The translations under genes and the position numbers were made by a program. Shown here piece by piece: positions 1 through 64,000 of a DNA stretch of 64,000 nt (its first letter is position 1; every line of letters starts with the position of its first letter). The notes under the pieces are model-generated. The model was given only the letters and a program-made list of their open reading frames with translations, did not search any database and was not told the DNA's origin. Source of the stretch: a virus; IMG/VR virus record IMGVR_UViG_3300023174_000124, positions 1-64,000 of that record; one strand, 5' to 3'.

Positions 1-167
1 GTGAAACCTAAAGAGATTAAATATATCAACAATATCATGTAAATTTTATTTGAGTCCCTAAGATAATTATGGTATAAACTATTTGATCAAATGAATCCCT
101 TTTAGTTTTTACCTTTCTTCTGAAAGGGGCAATTATTTGTTTGGTTGAGTTGAAAAACAATGGAGAA

Positions 168-233
168 TGTAAGTTATTTTAACTTGTAAAAATGCCACTT
201 ATGGTGATGGGAGTTCAAATCTCTCACTTACAT
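168..233 (+). ncRNA. tRNA-like element with truncated anticodon arm
   Basis: Acceptor stem TGTAAGT/ACTTACA, D-arm TTTT-AACTTGTA-AAAA, T-arm GGGAG-TTCAAAT-CTCTC. The anticodon arm is reduced to GCCA-CTTA-TGGT. Lies 7 nt upstream of tRNA-Glu. Confidence 0.55.
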
Positions 234-240
234 TCTTTAA

Positions 241-314
241 GTTCCTATCGTCTAGCTCGGTCAGGACACCGCCCTTTCAAGGCGGTAACACGGGTTCAAA
301 TCCCGTTGGGAACG
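241..314 (+). tRNA. tRNA-Glu (anticodon TTC), CCA not encoded
   Basis: Acceptor GTTCCTA/TGGGAAC, anticodon stem CCGCC-CTTTCAA-GGCGG, T-arm ACGGG-TTCAAAT-CCCGT. Confidence 0.96.
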
Positions 315-362
315 ATACTATATCTATATTATATCTCCCCCTTATAATAAAGGAGATATATC

Positions 363-794
363 ATGAATATAAAAATAATAGCTGAATCTAGACAAGAAGA
401 AATTCTCTACACCCCCCACCATATAAATTATAACCTCACAGGTTATACAAGAATAACTATTGTTAGGACTTACCATATAAGACACTGCGCTAAAAAAGAT
501 ATGGATTATATTTTATCTCTTTCAGATATTCAATTAGCTTACTTCTTTTATGGTAATGAAACTGCTTGGAAGACTCTATTTAGAAGTAGAGAACCTGATT
601 ATGTAGAATTTGAACATTCTACTATGCTTATATTAGATAAAAACCAAACAAGTGGCTATTTTGACATTAATGTAAATGTAAGCTGTACTTTTATACTATA
701 TGTTAAAGAAAATCCTAATTTAGATTTCTTACCCTTATTCTATTTTACTATGGCAACTCTAATTATCATGCTCTTGGTTTATCTCTTTTATTGA
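363..794 (+). CDS. hypothetical protein with C-terminal transmembrane segment
   Basis: 143-aa ORF, AAGGAG RBS, hydrophobic C-terminus. Confidence 0.75.
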   Translation: MNIKIIAESRQEEILYTPHHINYNLTGYTRITIVRTYHIRHCAKKDMDYILSLSDIQLAYFFYGNETAWKTLFRSREPDYVEFEHSTMLILDKNQTSGYFDINVNVSCTFILYVKENPNLDFLPLFYFTMATLIIMLLVYLFY

Positions 795-1033
795 TATTTC
801 ACCTTATCAAATGGAACTACCATATATTCACTTGTAATCTTATTAAAGAATACATATTCTTCTTCAGCATAAATATAACTATTACTCCCACACCACACCT
901 CTAAAATCAAATCAGGTGTCTTAACTACATTATAATCAATACCATCTTCTATTATTAAAGGCTGATATATCTTATCTTCATATAGACCATCTACACTTAA
1001 CTTTATAACTTCACAAGGTAATATCATGTACAT
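788..1033 (-). CDS. hypothetical protein
   Basis: 81-aa ORF overlapping the stop of the giant gene; true start may be the ATG at 1027. Confidence 0.65.
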   Translation of the reverse strand: MYMILPCEVIKLSVDGLYEDKIYQPLIIEDGIDYNVVKTPDLILEVWCGSNSYIYAEEEYVFFNKITSEYMVVPFDKVKYQ

Positions 1034-4000
1034 CTTTTCTTCCTCAGAATGAAATATAATAACAATATTACCATTTCTATTCCTAGTGTTAAAGTTTTAC
1101 TATTACACCCACTAGGATTTCCCCTAAATCTACTTAAATTCAAATCATCTGTTATCACAGAATCTTGAACTCCCATATCTTTAACTTTATAATCTTTCTC
1201 CACCACCCTATTATCTCTCTCTTCTACTCTATAATCTCTATCTTCTACCTTATAGTCTTCCACTCCTTTATCTTGAACTACTATGTTTTTATTCAATATC
1301 CTTATTCTAAATCTCTGTTCTGTCCTCCCACCATCTCTTGTGACATAACCCTCTGTTCTATGTGTATCTTCTGCTATTAAGACTATACTAGCTTCACCAC
1401 CACCTAAATTATCTGCCACTTCCCATTCTAAAGACCATGCCCCCTCTTCTACACTTGTCTTTAATTCCATTGTAGTAGGTGCACCTTGACCTAATAAAAC
1501 TTCTATTGTATCAGTCGCTCCTTTATCTACCACCCTTATATCATATTTATACTTATTACCTGCTACTACTACACTATCAGGCACACTTATAAATTCAGGT
1601 GCTACATTCTCTACATGAACTCTTATTCTTGATATTACACCATTATGGTTTAATGATATATCATAAATCCCATCATCTTCAAATACATAACCTATTTCAC
1701 TACCATACAAGTCTTCACCATTGACTCTCCATGTATATGCCATATCTCCATTATTCTCATTATTAGAACATCTAGCATAATCTACTTTAACTGCACTTAA
1801 ACCCTCAGCCTTAAACCATACACAATCACCTTCAGATACTTGTATATTATCCACCCCATTTTCCCACTCTTCTATTTCAAAAGTTTCTATAAATGTAGTT
1901 TCTACACCTGACCAAGTATCTAATACTTTCACCGATATTGTATATACTCCACTTCTATTAAGTAAATAGGTAGTCCTATTACTTCTCCTATTCTCATATT
2001 CCCATGTGCCGTCATTATTTAAATCAAAACTATATCTTAAGTCTTCAGTATCAGACTCATTTACAAAGACTTCAATCCAAGCTGTATTTCCTATTTGATT
2101 TACATATAGGTTATCTAGTGTAGGTTCTCTATCTGTGATAATAATATCTTTTACAATCTCATTAGATTCTAAGTTATTCTTATAACCTTTCACCTTTAAA
2201 GTATATGTGCCTATATGACTATATATATGAGTAGTGAGATTATTTATAACACCATCACCCCAGTCTACAATATAATTTGTAGCATCTGATTCTATTCTTA
2301 GTTCTATATAACCACCAGCTTCTACTATCTCATTTACAGATGTAATACTAGGATTATTTTCACCTAGTATTTCTACACTTTCTATAACTTCTATACTTGA
2401 CCATGTATCTATAACTCTTACGGAGACAATATGATTAGTCAATATATCTAAAGGCTGTATTAAATTATTAGATGTTTCATTAACAATTTGTCCATCTACT
2501 TCCCATATATAAGTTAAGAGACTAGTATCTCTATCAATAGCATTACATAAGAATATATAGACATCTTGACCTTTAAAGTGATTTAGAGTGACTTCGGTGG
2601 GGGTGTCCGCAGTGACCACTGAAATAGCCATTTCACTATATTTTCCTAGTATATCTTCTACTCTTACTACTACATTTTGAGGGTTAGGTGAGTAATTTAA
2701 TTTTATAATATCACCTATAAGTTCAATTCCATCTTTATATATAGAATAAGACCATTGTTCCTCATCAGTAGCTTCTACGATAAAACTGACTAAACCACCA
2801 TAACCGACTAAGGTAGTGATATTGTTTATAACAGGGGCTAGATTTTCTCTATATGAGATTTCTTCAAGAGTTAAAGAAACTTCCCCACCACGACTATCTG
2901 TTACTTTTACAATAGGATTATAGGTGTTATAGTCAGTATAGTTATATAAAAAGATACCATCATTATTGTTTAATACAGCACCATCACCTGTTTCTAAAGT
3001 ATAGGTTAAGCTATCTTTATCAGTAGCATTTATAATAAATAAGACTTGCCAATCACTTTTTATTATACGGACACCCTCTATTATAGGTAATTCATTTCTA
3101 GTGTTAAATAACTCCGTTATTACCTTCTCTAAACCTAAGTTGTCTTTCACCTTAATATCTATATCAGTAAAGTCAGTGTTTGTCTTATAGGTATATGTAT
3201 TAAGACTGCCATTAAATACTTCTATAATGCCATCTGTGTTTATATCTATTGTATAGGATAAATAAGTAGCTAAAGGTAAATTACTAAAAGGTATATCTAA
3301 AGTGCTTATATCTACACCATCACTACTGTCTACACTAAATAAACCACTTCCCATAGAATCAAGATACTCTGTTTCATAAGGACTTGTTTCAAAGTGATAT
3401 ACATTCCCTTGATATATAAAATCAGTAGATAAGAATAGATCATAGTCATAAATATCTACACTAGCTTTAATTTTAACAATAGGATTAGGTGTAGCAAATA
3501 TATCTACTTTATACCACCCATTACCTATTTCAGTATTTACTACATCTAAGACAATAGGAGGTAAATTAAGGTGTTCTATATTAGGATTAGATATAGCAGG
3601 TGGTATATTAGGGATTTCAATATATATAGTCTTTTCACTATATAAACCACCCTCGTCAGTAGCTATAATTTTTATAGAGTCTATTCTAAAACCATCACCA
3701 TTAGGTGTATAGGTATATAAGAGGTCATTAACTTTAGTTAGAGTGCCATTACCGAATATAATTTCACCTATCGTAGTGACATTTAAGTTTTCTGGGTCAG
3801 TTGTACCACTAAGGTCAATAAGAATATTATCACTTGTATAAACAAGATTAGTTTCAGTAGAGATAATAGGAGGTAGGGTGTTAGGTAAGACATTTATAGT
3901 CATAGAAGAGTAGCTACATAGAGAGCAGTCTTTATTTTCAATATCATCTTTACATAAATTAGTCCATTGACCGTCATCACAGACTTTAAAAGGGATGGTG

Positions 4001-6189
4001 ATTTTATCAAGTGTAGTATTTAGTGTTATAGTGATAGGATTAGATATTGTTTCATAAACACCATCACGATCAGTATCATAAGAGATTTCGGTGATAGAGT
4101 CTTGAATACCTTGAGGTCTAGTAGTATCCCCAGGAAATGGTGATTGAGAAATATCTGAGTCGTAGGAATTAGAAGCATCAAGAGTTAAGGGGGCTTTATT
4201 ATATGCTGTATAGGTATTAGGTACAGCGATAGGGGCATGGTTAAATTTAGAGATTTTGATTTCAACGGAGTCTGAGTCTTCAACGATACGACCTAGATTA
4301 TCTATAGTTTGTAGGGTGATTTTTTGTTTTTTAATTTCACCCCAAGCGACATCTTGAGTATAGGTGAAAGAGAAAGTTTGGTTTAAGTCAGTAGTGGTGA
4401 AGTCCCAGATTATCTCATTTGGGTCAACAATGTTGTTATTATTAAGGTCTTCATTGCAGTTATTAGTGATGTCTATGGAACAATAAGGAAGACTAGGAAG
4501 AATATAATCAATAACATTCCACCTGAAAGATGAAATAGATACTTGAGGGTCCAGAGAATAAGACCAGCTATGATCGTAAACAACAGGTGTATTAGGAGAT
4601 ATGAGTTGAGGGGATGCTTTTGCATAGGGTTGTACCTCTAGCCAAGATTGGATAATTTGAGCAGTGACAGCAGTTCGTTCATTAGTAGAAAAAGAACCTG
4701 CCCAGGGCCAGTTCCCTGCCCAAGTCCAAGTCCCATTATTAAGTTGTTTTGAAGCACCATTAGAGTTTTTAGTGTTATTTTTGCCTGTAATAAAGAAGTC
4801 TATATACTCATTTGCCCAATGAGTTCCATTAGGTAAATAAGTTATTTCTGGAGTAAACGACCTAAGACCCTTTGTAGTAGCATAGACATAGTATAAACCC
4901 CAATGGTTACTATCAGTAAGATACCAAGATTGAATTGCATTGACAGAACTAGATACTTGAGCATTTGTATTTATCTCCTCATTTTCAGTCCATCCATAAC
5001 CTACAAGGGTATTACCTGCTAATTTAGTGCCTGGTCCGTCATAAGCACAAACACCATTAGGGCAGTGTATGGATAGCCATGTTCGTTGTTTATTTTTAAA
5101 AGAATCGTAATCTATATTATAGAATTTTCTTTTAAGGAGTCTGATAGCTTCAGGTGCCCAGCCATTAGTCGAAGCATCATCCGTTACACCTGTCATATTC
5201 ATACAAGTATAAAACCAAGCACCATCAGAAGTAGTACATTGTAATAAACCATCAATAAGATCTTGACCTATATTTTTAAGGGTGGTGTTATATATACCTG
5301 CACGACCTACAGGTGATATATAATCAGGATTACCAAAGTTAGCGAGAGGTTCAGCCCAAGCAGTAGACTCGTAACTTGCCCAAAAGAAAGCATTAAGATT
5401 ATTCAAAGCTACAAATTCCATACCTTTACTAGGAGTGCCTAAAGTATCAGTATCGGTGAAACCTATATTTTTAAGTTGCATAGTAGCAAGTATAGAGTGA
5501 AGACCACATTGAGTTAAGTTTCTATAATAAGGGTCATTATCTCTATTAGCACCATAACCATGACCTCTTCTGAGAAAGACATTAAGGGTGTGTCCTGTAG
5601 TATAGAGAGTTTGATTACCAGGAATATAACAAAGGTGTTCATCATGTAGGAGAGAGTCATTAGTTTTATGTATAGCTTGTCTAAATAGATACCACATAGA
5701 ATTATCAATGGCTCTGTTAGAATACATTTTACGAGTGTAGGATAAATTACCATCATTGCCACAATTAGCATTATTAGGGTCGTTTATATAGTTGGTGCAT
5801 ATACCGTCAACGATAATTTCAATGGGGTATGTAGCAGTAGCTATTTCTTGACCACAAGTAACTTCTACTTTAGGGAATATATAGGTATTACCGAGAGCAT
5901 TAGGGAGGGTGGTTTCGAGGTGGAGAGGTGCGAAGTAGGCATTTTTGTTAATAGAGATAGGGTTCTCATTAATGTCATTGAAATCACCATCAGCATTAAT
6001 ATCCCATCTGTAAGAGTAAGAGTTGCAATTACCACCTTCAGCAATAGCTTGTAAATGGGTGGGGAGACCATTAAGAGCTATGTGGGGGATATTGGGGTTT
6101 GATTGCACCCAGGGTATGGGTGTAATAGAGAGTGGTGTTGCTAGTAGGTGTATAGGCAACACTAATAGCAGAGGAAGTAGTGTTTTCAT
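1024..6189 (-). CDS. giant secreted/surface protein: signal peptide, alpha/alpha-barrel (squalene-cyclase-like) region, multiple PKD/Ig-like repeats, C-terminal MYXO-CTERM-like sorting signal
   Basis: N-terminal MKTLLPLLLVLPIHLLA. PKD-type motifs YSYRWDINADG, YIVDWGDG, YSFDLNNDGTWE, YVFEDDGIY. Barrel-type motifs DGAWFY and KQLNNGTW. C-terminal SGC, hydrophobic stretch, RKKR. AGGAG RBS. Confidence 0.8.
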   Translation of the reverse strand: MKTLLPLLLVLPIHLLATPLSITPIPWVQSNPNIPHIALNGLPTHLQAIAEGGNCNSYSYRWDINADGDFNDINENPISINKNAYFAPLHLETTLPNALGNTYIFPKVEVTCGQEIATATYPIEIIVDGICTNYINDPNNANCGNDGNLSYTRKMYSNRAIDNSMWYLFRQAIHKTNDSLLHDEHLCYIPGNQTLYTTGHTLNVFLRRGHGYGANRDNDPYYRNLTQCGLHSILATMQLKNIGFTDTDTLGTPSKGMEFVALNNLNAFFWASYESTAWAEPLANFGNPDYISPVGRAGIYNTTLKNIGQDLIDGLLQCTTSDGAWFYTCMNMTGVTDDASTNGWAPEAIRLLKRKFYNIDYDSFKNKQRTWLSIHCPNGVCAYDGPGTKLAGNTLVGYGWTENEEINTNAQVSSSVNAIQSWYLTDSNHWGLYYVYATTKGLRSFTPEITYLPNGTHWANEYIDFFITGKNNTKNSNGASKQLNNGTWTWAGNWPWAGSFSTNERTAVTAQIIQSWLEVQPYAKASPQLISPNTPVVYDHSWSYSLDPQVSISSFRWNVIDYILPSLPYCSIDITNNCNEDLNNNNIVDPNEIIWDFTTTDLNQTFSFTYTQDVAWGEIKKQKITLQTIDNLGRIVEDSDSVEIKISKFNHAPIAVPNTYTAYNKAPLTLDASNSYDSDISQSPFPGDTTRPQGIQDSITEISYDTDRDGVYETISNPITITLNTTLDKITIPFKVCDDGQWTNLCKDDIENKDCSLCSYSSMTINVLPNTLPPIISTETNLVYTSDNILIDLSGTTDPENLNVTTIGEIIFGNGTLTKVNDLLYTYTPNGDGFRIDSIKIIATDEGGLYSEKTIYIEIPNIPPAISNPNIEHLNLPPIVLDVVNTEIGNGWYKVDIFATPNPIVKIKASVDIYDYDLFLSTDFIYQGNVYHFETSPYETEYLDSMGSGLFSVDSSDGVDISTLDIPFSNLPLATYLSYTIDINTDGIIEVFNGSLNTYTYKTNTDFTDIDIKVKDNLGLEKVITELFNTRNELPIIEGVRIIKSDWQVLFIINATDKDSLTYTLETGDGAVLNNNDGIFLYNYTDYNTYNPIVKVTDSRGGEVSLTLEEISYRENLAPVINNITTLVGYGGLVSFIVEATDEEQWSYSIYKDGIELIGDIIKLNYSPNPQNVVVRVEDILGKYSEMAISVVTADTPTEVTLNHFKGQDVYIFLCNAIDRDTSLLTYIWEVDGQIVNETSNNLIQPLDILTNHIVSVRVIDTWSSIEVIESVEILGENNPSITSVNEIVEAGGYIELRIESDATNYIVDWGDGVINNLTTHIYSHIGTYTLKVKGYKNNLESNEIVKDIIITDREPTLDNLYVNQIGNTAWIEVFVNESDTEDLRYSFDLNNDGTWEYENRRSNRTTYLLNRSGVYTISVKVLDTWSGVETTFIETFEIEEWENGVDNIQVSEGDCVWFKAEGLSAVKVDYARCSNNENNGDMAYTWRVNGEDLYGSEIGYVFEDDGIYDISLNHNGVISRIRVHVENVAPEFISVPDSVVVAGNKYKYDIRVVDKGATDTIEVLLGQGAPTTMELKTSVEEGAWSLEWEVADNLGGGEASIVLIAEDTHRTEGYVTRDGGRTEQRFRIRILNKNIVVQDKGVEDYKVEDRDYRVEERDNRVVEKDYKVKDMGVQDSVITDDLNLSRFRGNPSGCNSKTLTLGIEMVILLLYFILRKKRCT

Positions 6190-6249
6190 AAAAACTCCTG
6201 AGAAAAAAGATACTTAAAAGTAGGGGTGAAATAAATTTAAAAAAATAAT

Positions 6250-6277
6250 TTGCAAGAATATAAAAGTATGCTATATA
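6250..6277 (+). promoter_or_regulatory. sigma70-like promoter (TTGCAA-16-TATATA, TGn extension)
   Basis: Near-consensus boxes about 35 nt upstream of an intrinsic terminator. Confidence 0.4.
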
Positions 6278-6312
6278 TGTGTATATAGGCTTTGAAGAGA
6301 ATATTAGCTTAT

Positions 6313-6350
6313 AAGGTCTAGTGTTTTAAGTAGCACTAGACCTTTTTTTT
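6313..6350 (+). terminator. rho-independent terminator
   Basis: AAGGTCTAGTGTT-ttaagt-AGCACTAGACCTT stem followed by a T run. Confidence 0.85.
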
Positions 6351-6399
6351 ATTTATATGTTTGTAATTGTATATACTTTTAAAAGAGGATTTTAAAAAA

Positions 6400-6648
6400 A
6401 TGAATCGTAGACAGTTACAAATGAGAATAGCTAATTTGAAAGCAGAATTAGAAGATATAAAAGCAGAACTATATGCTGAAGATATTTTAGGTGTAGGAGC
6501 GAATGAACACGCAGGATGGCAATATGGGGAAGGATACTTCCATGATGGAAAAACAAATGATGCTAAAGCTAAACATGAGTATAATATTAATTATTATTCA
6601 ATCGATGAAAATAAGAGTAAATTTTGGGGTGTAAAAGGTAAAAAATAG
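6400..6648 (+). CDS. small hypothetical protein (RIA-type N-terminal tag; ELYAEDI motif similar to 49872..50693)
   Basis: ATG at 6400 after an AGAGG RBS; MNRRQLQMRIANLKAEL. Confidence 0.7.
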   Translation: MNRRQLQMRIANLKAELEDIKAELYAEDILGVGANEHAGWQYGEGYFHDGKTNDAKAKHEYNINYYSIDENKSKFWGVKGKK

Positions 6649-6677
6649 TTGACTTTTATGTTAGCTGTGTTTATTAT
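6649..6677 (+). promoter_or_regulatory. sigma70-like promoter TTGACT-17-TATTAT
   Basis: Near-consensus boxes with a 17-nt spacer; predicted +1 about 6684-6685. Confidence 0.6.
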
Positions 6678-6684
6678 CATATCT

Positions 6685-6773
6685 GTAGCTTACTATCGTC
6701 TATGATAGGTTTTTCCTCTCACTCTGATATATGGTGAGGCTACGAGAAATATATCACTTACTTTAAAGTAAGT
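6685..6773 (+). ncRNA. putative structured ncRNA (three-way junction plus pseudoknot, 3' palindrome)
   Basis: P1 GTAGC/GCTAC, P2 CTATCG/TGATAG, P3 CTCAC/GTGAG. Loop TGATATAT pairs with downstream ATATATCA. Followed by an 18-nt palindrome ACTTACTTTAAAGTAAGT. Confidence 0.55.
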
Positions 6774-6774
6774 T

Positions 6775-6816
6775 AGTTAGTAGTTATCAGTTAGTAGTTA
6801 TCAGTTAGTAGTTATC
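6775..6816. repeat. 3 x 14-nt perfect tandem repeat AGTTAGTAGTTATC
   Basis: Units at 6775-6788, 6789-6802 and 6803-6816. Confidence 0.95.
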
Positions 6817-7108
6817 CGTTATCAGTATATGCTAAGTATTTAGTAGCTATGTCTAAAACAGATTGTGTTTTCTCTTCCAAAAAAGCACAATCTGTTTCCA
6901 TGACTCTATTGTGTGCAATCAATAAAATATTAAATTTCAAATCATCTTCACCAACAAATAATAAATACTTATTTGCTATATCTATTATTTCATATGTCAT
7001 CTCTTCTTCCGAGAGTTCATTAGCTGTGCCTTTATATATACTTAAAACTAAATCTTGTGCTATATTCAATAATTCAAGTTTTAAAGTAGAGAGTTCAAGA
7101 GAATCCAT
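6812..7108 (-). CDS. hypothetical protein with internal two-fold repeat
   Basis: ATG at 7108 after AAAGGA. Halves LKLELLNIAQ...IDIANKYL and LKFNILLIAH...LDIATKYL. Confidence 0.75.
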   Translation of the reverse strand: MDSLELSTLKLELLNIAQDLVLSIYKGTANELSEEEMTYEIIDIANKYLLFVGEDDLKFNILLIAHNRVMETDCAFLEEKTQSVLDIATKYLAYTDNG

Positions 7109-7169
7109 TGATGTTATCCTTTTATAAAAAGTGTGTATGTATATATAATACATAAAAGGAATATCTAAA

Positions 7170-7649
7170 ATGGAAACTATGGCACAAAAAATAGCAAGAA
7201 TTTATATTGCTAAGAAAAAAGATCAAGGTCTTCCTAAAAAATACCTTAGTGGTTTTAAAGGTAAAGAGAGGACAGAGAGAGCTAAAGAAATAGCTAAAAG
7301 AAAAAATGAGACTGACCCTAAGAAATTATATAAACCCTTTAAGTCAGATGCTGATGCTACTACTAGAAAAAGCCAATATAGTAAAACAGAAGTTGCTGAG
7401 AAAATCAGAGAAGAACTTAAAGGTACAAGTAAAAAAGATTACTTAGCAGCCGCTTCTAAAGTTTCAGGTGTAAGTAAAAGTATTTTAGAACAAGTATGGG
7501 ATAGAGGATTGAAAGCATGGACAACAGGACATAGACCTGGTGCTACTGCTCAACAATGGGCAATAGCTCGTATATATAGTTTTTTAAGTGGTGGTAAAAC
7601 ACAATCTACTGCCGATAAAGACCTAGCCGAAGAAGCAGGTCTTATTTAA
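7170..7649 (+). CDS. DUF5824-like protein (GHRPGA motif)
   Basis: RGLKAWTTGHRPGATAQQWAIARIYSF...TADKDL, a motif typical of this viral family. Confidence 0.7.
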   Translation: METMAQKIARIYIAKKKDQGLPKKYLSGFKGKERTERAKEIAKRKNETDPKKLYKPFKSDADATTRKSQYSKTEVAEKIREELKGTSKKDYLAAASKVSGVSKSILEQVWDRGLKAWTTGHRPGATAQQWAIARIYSFLSGGKTQSTADKDLAEEAGLI

Positions 7650-8044
7650 CACCATTCAATTATAGAGATTGTAGTATATTTAGATCGTCTTTTATCTATC
7701 CATTCCAAAGCATTAGTATCTGATTCTTTCATTGATATCTTTAATCCTTCTTGAGTTAGCCACACCCATACATTTAAATCATTCTTAAAATGAAACCTTG
7801 TATCTTCTAATAATTCTTCAATTTCATTAAAAGACATATACAACCTTGTTTCTTCGGATTTTCCTAATTCTATTTCATTGGATTTACTTTTAAAAAACCA
7901 ATCTTGAGAATATAGTTTTTTTCTTAACTTTAAATCACAATCTAATATATAAGACTCTTGTTCTTTAGTGGGTATATCTAAACCTAAATTAGTATAGAGT
8001 TTTTCTACATCTTCAAATTTTTTTATAGTTAAGTAGATTATCAT
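7646..8044 (-). CDS. hypothetical protein
   Basis: 132-aa ORF coupled to the upstream gene. Confidence 0.7.
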   Translation of the reverse strand: MIIYLTIKKFEDVEKLYTNLGLDIPTKEQESYILDCDLKLRKKLYSQDWFFKSKSNEIELGKSEETRLYMSFNEIEELLEDTRFHFKNDLNVWVWLTQEGLKISMKESDTNALEWIDKRRSKYTTISIIEWC

Positions 8045-8253
8045 TCTTCTAACTCAAAGTCAGTATTCATAAATAGAGGACTATCTTCATGATAAGGTAA
8101 AGACCTTAATATATTATACTCAAACCAATCAAAAGCATCTTCTCTATTTAATTCATATAAGGTTTCTAGGACAAGATAGATAGCTTTATCAGTGCCATAA
8201 CATACACCAACAACACACGAGTCAAATTCTGATCTTGGTTCAAGTAGCATCAT
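8041..8253 (-). CDS. conserved small phage protein
   Basis: FDSCVVG...EDAFDWFEYNILRSLPY...PLFM pattern, common in phage hypotheticals; AAAGGA RBS. Confidence 0.7.
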   Translation of the reverse strand: MMLLEPRSEFDSCVVGVCYGTDKAIYLVLETLYELNREDAFDWFEYNILRSLPYHEDSPLFMNTDFELEE

Positions 8254-8283
8254 TTTATTATATCCTTTTTTTTCATAGAATTT

Positions 8284-8496
8284 TTATTCTTTAGGTGCAA
8301 GGTATACATTCGGTTCTATTTTCCAATCCAACTTTATTAAACTTCTTGCAGTCATTAAAGAAATAGATTTTCTTAGAGAAACTATGTCTTTTTCTAAATA
8401 AAAACCACAAGGGTGTGCTTTCATTTTATAAGGTAAATAAAAACATAGAAAGTTGCTTTGTACATAATTACCATTACAATTAAACCAGCAAATCAT
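8284..8496 (-). CDS. hypothetical protein
   Basis: 70-aa ORF in an operon-like run. Confidence 0.55.
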   Translation of the reverse strand: MICWFNCNGNYVQSNFLCFYLPYKMKAHPCGFYLEKDIVSLRKSISLMTARSLIKLDWKIEPNVYLAPKE

Positions 8497-8500
8497 TTTA

Positions 8501-8737
8501 TTATATCCTTAGTTTAATAGCTTTATTTTGCCATTTTTCTTCCCATTGTTTATAATCTCTAAGGGAATGTATAAATTCAATATACCATATAAAAAAGAAG
8601 ATGATATAATGAATAAGACTAATCCACATAAGAGTAAGACTTTCTTTATTATATTTGAAATACAATTCATCTACTTTAATACAGCAATAAACCCATCCTA
8701 ATAAATATACACAGATAAAACCTATAAAGATATCCAT
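8501..8737 (-). CDS. small membrane protein
   Basis: Two hydrophobic segments; AAGGAG RBS. Confidence 0.75.
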   Translation of the reverse strand: MDIFIGFICVYLLGWVYCCIKVDELYFKYNKESLTLMWISLIHYIIFFFIWYIEFIHSLRDYKQWEEKWQNKAIKLRI

Positions 8738-8759
8738 CTTAATTTCTCCTTAAAATAAC

Positions 8760-8784
8760 AAAGCCCTCTTTTTAGGAGGGCTTT
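8760..8784 (-). terminator. intrinsic terminator downstream of the Hc1-like gene
   Basis: AAAGCCCTC/GAGGGCTTT stem with T-rich tails. Confidence 0.75.
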
Positions 8785-8821
8785 ATTAACGAAAAATCCA
8801 TACTGAAGGAGCAAAGGTTTA

Positions 8822-9016
8822 TTAAGCCTTAGGTTCTTCTTTCTTAACAGAATTAAGAACCTCTACTCTCAATTCTTTAGCTAACTTAATAGATTCGAGA
8901 AGAGCTTTACGAACGCGTGTAGAAGAAATCTTAACACCGTTATCTACTTTTGTTGCTTCAGGTGCTACTGAAGCTAAGAGATTTTGAATCTCAGCGAGTT
9001 TTTGACTAATTGTCAT
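8822..9016 (-). CDS. histone H1-like protein (Hc1 family N-terminal domain)
   Basis: KVDNGVKISSTRVRKALLESIKLAKELRVEV resembles the Hc1 pattern K..GNKAA.TR.RK...E..K..K..R. ATG at 9016 after GGAG. Confidence 0.7.
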   Translation of the reverse strand: MTISQKLAEIQNLLASVAPEATKVDNGVKISSTRVRKALLESIKLAKELRVEVLNSVKKEEPKA

Positions 9017-9458
9017 TTTGATCTCCATTTTTATTTGGTTTGTTGGTATCATCTATACCTATTGGTATATTACCACTATTTTTTATGTTTTCAAGAAAAT
9101 CTAGTATCTTTTTTTTATTTCTACCTAGACATATTACCTCTTGTAACACTTCTAAGCCATATTTAGATGCTTCTTTTCTTAACTCTTTTACTGATGGATA
9201 ATTTGTTTGAGATTCGTCATATATCCAAATCTCACCTTTATCGTCCATATAAACATCTTCCCACCCTTTAGCTATACCCCGAGCAAATAATATAGTTAAC
9301 CCATATTTCTTTATCCACTCCTGACACTCACTTATACAAGTTATATCTTTCTTATATAACTTGATTAAAAGATCAGGTGGTATAATCCCTTCAGGTTGAA
9401 TTTTCTTACATAGAATGGAATTTCCTCCATTCCTCTCTTTCTTCTTCATGTCCATCAC
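9006..9458 (-). CDS. hypothetical protein (start uncertain)
   Basis: 150-aa ORF overlapping both neighbours; the C-terminal PSVKELRKEASKYGL region looks protein-like. Confidence 0.55.
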   Translation of the reverse strand: MMDMKKKERNGGNSILCKKIQPEGIIPPDLLIKLYKKDITCISECQEWIKKYGLTILFARGIAKGWEDVYMDDKGEIWIYDESQTNYPSVKELRKEASKYGLEVLQEVICLGRNKKKILDFLENIKNSGNIPIGIDDTNKPNKNGDQNDN

Positions 9459-9891
9459 TCCATCCTAAAAAGATATATTTACTCTTATCTTCAAATTTAT
9501 CCAATTCTTTAGGGTGTGAAATAATCATCTTCTTTACAGATGCTTCTGCCCTATAAGACTTTCTTTCTTTTTCAGGCATTATAACAATAATATTCCTTGA
9601 AGTATATTCATGTGCCATTTGTCCTGTTTTTACAGATAAAGTTTTTCCTATCTTCTGATTTGCATGGAGTTGATTGAAAAACTCTCTCCATTCGTCTCTT
9701 TCATTTTCTGTTGCATATTCCCACTTTAAAAAAATATACTTATTCGTATCTAAGAAAGTACTTAGATCAGATACTTCAGAGGGACTAGAGATAATATGTT
9801 CTAGTACTAAGTTTTCAGCCTTATACTTTTTTCTCTCTTTTAAAGGCATAACAATAGTCATGCCTTTTTTTGCATATTCATATAATTCCAT
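9406..9891 (-). CDS. hypothetical protein with two tandem ~70-aa repeats
   Basis: MPLKERKKYKAE...KYIFLKW...ERDEWREF versus MPEKERKSYRAE...KYIFLGW...EREEWRKF. Confidence 0.8.
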   Translation of the reverse strand: MELYEYAKKGMTIVMPLKERKKYKAENLVLEHIISSPSEVSDLSTFLDTNKYIFLKWEYATENERDEWREFFNQLHANQKIGKTLSVKTGQMAHEYTSRNIIVIMPEKERKSYRAEASVKKMIISHPKELDKFEDKSKYIFLGWSDGHEEEREEWRKFHSM

Positions 9892-9906
9892 TTTATATGT
9901 CCTTTC

Positions 9907-10416
9907 TTAAGACATCTTAAATGTACCTCCTACTTTTAAAGTCTTTGGAGGTACTGCCCAGGGATCAGTATTCTTTACAGATGTTGTTGTAGTTTTCTCT
10001 ACAGGTATACTCTCATCTATAAATTCTACTATGTTCGTATTATAAGCACTAAACTCATCTTTGACAATAGGAACTTCAACTTTTTTTTCATCTTTTTGAA
10101 AGAAAGAAGGTTGTGTTATAATAGGTTTAGGTTCTTCTATTGACACAGGACCCCATACTTCTATCTTACCCTCCCTATATACATCAAAATCAGTTAAGAA
10201 AGAATATTTAGATGCTTCTTCTTGCTTAATTGTAGGGGTATGAAAAAATCTCTCTACTTGTGTCCCTATTCTCTCATCCCATGAAGAAAACCCCCAACCT
10301 GCTCTTTCACATGAGGTATTCTTACAATAATTACAAAATTGACTCATAAAGTCTTTTTCAGGTATTCTCTTATCATTACACTCTAAAAATAAATCTTTTA
10401 ACTTCTTCATAGTCAT
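9907..10416 (-). CDS. hypothetical protein with Cys motif
   Basis: FCNYCKNTSC; AAGGAG RBS. Confidence 0.8.
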   Translation of the reverse strand: MTMKKLKDLFLECNDKRIPEKDFMSQFCNYCKNTSCERAGWGFSSWDERIGTQVERFFHTPTIKQEEASKYSFLTDFDVYREGKIEVWGPVSIEEPKPIITQPSFFQKDEKKVEVPIVKDEFSAYNTNIVEFIDESIPVEKTTTTSVKNTDPWAVPPKTLKVGGTFKMS

Positions 10417-10449
10417 TGTCTCCTTTATGACTATGACTATATATATTTA

Positions 10450-13017
10450 TTATAACTTAATCAATGATGTAATATCTCTATTCTCAAATACCACTTTCAC
10501 TTTCTTCTCTCTATGTTCTTTTAACCATTCCACTAAGTTTTTAGCACTCTCATCAGATAACTCTTTCACCTCATATTCCACATCAGCTTTTACTTCTTCT
10601 ACTAACTTAACTACACCTGGATCTTTAATCTCTTTATGTTCTTCTTTAAACACACTCACTAAAAACTCATCTTCTCCTTTACCTTCTCTTAATTCTTTAA
10701 GATCATAAGGAACTGACCAATCTTTACCGATTTCAACATCTACTGTTAAAGGTACAATCCAACCCATTTTAGCTATTGCTTTATTTCTTACCATAAGATT
10801 ACATAATAAAGGTATCGCTTCACCGATAATGTCTTTATGGATTTCAAAAACAATTTCATCATGGACGGTTAAGATCATCATTAACTTATCGTCCCATTTT
10901 CTTTCTCTTACAGCATCATAAATTAAACTCATAGAGATTTTAGTAATATCAGCACTTGTACCTTGAACAGGTGAGTTTACTGACTTTCTTTCATCTTTAC
11001 TCTTTAACTTAAAATCTTTCTTATTGTTAATATCAGGCATAGGCATCCTACGACCAAATGCTGTTGCTATAAACCCATTCTGTCTTGCATATTCTTGACT
11101 CTTCTTCCACCAACCACTTAAACCTTTATATGTAGAGATAAAGGTTTGATATTTATCATCACCTTCTTCAAGAGAACAGCCAATAGCAGTAACAACAGCC
11201 CTACCTGTACCACCATAACATAAAGCAAAGTTAACACCTTTAGCATTACCTCTTAAGGCTTTCCAATCAGGTCTCTTTTTAGCTTCTTCTCCATAGAAAG
11301 CAACAGCAGTAAGAGTATGTAAATCACCTATTTTATCTGACCCACAAATACAAATAGGTGGTGGAGAAGCAATAAATCCTTCATTATCTCTTTCTTTAGG
11401 GTATTTACGATTACAAGAAGAACATCTAAAGAACTCTTCAATCCATAAGGGTTCTTGAGAGAGATTAGTAATAAGTCTTAATTCCACCCCTGCATAGTCT
11501 ATAGCTACAAGATAATTATCAGGGTTTCTTACTGAGATACATTCTCTAGTTCTATAAGAGATTTCAGGTCTTTTAGGATCATAGCCTGAGGGTATCCCTT
11601 GAAATGGGACACGACAACCACCATCTTTAACTTTTTGTGGGTCAGAAGTAGTACCACAAGAGAAACGACCTGTATCAGCACCGAATTGATTAAATTTAGC
11701 TTTAAGAGTGCCATCAGGACCGACATCTTCAAGCATGGGGATAAGATATTGACCGAGAGCTTTAGCGAGTTCTCTAAATCGTTTAATCTTTTTCATGAAG
11801 GGGAAGGATTCTTCTGCTTTTTCAATAACTTCATCAAGAACATCAGCACCTGTAGCTACTTGTCCACTATCAGTAGTTTGTAAATTAGGTATTTTCAATT
11901 CTCTGAATAAGAGACCTAATTGTTGAGGAGAGAAGATATCATAGGTTTCAGGAAATTCTATTTCTTCAGTTCCTTTACCATCAAGTTTAGGGACAACAGA
12001 TTTATAGGTTAATTCTGTACCTGTGTCATAATTACGATCAGCTTCAAGTCTAGCTTGTTCTAAAACTTCTTTATAAGGTGTAGTGCTATCTGTATCGAAT
12101 TTATTAATGCCTTTAATTTTACCTGTCATGATTTTAATAGAGTTAGGCATAATATCTCTACCGATGATGGTTTTAGCACCTTCATATACTTCAATAACAG
12201 ATTCCATCCATTCTTTTTGTCCTTTTTTGATAAAAGATAGTGTCTTTTCTCTATCGACAAAGATTCTATTTCTGTGCATCCACCTAACAGAAGTATTACA
12301 TTTTTTTTCAATAGTGTAAAGACTGAGCATTTCTTTAGGGAACTCTTTAGCAATATCATGATAGAGTTTAAGAGTACAGAGAGCATCAGATGCTGCATAC
12401 CATACACTAGCATCCCAACTTGGGTCTAAAGTAGAATAGTCTTTAACTTTACTATCGGGAATAAGTTCATCAAGTTCGATCATTTCATAATCTAAACGAG
12501 TTTTAGATTGATGTTTTAACCCACGACCCCCCTTATCTCTAGGGTTCATAAGGGCGACCATAATAAAGTTATCTTCCCATAGTCTAGGTTTATCGAATCG
12601 TTTTTCACCCATACGAGCATCACTAGAATAAACAAGAAATTCTTGGTCAAAAGCAGCATTATGAAAGACAGGAATAGCAGTAGCAGATTCGTCAAGTAAT
12701 CTACCAAATTCTCTTTCAATAATAGACCAACCTACATTATGTTCTTCCCCTTTGGAGTGTCGGATAGGGAAGTAGTATGCTTTTTTATCATTAGGGGCGA
12801 TAGAGATACCGACAATTTGGTCTCTAGTTCTACCATTAAAGACACGATTATCAAGACCTGTAGTTTCTAAGTCTATACCATAATGGGAGGAAGCAAGACA
12901 TTCATCAATAGCTTGTTTAATATTATCTTTAGTGCCGAGAATAAGATCGACTTTAAGCATCCAGGGTTTAGGTCTAATATCAGGTCTTTGTAGGGATTCA
13001 AAAAAATCACCGATCAT
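10450..13017 (-). CDS. polA: DNA polymerase family A (3'-5' exonuclease plus polymerase)
   Basis: Exo motifs DLETTGL, HNAAFD, YAASDA. Motif A DYAGVELR, motif B RGNAKGVNFALCYG, NSPVQGTSAD, motif C VHDE. Confidence 0.97.
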   Translation of the reverse strand: MIGDFFESLQRPDIRPKPWMLKVDLILGTKDNIKQAIDECLASSHYGIDLETTGLDNRVFNGRTRDQIVGISIAPNDKKAYYFPIRHSKGEEHNVGWSIIEREFGRLLDESATAIPVFHNAAFDQEFLVYSSDARMGEKRFDKPRLWEDNFIMVALMNPRDKGGRGLKHQSKTRLDYEMIELDELIPDSKVKDYSTLDPSWDASVWYAASDALCTLKLYHDIAKEFPKEMLSLYTIEKKCNTSVRWMHRNRIFVDREKTLSFIKKGQKEWMESVIEVYEGAKTIIGRDIMPNSIKIMTGKIKGINKFDTDSTTPYKEVLEQARLEADRNYDTGTELTYKSVVPKLDGKGTEEIEFPETYDIFSPQQLGLLFRELKIPNLQTTDSGQVATGADVLDEVIEKAEESFPFMKKIKRFRELAKALGQYLIPMLEDVGPDGTLKAKFNQFGADTGRFSCGTTSDPQKVKDGGCRVPFQGIPSGYDPKRPEISYRTRECISVRNPDNYLVAIDYAGVELRLITNLSQEPLWIEEFFRCSSCNRKYPKERDNEGFIASPPPICICGSDKIGDLHTLTAVAFYGEEAKKRPDWKALRGNAKGVNFALCYGGTGRAVVTAIGCSLEEGDDKYQTFISTYKGLSGWWKKSQEYARQNGFIATAFGRRMPMPDINNKKDFKLKSKDERKSVNSPVQGTSADITKISMSLIYDAVRERKWDDKLMMILTVHDEIVFEIHKDIIGEAIPLLCNLMVRNKAIAKMGWIVPLTVDVEIGKDWSVPYDLKELREGKGEDEFLVSVFKEEHKEIKDPGVVKLVEEVKADVEYEVKELSDESAKNLVEWLKEHREKKVKVVFENRDITSLIKL

Positions 13018-13056
13018 ATAATATCCTTTGTTAGAGAAAATCTAACTAATATTATA

Positions 13057-13716
13057 TTAATCTTCTTCATCTAACATACGAATACCTTCAAGTTTATAGG
13101 TAATCATAATGGGGATAGCGACTTTAAGGCGATTAGCTTCAAAAGTAACGGCTTGTTTAACGATTTTAGCTGATTTAGTTTCTTGACTAGTGATACGGAT
13201 CATATTTTCTTTAGCTAAGTTTAAACCGTCTTCAAATGCTTCTTCCATAAAGGTTTGAGATTTAGCTCTATCGAAATAAGTGATTTCTTTTTGAATAGCT
13301 ACACTTAAAGTATCTTTACCTTCTTCATCTTGTAAATCTATAAGTAGAGTATTATATATTTCTCTTTCATTACCATAGGATAATAATAGCATAGTAAGGT
13401 GAGAAGCGAGGTCATCGTATTCAATAACACCTGTGAAAAGGATATTACCACCTACGATACCATCAATAGAATCATAGGGTCTGAAGTAGGATTCATCGGA
13501 GAGTTTAATTTTACCTTTAGTTTTTTCTAGAACATCAGTATTCATAGAGGTATAAATAGGTGCAGAACCTAGAATGGCATCGGTGATACCATAAGATATA
13601 ATATCGGCAACAATAGTGTGTTTATCAGAAGCGATTTTAGTAAATAAGTGAGGAAAGGCTAATTTAGCTACAGAAGTAGTGCTACCGAGACGAATAAATT
13701 TTTTGTTATATAACAT
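13057..13716 (-). CDS. hypothetical protein (N-terminal KIAS-type tag)
   Basis: 219-aa ORF; AAGGAG RBS inside a hairpin. Confidence 0.8.
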   Translation of the reverse strand: MLYNKKFIRLGSTTSVAKLAFPHLFTKIASDKHTIVADIISYGITDAILGSAPIYTSMNTDVLEKTKGKIKLSDESYFRPYDSIDGIVGGNILFTGVIEYDDLASHLTMLLLSYGNEREIYNTLLIDLQDEEGKDTLSVAIQKEITYFDRAKSQTFMEEAFEDGLNLAKENMIRITSQETKSAKIVKQAVTFEANRLKVAIPIMITYKLEGIRMLDEED

Positions 13717-13771
13717 ATAAAGACTCCTTAATTATATAAAGGAGTTTAGTATATATAAATTATAATCTTAA

Positions 13772-16700
13772 TTAGTCGCTAGAGCGAACATAGAAAGTAA
13801 ATTGAATATAGAGTAATGGGAATACAGGTTTATAGTATGCTTCAACAATAATGCTAGTTGGGTCTACAGGATCAGGAGTAACTTTGATACCAGTAAAGGA
13901 ACTAATAATTTGTTCTCTTACAAGTTGTTTAAAGGCATAAGTGATTTGACCTTGTAATTGGATAGCAATACCTGGGAGGTTCTTTTGACCGATATAAGGG
14001 TCGAGTAAATCTCTCATTCTAACTTGAACTTCATCAGCAATTTGGATAACTGTAGGAGTTCTAGTAAGAAGGCTAGACATATTAGTGGTTAAACCATGTC
14101 TAACTTTAATACGACCGACTTGGTTTTCAAGGATGGTGACACCTTTTTGAGCTGCTTGATTAGCTTCAACAGCATCAAGAGTTCTAAGGATACCATTAAA
14201 GCCTGTAATAGGTCTTGATTCCCAGGGGGTAGCAACATCTGAATTAGCATTAACAGAGGTACAAGCCATAGCAACAGCAAGGTATCTACCATCAACGATA
14301 AAGGTATTAGAATTACCTAAAGCATCAGTTAAAGTTAAAGAAGTAATATCGGGGTAAACAACACGAACACGGGCACTGTTAGTTAAAGAAGCGAGACGAC
14401 CTGCTTCTTTAGGTGTAGTACCTGCAGCAAAACCCATAATAGCTGTTCTTTCTGCTCTGTATCTTAAAGAACTTTGTAAATCACAATGTTTAGAAAGTTC
14501 AGCAAGGATAGATTCATTAGCAGGAACTAAAGGTAAAATCACAGAGGGTAATAAACCGATAGTAATTTGACCTTCAACTTCACCTAAAGCTACAAGAATT
14601 TGATCTGTTGTTAAATCACCTTGACCTGGTTCTTTAGCAATTTGCTTACAAGCAATAACAGAAGCACCGTTAATATAAGCTATATATGCTGCAAGAGATA
14701 ATGAATTATCAGAACTTACATCACCATATTCTTCAATAACATCATTAAGGGTTGTAAATACCTTAGTGCCAAAATCACTCTTAGCTTTAGTGAAACTTAC
14801 ATAATAAACTTGACCTACATCAGGTTCTTTACCTGCTTTATCAAAAGTTTCTACATAAGCTGTATTACCAACAGCAATATTAGTGGTATTAGCTACTACA
14901 AGTTCTACACCATTAATAACATTCATAGGAATATTACTATTACAAGTAAAGGTAGAACTAACTTTCCAAGTGAAATAAGAAGTTGGGTCTATAGGATAAC
15001 TGATATTGCCTTCTTGTGCAAGGATAGTAAATGTTAAACCTGTTACAGCATCTACATAAGTTTGACCTACTACACCGTCTTGACCAATACCATCATTAAA
15101 CTTAGATGTATTAGCAGTACCTGAACCTTTAGGATGGTTAGATGTCACATAGAAACCATTGATACCATCTTCACCGACAGCACCATCTCCGACTACAATC
15201 TTTAAACCATTACCCTTAGTAGTAATAGCATTACCACCTGTAAATTCTAAACTAGAATCAAGTCCTTCACCTAGAGATTCAAATGCTACATACTTTTTAC
15301 CTGTAGAAGAAGTATGAACATAAGCAACAGCACCACTAGCAAAGTAATTAGCACTTGGAGATACACCAAATAACAAATCACTTAAAGTAGCTGATTGATG
15401 GTTCATCAAAGCACTAACAATTTGAGAAGCAGAAACTGATTTAGAAGTAGAGGTAGTATTTCTAGCTGTTCCAAGAATATCATTAGCACTACCATTAAGG
15501 ACTTTTAAGTAGCTACCTACAACAGCATTATTTAATACAATTCTAATACCAGCACCTTCAATATTAATAGAAGCATCAACACCAGCATCAATAAATGCTG
15601 AGTCGATTTGGCTTTGGATAGTAGAAACAGAAGTTAGAGTACCTGCACCTGTAGTACCAAAGGTAGTAACAACAGTAGTACCACTAACATCAATAATAAA
15701 TACATTGTTAGCAGAAGAGATACTTGGTGTAGTACCATCATAGAAAGTAACAGCAGCTTGAGATTCACCAACTTCTTGACCTTCAGACCAACCGATAGTT
15801 AATTTGATACTTGGAGCTTCAAGAACAGCACCTTGATAAAGAGCAGGACTGAAACTTGGTTCAAGACCTAGATTAGTCATAGAAGTACCACTAATAACAC
15901 GAACACCGATTTCACCTGTGGGTAAATAATAACTATTACCTGGGATTAATCTGTTTCTTAGGATTAAGTGATCTACTAAAGCACCTGAATTAAGAGTAGC
16001 TCGGCTATAAGAAGCGATAGGTAAGAAACCGAATTTAGTTTGAGTTTCATCAGGAGCATCAGCATCAATACCTGCAATAATAGCGAAATCATCAGTATCT
16101 ACAGCTTGACTAATAAATTCAATATATCCATAATCATCATCAGTACCACCATCACCAGCATTAGGTAATGTTAAGAGGGTGAATACTAGATGACCTGAAG
16201 TTTCGGAGACATTAAGTTCTAAACCAGTAAAATCAACATTACCACCTACAAAAGAAGCTATTTCGGAATCAATTTCGGACTTAATAGCAGTAGCAAGAGC
16301 AGATGCAGTAGTATATGCTGCAGGAGGAATAGTAATACTAATTTCACCTGTAGCACCATTATTATTACCTACATATTGGAATGATAATGTATCATAGGAA
16401 TTAACAACAATTTGTAATCCACCACTCATTTTAGTCATGGCGATATATTTAGGTGCTGCTAAAGTACCTGTATCTAAAGACCAAGCATTTAAAGCATCTA
16501 CAATGTCAGTTACATCTTTGTTATTGGCAACTGTGAAATTTACATTCATTTCTTGGTTGTCAATCTTTAGATTTAAGCCATTAGTGCCACTTGTAAAATC
16601 TAAAGTAGTATTATTGCTATCATTAGTATAAACAAGGTGTTGACTAACAAGTTGAGCAAGACCACCTGTTGCACCTGTAGCAGTAGTACAATTAGATAAA

Positions 16701-18619
16701 CTTACATTACCTACGAGAGATACATCATCTACTTTTAATGCAATTTCATCACTCTTAGTAGCAATAGGGAAGTAAGGTTCAGCACCTGGAGATACAAATA
16801 AAGCACTATTAGAATCAGATTCAGCGAATGTAACGGTAACAGTTTCATTAACAGGTGTACCACCAATTAAATGAGCATCTGGATATAATTCACTGCCTGA
16901 GGGGAATACTAAATCAATACCATCAAGGGAAGCACCTTTTTGACCTAAGGTAACACCATATTTAGTAGCACCTTTAACAGATACGGTGTATTTACCTACA
17001 TTACTAGCACCTGCTAGAGTGTTTGTAATTACATAAGGGTTATTACCATCAACTGTTTGGTCTGATAAGTTGCTATGATAGAAGGTAGCAAATACTTGTT
17101 GTCCTTCTTCAACAACAGAAGCTAAAGTGATAGTAGAGTCATTAGGATTGACTCTAACAACAGTAGAATTAGACTTCTCTAGGGCATCGGAAATATTCCA
17201 ACCTACTTTAACTTGAACAAGGTCAGTTCTTGAAGTAGGAGTGCCTGTACCTGTACCATCAACGGGTTGGTAGGGTAATTTAAAGGTGCTTGGAAGAGGT
17301 CTAGCTGGAGTAACTGTTGTATCTACAACTCTAGTACATTCAGCAAGATATACTTTTTCATCTTTAAGATTAGCAGTGATTTGGCTTTGACCGAGAGGTA
17401 AAGTACCATCAGCAGTAACACCTTCAGAAACAACAGCTACAGTACCCCAATAAATTTTATCATCTTTGAGAACCCAGTCTACACCTTCGATGAAGTTAGA
17501 AGAAGCACCACCTGAGCCATCAGCAACAAGAGAGACACTTTCTACACTTGTAATGTTAGAACCTGGTAAGTAATCAAATTGGTTTCTAAAGCTATTATAA
17601 TAGTAAGTAACTAAAACTTCAGCACCTGAAGCAGGTGGGTTAGATAGGGTGAAGAACCCATTAACACCATCAACAGCAGTAGGGACAACTTCAGTACCAT
17701 CTACAGTAACAGTAATATCAGTGACATCGGTAGTAGGAATACCACCATTAGAACCGTCAACGATGGGGAAGAAGTTAGTATAGAAATTTACATTACGGCT
17801 AGTAGTTTGATCAACAGTAAAACCAAGAACAGAATTAGCACTTCCATTCCCAATTTTAATAGAAACATCAGCAGTAAGGATGATTTGGTCTTCATTGTTA
17901 TTATCAGTATATGTATCAGCTACGAGAGAACCCGCACTACCTGCATTAATAAGAGCAACCATAGTTGCAAGATCATCTGCTCTAGTAGTGGTAACAGTAG
18001 GTGTGGAGATAGTATATTTAGTACCATCTACGGTGACAATAAAGCTGGTGGTAGAATTATTAAATGCAAAAGTACCTTGAGCACCAAGTAATTCAGCACT
18101 ATCAGTAGTAACTTGACTAGAAACATCTTCTTCTTCAACTAGGGTGTCAGTTCTTTTGAAATAATAGCTAACAAGAACGACATCAGTAGGTTGAAGAGTT
18201 TGAGCTAGTGTAATAACCCCTTTAGAAGCATTAACCCCAAGAACAACAGTAACAGTTCCATTAACGGTAGCAAGAATACTATTACCATTAGTAGCAGGTG
18301 TACCTGTACCTGTGCCATCAACAATGGGGAAATGTTGTACTTGGACTTGGGTGGTATTACCATCAAAGTCGCCAATAATAGGATTACCATTAGGGTCGTA
18401 GCTTAAAACACCACGACCTGACATATTTTCATCAACAGATTGTTGATCTATAGTAGAAGAAGAACCTCTAACTATAGTAGAAGAAATAGTATTAACCACT
18501 TCTTTACCTGTACCGATAAGTAGAGGAACTCTACCTGAAACAACAGTAGTAGGATTAGTGGTTTGAAATATACTTTCTGTATAAACACCTGGTGGTGCAT
18601 AACCGCCTCTAATAGCCAT
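13772..18619 (-). CDS. contractile tail sheath protein with large insertions
   Basis: N-terminal YAPPGVYTES; C-terminal sheath domain ARVRVVYP...VRHGLTT...EAYYKPVFPLLYIQFTF. Confidence 0.92.
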   Translation of the reverse strand: MAIRGGYAPPGVYTESIFQTTNPTTVVSGRVPLLIGTGKEVVNTISSTIVRGSSSTIDQQSVDENMSGRGVLSYDPNGNPIIGDFDGNTTQVQVQHFPIVDGTGTGTPATNGNSILATVNGTVTVVLGVNASKGVITLAQTLQPTDVVLVSYYFKRTDTLVEEEDVSSQVTTDSAELLGAQGTFAFNNSTTSFIVTVDGTKYTISTPTVTTTRADDLATMVALINAGSAGSLVADTYTDNNNEDQIILTADVSIKIGNGSANSVLGFTVDQTTSRNVNFYTNFFPIVDGSNGGIPTTDVTDITVTVDGTEVVPTAVDGVNGFFTLSNPPASGAEVLVTYYYNSFRNQFDYLPGSNITSVESVSLVADGSGGASSNFIEGVDWVLKDDKIYWGTVAVVSEGVTADGTLPLGQSQITANLKDEKVYLAECTRVVDTTVTPARPLPSTFKLPYQPVDGTGTGTPTSRTDLVQVKVGWNISDALEKSNSTVVRVNPNDSTITLASVVEEGQQVFATFYHSNLSDQTVDGNNPYVITNTLAGASNVGKYTVSVKGATKYGVTLGQKGASLDGIDLVFPSGSELYPDAHLIGGTPVNETVTVTFAESDSNSALFVSPGAEPYFPIATKSDEIALKVDDVSLVGNVSLSNCTTATGATGGLAQLVSQHLVYTNDSNNTTLDFTSGTNGLNLKIDNQEMNVNFTVANNKDVTDIVDALNAWSLDTGTLAAPKYIAMTKMSGGLQIVVNSYDTLSFQYVGNNNGATGEISITIPPAAYTTASALATAIKSEIDSEIASFVGGNVDFTGLELNVSETSGHLVFTLLTLPNAGDGGTDDDYGYIEFISQAVDTDDFAIIAGIDADAPDETQTKFGFLPIASYSRATLNSGALVDHLILRNRLIPGNSYYLPTGEIGVRVISGTSMTNLGLEPSFSPALYQGAVLEAPSIKLTIGWSEGQEVGESQAAVTFYDGTTPSISSANNVFIIDVSGTTVVTTFGTTGAGTLTSVSTIQSQIDSAFIDAGVDASINIEGAGIRIVLNNAVVGSYLKVLNGSANDILGTARNTTSTSKSVSASQIVSALMNHQSATLSDLLFGVSPSANYFASGAVAYVHTSSTGKKYVAFESLGEGLDSSLEFTGGNAITTKGNGLKIVVGDGAVGEDGINGFYVTSNHPKGSGTANTSKFNDGIGQDGVVGQTYVDAVTGLTFTILAQEGNISYPIDPTSYFTWKVSSTFTCNSNIPMNVINGVELVVANTTNIAVGNTAYVETFDKAGKEPDVGQVYYVSFTKAKSDFGTKVFTTLNDVIEEYGDVSSDNSLSLAAYIAYINGASVIACKQIAKEPGQGDLTTDQILVALGEVEGQITIGLLPSVILPLVPANESILAELSKHCDLQSSLRYRAERTAIMGFAAGTTPKEAGRLASLTNSARVRVVYPDITSLTLTDALGNSNTFIVDGRYLAVAMACTSVNANSDVATPWESRPITGFNGILRTLDAVEANQAAQKGVTILENQVGRIKVRHGLTTNMSSLLTRTPTVIQIADEVQVRMRDLLDPYIGQKNLPGIAIQLQGQITYAFKQLVREQIISSFTGIKVTPDPVDPTSIIVEAYYKPVFPLLYIQFTFYVRSSD

Positions 18620-18634
18620 AATATAACTCCTTAA

Positions 18635-19063
18635 TTAAGTAGTTTCTTGTTGAAAATCTATTCCCATATGTGTACGAGCATCGTTTTTAATGGTCTTTAA
18701 ATTAACACTATCTGGTTTACTCATAAAGTATTCACCATCAGGTGCTACTATTAAGTGTCTACCATGTTCGTTAGTTTCATTTATGATGTCTAGTTTATCA
18801 TTTCTTCGTTGAGAAATGAGCTTCCATTTATCAGCTGAGTCTTTAGCTACTACTCTTTCTATATCAGTATCTAAAGATTCAATCCCTGAAGATTGAGGAC
18901 GAACTACACCATCTATGTTAGCATCATAACCAATAGAAACTTTAGCTTCTAAAGAAATCGCTTGATCTTTACAATTCTGACAAGCAGTATCATTTACTCC
19001 AAGATTTACTCTCTTAGAGAAACGAAAACCACAACTATGACATTGAAATTTAACAATAGGCAT
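18635..19063 (-). CDS. FmdB-like zinc-ribbon protein
   Basis: MPIVKFQCHSCG...CQNC. Confidence 0.75.
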   Translation of the reverse strand: MPIVKFQCHSCGFRFSKRVNLGVNDTACQNCKDQAISLEAKVSIGYDANIDGVVRPQSSGIESLDTDIERVVAKDSADKWKLISQRRNDKLDIINETNEHGRHLIVAPDGEYFMSKPDSVNLKTIKNDARTHMGIDFQQETT

Positions 19064-19103
19064 TTAAGACTCCTTATTTACTTATATAGTGTAAATAAAT
19101 AAA

Positions 19104-20207
19104 TTATCTTATTCTTTGCTTCAAATAATCATTTCCTACTGTTAATAAAGGATCAGTCGGAGGTAACACTTCCACAGGTATCAAATCTATACTCTTTATT
19201 GTCTTAAAGGTTTCTATAATCGGTACATGAATAAACCAATCTGTTTGTAAGGTAAAACTCACACTCGAATTATAAAAATAATCATCACCATTTTCATCAT
19301 AGGCTTCTTCCGATTCCCCACCATAACTCACTTCACTCATATGTAATCCCCATGATGTTAATTTATCTCTTAATACACCCCATATCCATACCATCATGTG
19401 ATCTGATATATCAGCTTGTGAATGTACATCACGAGCTATTATATCTATATCTACTGATACATCAAAACGACCACCATATTCTCTATATACAGGTTTTCTC
19501 TCTTCATATACAATTACTGCTTGTTGATCTCCGTCATTTAAATTCCTACCAAAATGTATTAACACACCTGGTATCAATTCACTATATGTATAATCAGGTC
19601 TTACTTCATATGGCTCAAAATCTGTTATGTATTCCACATAATTTATCTCTAAATATATCCCTTTTGGTAAAGGCTCATTTAAAGTTATAGTTTCTCCACT
19701 TATTGTATAATCCGTAAAACTCATACGAGAGGGGTATTCTATAATTTTAACCGTATTATCTACAGGTGTACCTAATAGTTCAATAGTCGTAGGTGAAGTA
19801 AAAACAGGTGCTGTTTCTTTTCTCTTCTTATATTGAACCATATTCACCATATATGTTCTAGCTGTAGGTTCTGTTTCAGTTATATCTAATATATAGATAC
19901 CTTCTTCACCTTGTCTACTTGGCAATGGATGTTCTCTAACCCATTCAATAGAAGATGTTTTATTACTCCCACCTGTTTGAGCAACAAGACAATAACCTTG
20001 AACTTCACCTATATAGTTTTGAGCATTTAAAGGAACATTACTCATGCTACTTGTCTTAACTACCATTCCAAATAATGGTCTCTGCTCAAAACTATATTTA
20101 CCTTGTATGTTATAAGACATTTCAGGGTATCTAGGGTGATCTGCCCAATGTGCTTTTAATTCTTCGATTATAAGACTTCTTACTTGAAGTGTCAGATTAT
20201 GGTACAT
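19104..20207 (-). CDS. putative neck/tail-completion protein
   Basis: 367 aa, upstream of the sheath; VSVDIDIIARD...FYNSSVSFTLQTDW resembles a tail-terminator fold. Confidence 0.55.
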   Translation of the reverse strand: MYHNLTLQVRSLIIEELKAHWADHPRYPEMSYNIQGKYSFEQRPLFGMVVKTSSMSNVPLNAQNYIGEVQGYCLVAQTGGSNKTSSIEWVREHPLPSRQGEEGIYILDITETEPTARTYMVNMVQYKKRKETAPVFTSPTTIELLGTPVDNTVKIIEYPSRMSFTDYTISGETITLNEPLPKGIYLEINYVEYITDFEPYEVRPDYTYSELIPGVLIHFGRNLNDGDQQAVIVYEERKPVYREYGGRFDVSVDIDIIARDVHSQADISDHMMVWIWGVLRDKLTSWGLHMSEVSYGGESEEAYDENGDDYFYNSSVSFTLQTDWFIHVPIIETFKTIKSIDLIPVEVLPPTDPLLTVGNDYLKQRIR

Positions 20208-20210
20208 AGC

Positions 20211-20393
20211 TTATTTTTCTTTTAGGATAAGTGTATTATTCTCTATATCCATATAATATAAACCATTTAAGGATTCTTCATTCCCCTCTTTATCTTGTAT
20301 TTTTACACTATATACAAAATTAGGAGTGTCTTGAGATGATGTATATTCTAAAATCTCTTTTATAATGTCATCTATAAATTTGTCTGTATTCAA
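20211..20393 (-). CDS. hypothetical protein
   Basis: 60-aa ORF with TTG start after GAAGGAG, coupled to the upstream gene. Confidence 0.55.
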   Translation of the reverse strand: MNTDKFIDDIIKEILEYTSSQDTPNFVYSVKIQDKEGNEESLNGLYYMDIENNTLILKEK

Positions 20394-20947
20394 GGTAAAT
20401 TCTCCTTCATCATTATTAGTTGCAACACTCTATTTATAGCTTTATTTATTCCTCTTGCAACCCCTTTTTCTATCCATGTCCATTTTTTTATTGCAGGGTG
20501 TATCCAAGCATCATTTTTCATTAAAGGAACTGTTCTAAATATCATCTGCCCCTTACTATCTTTTAACGGTATTACCGATAATGTACTATTCCCTTGTTTT
20601 GTTAACCAATCCATCCTCTCAGGTTCATGATTGTTTAAATACTTAGTTATCCATTCCCATTTACTATATATTGCAACACCCTCACCTTCTATCTCATAAT
20701 AGAAAGATTTAAAAAATCTCTCATCTCTAGGAACAGCATCAAATTTTCTTGACGCTTCTCTAGCATGATATTCTATACCATCTATTATCTCTTCACCAAA
20801 TACATCGATATAACTAAGTAATTGTAACTTATTTATGCCCCTCTCTAAAGCTCTCTGATTCATAGCTTTAGTCCTAAGTACAAATTTCTTGTTTTTAGAA
20901 CTAAAGCTAGATCCTGTCATATCGGGTTTTATATTTATAGCCATCAT
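20390..20947 (-). CDS. putative neck/morphogenesis protein
   Basis: MIFRTVP...WIHPAIK motif; located in the neck module. Confidence 0.5.
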   Translation of the reverse strand: MMAINIKPDMTGSSFSSKNKKFVLRTKAMNQRALERGINKLQLLSYIDVFGEEIIDGIEYHAREASRKFDAVPRDERFFKSFYYEIEGEGVAIYSKWEWITKYLNNHEPERMDWLTKQGNSTLSVIPLKDSKGQMIFRTVPLMKNDAWIHPAIKKWTWIEKGVARGINKAINRVLQLIMMKENLP

Positions 20948-22323
20948 TAACCTCCACTATTATGGTTTTCCCATACAGCTGTTCTACCTCTAAGTAAATG
21001 ATCCTTAGAAATATCTTGTCTTCCTGTTTCCATTGGAATTGCTGAATCGGGTTCTGTTTGATATGGAGCATCACCTCTAGGATTATAAGTATCTCTAATA
21101 GGTTGATATGTGTATTTAGTCTTTTGCCATGTTATAGGTACACCATCCATAGGAACTTGATACCTTATATCTGTGACATCAAGATAACCTAAATTAAAGT
21201 GTTGTTGTAAAACATTACCTCTAGCATTAGGTCTTCTTACGGGCCCGATACTATATCTGTCATTATTTTGTTTAACTAGAAAATCTCTTTGTTGAACAAT
21301 AGGACTAGGACCGATATAGGTTTCATAGGAGTGTTCTTTTCTACGACCTTGAACAGATTGACTAATTCGTCTTTCTGCATCATCAGGTGCTATAATTATA
21401 TCATAGGGACCATCATAACCACCTTCTATACCTGTACCGAAACAAATAATACACCTAGAATCAGGTTGTTTAGCATATATAAGAGTTCTTCTATTAAAAT
21501 CCCTACAAGCACAAGGAATACCTACAATCTTTTTTAAGAATAATCTAACTCTTTCACCACCTTGTTCTAAAGCCCATTGGTTTCTTCTAATCCCCTCTCG
21601 CCACATCCAATCTACTTTTTCTATTTCTATATCACTAAAAGGAACAGCATAGTTTATAGGTGTTTCCTGTAAGCCACCTGATATAGGGTCTTCAGCTACT
21701 GTAGTTATTCTGTAATAGGTGTTTTTATCTAAGAAATAACCTAGTCTATCTGAATGACTATAAGCGAGGTATGTAATGGTGACGACACTATTTTCATTTA
21801 TAATAAGATCAGGTGTAGTGGTGCTATTTATAGGGTCTAATTTATAACCTTGACTAAGTGTAACTTCACCTGTTTGTCCTACAATATAAGCCACAGGTGT
21901 AATACGACCATCTACTTTAACAATAACATCACGACCTGAACTTGTAGGTTCGATAGCACTACCTATACGAGCAATAGGGTATTTAGTTTGAAAGGTATAA
22001 GTTCCATTTTCTTGATATTTAGATATCCAATGGGTTACTACCTCATCATATTGCATTTCAGTAAGGCTAACATCTCTATAATATTCACCACCTATAGGGG
22101 TTTGATTTATTCTTTTATAGGGACCTCTATCTGAAGTATTTGATCTATAAATATTCACCCCACGAATAACCCACCCTTCGTTTTGGTGAATATAAGAAGG
22201 ACTTTCCCACCTTAAGTCTATAACACCTTTTATAAAGGGTGAAAGAGCAGATGTATTTTTAGGTGGTATAGGATAAGGTGATCTAGATAATTCCCAACCT
22301 GCAGTCATATTTAATCTCCCCAT
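20947..22323 (-). CDS. putative head-closure/neck protein with Fn3-like N-terminus and Cys motifs
   Basis: IDLRWE...GVNIYRS...GPYKRIN; CAC...CIICFGTG; P.VQQRDFLV. Confidence 0.6.
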   Translation of the reverse strand: MGRLNMTAGWELSRSPYPIPPKNTSALSPFIKGVIDLRWESPSYIHQNEGWVIRGVNIYRSNTSDRGPYKRINQTPIGGEYYRDVSLTEMQYDEVVTHWISKYQENGTYTFQTKYPIARIGSAIEPTSSGRDVIVKVDGRITPVAYIVGQTGEVTLSQGYKLDPINSTTTPDLIINENSVVTITYLAYSHSDRLGYFLDKNTYYRITTVAEDPISGGLQETPINYAVPFSDIEIEKVDWMWREGIRRNQWALEQGGERVRLFLKKIVGIPCACRDFNRRTLIYAKQPDSRCIICFGTGIEGGYDGPYDIIIAPDDAERRISQSVQGRRKEHSYETYIGPSPIVQQRDFLVKQNNDRYSIGPVRRPNARGNVLQQHFNLGYLDVTDIRYQVPMDGVPITWQKTKYTYQPIRDTYNPRGDAPYQTEPDSAIPMETGRQDISKDHLLRGRTAVWENHNSGG

Positions 22324-22371
22324 ATAAAGTATATGATATATAAGGTGATTTTATAAAGGATAAAAATAAAC

Positions 22372-22400
22372 TTGACAGCTCTCTATTATCTATATATAAT
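22372..22400 (+). promoter_or_regulatory. perfect sigma70 promoter TTGACA-17-TATAAT with no sense ORF downstream
   Basis: TTGACA at 22372-22377, TATAAT at 22395-22400. Confidence 0.75.
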
Positions 22401-22500
22401 ATATTCTGTATATAATATATATTCTGTTATATAGAAAATATAACCAAGTTCTATATATAAATATTATGTTCTATATATAACTATATTATGCTCTTCTAGA
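22393..22500. repeat. AT-rich short direct repeats
   Basis: TATATAATAT(AT)ATTCTG twice, then GTTCTATATATAA..ATATTATG twice. Confidence 0.7.
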
Positions 22501-22521
22501 AAACATAACTTATATTCTGAT

Positions 22522-23649
22522 CTATAATCTCTTTAAGAGAGATAAAATCTCTGATCTAAGGTCTTTATTGTTATAAGCCACCTTAATAGCATAAGTTATA
22601 AGGTGAGCTTTCTTATTTGTAGGTGATTTATTTGTAGGTGAAGGACTCTTAAAATTATCTCTTAAAGCATAAACATGATCTGCACCAGGTGTAACTAAAA
22701 CTCTTTTACCTTGATCCTCATATTCTTTAATTTTCTTAATTATATTCTTACCCCTAAAGTCATTAGCATAATCCATAAGTTGAGATATCTTCTGTTCAGG
22801 TTTATTATAATCTCTAGGAAAAGTTAAAGCATATAATTTTTGAGCATCCTTTTTATTCTTAGGTGGGAATTTACCATCATAGCCATTATCTTTTAAAAAT
22901 TTCTCACCCTCTTCTTGCATCTCTTTAGGTAATTCATTAAACCATTCCATCTCTTCTTTAATGTTATTCCCATGCCCTATATTTAAAGCTAATTGTAAAG
23001 TCATTCTCTCAGCTTCAGTAGTGCCTAAATCTTCTTTCATAGCTTTAGCAACAGCTGAGTTAGCCATACCTAATTGGTTATCTTTACCATCCCAAGTATC
23101 TGCTTTACCTCCTGCTTCTAAAACTAAATTCCCTACAAGTTCTTGTTCTCCACCTTCGGGATAATTATCTCCATCTCCCTGACCTCCTTCACCTAAGAAA
23201 ACAATTTCTTTACCATCTTTTTTAGCTTGTTCTATAAAGTCTTTAACATTAGGTAATAAACTCTTCTCTATCCAATCTTTAGAATCATCATCTAAGTGTT
23301 TAGTTCCTAGTAATTGACTACCTTGTGGAGTAGTAGCCATATAATTCTTTTTATATACTTCAGGGTTTTTAAATGACTCTTCTATTTCTTCATTAGAAAG
23401 TTGATTTTTATAGTCAGCTTTGATGTCTTTTAAATCTAATTTCTTTTTAGGTTTTTCTTTCTTAGTGGTTTCTTTTTTAGACTTCTCCCACTTGTCCCAA
23501 TATTGTTTTAAAATTTGTTTATGACTGTCAAATTCTTCAGGTCTTAAAGATTTAAGTTTCACTTTATTTTTAGTTTCAGGGTTTATAACAGTTTCATTCT
23601 CAACAGCTTTCCAAAACTCATTAACATTGTCTTTTGAAAATTTCAACAT
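22522..23649 (-). CDS. TraB/GumN (Tiki)-like metallohydrolase with N-terminal NPET module and C-terminal tag
   Basis: LLGTKH, FLGE, DFR, VLVTPGADH. C-terminus KKA-HLITYAIKVAYNNKDLRSEIL. Confidence 0.55.
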   Translation of the reverse strand: MLKFSKDNVNEFWKAVENETVINPETKNKVKLKSLRPEEFDSHKQILKQYWDKWEKSKKETTKKEKPKKKLDLKDIKADYKNQLSNEEIEESFKNPEVYKKNYMATTPQGSQLLGTKHLDDDSKDWIEKSLLPNVKDFIEQAKKDGKEIVFLGEGGQGDGDNYPEGGEQELVGNLVLEAGGKADTWDGKDNQLGMANSAVAKAMKEDLGTTEAERMTLQLALNIGHGNNIKEEMEWFNELPKEMQEEGEKFLKDNGYDGKFPPKNKKDAQKLYALTFPRDYNKPEQKISQLMDYANDFRGKNIIKKIKEYEDQGKRVLVTPGADHVYALRDNFKSPSPTNKSPTNKKAHLITYAIKVAYNNKDLRSEILSLLKRL

Positions 23650-23707
23650 AGCAAGACTCCTTATTTAATATAATATAAGCTATAAACTTCTTACAAAGGA
23701 TTTCATT

Positions 23708-25339
23708 ATGAAGTTAGCTACAAATAATCTCTTCTTTCTTGTTAAAGAAGAAGCTCCTCAAGATAATAAATTAGCTGTTGTCGGAGACAGAGAATACAAA
23801 GTCTGTATTGGTGAGAATATCGTATTAGGTGGTAATAAAGATTTTTATTACATCTCAGCTGTAAATCCTAAAATCTATTCTTATAAAGAGATCAATAAGA
23901 CTGTTTATGATTCTCTTACAGAGGAAGAAGAATTAGATAGATATTTAACTATCGCTTTCTCAAGGGTGTTTTTCTCATTAGGTGATTTTTATAATGCAAG
24001 AGATACTCTTTATAGAGGTCTAGATCGTGTTTTAATTTCTCGTTTTAAAGATGCAACAACAACTAAAGAAGTAATTGTAGCACTTGATCATATTGATGCT
24101 TTTCTTTTAAAGAGAAAGCCTAATATTCCCTTTGTGAAAAATCCTGGTCAAATTCCATCATGTGATTTAAATACACTCTTTACAGAGATGAAAAAAGCTC
24201 GTGCAATGGTAGATATCGTTCAATTAAATAAGATTTATTTGAGAAAATCACCAAGTAAGAAATATGGTACTTTAGATCCTGAGGGTAATTTCATTCCTTG
24301 CTTTTATGAAACAAGGAGTATTACTAAAGAATGGGCAACTTTTGTAAATCATGAATTTACTCGTAATGGTGAATTTAATATCTCTCTTAAAGAGAATGTC
24401 GTCTTATATCATAATATTTTGAATACAGAGGTAAATCAAGTTGCAGGTATTCCTCTTAATTTACAATCTTATAAGTCATATAATCTTTATGATAAAGAAG
24501 GGTGTAGAATCAAGACACTATTAGTAAGAGTAGATAATAATTATTTAGATGAATTTGAATTGAAGACAGGTTTAAATTATGACTTTTTTGAAGAGGGTCC
24601 GCATACAGACCATTTCATGTTTGAAATCAATGTAGAGGATACACCTGTTATATCGGATGTAGTATATGCGGACACTAATCCTAAAAGACTTATTGCTTTA
24701 ACAATAACTACAGATTTGTTAAGAGGATTGTTAAAAGAGAATAAAGCAACATCTTATACAGATGAACAGATTAAAGAATTGGCTAAGTGTTATATAACAC
24801 CATCAATGAATTTTAGCCCTCCATCTATAGTAGATAAGACAATTAGTTCACCCAATACCTCTAGTAAAGTAGATTTTGGTTCAAAAGAATTGAATGTCTT
24901 AACAGGTGATTTTAAATCAGGTAATTTTTATTTAGATCGTAGGTTTAAAGTAGACGGTGTAGAGAAGTTATCTTTACCTATGTTATTAGATAGTAATTTT
25001 GATATGTTTTCTTTAACAGAGAAAGTTTTAGGAGCAAGAGCTAAAGTAGATAGTGCTGAATCTCTTGTTATAGGAGTATATAAGTATCTTTTCAATTTAA
25101 GTGAAGATAAAGGTATTCTAGGAGAATATATAGAAGATCGTTTAAAACAAGCACTCTTAAAGAAAGACCTTGTAGTTTTAAATCATATTCAAAAAGAGTA
25201 TAACAAAGAACTAGATAGTTTATATGAGAGTACTTATATACCTATAATTATAGGAAAGAAGTTAAATGGTATAGATTATGAGAGGGTGTTAAATAAGGAT
25301 TTAGATAATACAGATTATTTATATGAGATTAAGAGTTAG
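23708..25339 (+). CDS. hypothetical protein (resembles the C-terminal part of phage vWA-associated proteins)
   Basis: 543-aa ORF with AAAGGA RBS; the similarity is recalled, not searched. Confidence 0.75.
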   Translation: MKLATNNLFFLVKEEAPQDNKLAVVGDREYKVCIGENIVLGGNKDFYYISAVNPKIYSYKEINKTVYDSLTEEEELDRYLTIAFSRVFFSLGDFYNARDTLYRGLDRVLISRFKDATTTKEVIVALDHIDAFLLKRKPNIPFVKNPGQIPSCDLNTLFTEMKKARAMVDIVQLNKIYLRKSPSKKYGTLDPEGNFIPCFYETRSITKEWATFVNHEFTRNGEFNISLKENVVLYHNILNTEVNQVAGIPLNLQSYKSYNLYDKEGCRIKTLLVRVDNNYLDEFELKTGLNYDFFEEGPHTDHFMFEINVEDTPVISDVVYADTNPKRLIALTITTDLLRGLLKENKATSYTDEQIKELAKCYITPSMNFSPPSIVDKTISSPNTSSKVDFGSKELNVLTGDFKSGNFYLDRRFKVDGVEKLSLPMLLDSNFDMFSLTEKVLGARAKVDSAESLVIGVYKYLFNLSEDKGILGEYIEDRLKQALLKKDLVVLNHIQKEYNKELDSLYESTYIPIIIGKKLNGIDYERVLNKDLDNTDYLYEIKS

Positions 25340-25595
25340 GTGTAACGATACGACCATCTTCTAAAATTTGAAAAGGTGAGTCTTCGGATAGATCAAATTG
25401 CATTTTAACTAATTTGAGTAGGCTTTGAGCTTTTTCTTCATTAGCATCAACATCAGCAAGAAGTCTTGCTTTTTTAACTTCTAAAGCACCGATTTGATTA
25501 ACAAGTTGAACAGCAGTTTGCTTTAATTCATTGAATTGTGCAAGTTGCTTTTCAGATAGATTGCCTACGACTTTGAGATTAGATTGTTCGGACAT
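25329..25595 (-). CDS. small coiled-coil protein
   Basis: LVNQIGALEVKKARLL; AAGGAG RBS. Confidence 0.8.
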   Translation of the reverse strand: MSEQSNLKVVGNLSEKQLAQFNELKQTAVQLVNQIGALEVKKARLLADVDANEEKAQSLLKLVKMQFDLSEDSPFQILEDGRIVTPNS

Positions 25596-25634
25596 GATAT
25601 AAACTCCTTTGAGGTTTTTTTATACTATACCAAC

Positions 25635-26024
25635 TTAGAGTTTCTTTTTATCTACAATTTCATGGTGAGCTTTTTCGATAGCTTTTTTAAGTCTTACTCT
25701 TGATTTAATATCTCTAGCTTTATTATTCAAGTTTAGAGTTTCTTTTTTAATTTTATCTAGTATTAGAGGGTCTACTTTTTTATCTTTAGGTTTAATCATA
25801 CACATGAAATTTTCTCTATTATTAAACCTCTTAAAGACTATATTGTTTTCTTCAAATAGTTTCTTTTTCTCAAAATTAAGTTTAATATCTTCAAGTTTTA
25901 ATTTAGAGGGTATGTTTATTTCTATTTGTTTAGGTTTTTCAAATTGAGAGACGATAAACAATCCGATATACAAGAAAAAACTAAGCATTGTATATACAAA
26001 AGAAGTGTGAGATTCACTTAACAT
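25635..26024 (-). CDS. N-terminally membrane-anchored protein
   Basis: Hydrophobic segment FVYTMLSFFLYIGLFIV. Confidence 0.7.
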   Translation of the reverse strand: MLSESHTSFVYTMLSFFLYIGLFIVSQFEKPKQIEINIPSKLKLEDIKLNFEKKKLFEENNIVFKRFNNRENFMCMIKPKDKKVDPLILDKIKKETLNLNNKARDIKSRVRLKKAIEKAHHEIVDKKKL

Positions 26025-26247
26025 GATACTTCACCTTTACTAGACTTAGTAAGTCTTCAGATAGAAGTTCTGTATCTTTAGATTTATTTAGAACATCTTT
26101 ATTAAGTAAAGAAGTATTTTGATTATATAATTCTATTTCTTCCATTTTTAGTTTAGGTACATCAGTCTCTTTTTCGGGAGATACAGAGGTACTGACTAAA
26201 ACAATAACAAAAGATACCGATATAATTGTTAAGTCATTGATTATCAT
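26014..26247 (-). CDS. N-terminally membrane-anchored small protein
   Basis: Hydrophobic segment LTIISVSFVIVLV; GGGAG RBS. Confidence 0.65.
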   Translation of the reverse strand: MIINDLTIISVSFVIVLVSTSVSPEKETDVPKLKMEEIELYNQNTSLLNKDVLNKSKDTELLSEDLLSLVKVKYHVK

Positions 26248-26251
26248 TTGA

Positions 26252-26566
26252 TCATTCTCCCTTAATGAGAATATTTTGTATATCTACAAGATTTTTTTGA
26301 ACATTATCTATATTCTTTTCTATATCTTTAATACTCTGTCTTGATTGTGCATCTTGAATAGCATCACTGTTTATTTCTTTTTTGATTTCGTAAACTTGGT
26401 AGTCAATTCTTTGGATTTGATTTTGTAGGGTATAGAGTTTTGTATTAATAACAGCATTTTCAACAGAGATACTATTAAGCCAATATAAGAGGGGAATGAC
26501 AGTAGCAGACAGTCCCTTATAAATCCAAGACATTATCTTTTCTATTTGTTCTGATGAAAATTGCAT
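26252..26566 (-). CDS. membrane-anchored coiled-coil protein (holin-like candidate)
   Basis: TTG start; transmembrane segment followed by a heptad coiled coil. Confidence 0.55.
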   Translation of the reverse strand: MQFSSEQIEKIMSWIYKGLSATVIPLLYWLNSISVENAVINTKLYTLQNQIQRIDYQVYEIKKEINSDAIQDAQSRQSIKDIEKNIDNVQKNLVDIQNILIKGE

Positions 26567-26583
26567 TTTATTATTCTTTCTTA

Positions 26584-27471
26584 TTATATAAAGTTTCTAG
26601 GGGATAGGACACCACGACCGACAGCAGGACCGAATGCAGATCTAACACCGATACCATATTTAGGTTGGACAAGACCTCTGATGATTTTAGTAGTTCTAGC
26701 TTTCATTTCAGTAGCAGTTTGCCATTGGCTTTCAGCAGCACTCTTTAAGCCCTCGTATTTAGAAGATTTATCTATATTTAGAGAGATACCTCCTATAGAA
26801 TAATCAAATTCATCAACAATCCAATTAGCTTGTAGAGCCATAGCGGCGAATACAATAGCACCTTGTAATATAGGTGTTCTCCAAGCAGGTTTTTGATTGA
26901 CTAGAACTTCTACTGTACGGTAATTTTCAGTTTCAGGTGGCATCATATTCCACCAGTCTAAAGCTCTTTCTATATATTCCATTAACTCATAATCTTCCCA
27001 TACTTGACCAAAGACTCTATTATATTGACCTACAACAGCTTCAGCTTCAGGTGGTCTGAAATGGTAAAATTTATCAGGGTTTTGGTCTCTTAAAAGTATT
27101 CTGAGTTTATCTACCATAGACTTCATAGCTTCAGACATACCGTAGCTTACAATAGAGTCATTAGTGACAACACCAAATTCTTGAACTACATTTTGAACAG
27201 GACTATTAACAAGTTCCCTAATTGCCCATTTTATTCTATAAGTACCAAAGGAAGCAGTGGCAGGTATTCTAAGAGAAGCATAATATTCACCGACAGCAGG
27301 ATTTTCGGGTATTCTAGCAGGGTCGCCTATGAGAACATCTACTTGGTTATCAGAGAAATAGATAGCATAGGTTATATCTGCAGCATTAGCGACATTACCA
27401 CTACTATTAGTCAAGAAGAGGTCTAAATCTCCACGACTAAGGGTTTGTCCTCTTTTAAAAACTACACTCAT
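26584..27471 (-). CDS. putative head-tail adaptor with N-terminal BppU/Ig-like domain
   Basis: LRILLRD...WEDYELMEYIERALDWWN...FDYSIGGISLNIDKSSKY. Confidence 0.6.
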   Translation of the reverse strand: MSVVFKRGQTLSRGDLDLFLTNSSGNVANAADITYAIYFSDNQVDVLIGDPARIPENPAVGEYYASLRIPATASFGTYRIKWAIRELVNSPVQNVVQEFGVVTNDSIVSYGMSEAMKSMVDKLRILLRDQNPDKFYHFRPPEAEAVVGQYNRVFGQVWEDYELMEYIERALDWWNMMPPETENYRTVEVLVNQKPAWRTPILQGAIVFAAMALQANWIVDEFDYSIGGISLNIDKSSKYEGLKSAAESQWQTATEMKARTTKIIRGLVQPKYGIGVRSAFGPAVGRGVLSPRNFI

Positions 27472-27486
27472 TTTAATACTCGCTAT

Positions 27487-28590
27487 TTATGATTTATATA
27501 TATTGCTATTCATAAATAGATTAATTCTTTTTCTAATACTCGCCACTCTTAAATTTGGAAATAAAACCTTAGCTTTACCGAGTAATTCGGGTAGGACTGA
27601 CCTTGTTCCAAAACCTAATATGAAACCTATAACTTCAGCAAAGTTTTCAAATGGGTTTTGATTACCATATTCAGATACAGGTGATTTATGATATTTATAT
27701 TTACTAAGTTGTCCTTTTGTTCTAGTCAAAAGTGTAGGTGAGTATAAATCTTGAATAGAAATTATTTGTACATATCTTCTAGGGTCTTCTTGTTTTATTC
27801 TTTTTAAGAAAGAAGATAATGTTTCATAATCATCCATATCATATAGTAATTCTTGTACCACATCGCCATCAATACCTTTATTAAATTCACCTTCCCAATA
27901 TTTTCTAGCTTTCTCATTGAAAATCTCAAAATAGATATAATGTGCCATTTCATGTGCTAGTGTTTTAACATAGATAGAAATATTTTTAGTGCCATAGTCT
28001 TCTTTACTTCTAGCTATGTTGATATTTATTTCTTTACTACCTAAGAAAAAACTAGCATAAGCATCAGATATGTGAAAATCACTAAAGGTAAATACTAAGG
28101 GGATTTTATGTTTTAGTAATTCAGGTAAGTGATGTTTAGCTCTTTTCTCATATACACTTATGATTGTAGATATGAGTTCATAGTCATCATTATTTTGTAA
28201 GTCATAAGTAATAACATCAAATCCTTTAATTTTAAATTTTTGTTTTTTTCTAGTTTTAGGGTTAGGAAGGTCATCTTCTTCTATATTACTTAGTAGGACT
28301 ACATCTTTAGGGTTTATGTTAAAAGAATCTTGGAGAATCGCCCTTTCCATCTTCTCTACGACAACTCGGTCTTCGATTATATTATCATCATATCCATAAT
28401 CCAAATAGGATAGGATTTCTTTCATAATACTTAGTGTATGTAATAAGTCAGCTTTTTCGGAAGCTAAGAATTTATTAACAAGGATAGCATCTTGGAGTTC
28501 AGGGTATCTTGTTTTATAAAGGAAGAAAGCATTATAGTAGTGTGTGTAGTCTTTTATAAATTGTTTTTGTAACACGATTACCTCTTTCAA
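27487..28590 (-). CDS. zincin metallopeptidase (ATLF-like) with C-terminal RVAS tag
   Basis: LAHEMAH plus SEYGNQNPFENFAE. A GTG start at 28575 after AGAGG is possible. Confidence 0.75.
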   Translation of the reverse strand: MKEVIVLQKQFIKDYTHYYNAFFLYKTRYPELQDAILVNKFLASEKADLLHTLSIMKEILSYLDYGYDDNIIEDRVVVEKMERAILQDSFNINPKDVVLLSNIEEDDLPNPKTRKKQKFKIKGFDVITYDLQNNDDYELISTIISVYEKRAKHHLPELLKHKIPLVFTFSDFHISDAYASFFLGSKEININIARSKEDYGTKNISIYVKTLAHEMAHYIYFEIFNEKARKYWEGEFNKGIDGDVVQELLYDMDDYETLSSFLKRIKQEDPRRYVQIISIQDLYSPTLLTRTKGQLSKYKYHKSPVSEYGNQNPFENFAEVIGFILGFGTRSVLPELLGKAKVLFPNLRVASIRKRINLFMNSNIYKS

Positions 28591-28658
28591 TAAATAATTT
28601 ATCTATTATCTCTTTATATAAAGATATAGATGATAAAAAACATTCAAGGAGATATACT

Positions 28659-29219
28659 ATGTCATATGGTATTATTTTAAGAGTTACCCATGCTGGTTTA
28701 AATAATTCTTCAGTTTACATTCCTGACACCCATGATGGTAAAGATGCTAATGGTCGTGTACAAAATCAAAAATCACCACAATATGTACCTGTTGGTGGTC
28801 ATGTAGATATGGTTTTCACAGATCAAATTGCCTTTTCTTTTGAACAAGGTGGTATTCGTGGTTTGATTAATGAAGGTTATATTACCACACAATTTATTAT
28901 TGGTAGTACAACAGGAGTATCTGCTTTAGATACCACTATTAATAATATGACTAAGAGTGCTTTAGGTGCTTTTTCTAAAGTTACTGTAAATGTTGCTAAT
29001 GGTAATCATACTTCTATAACAGTACCTTTTGCAAATGCTAAATTAGTAGCAGGTGCGATTGTTTTAGTTACTATGGATATCCCTGCAGCTAATGTTGCTG
29101 TAGCTATCACTCCATATATCAAAACAATTAATGCAGGGGTATCTATTGTTTTGGGTTGTGATGTCACTTGTACAGGTGCTCAAAATATCGACTTTAATGT
29201 TGCTGTAATTTCTGCTTAA
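28659..29219 (+). CDS. putative virion structural/decoration protein
   Basis: N-terminal ~85 aa is paralogous to 30066..31229; AAGGAG RBS. Confidence 0.7.
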   Translation: MSYGIILRVTHAGLNNSSVYIPDTHDGKDANGRVQNQKSPQYVPVGGHVDMVFTDQIAFSFEQGGIRGLINEGYITTQFIIGSTTGVSALDTTINNMTKSALGAFSKVTVNVANGNHTSITVPFANAKLVAGAIVLVTMDIPAANVAVAITPYIKTINAGVSIVLGCDVTCTGAQNIDFNVAVISA

Positions 29220-29274
29220 TAATTTTTAAATATAAATCCTATTTAATATTATAGTCTTAGATAGGGTTTTTCAA

Positions 29275-30018
29275 ATGACCATTCATTATCAAAATAATAA
29301 AGTAGCTGTTAAAGTTGCAAGTGATGCCACTACTTATACTTTAACAAAATCTGATAGCATCTATGTAGGTTATAGTGGTCAAACTATTAACTTACCTGCA
29401 CCATCATCTGTTTTAGGTTCTAGATATGTGATTAAAGCACCTAGTAATATTTCATCTACTATTACTGTTAATGCTTCTACTAATAGTTCTACTATTGATG
29501 GTTTAAATTCTTATCTCATGTATGATAAGAATGATACTTTAGAAGTAGTAGCTACAAGTAGTGGTTGGGTGAGAGTCAGTAACAGTGCTTCTTATATTTG
29601 CACAGGTAGGTTATCAGGTGATCAAACAATTACAAGTAGTGAAGATAACATTATTCACTTTCAAAATAATCAAACATTATCACTAGATCCTTTGAGCTGG
29701 TGGAATAATAGTACTTATAAATATCAGCCTACATTACCAGGGTATTATAATATCTGTTATAGTGTATGGTTTGCAGCAGGTGCTTCTTCTTTAAACCAAA
29801 TGAATATACAAATAAGAAAAGGACTAGATTCTGTTGCTATAACTCAATCACCTATTCCAACATCTACAGGTGGGTCTTTATTTGCATCAAGCATCACCTA
29901 TTTAAATGGTTCTACTGACTATATTCAATTTACAGCATATAGTTCTAATCCTACTTCTCATGTAGTACAAGGTAGTGGGGCTAGTAATGGTACATATTTC
30001 ACTGCGATTAAAGTTTAA
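29275..30018 (+). CDS. putative fibre protein with C-terminal C1q-like domain
   Basis: TINLPAP...YVIK...TIDG; DPLSWWNNSTYKYQPTLPGYY...YLNGSTDYI. Confidence 0.7.
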   Translation: MTIHYQNNKVAVKVASDATTYTLTKSDSIYVGYSGQTINLPAPSSVLGSRYVIKAPSNISSTITVNASTNSSTIDGLNSYLMYDKNDTLEVVATSSGWVRVSNSASYICTGRLSGDQTITSSEDNIIHFQNNQTLSLDPLSWWNNSTYKYQPTLPGYYNICYSVWFAAGASSLNQMNIQIRKGLDSVAITQSPIPTSTGGSLFASSITYLNGSTDYIQFTAYSSNPTSHVVQGSGASNGTYFTAIKV

Positions 30019-30065
30019 TATTGATTAAATAGGTAACTCTTTATAAACACAAGGAGTTATCAAAA

Positions 30066-31229
30066 ATGGCAAATTCATTATCTTTAAGAATTACTAATAT
30101 CGGATCTTCATCTTCAATATATATAAGTGATATACATGATGGTAAAGATCAAAATGGTCGTGTCAATAATCGTAAACCATATCAATATGTACCAGCTAAT
30201 GGTTCAGTAGTAGTGTTATTTACAGAACAAGTGAAGTATAGTTATGAGAATGGTGCAATAAGATCATTTATAGATCAAGGTTTAATTGAGACCTTTTTTG
30301 TTATGGGGGAAGTAAATCTCTTAAGTACAGATGAAGATGGCAGTTATAAACTCAATGTGTCTTATGAAGGTAATACTTTTTATTTGAGAGATAACACTAA
30401 TAGTGATGTTGGTACAAATATTAATGTAAAAGCAGGTAATTCTGTAGATGAAACAGGTGGAGACATTCAACTACAAGGTGGGAACTCGGACAATAATAAT
30501 GGTGGTTATATAGGATTGACAGGTGGTGAAGGAACAAATGGTGGTACTGTGACCATATATGGTGGTCGAGGTAGTACAGGAACTGCAGGTAATATTACTT
30601 TAGCAGCAGGGGATAAACCTACAGGTAATGGTGGTAGTGTAAATATATATGGGGGTCCTGCTTGGGTAGCAGGTGCAGAAGCAGGTGGTGTGAATATATA
30701 TGGAGGTAATTCTATTACCACAGGTGAAGCTAGTATTAGTGGTTCAATTTTAATAGAAGCAGGTGGTATCGGTAATCCTGGTGTAGGTGGTTGGGTAAAT
30801 ACAGGTGGGGATGTCACAATTAAATCAGGTTTAGGGAATGGTGGTGGTCATAGTTCAGGTGATGTTATATTAGAACCTGTAGCTGGAGCAGGTGGTGCAA
30901 GTGATGGTAAAGTAGTCATTAAAAACTATGATGATGGTATCTTAGTGGTTTCGGGAGAAGATGTTATATCAAGTCCTTATGGTAGATTAGCATTTGTTAT
31001 TAATGATGGGCAACATGGTACAAGTGTTGTATTAAATAGTAGTTTAATAACAGCAACAAGTCCTATTCTTGTAACAGTAGAATATCCTGAAGTATTAAAT
31101 TTAACATTAGATAAAGCACCATATATAGCATCAAGAGTAAATGGTGTTAGTGCAACGATTAAATTTGATTTAAATAATCAGAGTGGTGCACAAAGAACTT
31201 GTGCGATAAATTATATGATACTTGTTTAA
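30066..31229 (+). CDS. putative Gly-rich fibre/decoration protein
   Basis: Repeated GG.V.I.GG units; shares its N-terminal domain with 28659..29219. Confidence 0.7.
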   Translation: MANSLSLRITNIGSSSSIYISDIHDGKDQNGRVNNRKPYQYVPANGSVVVLFTEQVKYSYENGAIRSFIDQGLIETFFVMGEVNLLSTDEDGSYKLNVSYEGNTFYLRDNTNSDVGTNINVKAGNSVDETGGDIQLQGGNSDNNNGGYIGLTGGEGTNGGTVTIYGGRGSTGTAGNITLAAGDKPTGNGGSVNIYGGPAWVAGAEAGGVNIYGGNSITTGEASISGSILIEAGGIGNPGVGGWVNTGGDVTIKSGLGNGGGHSSGDVILEPVAGAGGASDGKVVIKNYDDGILVVSGEDVISSPYGRLAFVINDGQHGTSVVLNSSLITATSPILVTVEYPEVLNLTLDKAPYIASRVNGVSATIKFDLNNQSGAQRTCAINYMILV

Positions 31230-31231
31230 TA

Positions 31232-31702
31232 TTATTTCTTTTCCAAAAAGAGAATACTGTTATTTAAGAATTTAGGTAGCTCTCTATGAAGTTTATCTTT
31301 CACACCTTTTGCACCATATAGACTAGCAATATCCATTTCTTCTGATTTGCCAAATCTAGCAGTACCTTCTTTGAAGTATAATGCAATACTTACTGACATA
31401 GAAAAATTTCCACGATCTTCTGAATCATCTTGGAAATGTGCTATAAATTTCCAAGTATTAACAGGTTGTCTTGAAAACTCTGTTTGTGCAGGTAAAGAAA
31501 AAAGAATAATAACGGTATGTTCTTCTTTACCATATTTATTTTTCATACCTTCATCAAATTTAATAATACTACCACCAATGTCTTTAACAGCATCTTTTAA
31601 ACCTTGTTTAAAATTTGCCACTGCAGGTTTTAATAATGACTCTAAAAAAGCTATTCTTTTTTCAAGTTGTGCGATTTTGATTTCTGTTGCATTACGGTAC
31701 AT
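31232..31702 (-). CDS. hypothetical protein (N-terminal KIA/RIA tag)
   Basis: MYRNATEIKIAQLEKRIAFLE; AAGGAG RBS. Confidence 0.8.
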   Translation of the reverse strand: MYRNATEIKIAQLEKRIAFLESLLKPAVANFKQGLKDAVKDIGGSIIKFDEGMKNKYGKEEHTVIILFSLPAQTEFSRQPVNTWKFIAHFQDDSEDRGNFSMSVSIALYFKEGTARFGKSEEMDIASLYGAKGVKDKLHRELPKFLNNSILFLEKK

Positions 31703-31753
31703 AATGACTCCTTTTTAAAATGAGATTTATACTTAAGGATAAGTATAAATGTT

Positions 31754-32185
31754 TTATTTAACACCATTTACAGCATCATCTGCTGTAAATTGATCTTTAG
31801 TTCCACCATCATATGACTTGGCAAAACCTTTTTCAATCATCAATTCACTTAAAGTCTTAGGTGCAGGTTGCCATTGGTCATCTAATGTCCAAATATCAGC
31901 CAAAGCACGACCATATTTATCAGGTTTATGACTCTTTAAGAGGACTTTCTTATCAAGAGCTTGTTCTCTGATAAAATCTCTACTAGCAATAGCGAGTTTC
32001 TTAACTGATTCATCTTCTGATTTCATTTCAGCAGTATCAATACCCATAAGACGAACTTTAGTTCTAATAGTTAAACTAAAACCAAGATCAATAGTAACTG
32101 TTAAAGTATCACCATCATATACTTCTAAAACATCAGCATAGTAAGTATAAGGTGAAGGGGGTAAGGTAGCTTTCTTTTTAGCCAT
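31754..32185 (-). CDS. thermonuclease (SNase family)
   Basis: VYDGDT, VRLMGIDTAE, DKYGRALA, GFAKSYDGGTK. Confidence 0.92.
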   Translation of the reverse strand: MAKKKATLPPSPYTYYADVLEVYDGDTLTVTIDLGFSLTIRTKVRLMGIDTAEMKSEDESVKKLAIASRDFIREQALDKKVLLKSHKPDKYGRALADIWTLDDQWQPAPKTLSELMIEKGFAKSYDGGTKDQFTADDAVNGVK

Positions 32186-32194
32186 GATATATTC

Positions 32195-32473
32195 TCAACT
32201 TTCAAGTAAGTGTTTATATGCTTCGTCAATAAGGAGAGCAGCATTATCAAGATTTCTAAGTGCTGTCTTAATATGTTCGTTAGAGTCTTCTTGTGAAATA
32301 TTAATTCCACCTACATTAGTTTGTAATAAACTACCTGGTCCACTATAACCTAAAGAATTTCTAATTTGCATAAGGCTTAATTTCATTTGATAGACTTTAG
32401 CGATAGCTTCTTTAACATCTTTGGTCTTAGCTTTTTTAAGCATTGCTTTCTTGATAAAATATTGCTTATTCAT
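32195..32473 (-). CDS. small tagged hypothetical protein
   Basis: ATG at 32473 after AAGGAG; MNKQYFIKKAMLKKA. Confidence 0.75.
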   Translation of the reverse strand: MNKQYFIKKAMLKKAKTKDVKEAIAKVYQMKLSLMQIRNSLGYSGPGSLLQTNVGGINISQEDSNEHIKTALRNLDNAALLIDEAYKHLLES

Positions 32474-32506
32474 AATATCTCTCCTTATAAACATATGAGA
32501 TATAAA

Positions 32507-32821
32507 CTATTTAATAATAGCAAATTGTTGTCTAAATACTTCAATAGGACTATTAGAACTTCTTCTAATAGCCCATTCTACAAAATGATCTCCTACAACA
32601 AATCCTGTACTAAATTTCTCACCAACATAATAATAACCTACACTGTCTTTAATAGGTACTCTTTCAGACATACCCACACGATATTTACCTTTATTTTTAT
32701 CATCAGCATAAAAACTATAAGTGATGCTATAAGGGTCAAAAGGTCTATTTTTATCATCAGTAATGATAATCTTTAAGTCCCATTTATTAGGTGTGTCACC
32801 TTGTTTAAATATTACAGCCAT
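32507..32821 (-). CDS. BppU/Ig-like structural protein, paralogue of the N-terminus of 26584..27471
   Basis: MAVIFKQGDT...DL.I..TD...ITY...RVP...VGYYY. Confidence 0.7.
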   Translation of the reverse strand: MAVIFKQGDTPNKWDLKIIITDDKNRPFDPYSITYSFYADDKNKGKYRVGMSERVPIKDSVGYYYVGEKFSTGFVVGDHFVEWAIRRSSNSPIEVFRQQFAIIK

Positions 32822-32848
32822 TTTCTATCTCCTCTATATTGAGATAGA

Positions 32849-32998
32849 TTATAAACCTTTTAGAAATTCCTCTTTTGTTTCTTTAGTATAACCTAAAGCA
32901 AAAGCAATATCCCATAATAGTAGTAGTTCATCGGTGCTTAGACCTTGTTTAACAATAGTCTTGTTTTCCATAAGTTCTTTAATAGCGAGGACAAACAT
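32849..32998 (-). CDS. small hypothetical protein (49 aa, not in ORF track)
   Basis: MFVLAIKELMENKTIVKQGLSTDELLLLWDIAFALGYTKETKEEFLKGL*; fills the gap between its neighbours. Confidence 0.55.
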   Translation of the reverse strand: MFVLAIKELMENKTIVKQGLSTDELLLLWDIAFALGYTKETKEEFLKGL

Positions 32999-32999
32999 A

Positions 33000-33308
33000 T
33001 TAATCTTCTAAGCCATGTTTTTTAAGAAACTTATAAAGTTCTTTTTTAAATGTTTTTACATTTTCATCAGTGACTTCATCAGGCTTAAAACATAGTTGCT
33101 TGTTTTTAGAAATAACGCCATCATCAATGTTAATTCTTTTAATTTTAAATCTTGTTTGACCCTTGCTATTAAAGTAGTATTTAACATAGACTTGGTTTAA
33201 GAAATTCAATTTACCTTTTTCTTTTAATTTAGGAATAGCGTCTTCAGTGCAAGGTAGCATTTCTCTAAGGCAGTCAAATATAGGTTGCATTTTAGGATTA
33301 AGTTCCAT
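33000..33308 (-). CDS. hypothetical protein
   Basis: 102-aa ORF with AAAGGA RBS. Confidence 0.75.
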   Translation of the reverse strand: MELNPKMQPIFDCLREMLPCTEDAIPKLKEKGKLNFLNQVYVKYYFNSKGQTRFKIKRINIDDGVISKNKQLCFKPDEVTDENVKTFKKELYKFLKKHGLED

Positions 33309-33340
33309 GTGTATATCCTTTGAATGAAAGTTTCAAAGTA

Positions 33341-33670
33341 TTATACAAAACTTACTTTCATACCACGAACAGAATCTATATTAATTGTATATTCTCTTAC
33401 AAGTCTTTCATCTGCCATATTAGTAGCACTAACTCTTATATATAGAGTATAACCTGCAGTGCTTTCAGGGATAGTAATAGAAGCCGTCCATGAAGAAGGT
33501 TCATCTTCATCGAGGACTTCCATAGCTTGATTAACAAGGAGATTGTTAATAGAGCCATCATCATTAAATTTATAGAGTGTATAAACAGCATCTTGGACGA
33601 GGATGGGAATACCTTCAGCAGTGGTGAAGAAAACATTATGTGAATAGACATCACCTTCATAAATAGCCAT
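33341..33670 (-). CDS. Ig-like putative structural protein
   Basis: MAIYEGD...F.TAEG.P.....YTLY; beta-rich. Confidence 0.7.
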   Translation of the reverse strand: MAIYEGDVYSHNVFFTTAEGIPILVQDAVYTLYKFNDDGSINNLLVNQAMEVLDEDEPSSWTASITIPESTAGYTLYIRVSATNMADERLVREYTINIDSVRGMKVSFV

Positions 33671-33671
33671 A

Positions 33672-33917
33672 TTATTCTCCGTCTTTACACATATGTGTTA
33701 ATGCTTTCATAGATCGTATTTCATCAACGAAAGTGAGAGCAGGAACGAGAGCACTTCTGTTGAAGTATTCTTTTTTAAGTTCTTTAATAGTACCAGAGTC
33801 ATTGAAAATGAAAAATATTTTTTTACCTTCGACTTCAGTACCTAAAAGAGGAACACCGACCGTCTTTAAGAAAGAGGCGAAATATAAGTCGGAGGTTTTA
33901 TATTTTTCAGTGTTCAT
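33672..33917 (-). CDS. DUF5659-like protein
   Basis: YKTSDLYFASFL...KIFFIF...Y.N...V....F...IR.MK. Confidence 0.75.
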   Translation of the reverse strand: MNTEKYKTSDLYFASFLKTVGVPLLGTEVEGKKIFFIFNDSGTIKELKKEYFNRSALVPALTFVDEIRSMKALTHMCKDGE

Positions 33918-34123
33918 TTTTGGATACTCTTAACTTGGTCTATAATTTGTTTAGTCTTTTTGCTTTCTGTGTTATAGACAATTTGATTATCTTTCCATTC
34001 AGCAACTTGTTCTCCCCATGTAGCGAGGAGTTTAAGACCATCAGAAACAAAGCATCTAGATTCAGATGTAGTTTTATTGAAAAATGCTTGGATAACCTTT
34101 TTATCAGCGAGATTCAATTTCAT
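33914..34123 (-). CDS. hypothetical protein
   Basis: 69-aa ORF with TAAGGA RBS. Confidence 0.7.
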   Translation of the reverse strand: MKLNLADKKVIQAFFNKTTSESRCFVSDGLKLLATWGEQVAEWKDNQIVYNTESKKTKQIIDQVKSIQK

Positions 34124-34140
34124 AAGATTAAAAATCCTTA

Positions 34141-34872
34141 TTAGGCATTTGGATTGTAAACAGTACCGTCACTGTTATAGATAGCGATACAGTTATTAGC
34201 AACACCCTTATAGGTGAAGTTATCGGACAACATAACAGACAAAGCACCTTTAGCAGCAGATACAGCAATATCACTAGCTAAGACACGATTATTCTTTTCA
34301 CCTGAGAAGTAATCATCAATATCAATAACAGCGATAGGTGTAAAGATACCATCAGCATTTTGGACTTGATGACTTGCAGGAAGAGAGAAAACAGCACCTG
34401 TTAGAATAGCGAGAATATCAGCAAGTCTAGCAGTAGAAGATCTAAGACCGATACCATTAAGATCACCACCAGCAGTATTTGCTTGAATGATAGCATTAAG
34501 AGCAGCAGTAGTAAGAGTATTGCTTGTTTGCATACGAGCGATAATAGCGAGAGCGATAGCATTAGCTTCACTAGCGGTAAGTGCATGGTCATCATCAGTT
34601 AAAATATCAACATCTGGACCATCAAAGAAAGCACCACCAACGGTAGCGATAAGATAAGCAGCAAGACCACTAACATTATTTCTAATAGTTCTAGTATTAC
34701 CATTAGAAGAAGTAGCAACGGTACTATTAGCAGGTTGTGTTAAATAGAAAGGACCCTGAGGATAAGCATCAATAACAGGGTTAAATTGAGAAGGGTTAGG
34801 AAACAAATCTCTAATTTGAAGAGTAGCATTAGGAATGTCATCTCTTGTAACAGTAATATAAACGATAGCCAT
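34141..34872 (-). CDS. putative virion structural protein (paralogue of 34891..35625)
   Basis: Shared RDDI...QI.DL...SQ...I..YPQGP.YL and a C-terminal IY..DGTV. Confidence 0.75.
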   Translation of the reverse strand: MAIVYITVTRDDIPNATLQIRDLFPNPSQFNPVIDAYPQGPFYLTQPANSTVATSSNGNTRTIRNNVSGLAAYLIATVGGAFFDGPDVDILTDDDHALTASEANAIALAIIARMQTSNTLTTAALNAIIQANTAGGDLNGIGLRSSTARLADILAILTGAVFSLPASHQVQNADGIFTPIAVIDIDDYFSGEKNNRVLASDIAVSAAKGALSVMLSDNFTYKGVANNCIAIYNSDGTVYNPNA

Positions 34873-34890
34873 TTTCTATATCTCCTATGA

Positions 34891-35625
34891 TTAAATATCG
34901 GCACTAGTGAAAACAGTGCCATCATTAAGATAGATGACACATAAAGGGTTACCATTCCCATTAGCTGGGTGGTTAATACCATTTGGATTAACTTCTTGAA
35001 GAGAAGGAGTTCTATCAGCACCATAGGAATTAACCACATTGGTGTATTGATATAATTGACCTGAAGCAAGACTTTCAACCCAAGCAGTATCTCCTGTTAC
35101 AAGTCTTCTATCACCTGGAATAGGAAAATTAGAAGAACCTATAAGTAGAGGAACATGGACACCACCATCTTCAATAGTGGTATTGGCAGAAACTACAAAT
35201 TTCTCGCCAGATAATATCTTGATGAGATTTTCAACATCATCCCCATAATGATAATCTCCGTTAATATCTGCTTGTAAATCTGCTTCGAGGTTATCGAGGT
35301 CTTCAGCTGCATATGCTTTATTTACAATATATTCAGCAACTTCAATAGCTTGAGCTAAAGTTAAAGATGCACCATCATTATCCACTTGTGTAAGAACATA
35401 AGCAGTAAGACCTGTGGTTTGGAGAGCGATTTTAATATCGCCTCCAACTGATTTTAATCTTGGAGCAAGTCTTCCATAACTATTTACATCAATAGGTCTA
35501 AGATAGATAGGTCCTTGAGGATAAGGCTCAATGTGGCTTCTAGCTTGAGATTTATTGAAGTATAAGTCAGTAATCTGGACAGAACCTGCTTGAATATCAT
35601 CTCTACGGACAACAATATAAGGCAT
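34891..35625 (-). CDS. putative virion structural protein (paralogue of 34141..34872)
   Basis: Same shared motifs; AGGAG RBS. Confidence 0.75.
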   Translation of the reverse strand: MPYIVVRRDDIQAGSVQITDLYFNKSQARSHIEPYPQGPIYLRPIDVNSYGRLAPRLKSVGGDIKIALQTTGLTAYVLTQVDNDGASLTLAQAIEVAEYIVNKAYAAEDLDNLEADLQADINGDYHYGDDVENLIKILSGEKFVVSANTTIEDGGVHVPLLIGSSNFPIPGDRRLVTGDTAWVESLASGQLYQYTNVVNSYGADRTPSLQEVNPNGINHPANGNGNPLCVIYLNDGTVFTSADI

Positions 35626-35688
35626 TTGAGAACTCCTATTATACTTATTACTAATACATTAAAATATATAAATAAAATAAACTCTTTA

Positions 35689-36426
35689 TTAAGAGTGATT
35701 AACCATAGCCATTCTTACAGAGAATCTGACTTCACCTACAGTGCCACCCTCAGTAGCAGTAGGACTACAACCTACAATAATTTCAGGAGCACCACCACCT
35801 GTTAAACTGACTTCACTATAAGGTCTAATAATAGTAGGGTTTAGACCTGGATGGAAAGTAGTATATAATTCTTGGTCAGGGTCAAGATTAGTGATATTGA
35901 TTGTATGAGAGAAGTAAGGAAGCATAATATCCATACAACCTGCACCCATAGTATCAGGTTCGGAAGCTAGGATAGGAGCATTACCTGTAAATGTAAAAAT
36001 AGGGTGAGCAGTGGTGAAGAAATCGTAAGGAGGGACAGCAATAATCGGACCCCATTCGGAATAAGTAGTAGGGTTATGTTTATATCTACCTCTTAGGCGA
36101 ACGAATAAAGATTCACCATCGGAAGGGATTCTAGTATCACCTGCGACATAAGTAGTAGCATAGTCACCAAGATCAAAAACAAAACGAGTATTGTTTCTTT
36201 TAGATTCTTCAGGTTGTATTCTAGTAGTTTCAATAGCAGGTGATTGAAAAGAACCTCCGACTCTGACTTCAAACATTAATCTAGGAGCATTAAAAGCAGT
36301 ATTGACATTACTAGCACCTGAAACTTGAACGATATCAAAACCTCTGAGTAATTCATTACGAATACTCATATCAATAAGACCTTTAGAACGATAATTAAAA
36401 CTAGCGGCTAATCTACCTCTGGACAT
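35689..36426 (-). CDS. putative virion structural protein
   Basis: 245 aa, beta-rich, AAGGAG RBS, in the structural run. Confidence 0.7.
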   Translation of the reverse strand: MSRGRLAASFNYRSKGLIDMSIRNELLRGFDIVQVSGASNVNTAFNAPRLMFEVRVGGSFQSPAIETTRIQPEESKRNNTRFVFDLGDYATTYVAGDTRIPSDGESLFVRLRGRYKHNPTTYSEWGPIIAVPPYDFFTTAHPIFTFTGNAPILASEPDTMGAGCMDIMLPYFSHTINITNLDPDQELYTTFHPGLNPTIIRPYSEVSLTGGGAPEIIVGCSPTATEGGTVGEVRFSVRMAMVNHS

Positions 36427-36486
36427 AGAAATTCTCCTTAAAACATAATTGTATATATATAGATATTATATAAATCAATTAAGGTC

Positions 36487-36870
36487 TTATTTGCTTTCTT
36501 TTTTCACTAGGTCATTATAGCTTTCAGTATTTTTACCTTTAGATTTAGCTAATTTTTGAGCATCTGACCAGGAATCTACTCTTTCACCATCGACATTGGG
36601 GACTAGAGTGACCCCTGGTGCTTCTTTTTTCATTTCATCTTGTTTAATGGTAGCTTTGCTTCTCCGAGCTTCCATTTGTTTTTTAATACGGCTATTTTTA
36701 TCACCCCAATCATCGCCTTTAAACATAACTTGGGGCATAGCAGGTATTTTATTACATATAGTATCTGGACCACAATCTAAACACACTTCAGGTGTAGAAG
36801 ATTCTGACATTTTTTTAGTGACTTCAAATTCTAAATCGCACTTAGGGCATTGATATACATAAGTAGGCAT
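36487..36870 (-). CDS. FmdB family zinc-ribbon protein
   Basis: MPTYVYQCPKCDLEFEV...CLDCG...FKGDDW. Confidence 0.85.
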   Translation of the reverse strand: MPTYVYQCPKCDLEFEVTKKMSESSTPEVCLDCGPDTICNKIPAMPQVMFKGDDWGDKNSRIKKQMEARRSKATIKQDEMKKEAPGVTLVPNVDGERVDSWSDAQKLAKSKGKNTESYNDLVKKESK

Positions 36871-36897
36871 AAGATAAACTCCTTTTTGTTAATCACA

Positions 36898-37197
36898 CTA
36901 TACCGATTTTATTTTTTTTAAAACAGCATAAGTATGTTTACATAATCTGTTTTCACCTTCAGGGTCAGTCTTTTTAGGTTTAGTAGCAGTGCCTTGAGGT
37001 GAACCTAATAAATACCCGTCTGTTTTTGCATGATACTCACAACCTTGATATACCCAGAACCCACAAGTACAATTTATAAAGATATTCTTATCTTGATCTA
37101 CCTCTAAATTAACCTTTTCATCACCTATAGAAAATGTATTTTTAGTACCTCTGCCTTTATATTCTCCCTCAACATCTAAAACTTTGCTTTTTTTTTT
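36898..37197 (-). CDS. SWIM zinc-finger domain in the -1 frame of 37176..38174 (frameshift-linked)
   Basis: KSKVLDVE...NCTCGFWVYQGCEYHAKTDGYLLG...DPEGENRLCKHTYAVL*. No ATG of its own; TGA lies just upstream of the A10 tract in that frame. Confidence 0.8.
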   Translation of the reverse strand, partial: KKKSKVLDVEGEYKGRGTKNTFSIGDEKVNLEVDQDKNIFINCTCGFWVYQGCEYHAKTDGYLLGSPQGTATKPKKTDPEGENRLCKHTYAVLKKIKSV

Positions 37198-38174
37198 ACT
37201 TCAGGATTAAGACCTGACAAGATTTCTTTTTTAAGCATAGCTGTTCTAATCATTTGAGAAGCTAATCTTTTAGATGGTGGGATATAGTCTTTAATGCCAT
37301 ATTCTAGGGTGTCTACTATATCCATATCAAAAGTCCCATCTTCTTTAATACCTGTATATTTGATAACGGACAGCTCACACTTAGGTTTTTTAACATTGTT
37401 ATTTTTGTAGTATCCTAAGAATTTAACTTTTCTAGGAATGAGATAGAGATACATTTTTTTATTACTTAAATCCATAACGACTTGAGAAGTGGATTTCATA
37501 TCTACTTTTTCTTTACTATCTCTTACCATATTTAAAGGATTAAAGGGGTCTTTACCTACACGATATCCATATACTGTGGGTGCTACATCTTCAACATATT
37601 GAACTTCTTTTAATTTACGGATAGCTCTATTTCTTCTCATAACAGAACTGTCTCTTTTAATCCCTTCTTGATAACCTGCTTCTTCATGATTAATACCATG
37701 ATTAGTTCTTACATGGATACCACCATTTCTAAGGGTTTTAACAACACAGCCATGTTCTTTAGTGAGTTCAATAGATTTAGTGGTAGTGCCATCAGATATA
37801 AAAGTATGACCTGTTAAGCCACCGAGATAATCACAAATGACACTAACTGCTTCATCTAAAGTTTTTTGTTGGAGAGCTTTGAGAACTTTTTTAGGGTCTT
37901 TGTTTAGGATAACTATTTTAGGGTTAGTGACTCTATTTTTTTCTTTTTCATCATCATTAACTGAGAGAGCTGCATTTACAATACCGATACCATATTCATT
38001 CATGCCTTCAGTCCACCCTGTGAGTTCATCTTTATAATAAAGAATTTCAACACCATTAATAACTTCATGGTAGACTTTCAAAGGGGGCAAGTAATTTCTA
38101 TCTCTATTTTTAAATAGTACACGACTACCACCCCACTCACCAGTCGCTATAATACAAGCTTCTTTATTCATCAT
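37176..38174 (-). CDS. Ntn-hydrolase (C45/choloylglycine-hydrolase-like)
   Basis: MMNKEA-C (putative Cys nucleophile), KNRD, EGMNEYGIGIVN, VRTNH. Confidence 0.8.
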   Translation of the reverse strand: MMNKEACIIATGEWGGSRVLFKNRDRNYLPPLKVYHEVINGVEILYYKDELTGWTEGMNEYGIGIVNAALSVNDDEKEKNRVTNPKIVILNKDPKKVLKALQQKTLDEAVSVICDYLGGLTGHTFISDGTTTKSIELTKEHGCVVKTLRNGGIHVRTNHGINHEEAGYQEGIKRDSSVMRRNRAIRKLKEVQYVEDVAPTVYGYRVGKDPFNPLNMVRDSKEKVDMKSTSQVVMDLSNKKMYLYLIPRKVKFLGYYKNNNVKKPKCELSVIKYTGIKEDGTFDMDIVDTLEYGIKDYIPPSKRLASQMIRTAMLKKEILSGLNPEVKKKAKF

Positions 38175-38221
38175 TTTATTAAACTCACTTTATAAACACT
38201 AATCTCTAAAACTATATTCAT

Positions 38222-38644
38222 TTATAAAGAATTTATATAAGCATCTATAAGGTTCTTTTTATCAAACCCATAAATATCATACCATAACATTATTTCTTCA
38301 AAATAATCACAATCTGGTTCATTTTGAATATGACTTATAGCAATATAAGTAAATGCTTCACCATAAGGTGTTTGAAATTTCATTTTCTTATACCTATTGG
38401 GGTATCCTTCTATTCTATCTAAGTTATGTATATCTATATAAGGAATATCCCAAAGTATACCTTCAACATAATAGTTTTTATAAGGGATAATAGTAGAAGC
38501 ACCTCTTCCATGATGTTTTGATGAGACCCCAATAAAACAAATATGGTAGTTATTAAGTTTATAAACACCTTTGTTTTTAGCTAAGGGGCATCTCTTTAAA
38601 AACTTATTTTGATCTATATTAGCCCCATATGCGAAATATAGCAT
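38222..38644 (-). CDS. gamma-glutamylcyclotransferase (GGCT/AIG2-like)
   Basis: LYFAYGAN...RCP...VEGILW...LDRIEGYP..Y. Confidence 0.9.
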   Translation of the reverse strand: MLYFAYGANIDQNKFLKRCPLAKNKGVYKLNNYHICFIGVSSKHHGRGASTIIPYKNYYVEGILWDIPYIDIHNLDRIEGYPNRYKKMKFQTPYGEAFTYIAISHIQNEPDCDYFEEIMLWYDIYGFDKKNLIDAYINSL

Positions 38645-38646
38645 TT

Positions 38647-39642
38647 TTAGATACCTTCTTGAACATAAAGACCTAAGTTATACTCACATTCAAAAGCAGT
38701 TCTAATTAAATTCAATCTAGCAGTTCTACTTTTAGTAAGACTCATGTTCATTATATTTAATAATCTTTGTTTTTCTTTATCATCAGCTCTTAGTTTTTGT
38801 AGGTAATTAGCAGCACTTTCTCCATATTTATATCTATCACTTAACCACTTAGATAAATCTATAGTACTTTCTGATATATCTAACAAGGTAGCTAAGATTT
38901 TAGGTAAGACATTTGTGCCTGTATATTTAATAGCTTCTAATAGAAATTTGCCCCCAAATTGAAGACCTTTCAATAGAAGTTCACCTGCTTGACCTAGACC
39001 TTTAAGGAGCATTTTTCCACCTTCTATTAAAACAGGAGTTCCTACTTCTATTGTTTTGTTTATACCTATAACAAGCCATTTATAACTAGTAGCTAATACT
39101 TTGCCTAGTATCACCCCTAAGTTTTTTATTTTCTTTAATCCTGAATTAAGTATTTTTTTAGCTTTTTTAGGGTTTTTATAGATGAGGTAAGTAATAATAA
39201 AAGCTACAATAAAACCTATAGCCCAGGGAGCATAAGCGGTTAGAGTAGCAATAAAAGGAGTTTGGTGGGCATTTTTTTGAAAGTGTTGAATTAGGGTCTT
39301 TTGTAAATCAGGTGGAAGACTGTCTATTAGTTTCTCGACTATTTTTTCATTTCCTTCTTGAGTCAATTTTGCCATTTCACTAGGACTTATATTTTCTTTA
39401 ATTATATGATTAATATGAGAAACATTTAATTTGAGAGATTCAGACACAACAAATTCAGAAGCAAATTTATTGCTATAGTCTTTTCCAATTTCAGATACCC
39501 AAAACATTTCATCTGCTGAGTCAAGAGAGGATTTTTTAAAACTATTGTGAATATACCCATATTGTAAACTAGCTTTTCTTAACTTATCTCCATTAGGTAG
39601 GTTGTAAGATTCCTTGATAAGTGTTCTTAGTATTTTGCTCAT
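38647..39642 (-). CDS. tagged membrane protein
   Basis: Transmembrane segment APWAIGFIVAFIITYLIY. N-terminal LIKESY...LRKAS; C-terminal RTARLNLIRTAF. Confidence 0.8.
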   Translation of the reverse strand: MSKILRTLIKESYNLPNGDKLRKASLQYGYIHNSFKKSSLDSADEMFWVSEIGKDYSNKFASEFVVSESLKLNVSHINHIIKENISPSEMAKLTQEGNEKIVEKLIDSLPPDLQKTLIQHFQKNAHQTPFIATLTAYAPWAIGFIVAFIITYLIYKNPKKAKKILNSGLKKIKNLGVILGKVLATSYKWLVIGINKTIEVGTPVLIEGGKMLLKGLGQAGELLLKGLQFGGKFLLEAIKYTGTNVLPKILATLLDISESTIDLSKWLSDRYKYGESAANYLQKLRADDKEKQRLLNIMNMSLTKSRTARLNLIRTAFECEYNLGLYVQEGI

Positions 39643-40522
39643 TATTACTAACTCCTATGTATTTTAGTATAGGTTTAATAATAGAGAAAATAAAATTTTT
39701 AATCTTCTTGTAAGACCACCCAATAAGTCTAAATAAGTCATTAATAAGAGCAAAGAAACCCCCACCTGCCATAAGTATTATTTTCTTAGGCACACTCCCC
39801 CTAGCTCTATTACTGCCAAATAAGAATAACATAACAAGTTGAGCAAGATATTGTTTTGTAGTCATTTCTGTGGATGCCCAAGCAGCTAGATACATAGGCA
39901 AAGTTATTTTTGTAGCTATGAGATTAAGTAAGAATGGGATAGCTACTATAACTAATGCTAGTTTCCTATCATTAAGATCAACAACATAATTTAAACTATC
40001 TTTGATAACTTCCGACCCTGGTATTAAAGACATGACATCTCTAGTTTTACCTTGAAGTAGTTCTTTTTTAGTAGGTTTAGTAAATAGGATACCTGTTTTT
40101 TTCTTAAGTTCACTAGTGCTGTCTGCTACTAGGATTTCAAACAAGTAATGAATTAAGTCTGATGTGTCGGTGAATTTTTTTAAGGTGTCTCTAAATTTCT
40201 CTGCAAATTCCGTTTTAGGTTCTCTAAAACCTTCTTCTTCTATATAGTCTAAGAAAGCAGGGAAATTTAGATTAACAGACCCATCACCTTTTGTCTCAAA
40301 CGCTTCCCAAGCACCTGAGAAAAACTCATATGCACCTGAACCTAATAACTTATCAAGATCGAATTTTTTAATAAAAGAATTTGCCCATACCTCTAAAAGT
40401 TTCTCTTTCATCTTAAAAGGAATGGACTTAGATAAGACTTCTTGTTCAGCTAAAGTCATATCCTTATTTTCAAAGGCTCTTCTTATCATAGCTCTTTGAA
40501 TATAAGCTCTTTTATTTAACAT
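39593..40522 (-). CDS. tagged membrane protein
   Basis: N-terminal KRAYIQRAMIRRAF; hydrophobic C-terminal half. Confidence 0.8.
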   Translation of the reverse strand: MLNKRAYIQRAMIRRAFENKDMTLAEQEVLSKSIPFKMKEKLLEVWANSFIKKFDLDKLLGSGAYEFFSGAWEAFETKGDGSVNLNFPAFLDYIEEEGFREPKTEFAEKFRDTLKKFTDTSDLIHYLFEILVADSTSELKKKTGILFTKPTKKELLQGKTRDVMSLIPGSEVIKDSLNYVVDLNDRKLALVIVAIPFLLNLIATKITLPMYLAAWASTEMTTKQYLAQLVMLFLFGSNRARGSVPKKIILMAGGGFFALINDLFRLIGWSYKKIKNFIFSIIKPILKYIGVSNNEQNTKNTYQGILQPT

Positions 40523-41517
40523 AATCTTTCCTCAAGCATTCTATAAAACACTGGATTATATGAAGCAAGTTTTATAGCTTCGGATAAAACTTCTTGTTTT
40601 CTATCAAATAGAGATAAGGTTTTATTCTTAGCCCAGTCATATCCTTTAGAGATATTTAGAGAGAGGTCTTTAAGAACATCAGATATTTTATTGTAGGCTA
40701 ATTTCAGGTGAGGAATTAATCTAGCAATAAGAACAGCTGGGATAACTGTAGTCGCAATACCAAATTTTTTAACAAGATTGGCTGTTGTATCGACATCTGT
40801 TAAAATCGCCATCAATAATATACTACCTATCATAGGCATTAAATGTAAAAGAACACCTACTACAGGAGCACCGAATAAAAACACTTTTACAAGAATGACT
40901 TTACTTAAAGCAAAAAGACCATTAACAGCAAAAAATTTAGTGTTGTCTAAAAATAAGAATGCCTCATTAGAAGATTCTGTTAGGTCTATACTTTTTTCTA
41001 TTTGTTTATTCATTAGAGATTCTTGTTTTAAAATATCTCTTACTTCCAATAAAGACACTTTTGTCAAGGATGCAATTTCTTCTGGAGTTTTAGCAGCTAT
41101 TAATTGACTTGTGAATCTAAATAAAGAATAGATGTCTTTACGATTCACAAAAGTATTTAAGATTTGAACAATAGCTTTTTGAATGATGTTTACAGGTTTT
41201 TTTAATTTGGCACTTACAATGTTTTTACCATTAAAAAGTCCTTTTTCTACTATATAGTTTTTAACAATATCTACATTCTCTCTTACTGTAGAAGTTACAT
41301 CATTTTTTACTTGATCTAGGTGAGCAACTAAAACATCAAATTTTAATTTTTCTTGTTTCTCTTCAGGTAGAGATTCGATTAACTCAGGTGTAATATCCAT
41401 AGCATTAGCTTGTTTAGTGTTTAAACACATTAAACAAGCTCTTCTAAGGTTTTCCCCACCTTTAACTTTGAAACTCATTCTATACAAATCAGAGATAATA
41501 TTCGCTTTATTTTTCAT
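40516..41517 (-). CDS. tagged membrane protein, tandem duplicate of the C-terminal part of 41514..42938
   Basis: Near-identical N- and C-terminal segments at DNA and protein level. Confidence 0.85.
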   Translation of the reverse strand: MKNKANIISDLYRMSFKVKGGENLRRACLMCLNTKQANAMDITPELIESLPEEKQEKLKFDVLVAHLDQVKNDVTSTVRENVDIVKNYIVEKGLFNGKNIVSAKLKKPVNIIQKAIVQILNTFVNRKDIYSLFRFTSQLIAAKTPEEIASLTKVSLLEVRDILKQESLMNKQIEKSIDLTESSNEAFLFLDNTKFFAVNGLFALSKVILVKVFLFGAPVVGVLLHLMPMIGSILLMAILTDVDTTANLVKKFGIATTVIPAVLIARLIPHLKLAYNKISDVLKDLSLNISKGYDWAKNKTLSLFDRKQEVLSEAIKLASYNPVFYRMLEERLC

Positions 41518-42938
41518 AATCTTTCCTCAAGCATTCTATAAAACACTGGATTATATGAAGCAAGTTTTATAGCTTCACTTAAAACTTCTTGTTTTCTATC
41601 AAATAGGGACATAGTTTTATTTTTAGCCCAATCGTAACCTTTAGAAATATTTAGAGCTATGTCTTTAAACACATCAGAGATTTTATTGTAGGCTAATTTT
41701 AGGTGTGGGATTAATCTAGCAATAAGAACAGCTGGTATGACAGAGGTTGCGATACCCATTTTTTTTAAGAAATTAGCTGTTGTTTTAGAGTCTGTTAAGA
41801 TAGTCATTAATAGAATAACAATAAGGACAGGAACTAGGTGCATTAAAGCACCTGTAATAGTAGCCCCTAGAAACACGACTTGTATTAAGACTACTTTAAG
41901 TAAACTCATAGAACAATTAACAGCAAAAAATTTTAAATCATCCATACCCATAATAAAAGAAACCATTTTTTCACTTTTTTCACCTAAGCTATTTAAAGGT
42001 ATCTCTTTTTGTATTTCTGAAACAGGCACTTTGATTAAGTTAGCTACTTCTTCAGGTGTGTCTGCTGCTATTAAAGCACTCGTAAATTTTAACAAAGAAT
42101 AAGGGTCTTTTTTTTGAGCAAAAGAATTTAAGATTTGAATAGTAGCTTTTTGTTGAATATTAACAGGTTTTTTTAGTTTCATACTCAAAAGGTTTTTACC
42201 ATTAAAAAGACCTTTTTCATCTAAATAGGATTTGATAATATTAATGCTCATCCCAATTTTAGAACTTATGTCATTTTTTACTTGATCTAGGTGGGCTACT
42301 AAAACATCAAATTTTAATTTTTCTTGTTTCTCTTCAGGTAGAGACTCAATTAATTCAGGTGTGATAGTCATAGCACTAGCTTGTTTAGTGTTTAAACACA
42401 TTAAACAAGCTCTTCTAAGGTTTTCCCCACCTTTAACTTTGAAGCTCATTTTATATAAATCTAGTATAAGATTTGCTTTCTTTTTCTTAGCGAGACTCAT
42501 TTTAATTTCTTCCTCGTTTTCTTTCTTCCATTTTTTCCATTTAGCATATGAAGGACTATTAGGTTTACTAGGGTCATGTCCCCAGTTTCTTAATGAGATT
42601 TCCCATTTACTCATACCTGTAGAACCAACAGGTTTACCAGGATTTCCACCGAGCATACGACCATTAAACCCATTTTCTTGACTAGCATTATCAAAATCTT
42701 GTGCAGACCAATCTTCAAATGGTTTATCTTTTCTTCTCTTAATACGATGAAAGGAATCATAACCTGATTGTATTTTCCCATTTTGTTTAGCTTCTTCTCT
42801 ATTTAAAGATGCTTCAAGATGGTCAGGGTCTTTGCCCCAATCTTTTAATTCTTTTTCAGACATATTGATAAGACTCTTCCACTTATCATATATCTCTTTT
42901 TTTTCATCATCAGATCGTTCTTTAGCGATGTGTTTCAT
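41514..42938 (-). CDS. DUF3140-like domain fused to a tagged membrane domain
   Basis: WKSLINMS..EL.DW...SG...SLRNWGHDP, then KKA and the duplicated module. Confidence 0.8.
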   Translation of the reverse strand: MKHIAKERSDDEKKEIYDKWKSLINMSEKELKDWGKDPDHLEASLNREEAKQNGKIQSGYDSFHRIKRRKDKPFEDWSAQDFDNASQENGFNGRMLGGNPGKPVGSTGMSKWEISLRNWGHDPSKPNSPSYAKWKKWKKENEEEIKMSLAKKKKANLILDLYKMSFKVKGGENLRRACLMCLNTKQASAMTITPELIESLPEEKQEKLKFDVLVAHLDQVKNDISSKIGMSINIIKSYLDEKGLFNGKNLLSMKLKKPVNIQQKATIQILNSFAQKKDPYSLLKFTSALIAADTPEEVANLIKVPVSEIQKEIPLNSLGEKSEKMVSFIMGMDDLKFFAVNCSMSLLKVVLIQVVFLGATITGALMHLVPVLIVILLMTILTDSKTTANFLKKMGIATSVIPAVLIARLIPHLKLAYNKISDVFKDIALNISKGYDWAKNKTMSLFDRKQEVLSEAIKLASYNPVFYRMLEERL

Positions 42939-42985
42939 GAAGACCTCATTCGTTATCTATAAGAATGAGACATATAAAAGAAAAA

Positions 42986-45900
42986 TCAAATGTGATTAAG
43001 AATAATATTTTTGATTTCAGGCTTAGAAGATAAAGCTATTTTGATAAGTTTATTTTTTATAGATGCTTGTTTTTGTTGTGTCATCTTTTGCATCTGTTTC
43101 TTTAGTATCATCATATCTACTTTAGTTTTTCTTAACTCCAATTTATCTTTTCGAGCTTCAATCTCTTTATCTCTTTCTTTATTCTTTTCTAATCTTCCTT
43201 TTTTCTTATCTTCTAAGTATTTCTCTTTATCAAATTCTAAGTTATCATTGAAATAAGGTTTAAGTTCTTCAAAATCACTCTCTTCAAATTTACTCATTTC
43301 TCTAATCTTTTGTTTGATTTGTTCTTTCTTATCTTCTTTAGAAGTAATATAAATACTAGCTTTCTTATTTGTCTTTGCTTGTTGTTTATATTCTTTTTTA
43401 GCATCTTCATATTGTTCTATGACTTGATCTGTATATTCTTCATCATAGGGGTTATTTTTACTTTTTGCCTTTTTATATGCACTAAGTAATTTTTTAAAAT
43501 CTAAGGTGTCTGTTTTTTTCCTTCCTGTACTTAAAGTGCCTACAATATCCCAAGTTCTATCTCCAAAGTATTGGGTCATACTCAAATCTTCTTTGCTTGG
43601 TTTTTCCTCTTCCTTGACTTTTTTATCTGAAGAAGGTTCGGTCTTCTTTTGTGGTTTTTTATTTTTTAAACTTTGTAAGAGTATTCTAGCTGCAAATACA
43701 GCTTCATCATCGTCTGGTATCTCACTAAATAGTTTACGATTATTATTAACAAAATCTACACTTTCTTCTTCTATTTCTTCATCAGTTAATTTCTTTTTCT
43801 TTTTCTTTATCGTCTTCTTCATCTTCTCTTCTATTTTATCTTGTTTTTCTTCACTTAATTCATCTAACACCATTTCTTGAAAATGTAAGTCTATTCCCTC
43901 TTCTTCACTAAGTTCTTCATCATGTTGTTTAGAGATATTTTTTATTCTTGTGGTTAATTCCTTTTGTTTATCTTTTATTTGTTTCTTATGTTCATTATCT
44001 GTGTTTTTCATAGTATCTTCGTGACTTGAATATTCTTGTGTCTTTTTAGCATTATATTCATTTTCAGCATCTATTTTAGATTGATTATAATCCTCATCTG
44101 CTTTTGTTTTAGCTAATGCCGTTTCATCTTCTAATTGTTTAAGAGCTTTTTCTTTTGCTTTTTCTTTATTCGTTATCTCTATAGGTTTCTTTTGTAAGCT
44201 ATTTAAAGACTTAGTTAAACTTGTATTCTTTTTTTGGGCATCTGGGTTATTGTTAATAATTTCTTTTCTTTTTTCTTCTAGGGATTTCAAGTCCTTTTGT
44301 TTTTCTTCTTCTTTTAATTTTTCACCCTCATCACCTTGATATTTAGGGTCAAGAGCAAGAACTAAATACTTTTCATCTATTTTCTTTTGTTCTCCTTCCA
44401 CATCTAATTCATTTTTGATGATTTCATTTATTTCTTTATCACCTTCTTCTTTTCTTTTTTTGACTCTTGTTTCATGATCAGAATTTAATTTTGCTATATC
44501 TTGAGCTACACCTTCTTCAATTTTCTTTTTCTCAGTTTCATAGTGAGTGTCTATATCTTTCTTTTTATTAGTATAGGTATCTTCAATTTCTTTTTGTTTA
44601 GTAGCATGACTATCATCAATATCTTTGATCTTTTTAGTATGTTCTTCATTTAAAGAAGTCTTTTTCTTTTCATGTTCTTCGACAAGTTTATTCTTTTCTT
44701 CTTCATGTTCTTTATATACTTGTTCTTTTACTTCTTTAGCATCTGCTTCTAATTCACCCGATAGGGATTTCTTCAAGCCATCTAAAGTTTTAGCTGCCCA
44801 TGCTTGTTTAGCGGGATTAGAAGAGTCTTCTGCCAAATCATATACTTCTTCTATTGTATATTTATTACCTGTATCGTCTTTAATTTTGAGAGGTTTTCCA
44901 CCTTCTTGTTCAGGTTTGAATAAGGCTTCTATTTGTTCTCTTTGTTTTTGTTGAGTGATAGTTTTCTTTTTTATATCTTCATCATATTCTTTTTCTATGC
45001 TTTTTAATTTCTCTTTAGCCCAAGCACTATCATCAGGGTCTTTTGATTTAGACATCTCTACTATTTGATCATAAGAGATAGGAGGAGCATCAAATAAAGT
45101 ATCATCTTTGTATTGTTTAGTAGATGCAAATTCTTTAATTTGTTCTTTTTTATCTTTATCTAGTTTTAGTTTTTTAAAAGAATCTAAGGCATTATCTCCT
45201 CTTTCTAAAAGAAGTTTCTCATCTGTATCTAATTCTTTGTTTAAAACCTTACCTAGCAAATCTGTGTCTTTCTCTGTTATCTTTCCATTCATGAACTCTT
45301 TAGTTATCTGTCTTTTTAAACTATCTTCGATGTTTTTATCTTTTAGAAATTCATTTGCTTTGTTTAAAATTTCAATCTTTGATTCATCTCTAGCTATGTC
45401 TTCATAGTTAACACCTAATTTTTTAGCCTTATCCATTAGTTCTTTGTGTTTTTCAAATTCTTCTTTAAAATCCTCTGCTTCACCTACATAGCTATTTTGA
45501 TCTTCTTCTGTAATCTTTTTTCCGTTACCACCTAAAGTTAAAGATACTAATTTTTCAAAGTCTCTGTCTTTTAACTTACCTTTGAGACTAGCCATTTCAT
45601 TTATTAGATTAGGACTTAAAGGAGTACTTACACCTTTAGGTAAATGTTCTTTTAACAAATCTTCAGTATGCTTTATATCTTTTACTTTATTTAAAACATC
45701 AAGAACTTCTTTTCTTTTATCACCATAAAGATCTTCTTTAGTGAGACCTTTCTCTTCTAAGTATTCCTTAGTTTTTTCAGAATCAATAATATCTTTTCCA
45801 AATTTAAGACTGTCTGTCATATTTTGGAATGTTTCCATCATCCCTTTAAACCAACCTTTTTTCTTGGGTTCTGAAGGAGTTTCTAATTCTTCTATTCTCT

Positions 45901-47194
45901 CTTCATAGTAATCACCATAATAATTTTGAGGGTTTTCTACTGTTTCAGACACCATCTCTGCGGTTGCAACTACTATTGCAACTGTCTCACGATTAGCACC
46001 ATTTTCTTTTAATTCTTCTACTATTTCTGTTTGTATTGGACCAGGAAGGTTATTTACGACTGTATTAATATTCTCAAGTGTGGGGTTTTCTCTTACACTC
46101 TTGGCACTTTCATTTAATACTTTACTGATATCTTCAGGGACATGAAAGTAAGCCTCTTCATCATCATTCCATTTTATATCTTTTTCAATATTATCAAAGA
46201 CTTCTGGCATTATATCTTCAAAGTCAAGAAGTTCTTCTTCCATCTCATCATAAGTGTCTTTAGTTCTACTAGCAAAAGTAGCATTAATTTGTTGTTTAGT
46301 TTCTTGAGCTTGTTTCTTTTCTTCTTCATCTAATGCTTTTAGTTTTTGTTCATGCTCTTCTTTTTCTTTTTTCTCTTCTTTTCTATTTTCAATAACACCA
46401 TCACCTACTTCTTCAGCATTAGGTACACCTAAATTTTCAAACATATCTGTAACCGTACCTGCTAAAGTTCCATAAGCAGTATCTTCTATTTCTTGTTCTT
46501 GTTGTTCCTCAGGTAAATCTACAATCTCATCTACTTTAGTGTCTATTTTTTCTTCTAGTTCTTGAGATTTTTGTTCAGCTATACTTTGAGGTGAACCTTC
46601 AACAGCTTTTTCTTTAGGTTGTTCTATTGTTGTTTCTTCACCTCCTTCTTCCTTACCCTTTTCTTTTCCTTTTTCACCAGTTTCTTTTTCATATGTTTGG
46701 GTAATACGATCCATAAATTCTTTTAGTATATTTTTAGAATCTTCAAAGTAGGGGTCGTTTTTATTAGTAGCATGGTTTAGGATAGTGGATATAGCAACTT
46801 CTTTTTGAGCATTAGGATTATCTTTTAAAGCAGGGTTCTTTATTTTTTGTTTGCCTAATTCGGATTTAAGATATGTTTGGAGACCGAAATTACTATAGGT
46901 TTCATTTTTAGCTGCATCATAAACATTTTGGGGGATAGTAGAGGGTGCTTTCTTTTTTTGAGCTTGACCTTCAGCTATTGCTTTATCCATACTTTTATAA
47001 GTACCTTTAGTAGCAGCTAGTTTTTCTATATAAGGCAAAATGTCTTTTCTCATACTAGGATTGAAATAAGCAATCTTGACAAGACCTTTAATTAAATGTT
47101 CTTTGTTATTACTATCAACAATATTAATAATATCTTTTCTTAAATTAGGGTTTTGATATGCAATTTTAATAAGTGATTTTTTAATGTCGTTCAT
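42986..47194 (-). CDS. very large charged coiled-coil protein with terminal tags (putative internal head/ejection protein)
   Basis: 1402 aa; two N-terminal LxKIAYxNPxxRKDI copies and C-terminal KQAS-IKNKLIKIAL. Confidence 0.85.
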   Translation of the reverse strand: MNDIKKSLIKIAYQNPNLRKDIINIVDSNNKEHLIKGLVKIAYFNPSMRKDILPYIEKLAATKGTYKSMDKAIAEGQAQKKKAPSTIPQNVYDAAKNETYSNFGLQTYLKSELGKQKIKNPALKDNPNAQKEVAISTILNHATNKNDPYFEDSKNILKEFMDRITQTYEKETGEKGKEKGKEEGGEETTIEQPKEKAVEGSPQSIAEQKSQELEEKIDTKVDEIVDLPEEQQEQEIEDTAYGTLAGTVTDMFENLGVPNAEEVGDGVIENRKEEKKEKEEHEQKLKALDEEEKKQAQETKQQINATFASRTKDTYDEMEEELLDFEDIMPEVFDNIEKDIKWNDDEEAYFHVPEDISKVLNESAKSVRENPTLENINTVVNNLPGPIQTEIVEELKENGANRETVAIVVATAEMVSETVENPQNYYGDYYEERIEELETPSEPKKKGWFKGMMETFQNMTDSLKFGKDIIDSEKTKEYLEEKGLTKEDLYGDKRKEVLDVLNKVKDIKHTEDLLKEHLPKGVSTPLSPNLINEMASLKGKLKDRDFEKLVSLTLGGNGKKITEEDQNSYVGEAEDFKEEFEKHKELMDKAKKLGVNYEDIARDESKIEILNKANEFLKDKNIEDSLKRQITKEFMNGKITEKDTDLLGKVLNKELDTDEKLLLERGDNALDSFKKLKLDKDKKEQIKEFASTKQYKDDTLFDAPPISYDQIVEMSKSKDPDDSAWAKEKLKSIEKEYDEDIKKKTITQQKQREQIEALFKPEQEGGKPLKIKDDTGNKYTIEEVYDLAEDSSNPAKQAWAAKTLDGLKKSLSGELEADAKEVKEQVYKEHEEEKNKLVEEHEKKKTSLNEEHTKKIKDIDDSHATKQKEIEDTYTNKKKDIDTHYETEKKKIEEGVAQDIAKLNSDHETRVKKRKEEGDKEINEIIKNELDVEGEQKKIDEKYLVLALDPKYQGDEGEKLKEEEKQKDLKSLEEKRKEIINNNPDAQKKNTSLTKSLNSLQKKPIEITNKEKAKEKALKQLEDETALAKTKADEDYNQSKIDAENEYNAKKTQEYSSHEDTMKNTDNEHKKQIKDKQKELTTRIKNISKQHDEELSEEEGIDLHFQEMVLDELSEEKQDKIEEKMKKTIKKKKKKLTDEEIEEESVDFVNNNRKLFSEIPDDDEAVFAARILLQSLKNKKPQKKTEPSSDKKVKEEEKPSKEDLSMTQYFGDRTWDIVGTLSTGRKKTDTLDFKKLLSAYKKAKSKNNPYDEEYTDQVIEQYEDAKKEYKQQAKTNKKASIYITSKEDKKEQIKQKIREMSKFEESDFEELKPYFNDNLEFDKEKYLEDKKKGRLEKNKERDKEIEARKDKLELRKTKVDMMILKKQMQKMTQQKQASIKNKLIKIALSSKPEIKNIILNHI

Positions 47195-47246
47195 AAAGAC
47201 CTTCCTATATTCATACTATCTTTATACAAGTATGATTATAGAAAGT

Positions 47247-49388
47247 TTATTTAAGCAATAATTTTAAAATTTGACTTCTTTTATCAGGATTATAATAAGC
47301 GAGTTTAATCAAAGATTCTCTACTAAGACTAGCTTTTTTCTTGGTGCTTTCTTCTGAGTTTAATAACTTACCTAATTCAGATACCCCTTTCATAATCTCT
47401 TCTAATTTCCCTTCGTCAAATTTCCCATCAGTACTTACAGATTTAAAAAGTTCTATAATTGTAGGGTCTACTGTCAATGCACTTTCAAATTTATCTTTAA
47501 CGATCTTATTTATTTCTTTGTCTTGGTCAGCACCTTTCTTATTTATCTTGCTCTTTAATCTCTTCCATTCAGATACTGCCCAATCGTGATGTTTATGAGT
47601 AGAGTCCCCAAATATTTTCTTTAAAGTGTTAAATTTAATTATTCTACCTTCTGGGTTTTCCCAAGTTTCGTTCTTATATTTATCTTCCATGCTTTCTTGT
47701 TCTTTTCTAATTTTACTAATAGCCTCTAAAACTGTTTTTGCATCTTCGGAAGAAATACCTGAGTCTGATTTAGTAGTAGTTCTTTTCTTTTTGTTTATAG
47801 GCGCTTTAGGTTCTCTTTTCTTTTTAGTTTGTTTCATTAGGTCTTCTTGAACATCGTTTACTTCATCGAATGACATTAAAGCCAAATCCCTCTCCAAATC
47901 GGATTCAGTCTTATCTTGAATTGTGGACATATCTAATTGTCCTCTTTGTCTTAAAATCCTATCTTCTTTTTCTTTTTCGCTTTCTTCTTCACCTAATTCT
48001 TCTGGTCCTTCAATAGTGTGTCTTAGGTCTTTTAATTTATTAGTTGCCCAACTATCTCCTTCTTCTTCCATATCTATCATTTCTTTAACGGTAATTCTTT
48101 TTCCATCGGGTGTTTTAAATTTTTTATTCTTAGTTTCTTGGAGTAATAGCTTTTCACGAGTATATTTAGCCCCCATATATTCTTTCTTTTTTTCTTCAAG
48201 AATTTTTTTGGCTCTTTCTTTTTCTTCGATGTCTCCATCTTGAGAAATATCTAACAATTCTTTGATTGTTAAATCATCGCCTAAAATATCATCATCAAAA
48301 GTCTCGTCTTTAAAAAATTCTTTAATCCCCTCATTAGTGGCTTCTTCTTTACCTATGTCTTCATATTTTCTTTCTCTCTCTAATTTTTTAACTAACTCTT
48401 CTTTTTTCTTATTAAATTCTTCTTTGAGTTTAGCTCTTTTTTCACCTTCAGGTGTGTTCTTATAGTTTTGATATACTCTATAAGATAAAGCAAGACCTGC
48501 ACCAATAACAAAAGGAGATGCAACTAAAGCGGTAGCACCACTTACAATACTACTAAGTATACCACCTGTCGCAACAGCTTTAGCTCCTACCGCAACAACA
48601 GGAGCAACAGCTTTAGCTCCTACAGCAACAGGAGCAACAGCAACAGGAGCTACAGCAGAACCTCCTCCTAAAAGACCTCCCACTGAAGAAGCTATCTGAG
48701 CAAAGAGACCTACACCTGCTATTTCTTTTGCACCAATATTTTTAGGTGCAGATGGCTTTAAAACATTTGCAAGTTTATCCAAACCCATTTCTTCAAAAGT
48801 TTTACTTAAGGCTTTTTTCACCCCTGTACCTAATAAACCTTCTGATGCTTTCTTAAATTCTTGATCAACTAATCCTGTTGCTTTCTTTATTCTTTCTCTA
48901 TAGACTTCTTCTTGAGCAGGTCTTAGTTTTTCATCTAAGTATGCTTCAAACTCTGCCCTATCTTTAGGATTAGTAATATCTTTACCTGCACCCTTAAATT
49001 TTTTAATTTCAGATTCTACTTCTCCCTTTAATTTCTTAACTATCTTATTTTGTATCTTTGTGTCTCCACCACCTTCACTTGCACCTTCTTGTTTTTTATA
49101 TTCTTCCGTCACCTTCTTTACAATAGCCTTAGCCCACATCTTATCTTGAGTGGCTAATTCCATTACACGATCCAAACCGATTAAATTACTTGTTTCAGGG
49201 TTCTTCCATTTTCTATCCCCTGCAAATTGTTTCAATTTGTTTGTTGAATTGTCTGCTACTATTCTCATAGCAGCATATCTTAAATCAGGATTTAAATAAG
49301 CAACTCTAATGAGTTTCTTATCCATCTCACTTAAAGGGCGAGATAGAACTAGTTGCTTATCTTCATCTATTGTGCCTTTATATGTCAT
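47247..49388 (-). CDS. large tagged protein with Ala/Val/Gly-rich hydrophobic segment and NPET/WA repeats
   Basis: LIRVAYLNPDLR at the N-terminus and KKAS-LSRESLIKLAYYNPDKR at the C-terminus; AVAPVAVG repeats. Confidence 0.85.
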   Translation of the reverse strand: MTYKGTIDEDKQLVLSRPLSEMDKKLIRVAYLNPDLRYAAMRIVADNSTNKLKQFAGDRKWKNPETSNLIGLDRVMELATQDKMWAKAIVKKVTEEYKKQEGASEGGGDTKIQNKIVKKLKGEVESEIKKFKGAGKDITNPKDRAEFEAYLDEKLRPAQEEVYRERIKKATGLVDQEFKKASEGLLGTGVKKALSKTFEEMGLDKLANVLKPSAPKNIGAKEIAGVGLFAQIASSVGGLLGGGSAVAPVAVAPVAVGAKAVAPVVAVGAKAVATGGILSSIVSGATALVASPFVIGAGLALSYRVYQNYKNTPEGEKRAKLKEEFNKKKEELVKKLERERKYEDIGKEEATNEGIKEFFKDETFDDDILGDDLTIKELLDISQDGDIEEKERAKKILEEKKKEYMGAKYTREKLLLQETKNKKFKTPDGKRITVKEMIDMEEEGDSWATNKLKDLRHTIEGPEELGEEESEKEKEDRILRQRGQLDMSTIQDKTESDLERDLALMSFDEVNDVQEDLMKQTKKKREPKAPINKKKRTTTKSDSGISSEDAKTVLEAISKIRKEQESMEDKYKNETWENPEGRIIKFNTLKKIFGDSTHKHHDWAVSEWKRLKSKINKKGADQDKEINKIVKDKFESALTVDPTIIELFKSVSTDGKFDEGKLEEIMKGVSELGKLLNSEESTKKKASLSRESLIKLAYYNPDKRSQILKLLLK

Positions 49389-49392
49389 TTTT

Positions 49393-49869
49393 TTATCCTT
49401 TTAATACTTCTTTAGCAAGTTCTATGGGATAACTTTCAAGTATCATTTTAGAGTATGGACAATTCACTTCTTTTAAGTGAGTTTCTAAGAAGGGAATGTG
49501 ATCTCTATTCTTACTATAAAGATTACAAGCAACTTCACCTGATTTCAAGGTTAAGTCATTTATAGCCTTTAAACAAGCCTTAACTAAATTAGGTTTAAAT
49601 CCTAAAACACCACCATATAATTTAGTTGGCTTGTCAAACATTACACACCCTCTAACTAATGCTTGAGAATATGGACACCCTGTTACTTTTGCTTTATGCT
49701 TAAAAAAAGTTCCAGCTTCAGGATGCTTTAATTCTAAGGTACGAGAGATATCAGTCATATATCTTTCAAGTTTTTTAGTAGCTGTGCTAACATCGTTTTG
49801 TACAGCTTTAGTAAAACCATACATACCATTAGCAGCAACCCTATTTAACATCGCTGTTCTGTTATACAT
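49393..49869 (-). CDS. putative head protein with internal two-fold repeat
   Basis: GMYGF...CPYSQAL versus GVLGF...CPYSKMI; N-terminal RTA/RVA. Confidence 0.8.
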   Translation of the reverse strand: MYNRTAMLNRVAANGMYGFTKAVQNDVSTATKKLERYMTDISRTLELKHPEAGTFFKHKAKVTGCPYSQALVRGCVMFDKPTKLYGGVLGFKPNLVKACLKAINDLTLKSGEVACNLYSKNRDHIPFLETHLKEVNCPYSKMILESYPIELAKEVLKG

Positions 49870-49871
49870 GA

Positions 49872-50693
49872 TTATTTATGTCCTCCATAATAAAAATAAG
49901 AAGCTAAATCACCTAAGATTTGATGAGCATGAGCAATCTTACTCTCTACCCAATCTTCCATAGGCATACCACTCTGTATTTTATCTCCTAAAACACCTAA
50001 CATATCTTGCATTTCACTGATATGTTGTACACTCATATAATTACCATCTACATCAGCTTGTTGTTCAGAAGCATATCTTCTTAAACCTCTTGCTTTAGAA
50101 CGACATTCTAAAGCTTTAGATTGTAATGCTGTAATTTTATCTCTTACTAGATTTGTTGCTTCATATAAAGCACTAATCCCATTCTTTACAGCAGATGCCA
50201 AATCTTCACTAATTACACCATGACTTAATAATGTATCTACATCTTGAGTGTCTAATGCTGATTCTAAAGAAGAAGCCATTTCTTCACATTGGTCAGCTTG
50301 AGTTAATAAGTCTTCCATAGACAAATTATAATCAAGACTTCCTAATAAATCATCAGCCAATTTACCTTCTTTACTCGCTGTTAAATATCTTTGTTTCAAC
50401 TTAGCTAATCTAATATATCTAGCTGTCTTAACAGGTTCTACTTTACCTTCATTGATTTCTTTAATCTTACCTGCATTACCCTCCCATGCTTTAGCTGCTT
50501 CAGGATTTCCATGTTCTTTAAGATATTTAGGAACATTTACTTTCTTGCCTGTTTCAAAACGACCATATAATTCTTCAGCATCTATTTCATCTGCATATAA
50601 TTCGGACAAGTCTTGTTCTTCATAAGAACCATAATCATGTCTCATCATTAAAGGTTGTGTTAAACTAGCTCTTCTACGATTACTATTTCTCAT
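49872..50693 (-). CDS. modular tagged protein
   Basis: RRAS, KTAR and RYAS sites separate modules; C-terminal YMS.Q...EDWVESKIAHA domain. Confidence 0.8.
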   Translation of the reverse strand: MRNSNRRRASLTQPLMMRHDYGSYEEQDLSELYADEIDAEELYGRFETGKKVNVPKYLKEHGNPEAAKAWEGNAGKIKEINEGKVEPVKTARYIRLAKLKQRYLTASKEGKLADDLLGSLDYNLSMEDLLTQADQCEEMASSLESALDTQDVDTLLSHGVISEDLASAVKNGISALYEATNLVRDKITALQSKALECRSKARGLRRYASEQQADVDGNYMSVQHISEMQDMLGVLGDKIQSGMPMEDWVESKIAHAHQILGDLASYFYYGGHK

Positions 50694-50938
50694 TTTATTT
50701 TTCTCCTTTGTTCAGCTTCTTCTTGTGCTGATTCAAAGTCTTCAAAGATGTAAGGGTTTCTTTTATAAATAGCTCCTATATCACCTATTTTCATAAATAA
50801 AATAAATTTTATAAAGGAGCTAAAATGTATGATGTTATGAACATCACTTGAACTTAGAGCATCTAAAACTAACCAAAATTCACTATTTAAGTTAATTTTA
50901 TTCTTATGTGGCTTAAAAAATAAACCACATATCTTCAC
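50690..50938 (-). CDS. hypothetical protein
   Basis: 82-aa ORF with GTG start abutting both neighbours. Confidence 0.55.
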   Translation of the reverse strand: MKICGLFFKPHKNKINLNSEFWLVLDALSSSDVHNIIHFSSFIKFILFMKIGDIGAIYKRNPYIFEDFESAQEEAEQRRKIK

Positions 50939-51499
50939 TTAAAATCTTCTCTTTCTAAGTGAAGCCATTACTTGACGACCCTCAGGAGTGATTTCATTAT
51001 CTACCATAAGAGCAGACCTACGAATTAAATATCCATTGTATTTTTCATACCACTTACTATAAAATTCTTTACCATCGACTATTCTTACTGTTTCTTCAGG
51101 GTCAGGTATATTTGAGTCTGCTACATATACATCATACCCACCACCCTCTTTACCTACAACATCAAATATTAAAGAAGCATGACTCCATTCACGACCTTCT
51201 GGGTTCCACCCAATAAGTACAGGTTTACCTGCATCTGTCCATTCTTTAACTTGCTTTAATGTTGCAGGTGTAACTAAAGTCCCTCTACAACCATAATGTT
51301 GAACACAAGCTAATACTGATTCCCAAGATGCTCCTGTCATTGGTCTCGCACCTATAACTTCATTCACCTCATCTTCATTACATTTAACACCTAAAGCATT
51401 TAATGCCATAGCTGTTGATGCAGCTACACATGAAAATTGTGTTCTTTGTCTGATCGGATTCACATTAGCTTTCGCTATTCTTCTATTAAACCCATACAT
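50939..51499 (-). CDS. C39-like cysteine peptidase
   Basis: RQRTQFSCVAAS (Q-x5-C), WSHASLI, YVADS. Confidence 0.85.
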   Translation of the reverse strand: MYGFNRRIAKANVNPIRQRTQFSCVAASTAMALNALGVKCNEDEVNEVIGARPMTGASWESVLACVQHYGCRGTLVTPATLKQVKEWTDAGKPVLIGWNPEGREWSHASLIFDVVGKEGGGYDVYVADSNIPDPEETVRIVDGKEFYSKWYEKYNGYLIRRSALMVDNEITPEGRQVMASLRKRRF

Positions 51500-51557
51500 C
51501 TTTATATGCTCCTGTAATAAGTTCTTTTTACCTTATAGAAAAATTATTAAAACACTA

Positions 51558-51586
51558 TTGACAACACTGGGCTTTGTGTGTATAAT
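51558..51586 (+). promoter_or_regulatory. perfect sigma70 (early) promoter TTGACA-17-TATAAT
   Basis: TTGACA at 51558-51563, TATAAT at 51581-51586, upstream of the 51618 gene. Confidence 0.9.
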
Positions 51587-51617
51587 ACAAACATACTAAC
51601 CCTAAAGGAGTCAAACA

Positions 51618-52610
51618 ATGAAGTTAGTAAATAAGATAGCGATAGAAATGTTTGTCATCGCAAGTAAAACAGATTACCCATTCCTTAGAGATACCTTGTT
51701 GCCTAAACTAACAGAAGAATGTGGTGTCCCTATTCTAGTTAATGGTTTTATCTCAATAGAAGATAAAGAAGCCCTTACCCCACCAAATAGCACAGGTGCT
51801 ATTTTAATAGCTACTGAAAATACAAAATTACCCTTGTCTTTAAATAAACTAGTTTCAAGTTCTATTTTGTCTTTATCTGTTCCTGCGATCTTCACCACCA
51901 CAAGAGACCCTGTTGTTTTAAAGGAAGAGATTTTTGAAGCCTTCCCACCTTTTAGTATATATGCTGAAACTGCCAAAGCACTAAAAAAAGGAATACTCCC
52001 ATCAGCCTTTACTTTTGAAAGTTTTAAAAATCTCCTATTAGAAAATAGAGATTTACTCTTTAAATTTTTTCCTCTCTCAGAAGATCAATTAAATCCTAAT
52101 ACCAATAAGAAAAAACAAGGTAAATACAAAGAAAACATGGATTTACTTGTTAAGTTTGTTGAACAAAAAGTACAAGAGTTATGTTCACCTACACTTGTTC
52201 TAACTCCTCATTTACTTTTACAATATTTTAAAGATGTTTTCTCATTCTTAAATGAAAATCCAAATGATACTTTTACAATAGAGTTTATGAAAACTTGGTT
52301 ACATGGTGTTCATTTAACATACCCTGAAAAAGATATGTCTTTTTATGAAATGCTTTTCACTGATCACTTTCAGTGTGAGATTCCTCTTATATATAGAGAA
52401 TATTTAAATGATCTACTACCTAAAGTAGTTAATGAGACCCCTATTGATGATACTAAGAGTATTGAATTTGATACCTTTAACATTTCTTATACTCATGGGG
52501 TTTCTCTTTCAATTAAAGAAGTTATCTCATCTAGCTTAAAAACTAATGGATCAATTTCTATTGATTCCCTAGAAAATAATAAAATTATCAATTTGCTATT
52601 GACAGAATAG
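51618..52610 (+). CDS. putative early protein
   Basis: AAGGAG RBS; C-terminal domain resembles that of 52665..53963. Confidence 0.8.
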   Translation: MKLVNKIAIEMFVIASKTDYPFLRDTLLPKLTEECGVPILVNGFISIEDKEALTPPNSTGAILIATENTKLPLSLNKLVSSSILSLSVPAIFTTTRDPVVLKEEIFEAFPPFSIYAETAKALKKGILPSAFTFESFKNLLLENRDLLFKFFPLSEDQLNPNTNKKKQGKYKENMDLLVKFVEQKVQELCSPTLVLTPHLLLQYFKDVFSFLNENPNDTFTIEFMKTWLHGVHLTYPEKDMSFYEMLFTDHFQCEIPLIYREYLNDLLPKVVNETPIDDTKSIEFDTFNISYTHGVSLSIKEVISSSLKTNGSISIDSLENNKIINLLLTE

Positions 52611-52627
52611 CCTAGAAATGATACAAA
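52599..52627 (+). promoter_or_regulatory. sigma70-like promoter TTGACA-17-TACAAA
   Basis: Perfect -35; shares CTATTGACA and ATACAAACA(C/T)ACTAA with the 51558 promoter region. Confidence 0.55.
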
Positions 52628-52664
52628 CACACTAAATGCGTACCCTTAAAAAAAAGGACAAAAA

Positions 52665-53963
52665 ATGAAAGACGATCAAATAGCAACAATGCTAATGAGA
52701 GCTAATGAAAACACTGTGGTATTAAGTCAACACAGAGCGATAACTGAATCTTATAATGCTATCAAAGAAGCAGAAGATAAGTTAAAAAAAGAGAATAAGA
52801 TTAAAACCTTTGTAGTCGGTGGACATCATCCTTTAATTAGAGATACATGGTTGCCACAAATGAGTGAACAGATTGGTTTAAATTTTGTTATGGTAGGGCA
52901 TAAACTACCAGCAAGAAGAGCAGTAGGGTTTATGCCTGATTGTACTGAATTTGTTTTCTTAATGAAAGACATGGCAAGTCATGCACTCAGAAATTGGGCA
53001 AAAAAAGAAGCTCAGAAATTAAACATTCCTATGCTTGAAACTACTCAAAAAGTTTTAAATGCAGTGGAAGATTTTAAGAACTGGTCTACTCGTATGTATG
53101 ATTTAGGTCAAGAATTGAAAAAACAAAAAGCGATTGCTATCCAAGAAGCATTAGAAAGAGGGGAAGCAGTGCCTGAAACAGTTAAAGATAATGGCAACTA
53201 TCTCTATTATGATACTTTCAAATCCCTAGTAGATAATAATATCTATTCTTTTTTCCCTTATCATTCCTCTGATGATAAAGAAAATAGAGATTTTTGGTTT
53301 GATAAAATTAGAGAGAGCTTAGGTTCTTCTTATACCTACTATATTGACGAACTTGAAGAATATATGGATAAGTATTTAACTGAAATCCGTAAAAAGTGTC
53401 CTCTTTCTCTCAAATCTAAATGGGTGTATTCCTTCTTTGATGATAAAAACCTTGATCCTGAAAACCTTAAAAACCCTTCAAGGGTCAATAATTCTTTCAA
53501 AGTTATTTTCAATACTCGTTTACCTGATGAATTGAGAAAAGAAGTTTCCGATTTACTTCACCTACTACATGGCAGTGATACCCCCCCTGTTGTTGTAGAG
53601 GAGGCTCAAGTTCAAGAAACCACAGCTGTTGTAGAACAAACACAAGTAGAAGTTGTTGAACAGCCTAAACCTATTGAACCACCTAAACCTATTGAACCAC
53701 CTAAACCTGTTGAACCACCTAAACCTGTTGAACCACCTAAACCTGTTGAGACTAAGGTTATTATTGAACAACCTAAAGTTGTTGAAAATGAAGAAAGAAC
53801 TATCTCTTTCACTGATTTAAGCCTTACCTTAAAGAAAGGCTCTCAAATTCTACTTAAACAAGTTAAAGCTAATAAGCTAGATTTGACACAATCTCAAGGA
53901 TTAGATGTTTCAATAGATAAAGTTGAAGATGGTATCTTATATAATGTGTTAATTAAATACTAA
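52665..53963 (+). CDS. putative early protein with DUF2325-like domain and Pro-rich linker
   Basis: FVVGG...VFLMKDMASH.L...AKKEA.K.NIP; PKPVEP repeats. Confidence 0.8.
   Translation: MKDDQIATMLMRANENTVVLSQHRAITESYNAIKEAEDKLKKENKIKTFVVGGHHPLIRDTWLPQMSEQIGLNFVMVGHKLPARRAVGFMPDCTEFVFLMKDMASHALRNWAKKEAQKLNIPMLETTQKVLNAVEDFKNWSTRMYDLGQELKKQKAIAIQEALERGEAVPETVKDNGNYLYYDTFKSLVDNNIYSFFPYHSSDDKENRDFWFDKIRESLGSSYTYYIDELEEYMDKYLTEIRKKCPLSLKSKWVYSFFDDKNLDPENLKNPSRVNNSFKVIFNTRLPDELRKEVSDLLHLLHGSDTPPVVVEEAQVQETTAVVEQTQVEVVEQPKPIEPPKPIEPPKPVEPPKPVEPPKPVETKVIIEQPKVVENEERTISFTDLSLTLKKGSQILLKQVKANKLDLTQSQGLDVSIDKVEDGILYNVLIKY
53664..53749 (+). repeat. 18-nt coding tandem repeat, nearly 5 copies (PKP[IV]EP)
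   Basis: CCTAAACCT(A/G)TTGAACCA units. Confidence 0.95.
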
Positions 53964-54199
53964 ACTTTCTTTTTCTTACGACCTTTAAAATATTGGCTAG
54001 GTCTCATATGACAATGCTCTGATTTAGGATTTGAATATTTACAATAGATGCTCCAAGACACTGCCCATGCTTTACCTACATCATAACCTTTATCTATAAG
54101 TAATTTAGCTTTTTCTTCTACTTCTTTAGGTAAATTTTTAGCTTGTTTTTTCAACATCGCTAAACGAATCATCTTTAACTTTTCAGCTTGTGTAAACAT
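53960..54199 (-). CDS. small tagged protein
   Basis: KMIRLAMLKKQA-KNLPKEVE...KAWAVSWSIYCKY.NP.SEHC. Confidence 0.8.
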   Translation of the reverse strand: MFTQAEKLKMIRLAMLKKQAKNLPKEVEEKAKLLIDKGYDVGKAWAVSWSIYCKYSNPKSEHCHMRPSQYFKGRKKKKV

Positions 54200-54249
54200 T
54201 TAGATAGCCTTTCATATTTGTATTCTATATAAGCTATCTTATAAACAAA

Positions 54250-54825
54250 TTATACCTTACGAGATTTCTTTCTCCATTCCCACCTATCATTCTTCATCTT
54301 ATTTTCTCTTTGGTGTAAATCGTATGCTTTATTCTTTTGTAAAGCATTTAATTTCATATTCCCTTCAACAGTCAAATCACCTGTGTCTTTATCTTGTCTA
54401 CGAGAAGTAAGACCAATTGTTTGTGGCATAAGAGATTTAATCAACTTAGGGTCAATAGCATTAATAGATATATCCCATACCATTTCTAATTGAACACCTT
54501 GACATACACTTAAAGGTTTACCATCATAATCACAAGGTAGCTTTTGTCTAAATAGACTAATACCTGATCTTGTTTTTAATTCTAATTCAAAAAACCATAC
54601 AGGCATAGGAGCTTCAGGTCTATCAAATGCCATAGTAAAATATAAGTGTAGGTTCTTATCACCGAAAGTAGCTCTACACTGATGTACAATACCCCATTCA
54701 TGAATAAGAATATATAAGTCATTTGATTCCACAAGGCGACTGATAAATTCTCTTTCAATTTCAGTAAGGGGGATATATAAAGATAGGGCATTACCACCAC
54801 CGAATATATTAGTATCTTGACTCAT
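54250..54825 (-). CDS. hypothetical protein
   Basis: 191-aa ORF. Confidence 0.8.
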   Translation of the reverse strand: MSQDTNIFGGGNALSLYIPLTEIEREFISRLVESNDLYILIHEWGIVHQCRATFGDKNLHLYFTMAFDRPEAPMPVWFFELELKTRSGISLFRQKLPCDYDGKPLSVCQGVQLEMVWDISINAIDPKLIKSLMPQTIGLTSRRQDKDTGDLTVEGNMKLNALQKNKAYDLHQRENKMKNDRWEWRKKSRKV

Positions 54826-55079
54826 TTCTTTTTACCTTTTTTGTCATGTACTTCTAAATCTTCTTCTATTTCACCTAGACAAGCATCTTTATCTTTAAAA
54901 CAAGTATTAGAACAATCGCCACAGACTTTAAATGCTTCACCTTCTCTTAATTTCTTTTTATCGGCAGGTAAAGCACAATATTCTAAACAAGTTCTAATCT
55001 CATCATGTGTAGGATACTTGTTTTCTTGAGCATATAATAAGGTGAAACATAAGAGTGAAAGTATAAAGAGATATTTCAT
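54822..55079 (-). CDS. small secreted Cys-rich protein
   Basis: ATG at 55079 after AGGAG; signal peptide MKYLFILSLLCFTLLYA; six Cys in the mature part. Confidence 0.75.
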   Translation of the reverse strand: MKYLFILSLLCFTLLYAQENKYPTHDEIRTCLEYCALPADKKKLREGEAFKVCGDCSNTCFKDKDACLGEIEEDLEVHDKKGKKK

Positions 55080-55151
55080 TTTAGCTCCTATTGATTGTAT
55101 AATGAATTTATATACACTATACAAGTATAAATACACAAATGGAGTAATAAA

Positions 55152-55340
55152 ATGGCTATGATGAGAACAGGTTCACCTGCTAGTGCTATTAACACAGAAA
55201 CAATTAGGGGTTATCAAGATGGTTTAGCAGGGAAACATGAACCACCTACAGAAGCAACAGCACTAGAATTTTATACTAAGGGACATAATTTAGGTAAAGA
55301 TGTAAAAGAAGGTAAAGCACAACCACCAGCATGGGCATAA
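55152..55340 (+). CDS. small hypothetical protein
   Basis: GGAG RBS; RGYQDG...YTKGH..G. Confidence 0.75.
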   Translation: MAMMRTGSPASAINTETIRGYQDGLAGKHEPPTEATALEFYTKGHNLGKDVKEGKAQPPAWA

Positions 55341-55383
55341 TATAATATATCTCAGTATTTCTTGCTGAGAGGATAAATTCTAT

Positions 55384-56070
55384 ATGTATGAATGGTTAGA
55401 AGAAATTTTATCTACCATGTTTGTAAGTCCTACCCATTATGCTTACTTAAAATCTCGTGGTGTAGATGAAAATACAGGTATCTTATTTCATACCTTTGAT
55501 CCTAATAAAATTAAAATCAATATCCCTTGCCAAAGATTTGTTAATAACTTTGGTGCTAGAGGTGAGAGATTAAAAGACCACCTTATTATACCTGTGTCTT
55601 GTCCTAGAAATAAAATCATAGGATTTGAAGCTAGAACTTGGGACACAGAAGGTAATAAGAGAGTTCATAAATATATGTTAGATCGTAGCCAATGGCTACC
55701 TACTCTTATTAATTCTCATAAAGTAGTTGAGTCTTTATGGAATGGTGATGATATTTATGTAGTAGAAGGTATCTTTGATTTAGTAGCTTTACAAAAAGCT
55801 ATTTTACCTCCTCATACAGTATGCTCTACAATGAGAGCAGGTATGGATGAAAATACGATTAAACTCTTTGAGAGATTTTATACACCTATGTCATCTATTT
55901 ATATGTGTTATGATAATGATGAAGCAGGTAAATCTAAATCTCAAGAAGTAGTAAGGAAGTTAAGTAAATTAGGTATGAGGATTTTTGAATGTAAATATAG
56001 GGGTAAAGACCCTAATGATTTATGGACAAGAGAGGGTCTTGAAGGGTTGAATAAATACTTTATGTTTTAA
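55384..56070 (+). CDS. DNA primase, TOPRIM catalytic part lacking the zinc-binding domain
   Basis: YLKSRGV, IIGFEAR, VVEGIFD, YDNDEAG, KDPND. Confidence 0.88.
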   Translation: MYEWLEEILSTMFVSPTHYAYLKSRGVDENTGILFHTFDPNKIKINIPCQRFVNNFGARGERLKDHLIIPVSCPRNKIIGFEARTWDTEGNKRVHKYMLDRSQWLPTLINSHKVVESLWNGDDIYVVEGIFDLVALQKAILPPHTVCSTMRAGMDENTIKLFERFYTPMSSIYMCYDNDEAGKSKSQEVVRKLSKLGMRIFECKYRGKDPNDLWTREGLEGLNKYFMF

Positions 56071-56096
56071 TCTCCTTATATGAGGAGAGATTAAAT

Positions 56097-56942
56097 ATGA
56101 ATACACAAATTAGAATAAGATATGCTTGTTATATAGCAATAAAAAACACACCTTTAAAGAAGAGTGCAAATATAGTAAGAAGAGAATTGAATATAAATAC
56201 ACTTGAGGTTTTTGGAAAGCATATAGTAAAGACAGCAGGGTTTGGGTCTTTATCTATTAAACTTAAACAATTATATGAGGGTTTTCAAAATATGCCTGAA
56301 TATTGGAATAAGTTTAAAGAGATGATAGGAATGACAGCAGTATCTACATGGGAACAGATTAAAGAATTTGATAAGAAATTTGGTGCTTTTTTAGAGATGG
56401 GGAAATTAAAACTTAAATATTTAGGTTCTAAATTAAAAAGAGAGTCTGAATTATTGTCAATATTTATGAAAGTGTATAGTGATATTCCTTCTTTTACTAC
56501 TTTATTAGATTCTCTAGTAGAGAAATTGCCTATAAAAGTACAAGCTATACTTAAAGGGGTAGGTAAAAAAGTAAAACCTTTTGCAAAATTTTTAGATGAT
56601 CTTTTAAGTCGTAGTGCAACATTAAAAGCCTTGTCTGTACCTATTAAGGCTTACATTTATTGGAAGATATGGGTGAGTGTTACTGAAATTTCTTGGAATA
56701 TTGTAGGTATTATAAAAGGTATGTTAGGTATGATTTCTTGGGAAGAATTATTAGATTCTTTACCTGAATCAGGTGTAGGCTACTTATTAACTCTCTTATT
56801 CCCTGACTTACCTGGTGGTTTAATTTTAAAGTCTTTGCAAATAGGTTGGAATATATTATTACCAGCTGCCATAACATTCCAAATGTATTGGCTATATAAA
56901 AATGGGTATGTAGATAAAAATTTAAATCCTATTAACCAATAG
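56097..56942 (+). CDS. tagged protein with hydrophobic C-terminal half
   Basis: KKSA and VKTA sites; AYIYWKIW...LLPAAITF; GAGGAG RBS. Confidence 0.8.
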   Translation: MNTQIRIRYACYIAIKNTPLKKSANIVRRELNINTLEVFGKHIVKTAGFGSLSIKLKQLYEGFQNMPEYWNKFKEMIGMTAVSTWEQIKEFDKKFGAFLEMGKLKLKYLGSKLKRESELLSIFMKVYSDIPSFTTLLDSLVEKLPIKVQAILKGVGKKVKPFAKFLDDLLSRSATLKALSVPIKAYIYWKIWVSVTEISWNIVGIIKGMLGMISWEELLDSLPESGVGYLLTLLFPDLPGGLILKSLQIGWNILLPAAITFQMYWLYKNGYVDKNLNPINQ

Positions 56943-59157
56943 CTAAATTTTGACCTCTTGGTATCATAGTCGCTAAGAATGGTGTTCCTGTTATAGGATT
57001 TATATCACTCCCACACATAATAGGACCCACTGAAGCACCTGGACTTAATAATGTAATAGCTGTCCCTCTTAATAGGAGTGCTGCAGGTGTTGTTATACTT
57101 ACACCTGCATTACCTATAATAGTTGTAAGACCTGCTAATGCTGTTATATTAACATTACCTACTACTGCTGTATGGGATATACCTGCAGGTGAAATAGAAC
57201 TAATATTACCATTGGCTGTTTGTGTTATAGTCCCCACACCTACTGTTTGTGTTATTGCACCTGTAGGTATTGTCGTTATATCATTTAAGTTAGTTAAAGC
57301 GATTGTATTCCTAGTCCCTGCTGTATATGTAGTTTGATCTACAATACCTGGTCCACCTATAATCTTAACATCTCTAGGTGGTACAAGAGGATTTAAAGAA
57401 CTAAAAGCAGAACTTTGTCCCCCCATAACAGTCTGTTTCATTGTATTTGTCTTTATACTTACAGATTCACCACTATTAATATCAAAATTACTCTGACTTG
57501 AGAAAGATAAAGCACTCGCATTTCTTAATCTCACTGAAGGAGCATCTAATACAATCACATCACTTGACTTTAATGCTATACTCCCTTTACCCTCTAAGAC
57601 TATACTATTTCCACCACCATCACCTTTAAAAGTCCCACCTGCAAACATATAGATACTATTTCTATTACTCTTAATATCTAAACTACCATCTCCACTTATA
57701 CTTAATCCTGTACCATATAGAATATCAGTTCCACCTAAGACTTCTAGTCCTAAACCACCTTCTACTTTAAGTTTAGCACCTAATTCTTCTCTTGTGCCTA
57801 TATACCCTCTAAAAGCACCACCTTTAGTAAAACCCATATATGTAGGAGCATCTTCACCTATAATAGGTTTTATTCTAAATAAAGTAGCTAGGTGGTTTTC
57901 TATAGGTAAGTCAGTAGCATCGTCTATAAACCCAAAATCATTTGAATATAAAGGTTTCCCATATAGCTTTTTACCACCATCAGTAAAAGCATCATTACCT
58001 ACAACAGTACCTAAAACCCATTCTATATAAGGAGCTTTATCTGAAGCTCCTCTTTCATTAGGTATTCGGTCTATATCCATACCATCAGTTTGTTCAGTGA
58101 CAGGTAAAGTACCATCTGTGGTATGATTTAATTCAATACGATATTCGGTAGTAGCTTGAGTAAAAGTCTTTTTACCTTCAACATCATATCTAAGAATAGC
58201 TTTACCACCATAGACATTAAAATCAATTTCTGAACTTGTCTTTAGATTTTCATCTATAAGGTTAGCTGAGTACATTAACTTATAGGGGTCTATGAATGTA
58301 GGAAGATTTTGACCTACATCGTTTTCAAAAGCAGATTTACTGTTTAAACTACCTTTTCTAAATAAAGGGTGGGGTTGGTAGCTGTCTGTACTATTATCTG
58401 CTTTTAAATCAAATTGGGTGATAGGTTTACCTGCTGAGTCAAGTTGAGTAGGGCTGTCCCAAGCACGACCATCAGAGATAAGATCATAGGGGATAATTCT
58501 AGCATCTCTTTGAACCATCCCACCATAAATTCTAGCACCACTCATAGCATGGAATTGTTGGAGTGATCTAACAACAAGAGCTTGATCTTGGTCTCTTAAT
58601 CTGATTTCATTAGCTCTTCTATTAGATAATAAGACACCTTCGTCTAGGACAAGATCAGAGCCTTGAGAAGAAGAAGCACCGATATTACCAGGTTCATAGT
58701 GTCTCATTTTATGACGGATACGGTTAATAGTGCCGTCTAGGATTTTTCTATCTTTGGGGTTATTTAAAAGACCCTCTTCTTCATTAAATGCTTGAGTAGG
58801 AATCCATTCATGACCGAGATAGTGTGCTTTGGGAAGCCAAGCGAGAATAGCAGGTCTTTTATTACCTGCAGCACCTGTAGAGTCGATAACAAACCAACCG
58901 ACAACACACATATCACCTACTTCAGGAATAGCACCGAGAAAGTGTCTTGAGCCTATACTAGGGAAGAGTAATTCAACACCATCATAAATAGGTTCTTCTT
59001 TTTCACCTTCAAGAACTTTAATAGTGCATCTAAATTCTTCCCAATTGATAGATTGTATTTTAGCAGTACCTAAAGAAAGAGCTGACCAGCCTGTACTAGG
59101 ATTATTAGGTCTAGTTAAACTACTCTTAAATTCAGATTTCATTTGACCTTTATCCAT
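56932..59157 (-). CDS. baseplate spike (gp5/VgrG/gpV-like)
   Basis: OB-fold region GAIPEVGDMCVVGW; beta-helix-like C-terminal repeats; ATG at 59157 after AAAGGA. Confidence 0.75.
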   Translation of the reverse strand: MDKGQMKSEFKSSLTRPNNPSTGWSALSLGTAKIQSINWEEFRCTIKVLEGEKEEPIYDGVELLFPSIGSRHFLGAIPEVGDMCVVGWFVIDSTGAAGNKRPAILAWLPKAHYLGHEWIPTQAFNEEEGLLNNPKDRKILDGTINRIRHKMRHYEPGNIGASSSQGSDLVLDEGVLLSNRRANEIRLRDQDQALVVRSLQQFHAMSGARIYGGMVQRDARIIPYDLISDGRAWDSPTQLDSAGKPITQFDLKADNSTDSYQPHPLFRKGSLNSKSAFENDVGQNLPTFIDPYKLMYSANLIDENLKTSSEIDFNVYGGKAILRYDVEGKKTFTQATTEYRIELNHTTDGTLPVTEQTDGMDIDRIPNERGASDKAPYIEWVLGTVVGNDAFTDGGKKLYGKPLYSNDFGFIDDATDLPIENHLATLFRIKPIIGEDAPTYMGFTKGGAFRGYIGTREELGAKLKVEGGLGLEVLGGTDILYGTGLSISGDGSLDIKSNRNSIYMFAGGTFKGDGGGNSIVLEGKGSIALKSSDVIVLDAPSVRLRNASALSFSSQSNFDINSGESVSIKTNTMKQTVMGGQSSAFSSLNPLVPPRDVKIIGGPGIVDQTTYTAGTRNTIALTNLNDITTIPTGAITQTVGVGTITQTANGNISSISPAGISHTAVVGNVNITALAGLTTIIGNAGVSITTPAALLLRGTAITLLSPGASVGPIMCGSDINPITGTPFLATMIPRGQNLAIG

Positions 59158-59158
59158 T

Positions 59159-62100
59159 TTATTTAGTTCCTTTCTTTTCAGTCCACAGAATACCACTACC
59201 TGTAAACACATCTCCACTAGATTCTAAAGCAGCTTTTTCTAATGCTGATTTTTCTTTTTGATCTATTGCTTCTAAATTAGAAGAATAGGTTTCAGTAAGA
59301 GTTCGTAATCTATCTGTAGCTGTATTAGTATTATTTAAAATTCTATTTATGTTAGTATCAAGAGTACTCTTAAAAGAAGAGAGATTTGTTTCACTGAGTT
59401 CCTCTGCACCTCTATAATTATCTTGATCTATCTTCCATTCAATACCTTTTTCTATCATTACATCATGTAATTTTTGAGAGAAGGTATCATGTTCAGCACC
59501 ACTAAAATCTAATTTAACATAAGGTGTGTTATATTCCGTTAGGTTTTCTAAATCTAAATCTGAATCATAACCTCTACATTGACAAACAGACCCACTATTT
59601 TTAATACCACCTGGAGCTATTTGATTAAGTGCTTTGGGGACATTACTAGCGACTACATATTTATTCGTTTCTGATTCACTTAAAATTCTATTTGTTAAAC
59701 CTGACATAAATGCTTCTCTAATAGCTTCACTTGTATTTTCTTTAGGTTTTTCAAAACCTGTGCTATTAAATATAACATCTCTTTCTTCAGGAGACATATT
59801 AACAAATTTATCAGCAGATGAACCTAACACTTCTTGGATTTCTTTTGTATCTTTTGTGTTTTTAAGTATCTTATACAGACTTTCAATTTCTGCTGTGCCT
59901 AATAATCTAGTAAAGTCTTGTTCTACTAAAGACATATAAGTACCATTTACTTTTAAATCTAAACCTCTACCATATGCTTGAAAACCATATACTTCATAAC
60001 CTTCTTCATCGGAGACAGGGAATACCATACTCTTTTTTGTCTTTTTAGTGAAAGAACTATTAAGAGTACTAGGATTAACCCCATCCTTTTTCAAATTTAT
60101 AGGATTACCTTTAGCATTAAGTGCTGTTATGGTTTCATTTAGTTTTTGATATTCTATTTGAGAATTTTCAAGTTCGGATGGTGTTCTTTGTGCAGGAGTT
60201 TTAGCTGTTAAATCAAAATAGGCTTTATGTCCTTTTTCAATAGCAGTCCATAGGTTACCTGCAGCATATTGTATTTGTTTATATAATTCATTTCTAAATG
60301 CTGTACTTTGAACATCTTCTTCAACAATAGCAGGTGGTGGAATAAGGAAGTTTTCTCTAACTCTATATACAAATCTAATTTCAGTCACAGACCTTGTTCT
60401 ATTTAAAACACCTTGACTATGAGGTTTAAGGGTATTATCTATCCCTTTAACAGGTGGATATTCTCCTGAATCTCCTGAGGTATTCCCTTCTAGGGTTTTA
60501 AAATTCCCTTGTCCATTTACAGGTGGTTCTTGGCATAAAGTTATATGTTTACCATATTTATCTTCAAGTTTGCCAACAACAATAATATCACCTACTCTAA
60601 TATCTTCACCACTTAAATTTTTACCATTCTGCCATTCCATTCTATATAAAGCACTAGTAGTGTCATCTTTTTTATCTGACACAGTAAACCCACCTAATCC
60701 CCCTTGATATAATCTTGTTGTAGAAGGGAATAGGCTTTTAATTAGGTTTATATCTGTAACAAAATTTTGATAACAAAAAGCTGCAAATGACCCACACCAT
60801 TCATTATCTAAGGCTTTATTTCCATTCTTCCATGCTTCAAGGTCTTCCCATGACTTATTAACAGTGAAAGTACTTCCGAATATAGCTTGAAAGTAATTAC
60901 TATCTATATATTCATTACCTGCATTTAAAATAGCATATTCAGGGTTATTCACAGCATTAGCTCCCCCTCTTGCTTTCATCCATTCATATTTAGTGGGATG
61001 AAACCATTCAAAAGCAAGTCCTCTTTGAAACTCTTGATAAGCAATATCTATTATTTGACTTGCTACTATATCTGTATTTTTAAGAGGTGCTTTTTTGCTC
61101 TCTTGTACAACACCATTAGGGGCAAATAATTTAGCAGGGTCTTTAATTAAATCTTTTACATCATTAGGAATACTAGGATTTGCTATTATAAGAGATACAT
61201 CTAATAACTTAGCTATCAATTCTTCTGTTGGGCTTGAATTTCTTATATTTTTATAACTAGCTTCTTTAATAAAGTTCTCAATAAAATCATTCCTAGTGAC
61301 AACTTTATTCGACCTATAAAAATCAGCAGGAACATCTATATAGATTTCTTCTTTTTTGTTTTTATCTACTTTTACAAAAACTTCATGTTCTTGAAAAGTT
61401 AGAGATGTAATTTCATTAGTAGCAATTACTTCAGTTTTTTTAGTAAAAGAGTTTTTTACTTTAAGACCTGCTTTAGGAAAATCTTGAGTAAATACTACTG
61501 TATCGCCATCTCCACTAGGATCAGGTTTTACAATATTGATTTTATTTCCATTAAAACGATCTTCGGATGTTCTTAGTAGTCTTTCACCTACACTTACAAT
61601 TTCATTACTTTGTACATCAAATGCAATTTCAGTAGCACCTTGCATTTTAGGGTCAGGGTGAGAACTACTATAATATCTAAAATAACCTGGGACATGAGGT
61701 GAGAAAGCATTTTTTTTATTAGAAAGTAATTCTAAAATACTAGCAGTACTTCCCATACCTGTAGATGTTTCATTTGCTCTTTGTTTGTTTATTCTAACCG
61801 CATTGATTAAATCTAATAATGTTAAAGCAGGTAATTGTCCTTCAGGTGGGTTTAATAAAGTTCTTTCATATTCTTCATTATAAATAAAACTTACATTTTC
61901 TGATTGGTCTTGGGCTCTAGTTTCTACATTAGTGAGATTATTATAAGCCTTTTCCATATTGTCTTTTACTTGTTGTTGTTCTTCTGCCTTTTGATCAGGT
62001 GATAGTTTTTTATTCTTTTTACTTACAGCTGATTGTAAGTCTTTTTGATACTCTGTGTTTATACTAGAAATATCTTTTTGCCCTTGACTAATATCTTTAC

Positions 62101-64000
62101 CTGATATTGTCCCTATTTGTTGTGGTGCACCATCATCAACAGGATTAAGCACTACAAATTTAGCATTCTCATCAAAGATGTCTTCAACACTATCGGGAGC
62201 TAAAGATAAAACCTTTAAATTCATAGCTTCTACAATAAGCATATTTTTAAAGTGAGGTTTATCTATTTCAAGAGTTTCAGTACCCATATAAAAGAAATTA
62301 GGGTCTATACGAGTCATATCAAGACCCATAACAACATTAGGAAAACCTGTTACTTTATATTTAATTTCATTTTCTAAACCTGTAGTGCCTACAATCTCTT
62401 CTTTCTTTTTAAGATATTTAGAACCTTTATAGGTATTTATAAGGTCAACAGCTCTACTAGGGTCATCTTTATAAGAAACATTTTCATCACCTGGTGGCAT
62501 AAATCTTTTTCTTCTAGCTTTAATTTCTATTGTAGTGCTACAAGAAGATCCATAACTAAAATCGTGAGATACAGATGTGACATAATAGAAACAGTCTATA
62601 TGTTCTATATATACAGGGTAGCCAGGTTTAATTTCAGGTCGGAGGGTGATAGAAACGGAAGCTGTTTCGGCTTCTTGGTTTTGTCTATCTAATTCAGCGG
62701 CGGCATAATAGAAAGCAGAAGTAGTGTTAGTATGTATATTACTATCTATATCTAAAGGTCTCCACCCATATTTAGCGACAAGTTTATAATCTATATAGGT
62801 GGATTTAGGTGCTACAAATTCATCATCTACAACACCATTAATGTTTTTAAAGTTAACACCTTTAACCACAGCATAAGTATACTGAGGTTCTTTAACAGAG
62901 AAGTTCATACTAATAATATCTTCGGGTTTAAGAACATAAACTCTACTAGCTTTGGTGTTAAGATTATATAAAGGTGGTTTAAAAACTAAATCGCCATCTA
63001 CATCTTGATAAAATTCAAAATTGGCTTTTTCGGCAACAGTAGAAGCGATTTGTTGTTTAGTTTCATAAGTAGATTCCCACATATTAATACTAGCTAAATT
63101 ACCTATATCTAAAACATACGCTTGCATATCTGATGTGAGAGAACCCCTACCACTTTCTGAGGTAGCATTTACTTCAATAATATCAGGACCTCTTTCTAAA
63201 ATTTGAGAACTTGTACCTGCTCCATTAATTCTTACAATATTTCTTTGTCTAAATAGATTAGCACCACTTGCCCCATTGGCAGTTCCTGTTTGAGATTGGG
63301 CTCTATTTACAGTTTTTAAACTATCTGAGACCATTTTACTTGTGGAAGCACCTCCATAATAAACTTGTTCTAGACTAGAAAACAATCTGCCTGAAGTACC
63401 GTGCATTCTTAAACCATACATACCTTGAGAGAATCTTCGTTCCCAATATCTAAGACTTAAACTGAAAGCATCTTGCTTACCTACACGAGCATTAACATTT
63501 GTCTTTTTATTAAGACCTGCAACAATACCTTGAGCAGACCCACCTGAATCTCTATATAATTTATAGATAATTTGGTGGGGTGTCATACCTGTAAAAATAT
63601 GACCATTCATTTGAACTTGTCCAGGTGATTCACTAGGTCTAGCTGCCATAGATGCAGTATTTGTATCTATATGTTGATATTGCCAAAAATGAAGTAAATT
63701 ATTACAACTAAAAGAACCATTATAAAACCCACCACTATAAGCATAACTTATAGATGTCACTACACCATGAAAAACAGGATAATAAGGTTTCATTTTCAAA
63801 TCTTTAAGATTATAACTCTCATCTTCATATTCTACTATCTCATTAGCATTTAATTCTTTAACATCAAATACACCACGAATATAAACATTTACTTCAAGAC
63901 CAGGTGTAATAAGAAAAGCACCATCTTTAAAGATACTATCTCCATGATGTTTAGGTATAGAAAAGTTAATAGTAGAATCACCACTACTAGAATCTACACC
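59159..64000 (-). CDS. baseplate hub-like protein with inserted CHAP amidase domain (5' end beyond the window)
   Basis: Frame is open to 64000. FEFYQDVDGDLVFKPP, LRPEIKPGYPV, YYVTSVSHDF. CHAP motifs WCGSF...GDIIV...KHI...TLEGN. Confidence 0.8.
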   Translation of the reverse strand, partial: GVDSSSGDSTINFSIPKHHGDSIFKDGAFLITPGLEVNVYIRGVFDVKELNANEIVEYEDESYNLKDLKMKPYYPVFHGVVTSISYAYSGGFYNGSFSCNNLLHFWQYQHIDTNTASMAARPSESPGQVQMNGHIFTGMTPHQIIYKLYRDSGGSAQGIVAGLNKKTNVNARVGKQDAFSLSLRYWERRFSQGMYGLRMHGTSGRLFSSLEQVYYGGASTSKMVSDSLKTVNRAQSQTGTANGASGANLFRQRNIVRINGAGTSSQILERGPDIIEVNATSESGRGSLTSDMQAYVLDIGNLASINMWESTYETKQQIASTVAEKANFEFYQDVDGDLVFKPPLYNLNTKASRVYVLKPEDIISMNFSVKEPQYTYAVVKGVNFKNINGVVDDEFVAPKSTYIDYKLVAKYGWRPLDIDSNIHTNTTSAFYYAAAELDRQNQEAETASVSITLRPEIKPGYPVYIEHIDCFYYVTSVSHDFSYGSSCSTTIEIKARRKRFMPPGDENVSYKDDPSRAVDLINTYKGSKYLKKKEEIVGTTGLENEIKYKVTGFPNVVMGLDMTRIDPNFFYMGTETLEIDKPHFKNMLIVEAMNLKVLSLAPDSVEDIFDENAKFVVLNPVDDGAPQQIGTISGKDISQGQKDISSINTEYQKDLQSAVSKKNKKLSPDQKAEEQQQVKDNMEKAYNNLTNVETRAQDQSENVSFIYNEEYERTLLNPPEGQLPALTLLDLINAVRINKQRANETSTGMGSTASILELLSNKKNAFSPHVPGYFRYYSSSHPDPKMQGATEIAFDVQSNEIVSVGERLLRTSEDRFNGNKINIVKPDPSGDGDTVVFTQDFPKAGLKVKNSFTKKTEVIATNEITSLTFQEHEVFVKVDKNKKEEIYIDVPADFYRSNKVVTRNDFIENFIKEASYKNIRNSSPTEELIAKLLDVSLIIANPSIPNDVKDLIKDPAKLFAPNGVVQESKKAPLKNTDIVASQIIDIAYQEFQRGLAFEWFHPTKYEWMKARGGANAVNNPEYAILNAGNEYIDSNYFQAIFGSTFTVNKSWEDLEAWKNGNKALDNEWCGSFAAFCYQNFVTDINLIKSLFPSTTRLYQGGLGGFTVSDKKDDTTSALYRMEWQNGKNLSGEDIRVGDIIVVGKLEDKYGKHITLCQEPPVNGQGNFKTLEGNTSGDSGEYPPVKGIDNTLKPHSQGVLNRTRSVTEIRFVYRVRENFLIPPPAIVEEDVQSTAFRNELYKQIQYAAGNLWTAIEKGHKAYFDLTAKTPAQRTPSELENSQIEYQKLNETITALNAKGNPINLKKDGVNPSTLNSSFTKKTKKSMVFPVSDEEGYEVYGFQAYGRGLDLKVNGTYMSLVEQDFTRLLGTAEIESLYKILKNTKDTKEIQEVLGSSADKFVNMSPEERDVIFNSTGFEKPKENTSEAIREAFMSGLTNRILSESETNKYVVASNVPKALNQIAPGGIKNSGSVCQCRGYDSDLDLENLTEYNTPYVKLDFSGAEHDTFSQKLHDVMIEKGIEWKIDQDNYRGAEELSETNLSSFKSTLDTNINRILNNTNTATDRLRTLTETYSSNLEAIDQKEKSALEKAALESSGDVFTGSGILWTEKKGTK

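Follow-up and report, generated by a model that had tools for sequence, protein, structure and literature searches.

The stretch at positions 6649-6811 of a phage genome fragment very probably holds a real structured RNA gene, and the first 67-72 nt of its predicted transcript can be assigned with good confidence to a three-way junction. Our preferred reading, held tentatively and at slightly under even confidence, is that this small RNA gene is transcribed on its own, belongs to a new family and acts in cis as an antisense RNA on the convergent 98-aa gene. A cis-antisense regulator with a structured 5' domain is favored because the layout matches that of oop and cII in phage lambda.

Genomic setting and homologous loci

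The window, i.e., the whole 64,000-nt stretch analyzed, comprises the first 64 kb of an 84,859-base IMG/VR virus record (CheckV completeness 27%) and has a GC content of ~31%. It is judged to be a fragment of a large tailed phage because it encodes a family-A DNA polymerase and a weak match to the tail-sheath C-terminal domain (22.8 bits against a Pfam cut-off of 26.9). The sequencing runs that contain its DNA are labeled as lake and freshwater metagenomes. The four DNA runs examined yielded short, near-identical contigs, with part uncovered in each run, and they contributed no new variants of the RNA core. The genes around the element are as follows.

start 6189, - strand: gene for a 1721-aa PKD-repeat protein
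6400-6648, + strand: 82-aa gene upstream of the RNA unit, its stop codon abutting the -35 hexamer
6649-6811, + strand: RNA unit region, occupying all 163 nt between the convergent 82-aa and 98-aa genes
6812-7108, - strand: 98-aa gene, convergent with the RNA unit and its constant neighbor
7170-7649, + strand: DUF5824 gene

No ORF of at least 30 aa is present in 6649-6811 on either strand. Scanning metagenomes with an alignment of the 98-aa protein family recovered six loci with 67-91% protein identity, and all six carry the RNA element downstream of the 98-aa gene and on the opposite strand. We refer to the window, L011 and L012 as group A and to L013-L016 as group B. The 82-aa gene is the immediate upstream neighbor of the promoter in the window, L011, L012 and L016; L013-L015 have another gene, in the opposite orientation, between the 82-aa gene and the promoter. 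In every one of the seven loci, the RNA unit and the 98-aa gene point toward each other.

A second conserved unit was observed in this neighborhood at 6230-6352 (+ strand), between the start of the 1721-aa gene and the 82-aa gene, and it is also present in L011, L012, L013 and L016. It consists of an A-rich block, a promoter-like TTGCAA-16/17-TATATA and ~65 nt with a conserved middle, and it ends in a canonical intrinsic terminator (6313-6344 plus a T-run). The terminator hairpin shows a compensatory change in L012, and a different hairpin followed by a T-run stands in L013 and L016. This unit either encodes a further small RNA or serves the 82-aa gene as a terminator-type leader.

A conserved promoter

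The element is preceded by a promoter of the following kind.

6649-6677, + strand: sigma-70-type promoter with TTGACT at 6649-6654, a 17-nt spacer and TATTAT at 6672-6677; predicted transcription start at G6685

Seven nucleotides separate TATTAT from G6685, which is the first base of helix P1. The promoter scan ranked the 6649 site top with 10/12 matches; it returned 10 sigma-70-like sites in 6100-7400 against 7.4 ± 2.6 expected, and the pattern TTGACN-16..18-TANNNT shows no genome-wide enrichment (12 found vs 19 in shuffles). The geometry is kept in all seven sequences, with an invariant TTGACT, a spacing of 17 nt, a -10 hexamer of the form TAnnnT (TATTAT, TATATT or TACAAT) and 7 nt to the GTAGC of P1. 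Between groups A and B, the spacer and the 7 nt before P1 are almost wholly replaced; in the spacer, the window and L013 agree at 1 of 17 positions by manual count. Because the hexamers keep their form, their spacing and their distance to P1 despite a changed spacer sequence, this pattern is, judging from the alignment, the signature of a functional promoter and of an independent unit.

The position between convergent genes in the window would also fit a 3'-end structure or terminator of a flanking mRNA, either of the 82-aa gene on the + strand or of the 98-aa gene on the - strand, and the palindrome that follows the core could terminate transcription in both directions. We consider this explanation highly improbable. 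In L013-L015 the upstream gene lies divergently on the other strand and the promoter and core are still kept, and therefore the element is not a 3' UTR. There is also no T-run, and 8 of the 78 alignment cells of the junction helices are unpaired on the - strand, as opposed to 1 of 78 on the + strand.

Two perfect copies of the consensus TTGACA-17-TATAAT were observed elsewhere in the window. The one at 22372-22400 faces an AT-rich repeat block without a sense ORF, and the one at 51558-51586 precedes the gene at 51618 and its ribosome-binding site.

The RNA core probably folds as a three-way junction

The core consists of three helices, their junction strands and a short tail.

6685-6756, + strand: RNA core, 72 nt in the window and 67 nt in group B
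6685-6689 / 6739-6743, + strand: P1 (GTAGC/GCTAC)
6690-6692, + strand: J1/2
6693-6698 / 6703-6708, + strand: P2 (CTATCG/TGATAG), loop 6699-6702
6709-6717, + strand: J2/3
6718-6722 / 6734-6738, + strand: P3 (CTCAC/GTGAG), 11-nt loop 6723-6733
6744-6748, + strand: A-rich linker, always 5 nt long
6749-6756, + strand: tail

P3 joins P1 without a junction nucleotide. Taken alone, the sequence of the window is suggestive only: folding 6685-6775 as a single sequence gives z = -2.59, yet the structure obtained is an extended hairpin different from the junction, and folding 6685-6830 with the repeats included is no better than shuffled sequence (z = +0.39). The weight of the assignment comes instead from the six homologs. 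RNAalifold recovers P1, P2 and P3 on a plain MAFFT alignment, which was not fitted to any structure. A covariance model, R1, built from the three group A sequences finds the four untrained group B homologs with 54.8-57.5 bits (E ~1e-10); searches with R1 of 133 kb, of the remaining phage record and of a 196-kb relative returned no further match.

In an alignment fitted to R1, and hence biased toward the structure, of seven sequences (five distinct) from closely related phages, 77 of 78 cells of the junction helices are paired (98.7%), and four pairs, two in P2 and two in P3, are changed on both sides. The covariation score of 0.313, as compared to 0.147 in shuffles, was reached by none of 500 shuffles, and controls in which the helices were slid pair only 26-62% of their cells. 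P1 is invariant in all sequences and so carries no covariation information. The contrast between segments is largest when the window is compared with L013, where identity is 10/10 in P1, 11/11 in the P3 loop and 8/8 in the tail, but 5/20 in P2 with its loop; P2 nevertheless forms a 6-bp hairpin at the same place in both, with those 5 of 20 columns in common. Even within group A, the closing pair of P2 is G-U, U-A or A-U. The single-sequence minimum free energy fold of the window, when imposed on the homologs, pairs 84.4% of the cells with no pair changed on both sides, and it was rejected against the 98.7% and four double changes of the junction. The + strand is favored because seven G-U cells pair there only, which leaves 70 of 78 cells paired on the opposite strand. 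Conservation stops sharply after the last tail base, 6756.

A conserved reading frame could in principle account for part of this conservation, as a micro-ORF of 11-18 codons starts at ATG 6731 (MVRLREIYHLL in the window) and its ATG-GTG start is found in the same register in all seven sequences, two of which were translated. We regard it as extremely improbable that the element exists to encode this peptide. A purine-rich ribosome-binding site, as the neighboring genes have, is missing upstream of the ATG; residue 3 changes radically (R, L, V or G) in a manner that fits the pairing needs of P3; the invariant sequence reaches well upstream of the ATG; and neither the length nor the C-terminus of the peptide is conserved.

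A candidate pseudoknot between the P3 loop and the tail

The P3 loop and the tail contain complementary segments.

6725-6732, + strand: 5' arm of the candidate pseudoknot, TGATATAT, in the P3 loop; partner ATATATCA at 6749-6756

TGATATAT is the exact reverse complement of ATATATCA over 8 nt, and such a loop/tail complement arose by chance in 70 of 20000 mononucleotide shuffles. All eight pairs are invariant across the five distinct sequences and so show no covariation. On geometric reasoning, the 5-nt linker would be tight for the tail to reach the loop if P3 stacks on P1. Our judgement on whether the two arms pair as a pseudoknot is evenly balanced.

An earlier note, made from the letters of this DNA, had described most of these features. 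The ORF-less unit, the TTGACT-17-TATTAT promoter with a predicted start at about 6685 on the first P1 base, the coordinates of P1, P2 and P3 and the exact 8-nt complement are all present as the note gives them. The three-way junction that it had drawn is upheld by P2 and P3, whose pairing is kept through changed sequence in the related phages to which the note had pointed as a check. Its proposal of an early-expressed decoy, antitoxin mimic or ribozyme is taken as a guess, and it overlooked the constant convergence of the unit on the 98-aa gene.

The palindrome and tandem repeats

Two repeated elements follow the tail.

6756-6773, no strand: perfect 18-nt palindrome, 100% self-complementary (-5.5 kcal/mol, z -1.3)
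6775-6821, no strand: tandem repeat with a period of 14 nt, 3.4 copies, 96% matches and a 7-nt sub-period

Both had been listed by the earlier note as following the pseudoknot, and both are present in the window, but comparison with the relatives gives no support for counting them in the conserved unit. A small hairpin starting at the last tail base occurs in five of the seven loci, but all of these are weak (z -0.4 to -2.3); where the window has its palindrome, another hairpin is seen in L011 and no convincing one in L012 or L014. The palindrome is thus lineage-specific, and it may act as a weak bidirectional terminator. Tandem arrays are found in four of the seven loci, with units of 14, 14, ~32-39 and 16 nt, and are absent from the other three. 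In the window, the array fills the gap to the 98-aa gene and overlaps its last codons and stop (6812-6814), with which it shares sequence; the C-termini of the homologs differ. One contig of sequencing run X2 lacks 21 nt at 6797 (a single contig, depth 3.7). In L014, the array 3' of the RNA tail (at locus positions 3088-3186, - strand) has 5.4 copies of a 16-nt unit unrelated in sequence to the 14-nt unit of the window. Tandem arrays thus seem to have formed at this position on more than one occasion, and from the comparison of loci we read the array as a slippage-prone spacer rather than as iterons or an antitoxin array.

A ToxI-like type III toxin-antitoxin array was considered and rejected, as the units are locus-specific with lengths of 14-39 nt, three of the seven loci have none, and no ORF on the same strand follows. 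An iteron-type origin or set of repeated DNA-binding sites was likewise rejected, given that the repeat unit is not conserved among relatives and the copy number differs in the X2 contig.

A broader version of the latter idea is that the conserved element acts as DNA, with a real promoter in which the TGATATAT...ATATATCA inverted repeat and the tandem repeats are protein-binding sites (an operator, a roadblock or an iteron-type origin). The invariance of both arms is compatible with DNA binding, and tandem repeats adjoin the arms in four of the seven loci, but the repeats differ in unit or are missing in relatives. Moreover, the pairing of P2 and P3 is kept through sequence change, the seven G-U cells would be mismatches in symmetric DNA, and the inverted repeat lies at +41 to +72 rather than over the promoter. 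We therefore rate this explanation as improbable.

A conserved hairpin in the convergent gene and a possible antisense role

The 98-aa protein has no Pfam, PHROG or PDB match (best PDB profile E = 1.3), and its best atlas feature match (0.81, to DUF2560) is a lead only. One source names one of its homologs 'MinE', a name for which we found no support. The distance from the RNA tail to the stop codon of this gene ranges from -3 nt to 114 nt, with the core overlapping the stop codon in two of the seven loci (L013 and L016); in these two, the three final bases of the RNA tail are the TGA stop read from the other strand. A terminator scan found no terminator-like site between the tail and the 98-aa gene, nor is there a T-run. 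The first strong structure past the core lies inside the gene.

6856-6897, no strand: 16-bp hairpin in the 98-aa gene (codons ~72-86), 100 nt downstream of the core on the + strand

This hairpin has a folding energy of -16.7 to -23.2 kcal/mol in all seven loci. In an ungapped MAFFT alignment, 93.8% of its cells are paired and four pairs are changed on both sides, a covariation score that was reached by none of 500 shuffles. The paired changes include amino-acid-changing ones (D/S to A/A) as well as one synonymous pair, and because these substitutions keep the hairpin, the alignment shows selection on nucleic-acid structure inside the 98-aa gene. Synonymous-site conservation shows no local rise at the 3' end of the gene (0.43-0.74 vs 0.33-0.72 elsewhere). 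The hairpin lacks a U-tract and was not called as a terminator, and its G-U cells do not choose a strand (four favor + and three favor -).

An antisense mechanism is accordingly offered as a tentative proposal, with clearly less than even confidence, and the internal hairpin suggests, by analogy, a role like that of OOP. Under this antisense proposal, a host-type RNA polymerase would start at the sigma-70-type promoter, with the first base of P1 as the first base transcribed. The first 67-72 nt would fold into the three-way junction, with P1 closing P2 and P3, and the invariant 11-nt P3 loop would pair over 8 bp with the invariant tail, five A-rich nucleotides after P1. Without a canonical terminator, transcription probably continues in antisense through the 3' end of the 98-aa gene and reaches the 16-bp hairpin. 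The RNA would then act in cis on the 98-aa mRNA, where a duplex or loop-loop contact could lead to cleavage or to destabilization of the 3' end. The compact 5' domain may be a stabilizing or factor-binding module, and the 16-bp hairpin may be either the 3' stem-loop of the RNA or the point of loop-loop contact on the mRNA. A conserved structured domain outside the overlap is not something that an antisense RNA requires, which counts against this reading, and the variable spacer between core and gene argues in the same direction, as it suggests a loose link.

According to the main rival, the RNA may instead be a stand-alone, trans-acting structured RNA that ends just after the tail, at a small hairpin or by processing, and whose loop, J2/3 and tail bind a protein, ligand or RNA (as a decoy, sponge, aptamer or ribozyme), with the 98-aa gene being a mere neighbor. 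The most conserved parts, namely the loop (11/11), the tail (8/8) and P1, all lie outside the antisense overlap. Conservation breaks off sharply at 6756, the distance to the gene is variable, and the small hairpin at the last tail base in five of the seven loci would offer an end. But the terminator scan called nothing at this position, and the hairpins, missing from the other two loci, are weak. Among the Rfam ribozymes and riboswitches, none fits the element with an E-value cut-off of 10. When the RNA was scanned for duplexes with 76 translation-start regions in the 85-kb record, the strongest reached -31.1 kcal/mol; 30 shuffled RNAs reached -30.6 at best and -25.2 on average, so that no trans target stands out. 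The strict linkage to one gene in all seven loci would also be left unexplained. Overall, we find a trans-acting role somewhat unlikely.

Comparison with known RNAs and distribution

In phage lambda, oop RNA has its end at a hairpin, and its overlap with the part of cII that encodes the C-terminus is 52 bases long (PMC5869508). Similar to OOP, the RNA described here has its own promoter, kept in seven of seven loci, is convergent on one small gene in seven of seven, and is accompanied by a conserved hairpin in the C-terminal coding part of its putative target. Unlike OOP, it has a conserved junction domain of 67-72 nt whose overlap with the gene is nil or 3 nt only. It further differs in its variable spacer, in a hairpin without a U-tract, in an overlap that is predicted from the layout, and in having no sequence relation to OOP.

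The fold also recalls the exonuclease-resistant RNAs (xrRNAs) of flaviviruses. In these, P1 encloses P2 and P3, the apical loop of P3 complements the strand 3' of P1, and a 5' strand upstream of P1 pairs into the junction, which forms a ring around it. The likeness is one of topology only, with P1 enclosing P2 and P3 in a junction found by RNAalifold and covariation, and with a complement of the P3 loop located 3' of P1. Unlike in the flaviviral RNAs, the predicted transcript starts at P1 and has no 5' strand to thread; with the start site as predicted, the 7 nt between the -10 hexamer and P1 are not conserved, which leaves no conserved 5' strand. No Rfam model matches, and the host is bacterial.

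We found no Rfam family for the element, in agreement with the earlier note, which had recognized none and had suggested a covariance-model search. Across the whole window, Rfam 15 gives two tRNA matches only, at 168-314. Within 6685-6756 there is no match at E up to 10 (the nearest, TCV_H4, scores 17.2 bits vs 50 and lies on 6633-6679), and the element in L012 and L016 has none either. ARAGORN and the Rfam tRNA model find no tRNA or tRNA-like gene at the element. Hammerhead, twister, pistol, preQ1-like and CRISPR-repeat-mimic RNAs were considered, and the Rfam scans were negative for them. With regard to the two tRNA matches, the one at 168-233 (37.1 bits) lies upstream of tRNA-Glu (241-314) and was not called by ARAGORN.

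Beyond the six homologous loci, the known distribution is narrow. A large protein database contains five relatives of the 98-aa protein in addition to the protein itself. A blastn search of 6300-7200 against the INPHARED phage genomes gave no match, and in IMG/VR neither single-protein scans with the 98-aa and 82-aa proteins nor a scan with the 98-aa alignment found relatives. Pattern scans found no true copy in IMG/VR, where the window's own record possibly lies outside the scanned set, and no copy in GTDB genomes (one for each of 185,579 prokaryote species). Three IMG/VR pattern matches were dismissed as chance, as they lack P1, P2 and the promoter and a later scan returned none; the sole GTDB match, in a Nitrosomonas MAG, lies in a coding region with 12.5 bits and was rejected. 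The neighboring DUF5824 gene leads to a 195,689-base relative, L002 (69% identity), from which the RNA element is absent by both DNA and covariance-model search. Upstream of the DUF5824 gene in L002, tRNA-like genes were seen by eye on the - strand at 3240-3330 and 3660-3740.

PMC10690425 reports 8495 candidate structured RNAs from IMG/VR with a mean length of 67 bases, each required to match in at least three unique IMG/VR regions. Our element resembles these candidates as a short intergenic phage motif of ~67 nt with covariation, in the same size class. It differs from them in that pattern scans, which may not have covered its own record, returned no true IMG/VR copy. The full-text literature searched, the supplementary motif lists of PMC10690425 aside, contains no description of the element. 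These searches point to a new RNA family whose general kind is familiar and whose known distribution is narrow, in a clade of uncultured freshwater large phages.

Significance

To our knowledge, very few non-coding RNAs of large phages have been assigned a role, and the phages described here are known only from metagenomes. With its small size (67-72 nt), clear limits, covarying helices, conserved promoter and constant partner gene, the RNA is directly testable. A more far-reaching reading, which we consider rather unlikely, is that it represents a new compact class combining a three-way junction with a pseudoknot, whose invariant loop, J2/3 and tail would close into a ring-like fold. This fold would bind a particular factor of host or phage or a metabolite, or form a nuclease-resistant 5' cap. 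If the cap is real, it would set the lifetime of an antisense regulator and would be the bacterial-virus counterpart of the xrRNA principle. If the RNA is an OOP-like antisense RNA only, it would be a tidy but ordinary addition. If, on the other hand, the pseudoknotted junction is a stabilizing cap or sensor on an antisense RNA, it would constitute a new design of gene control in phages.
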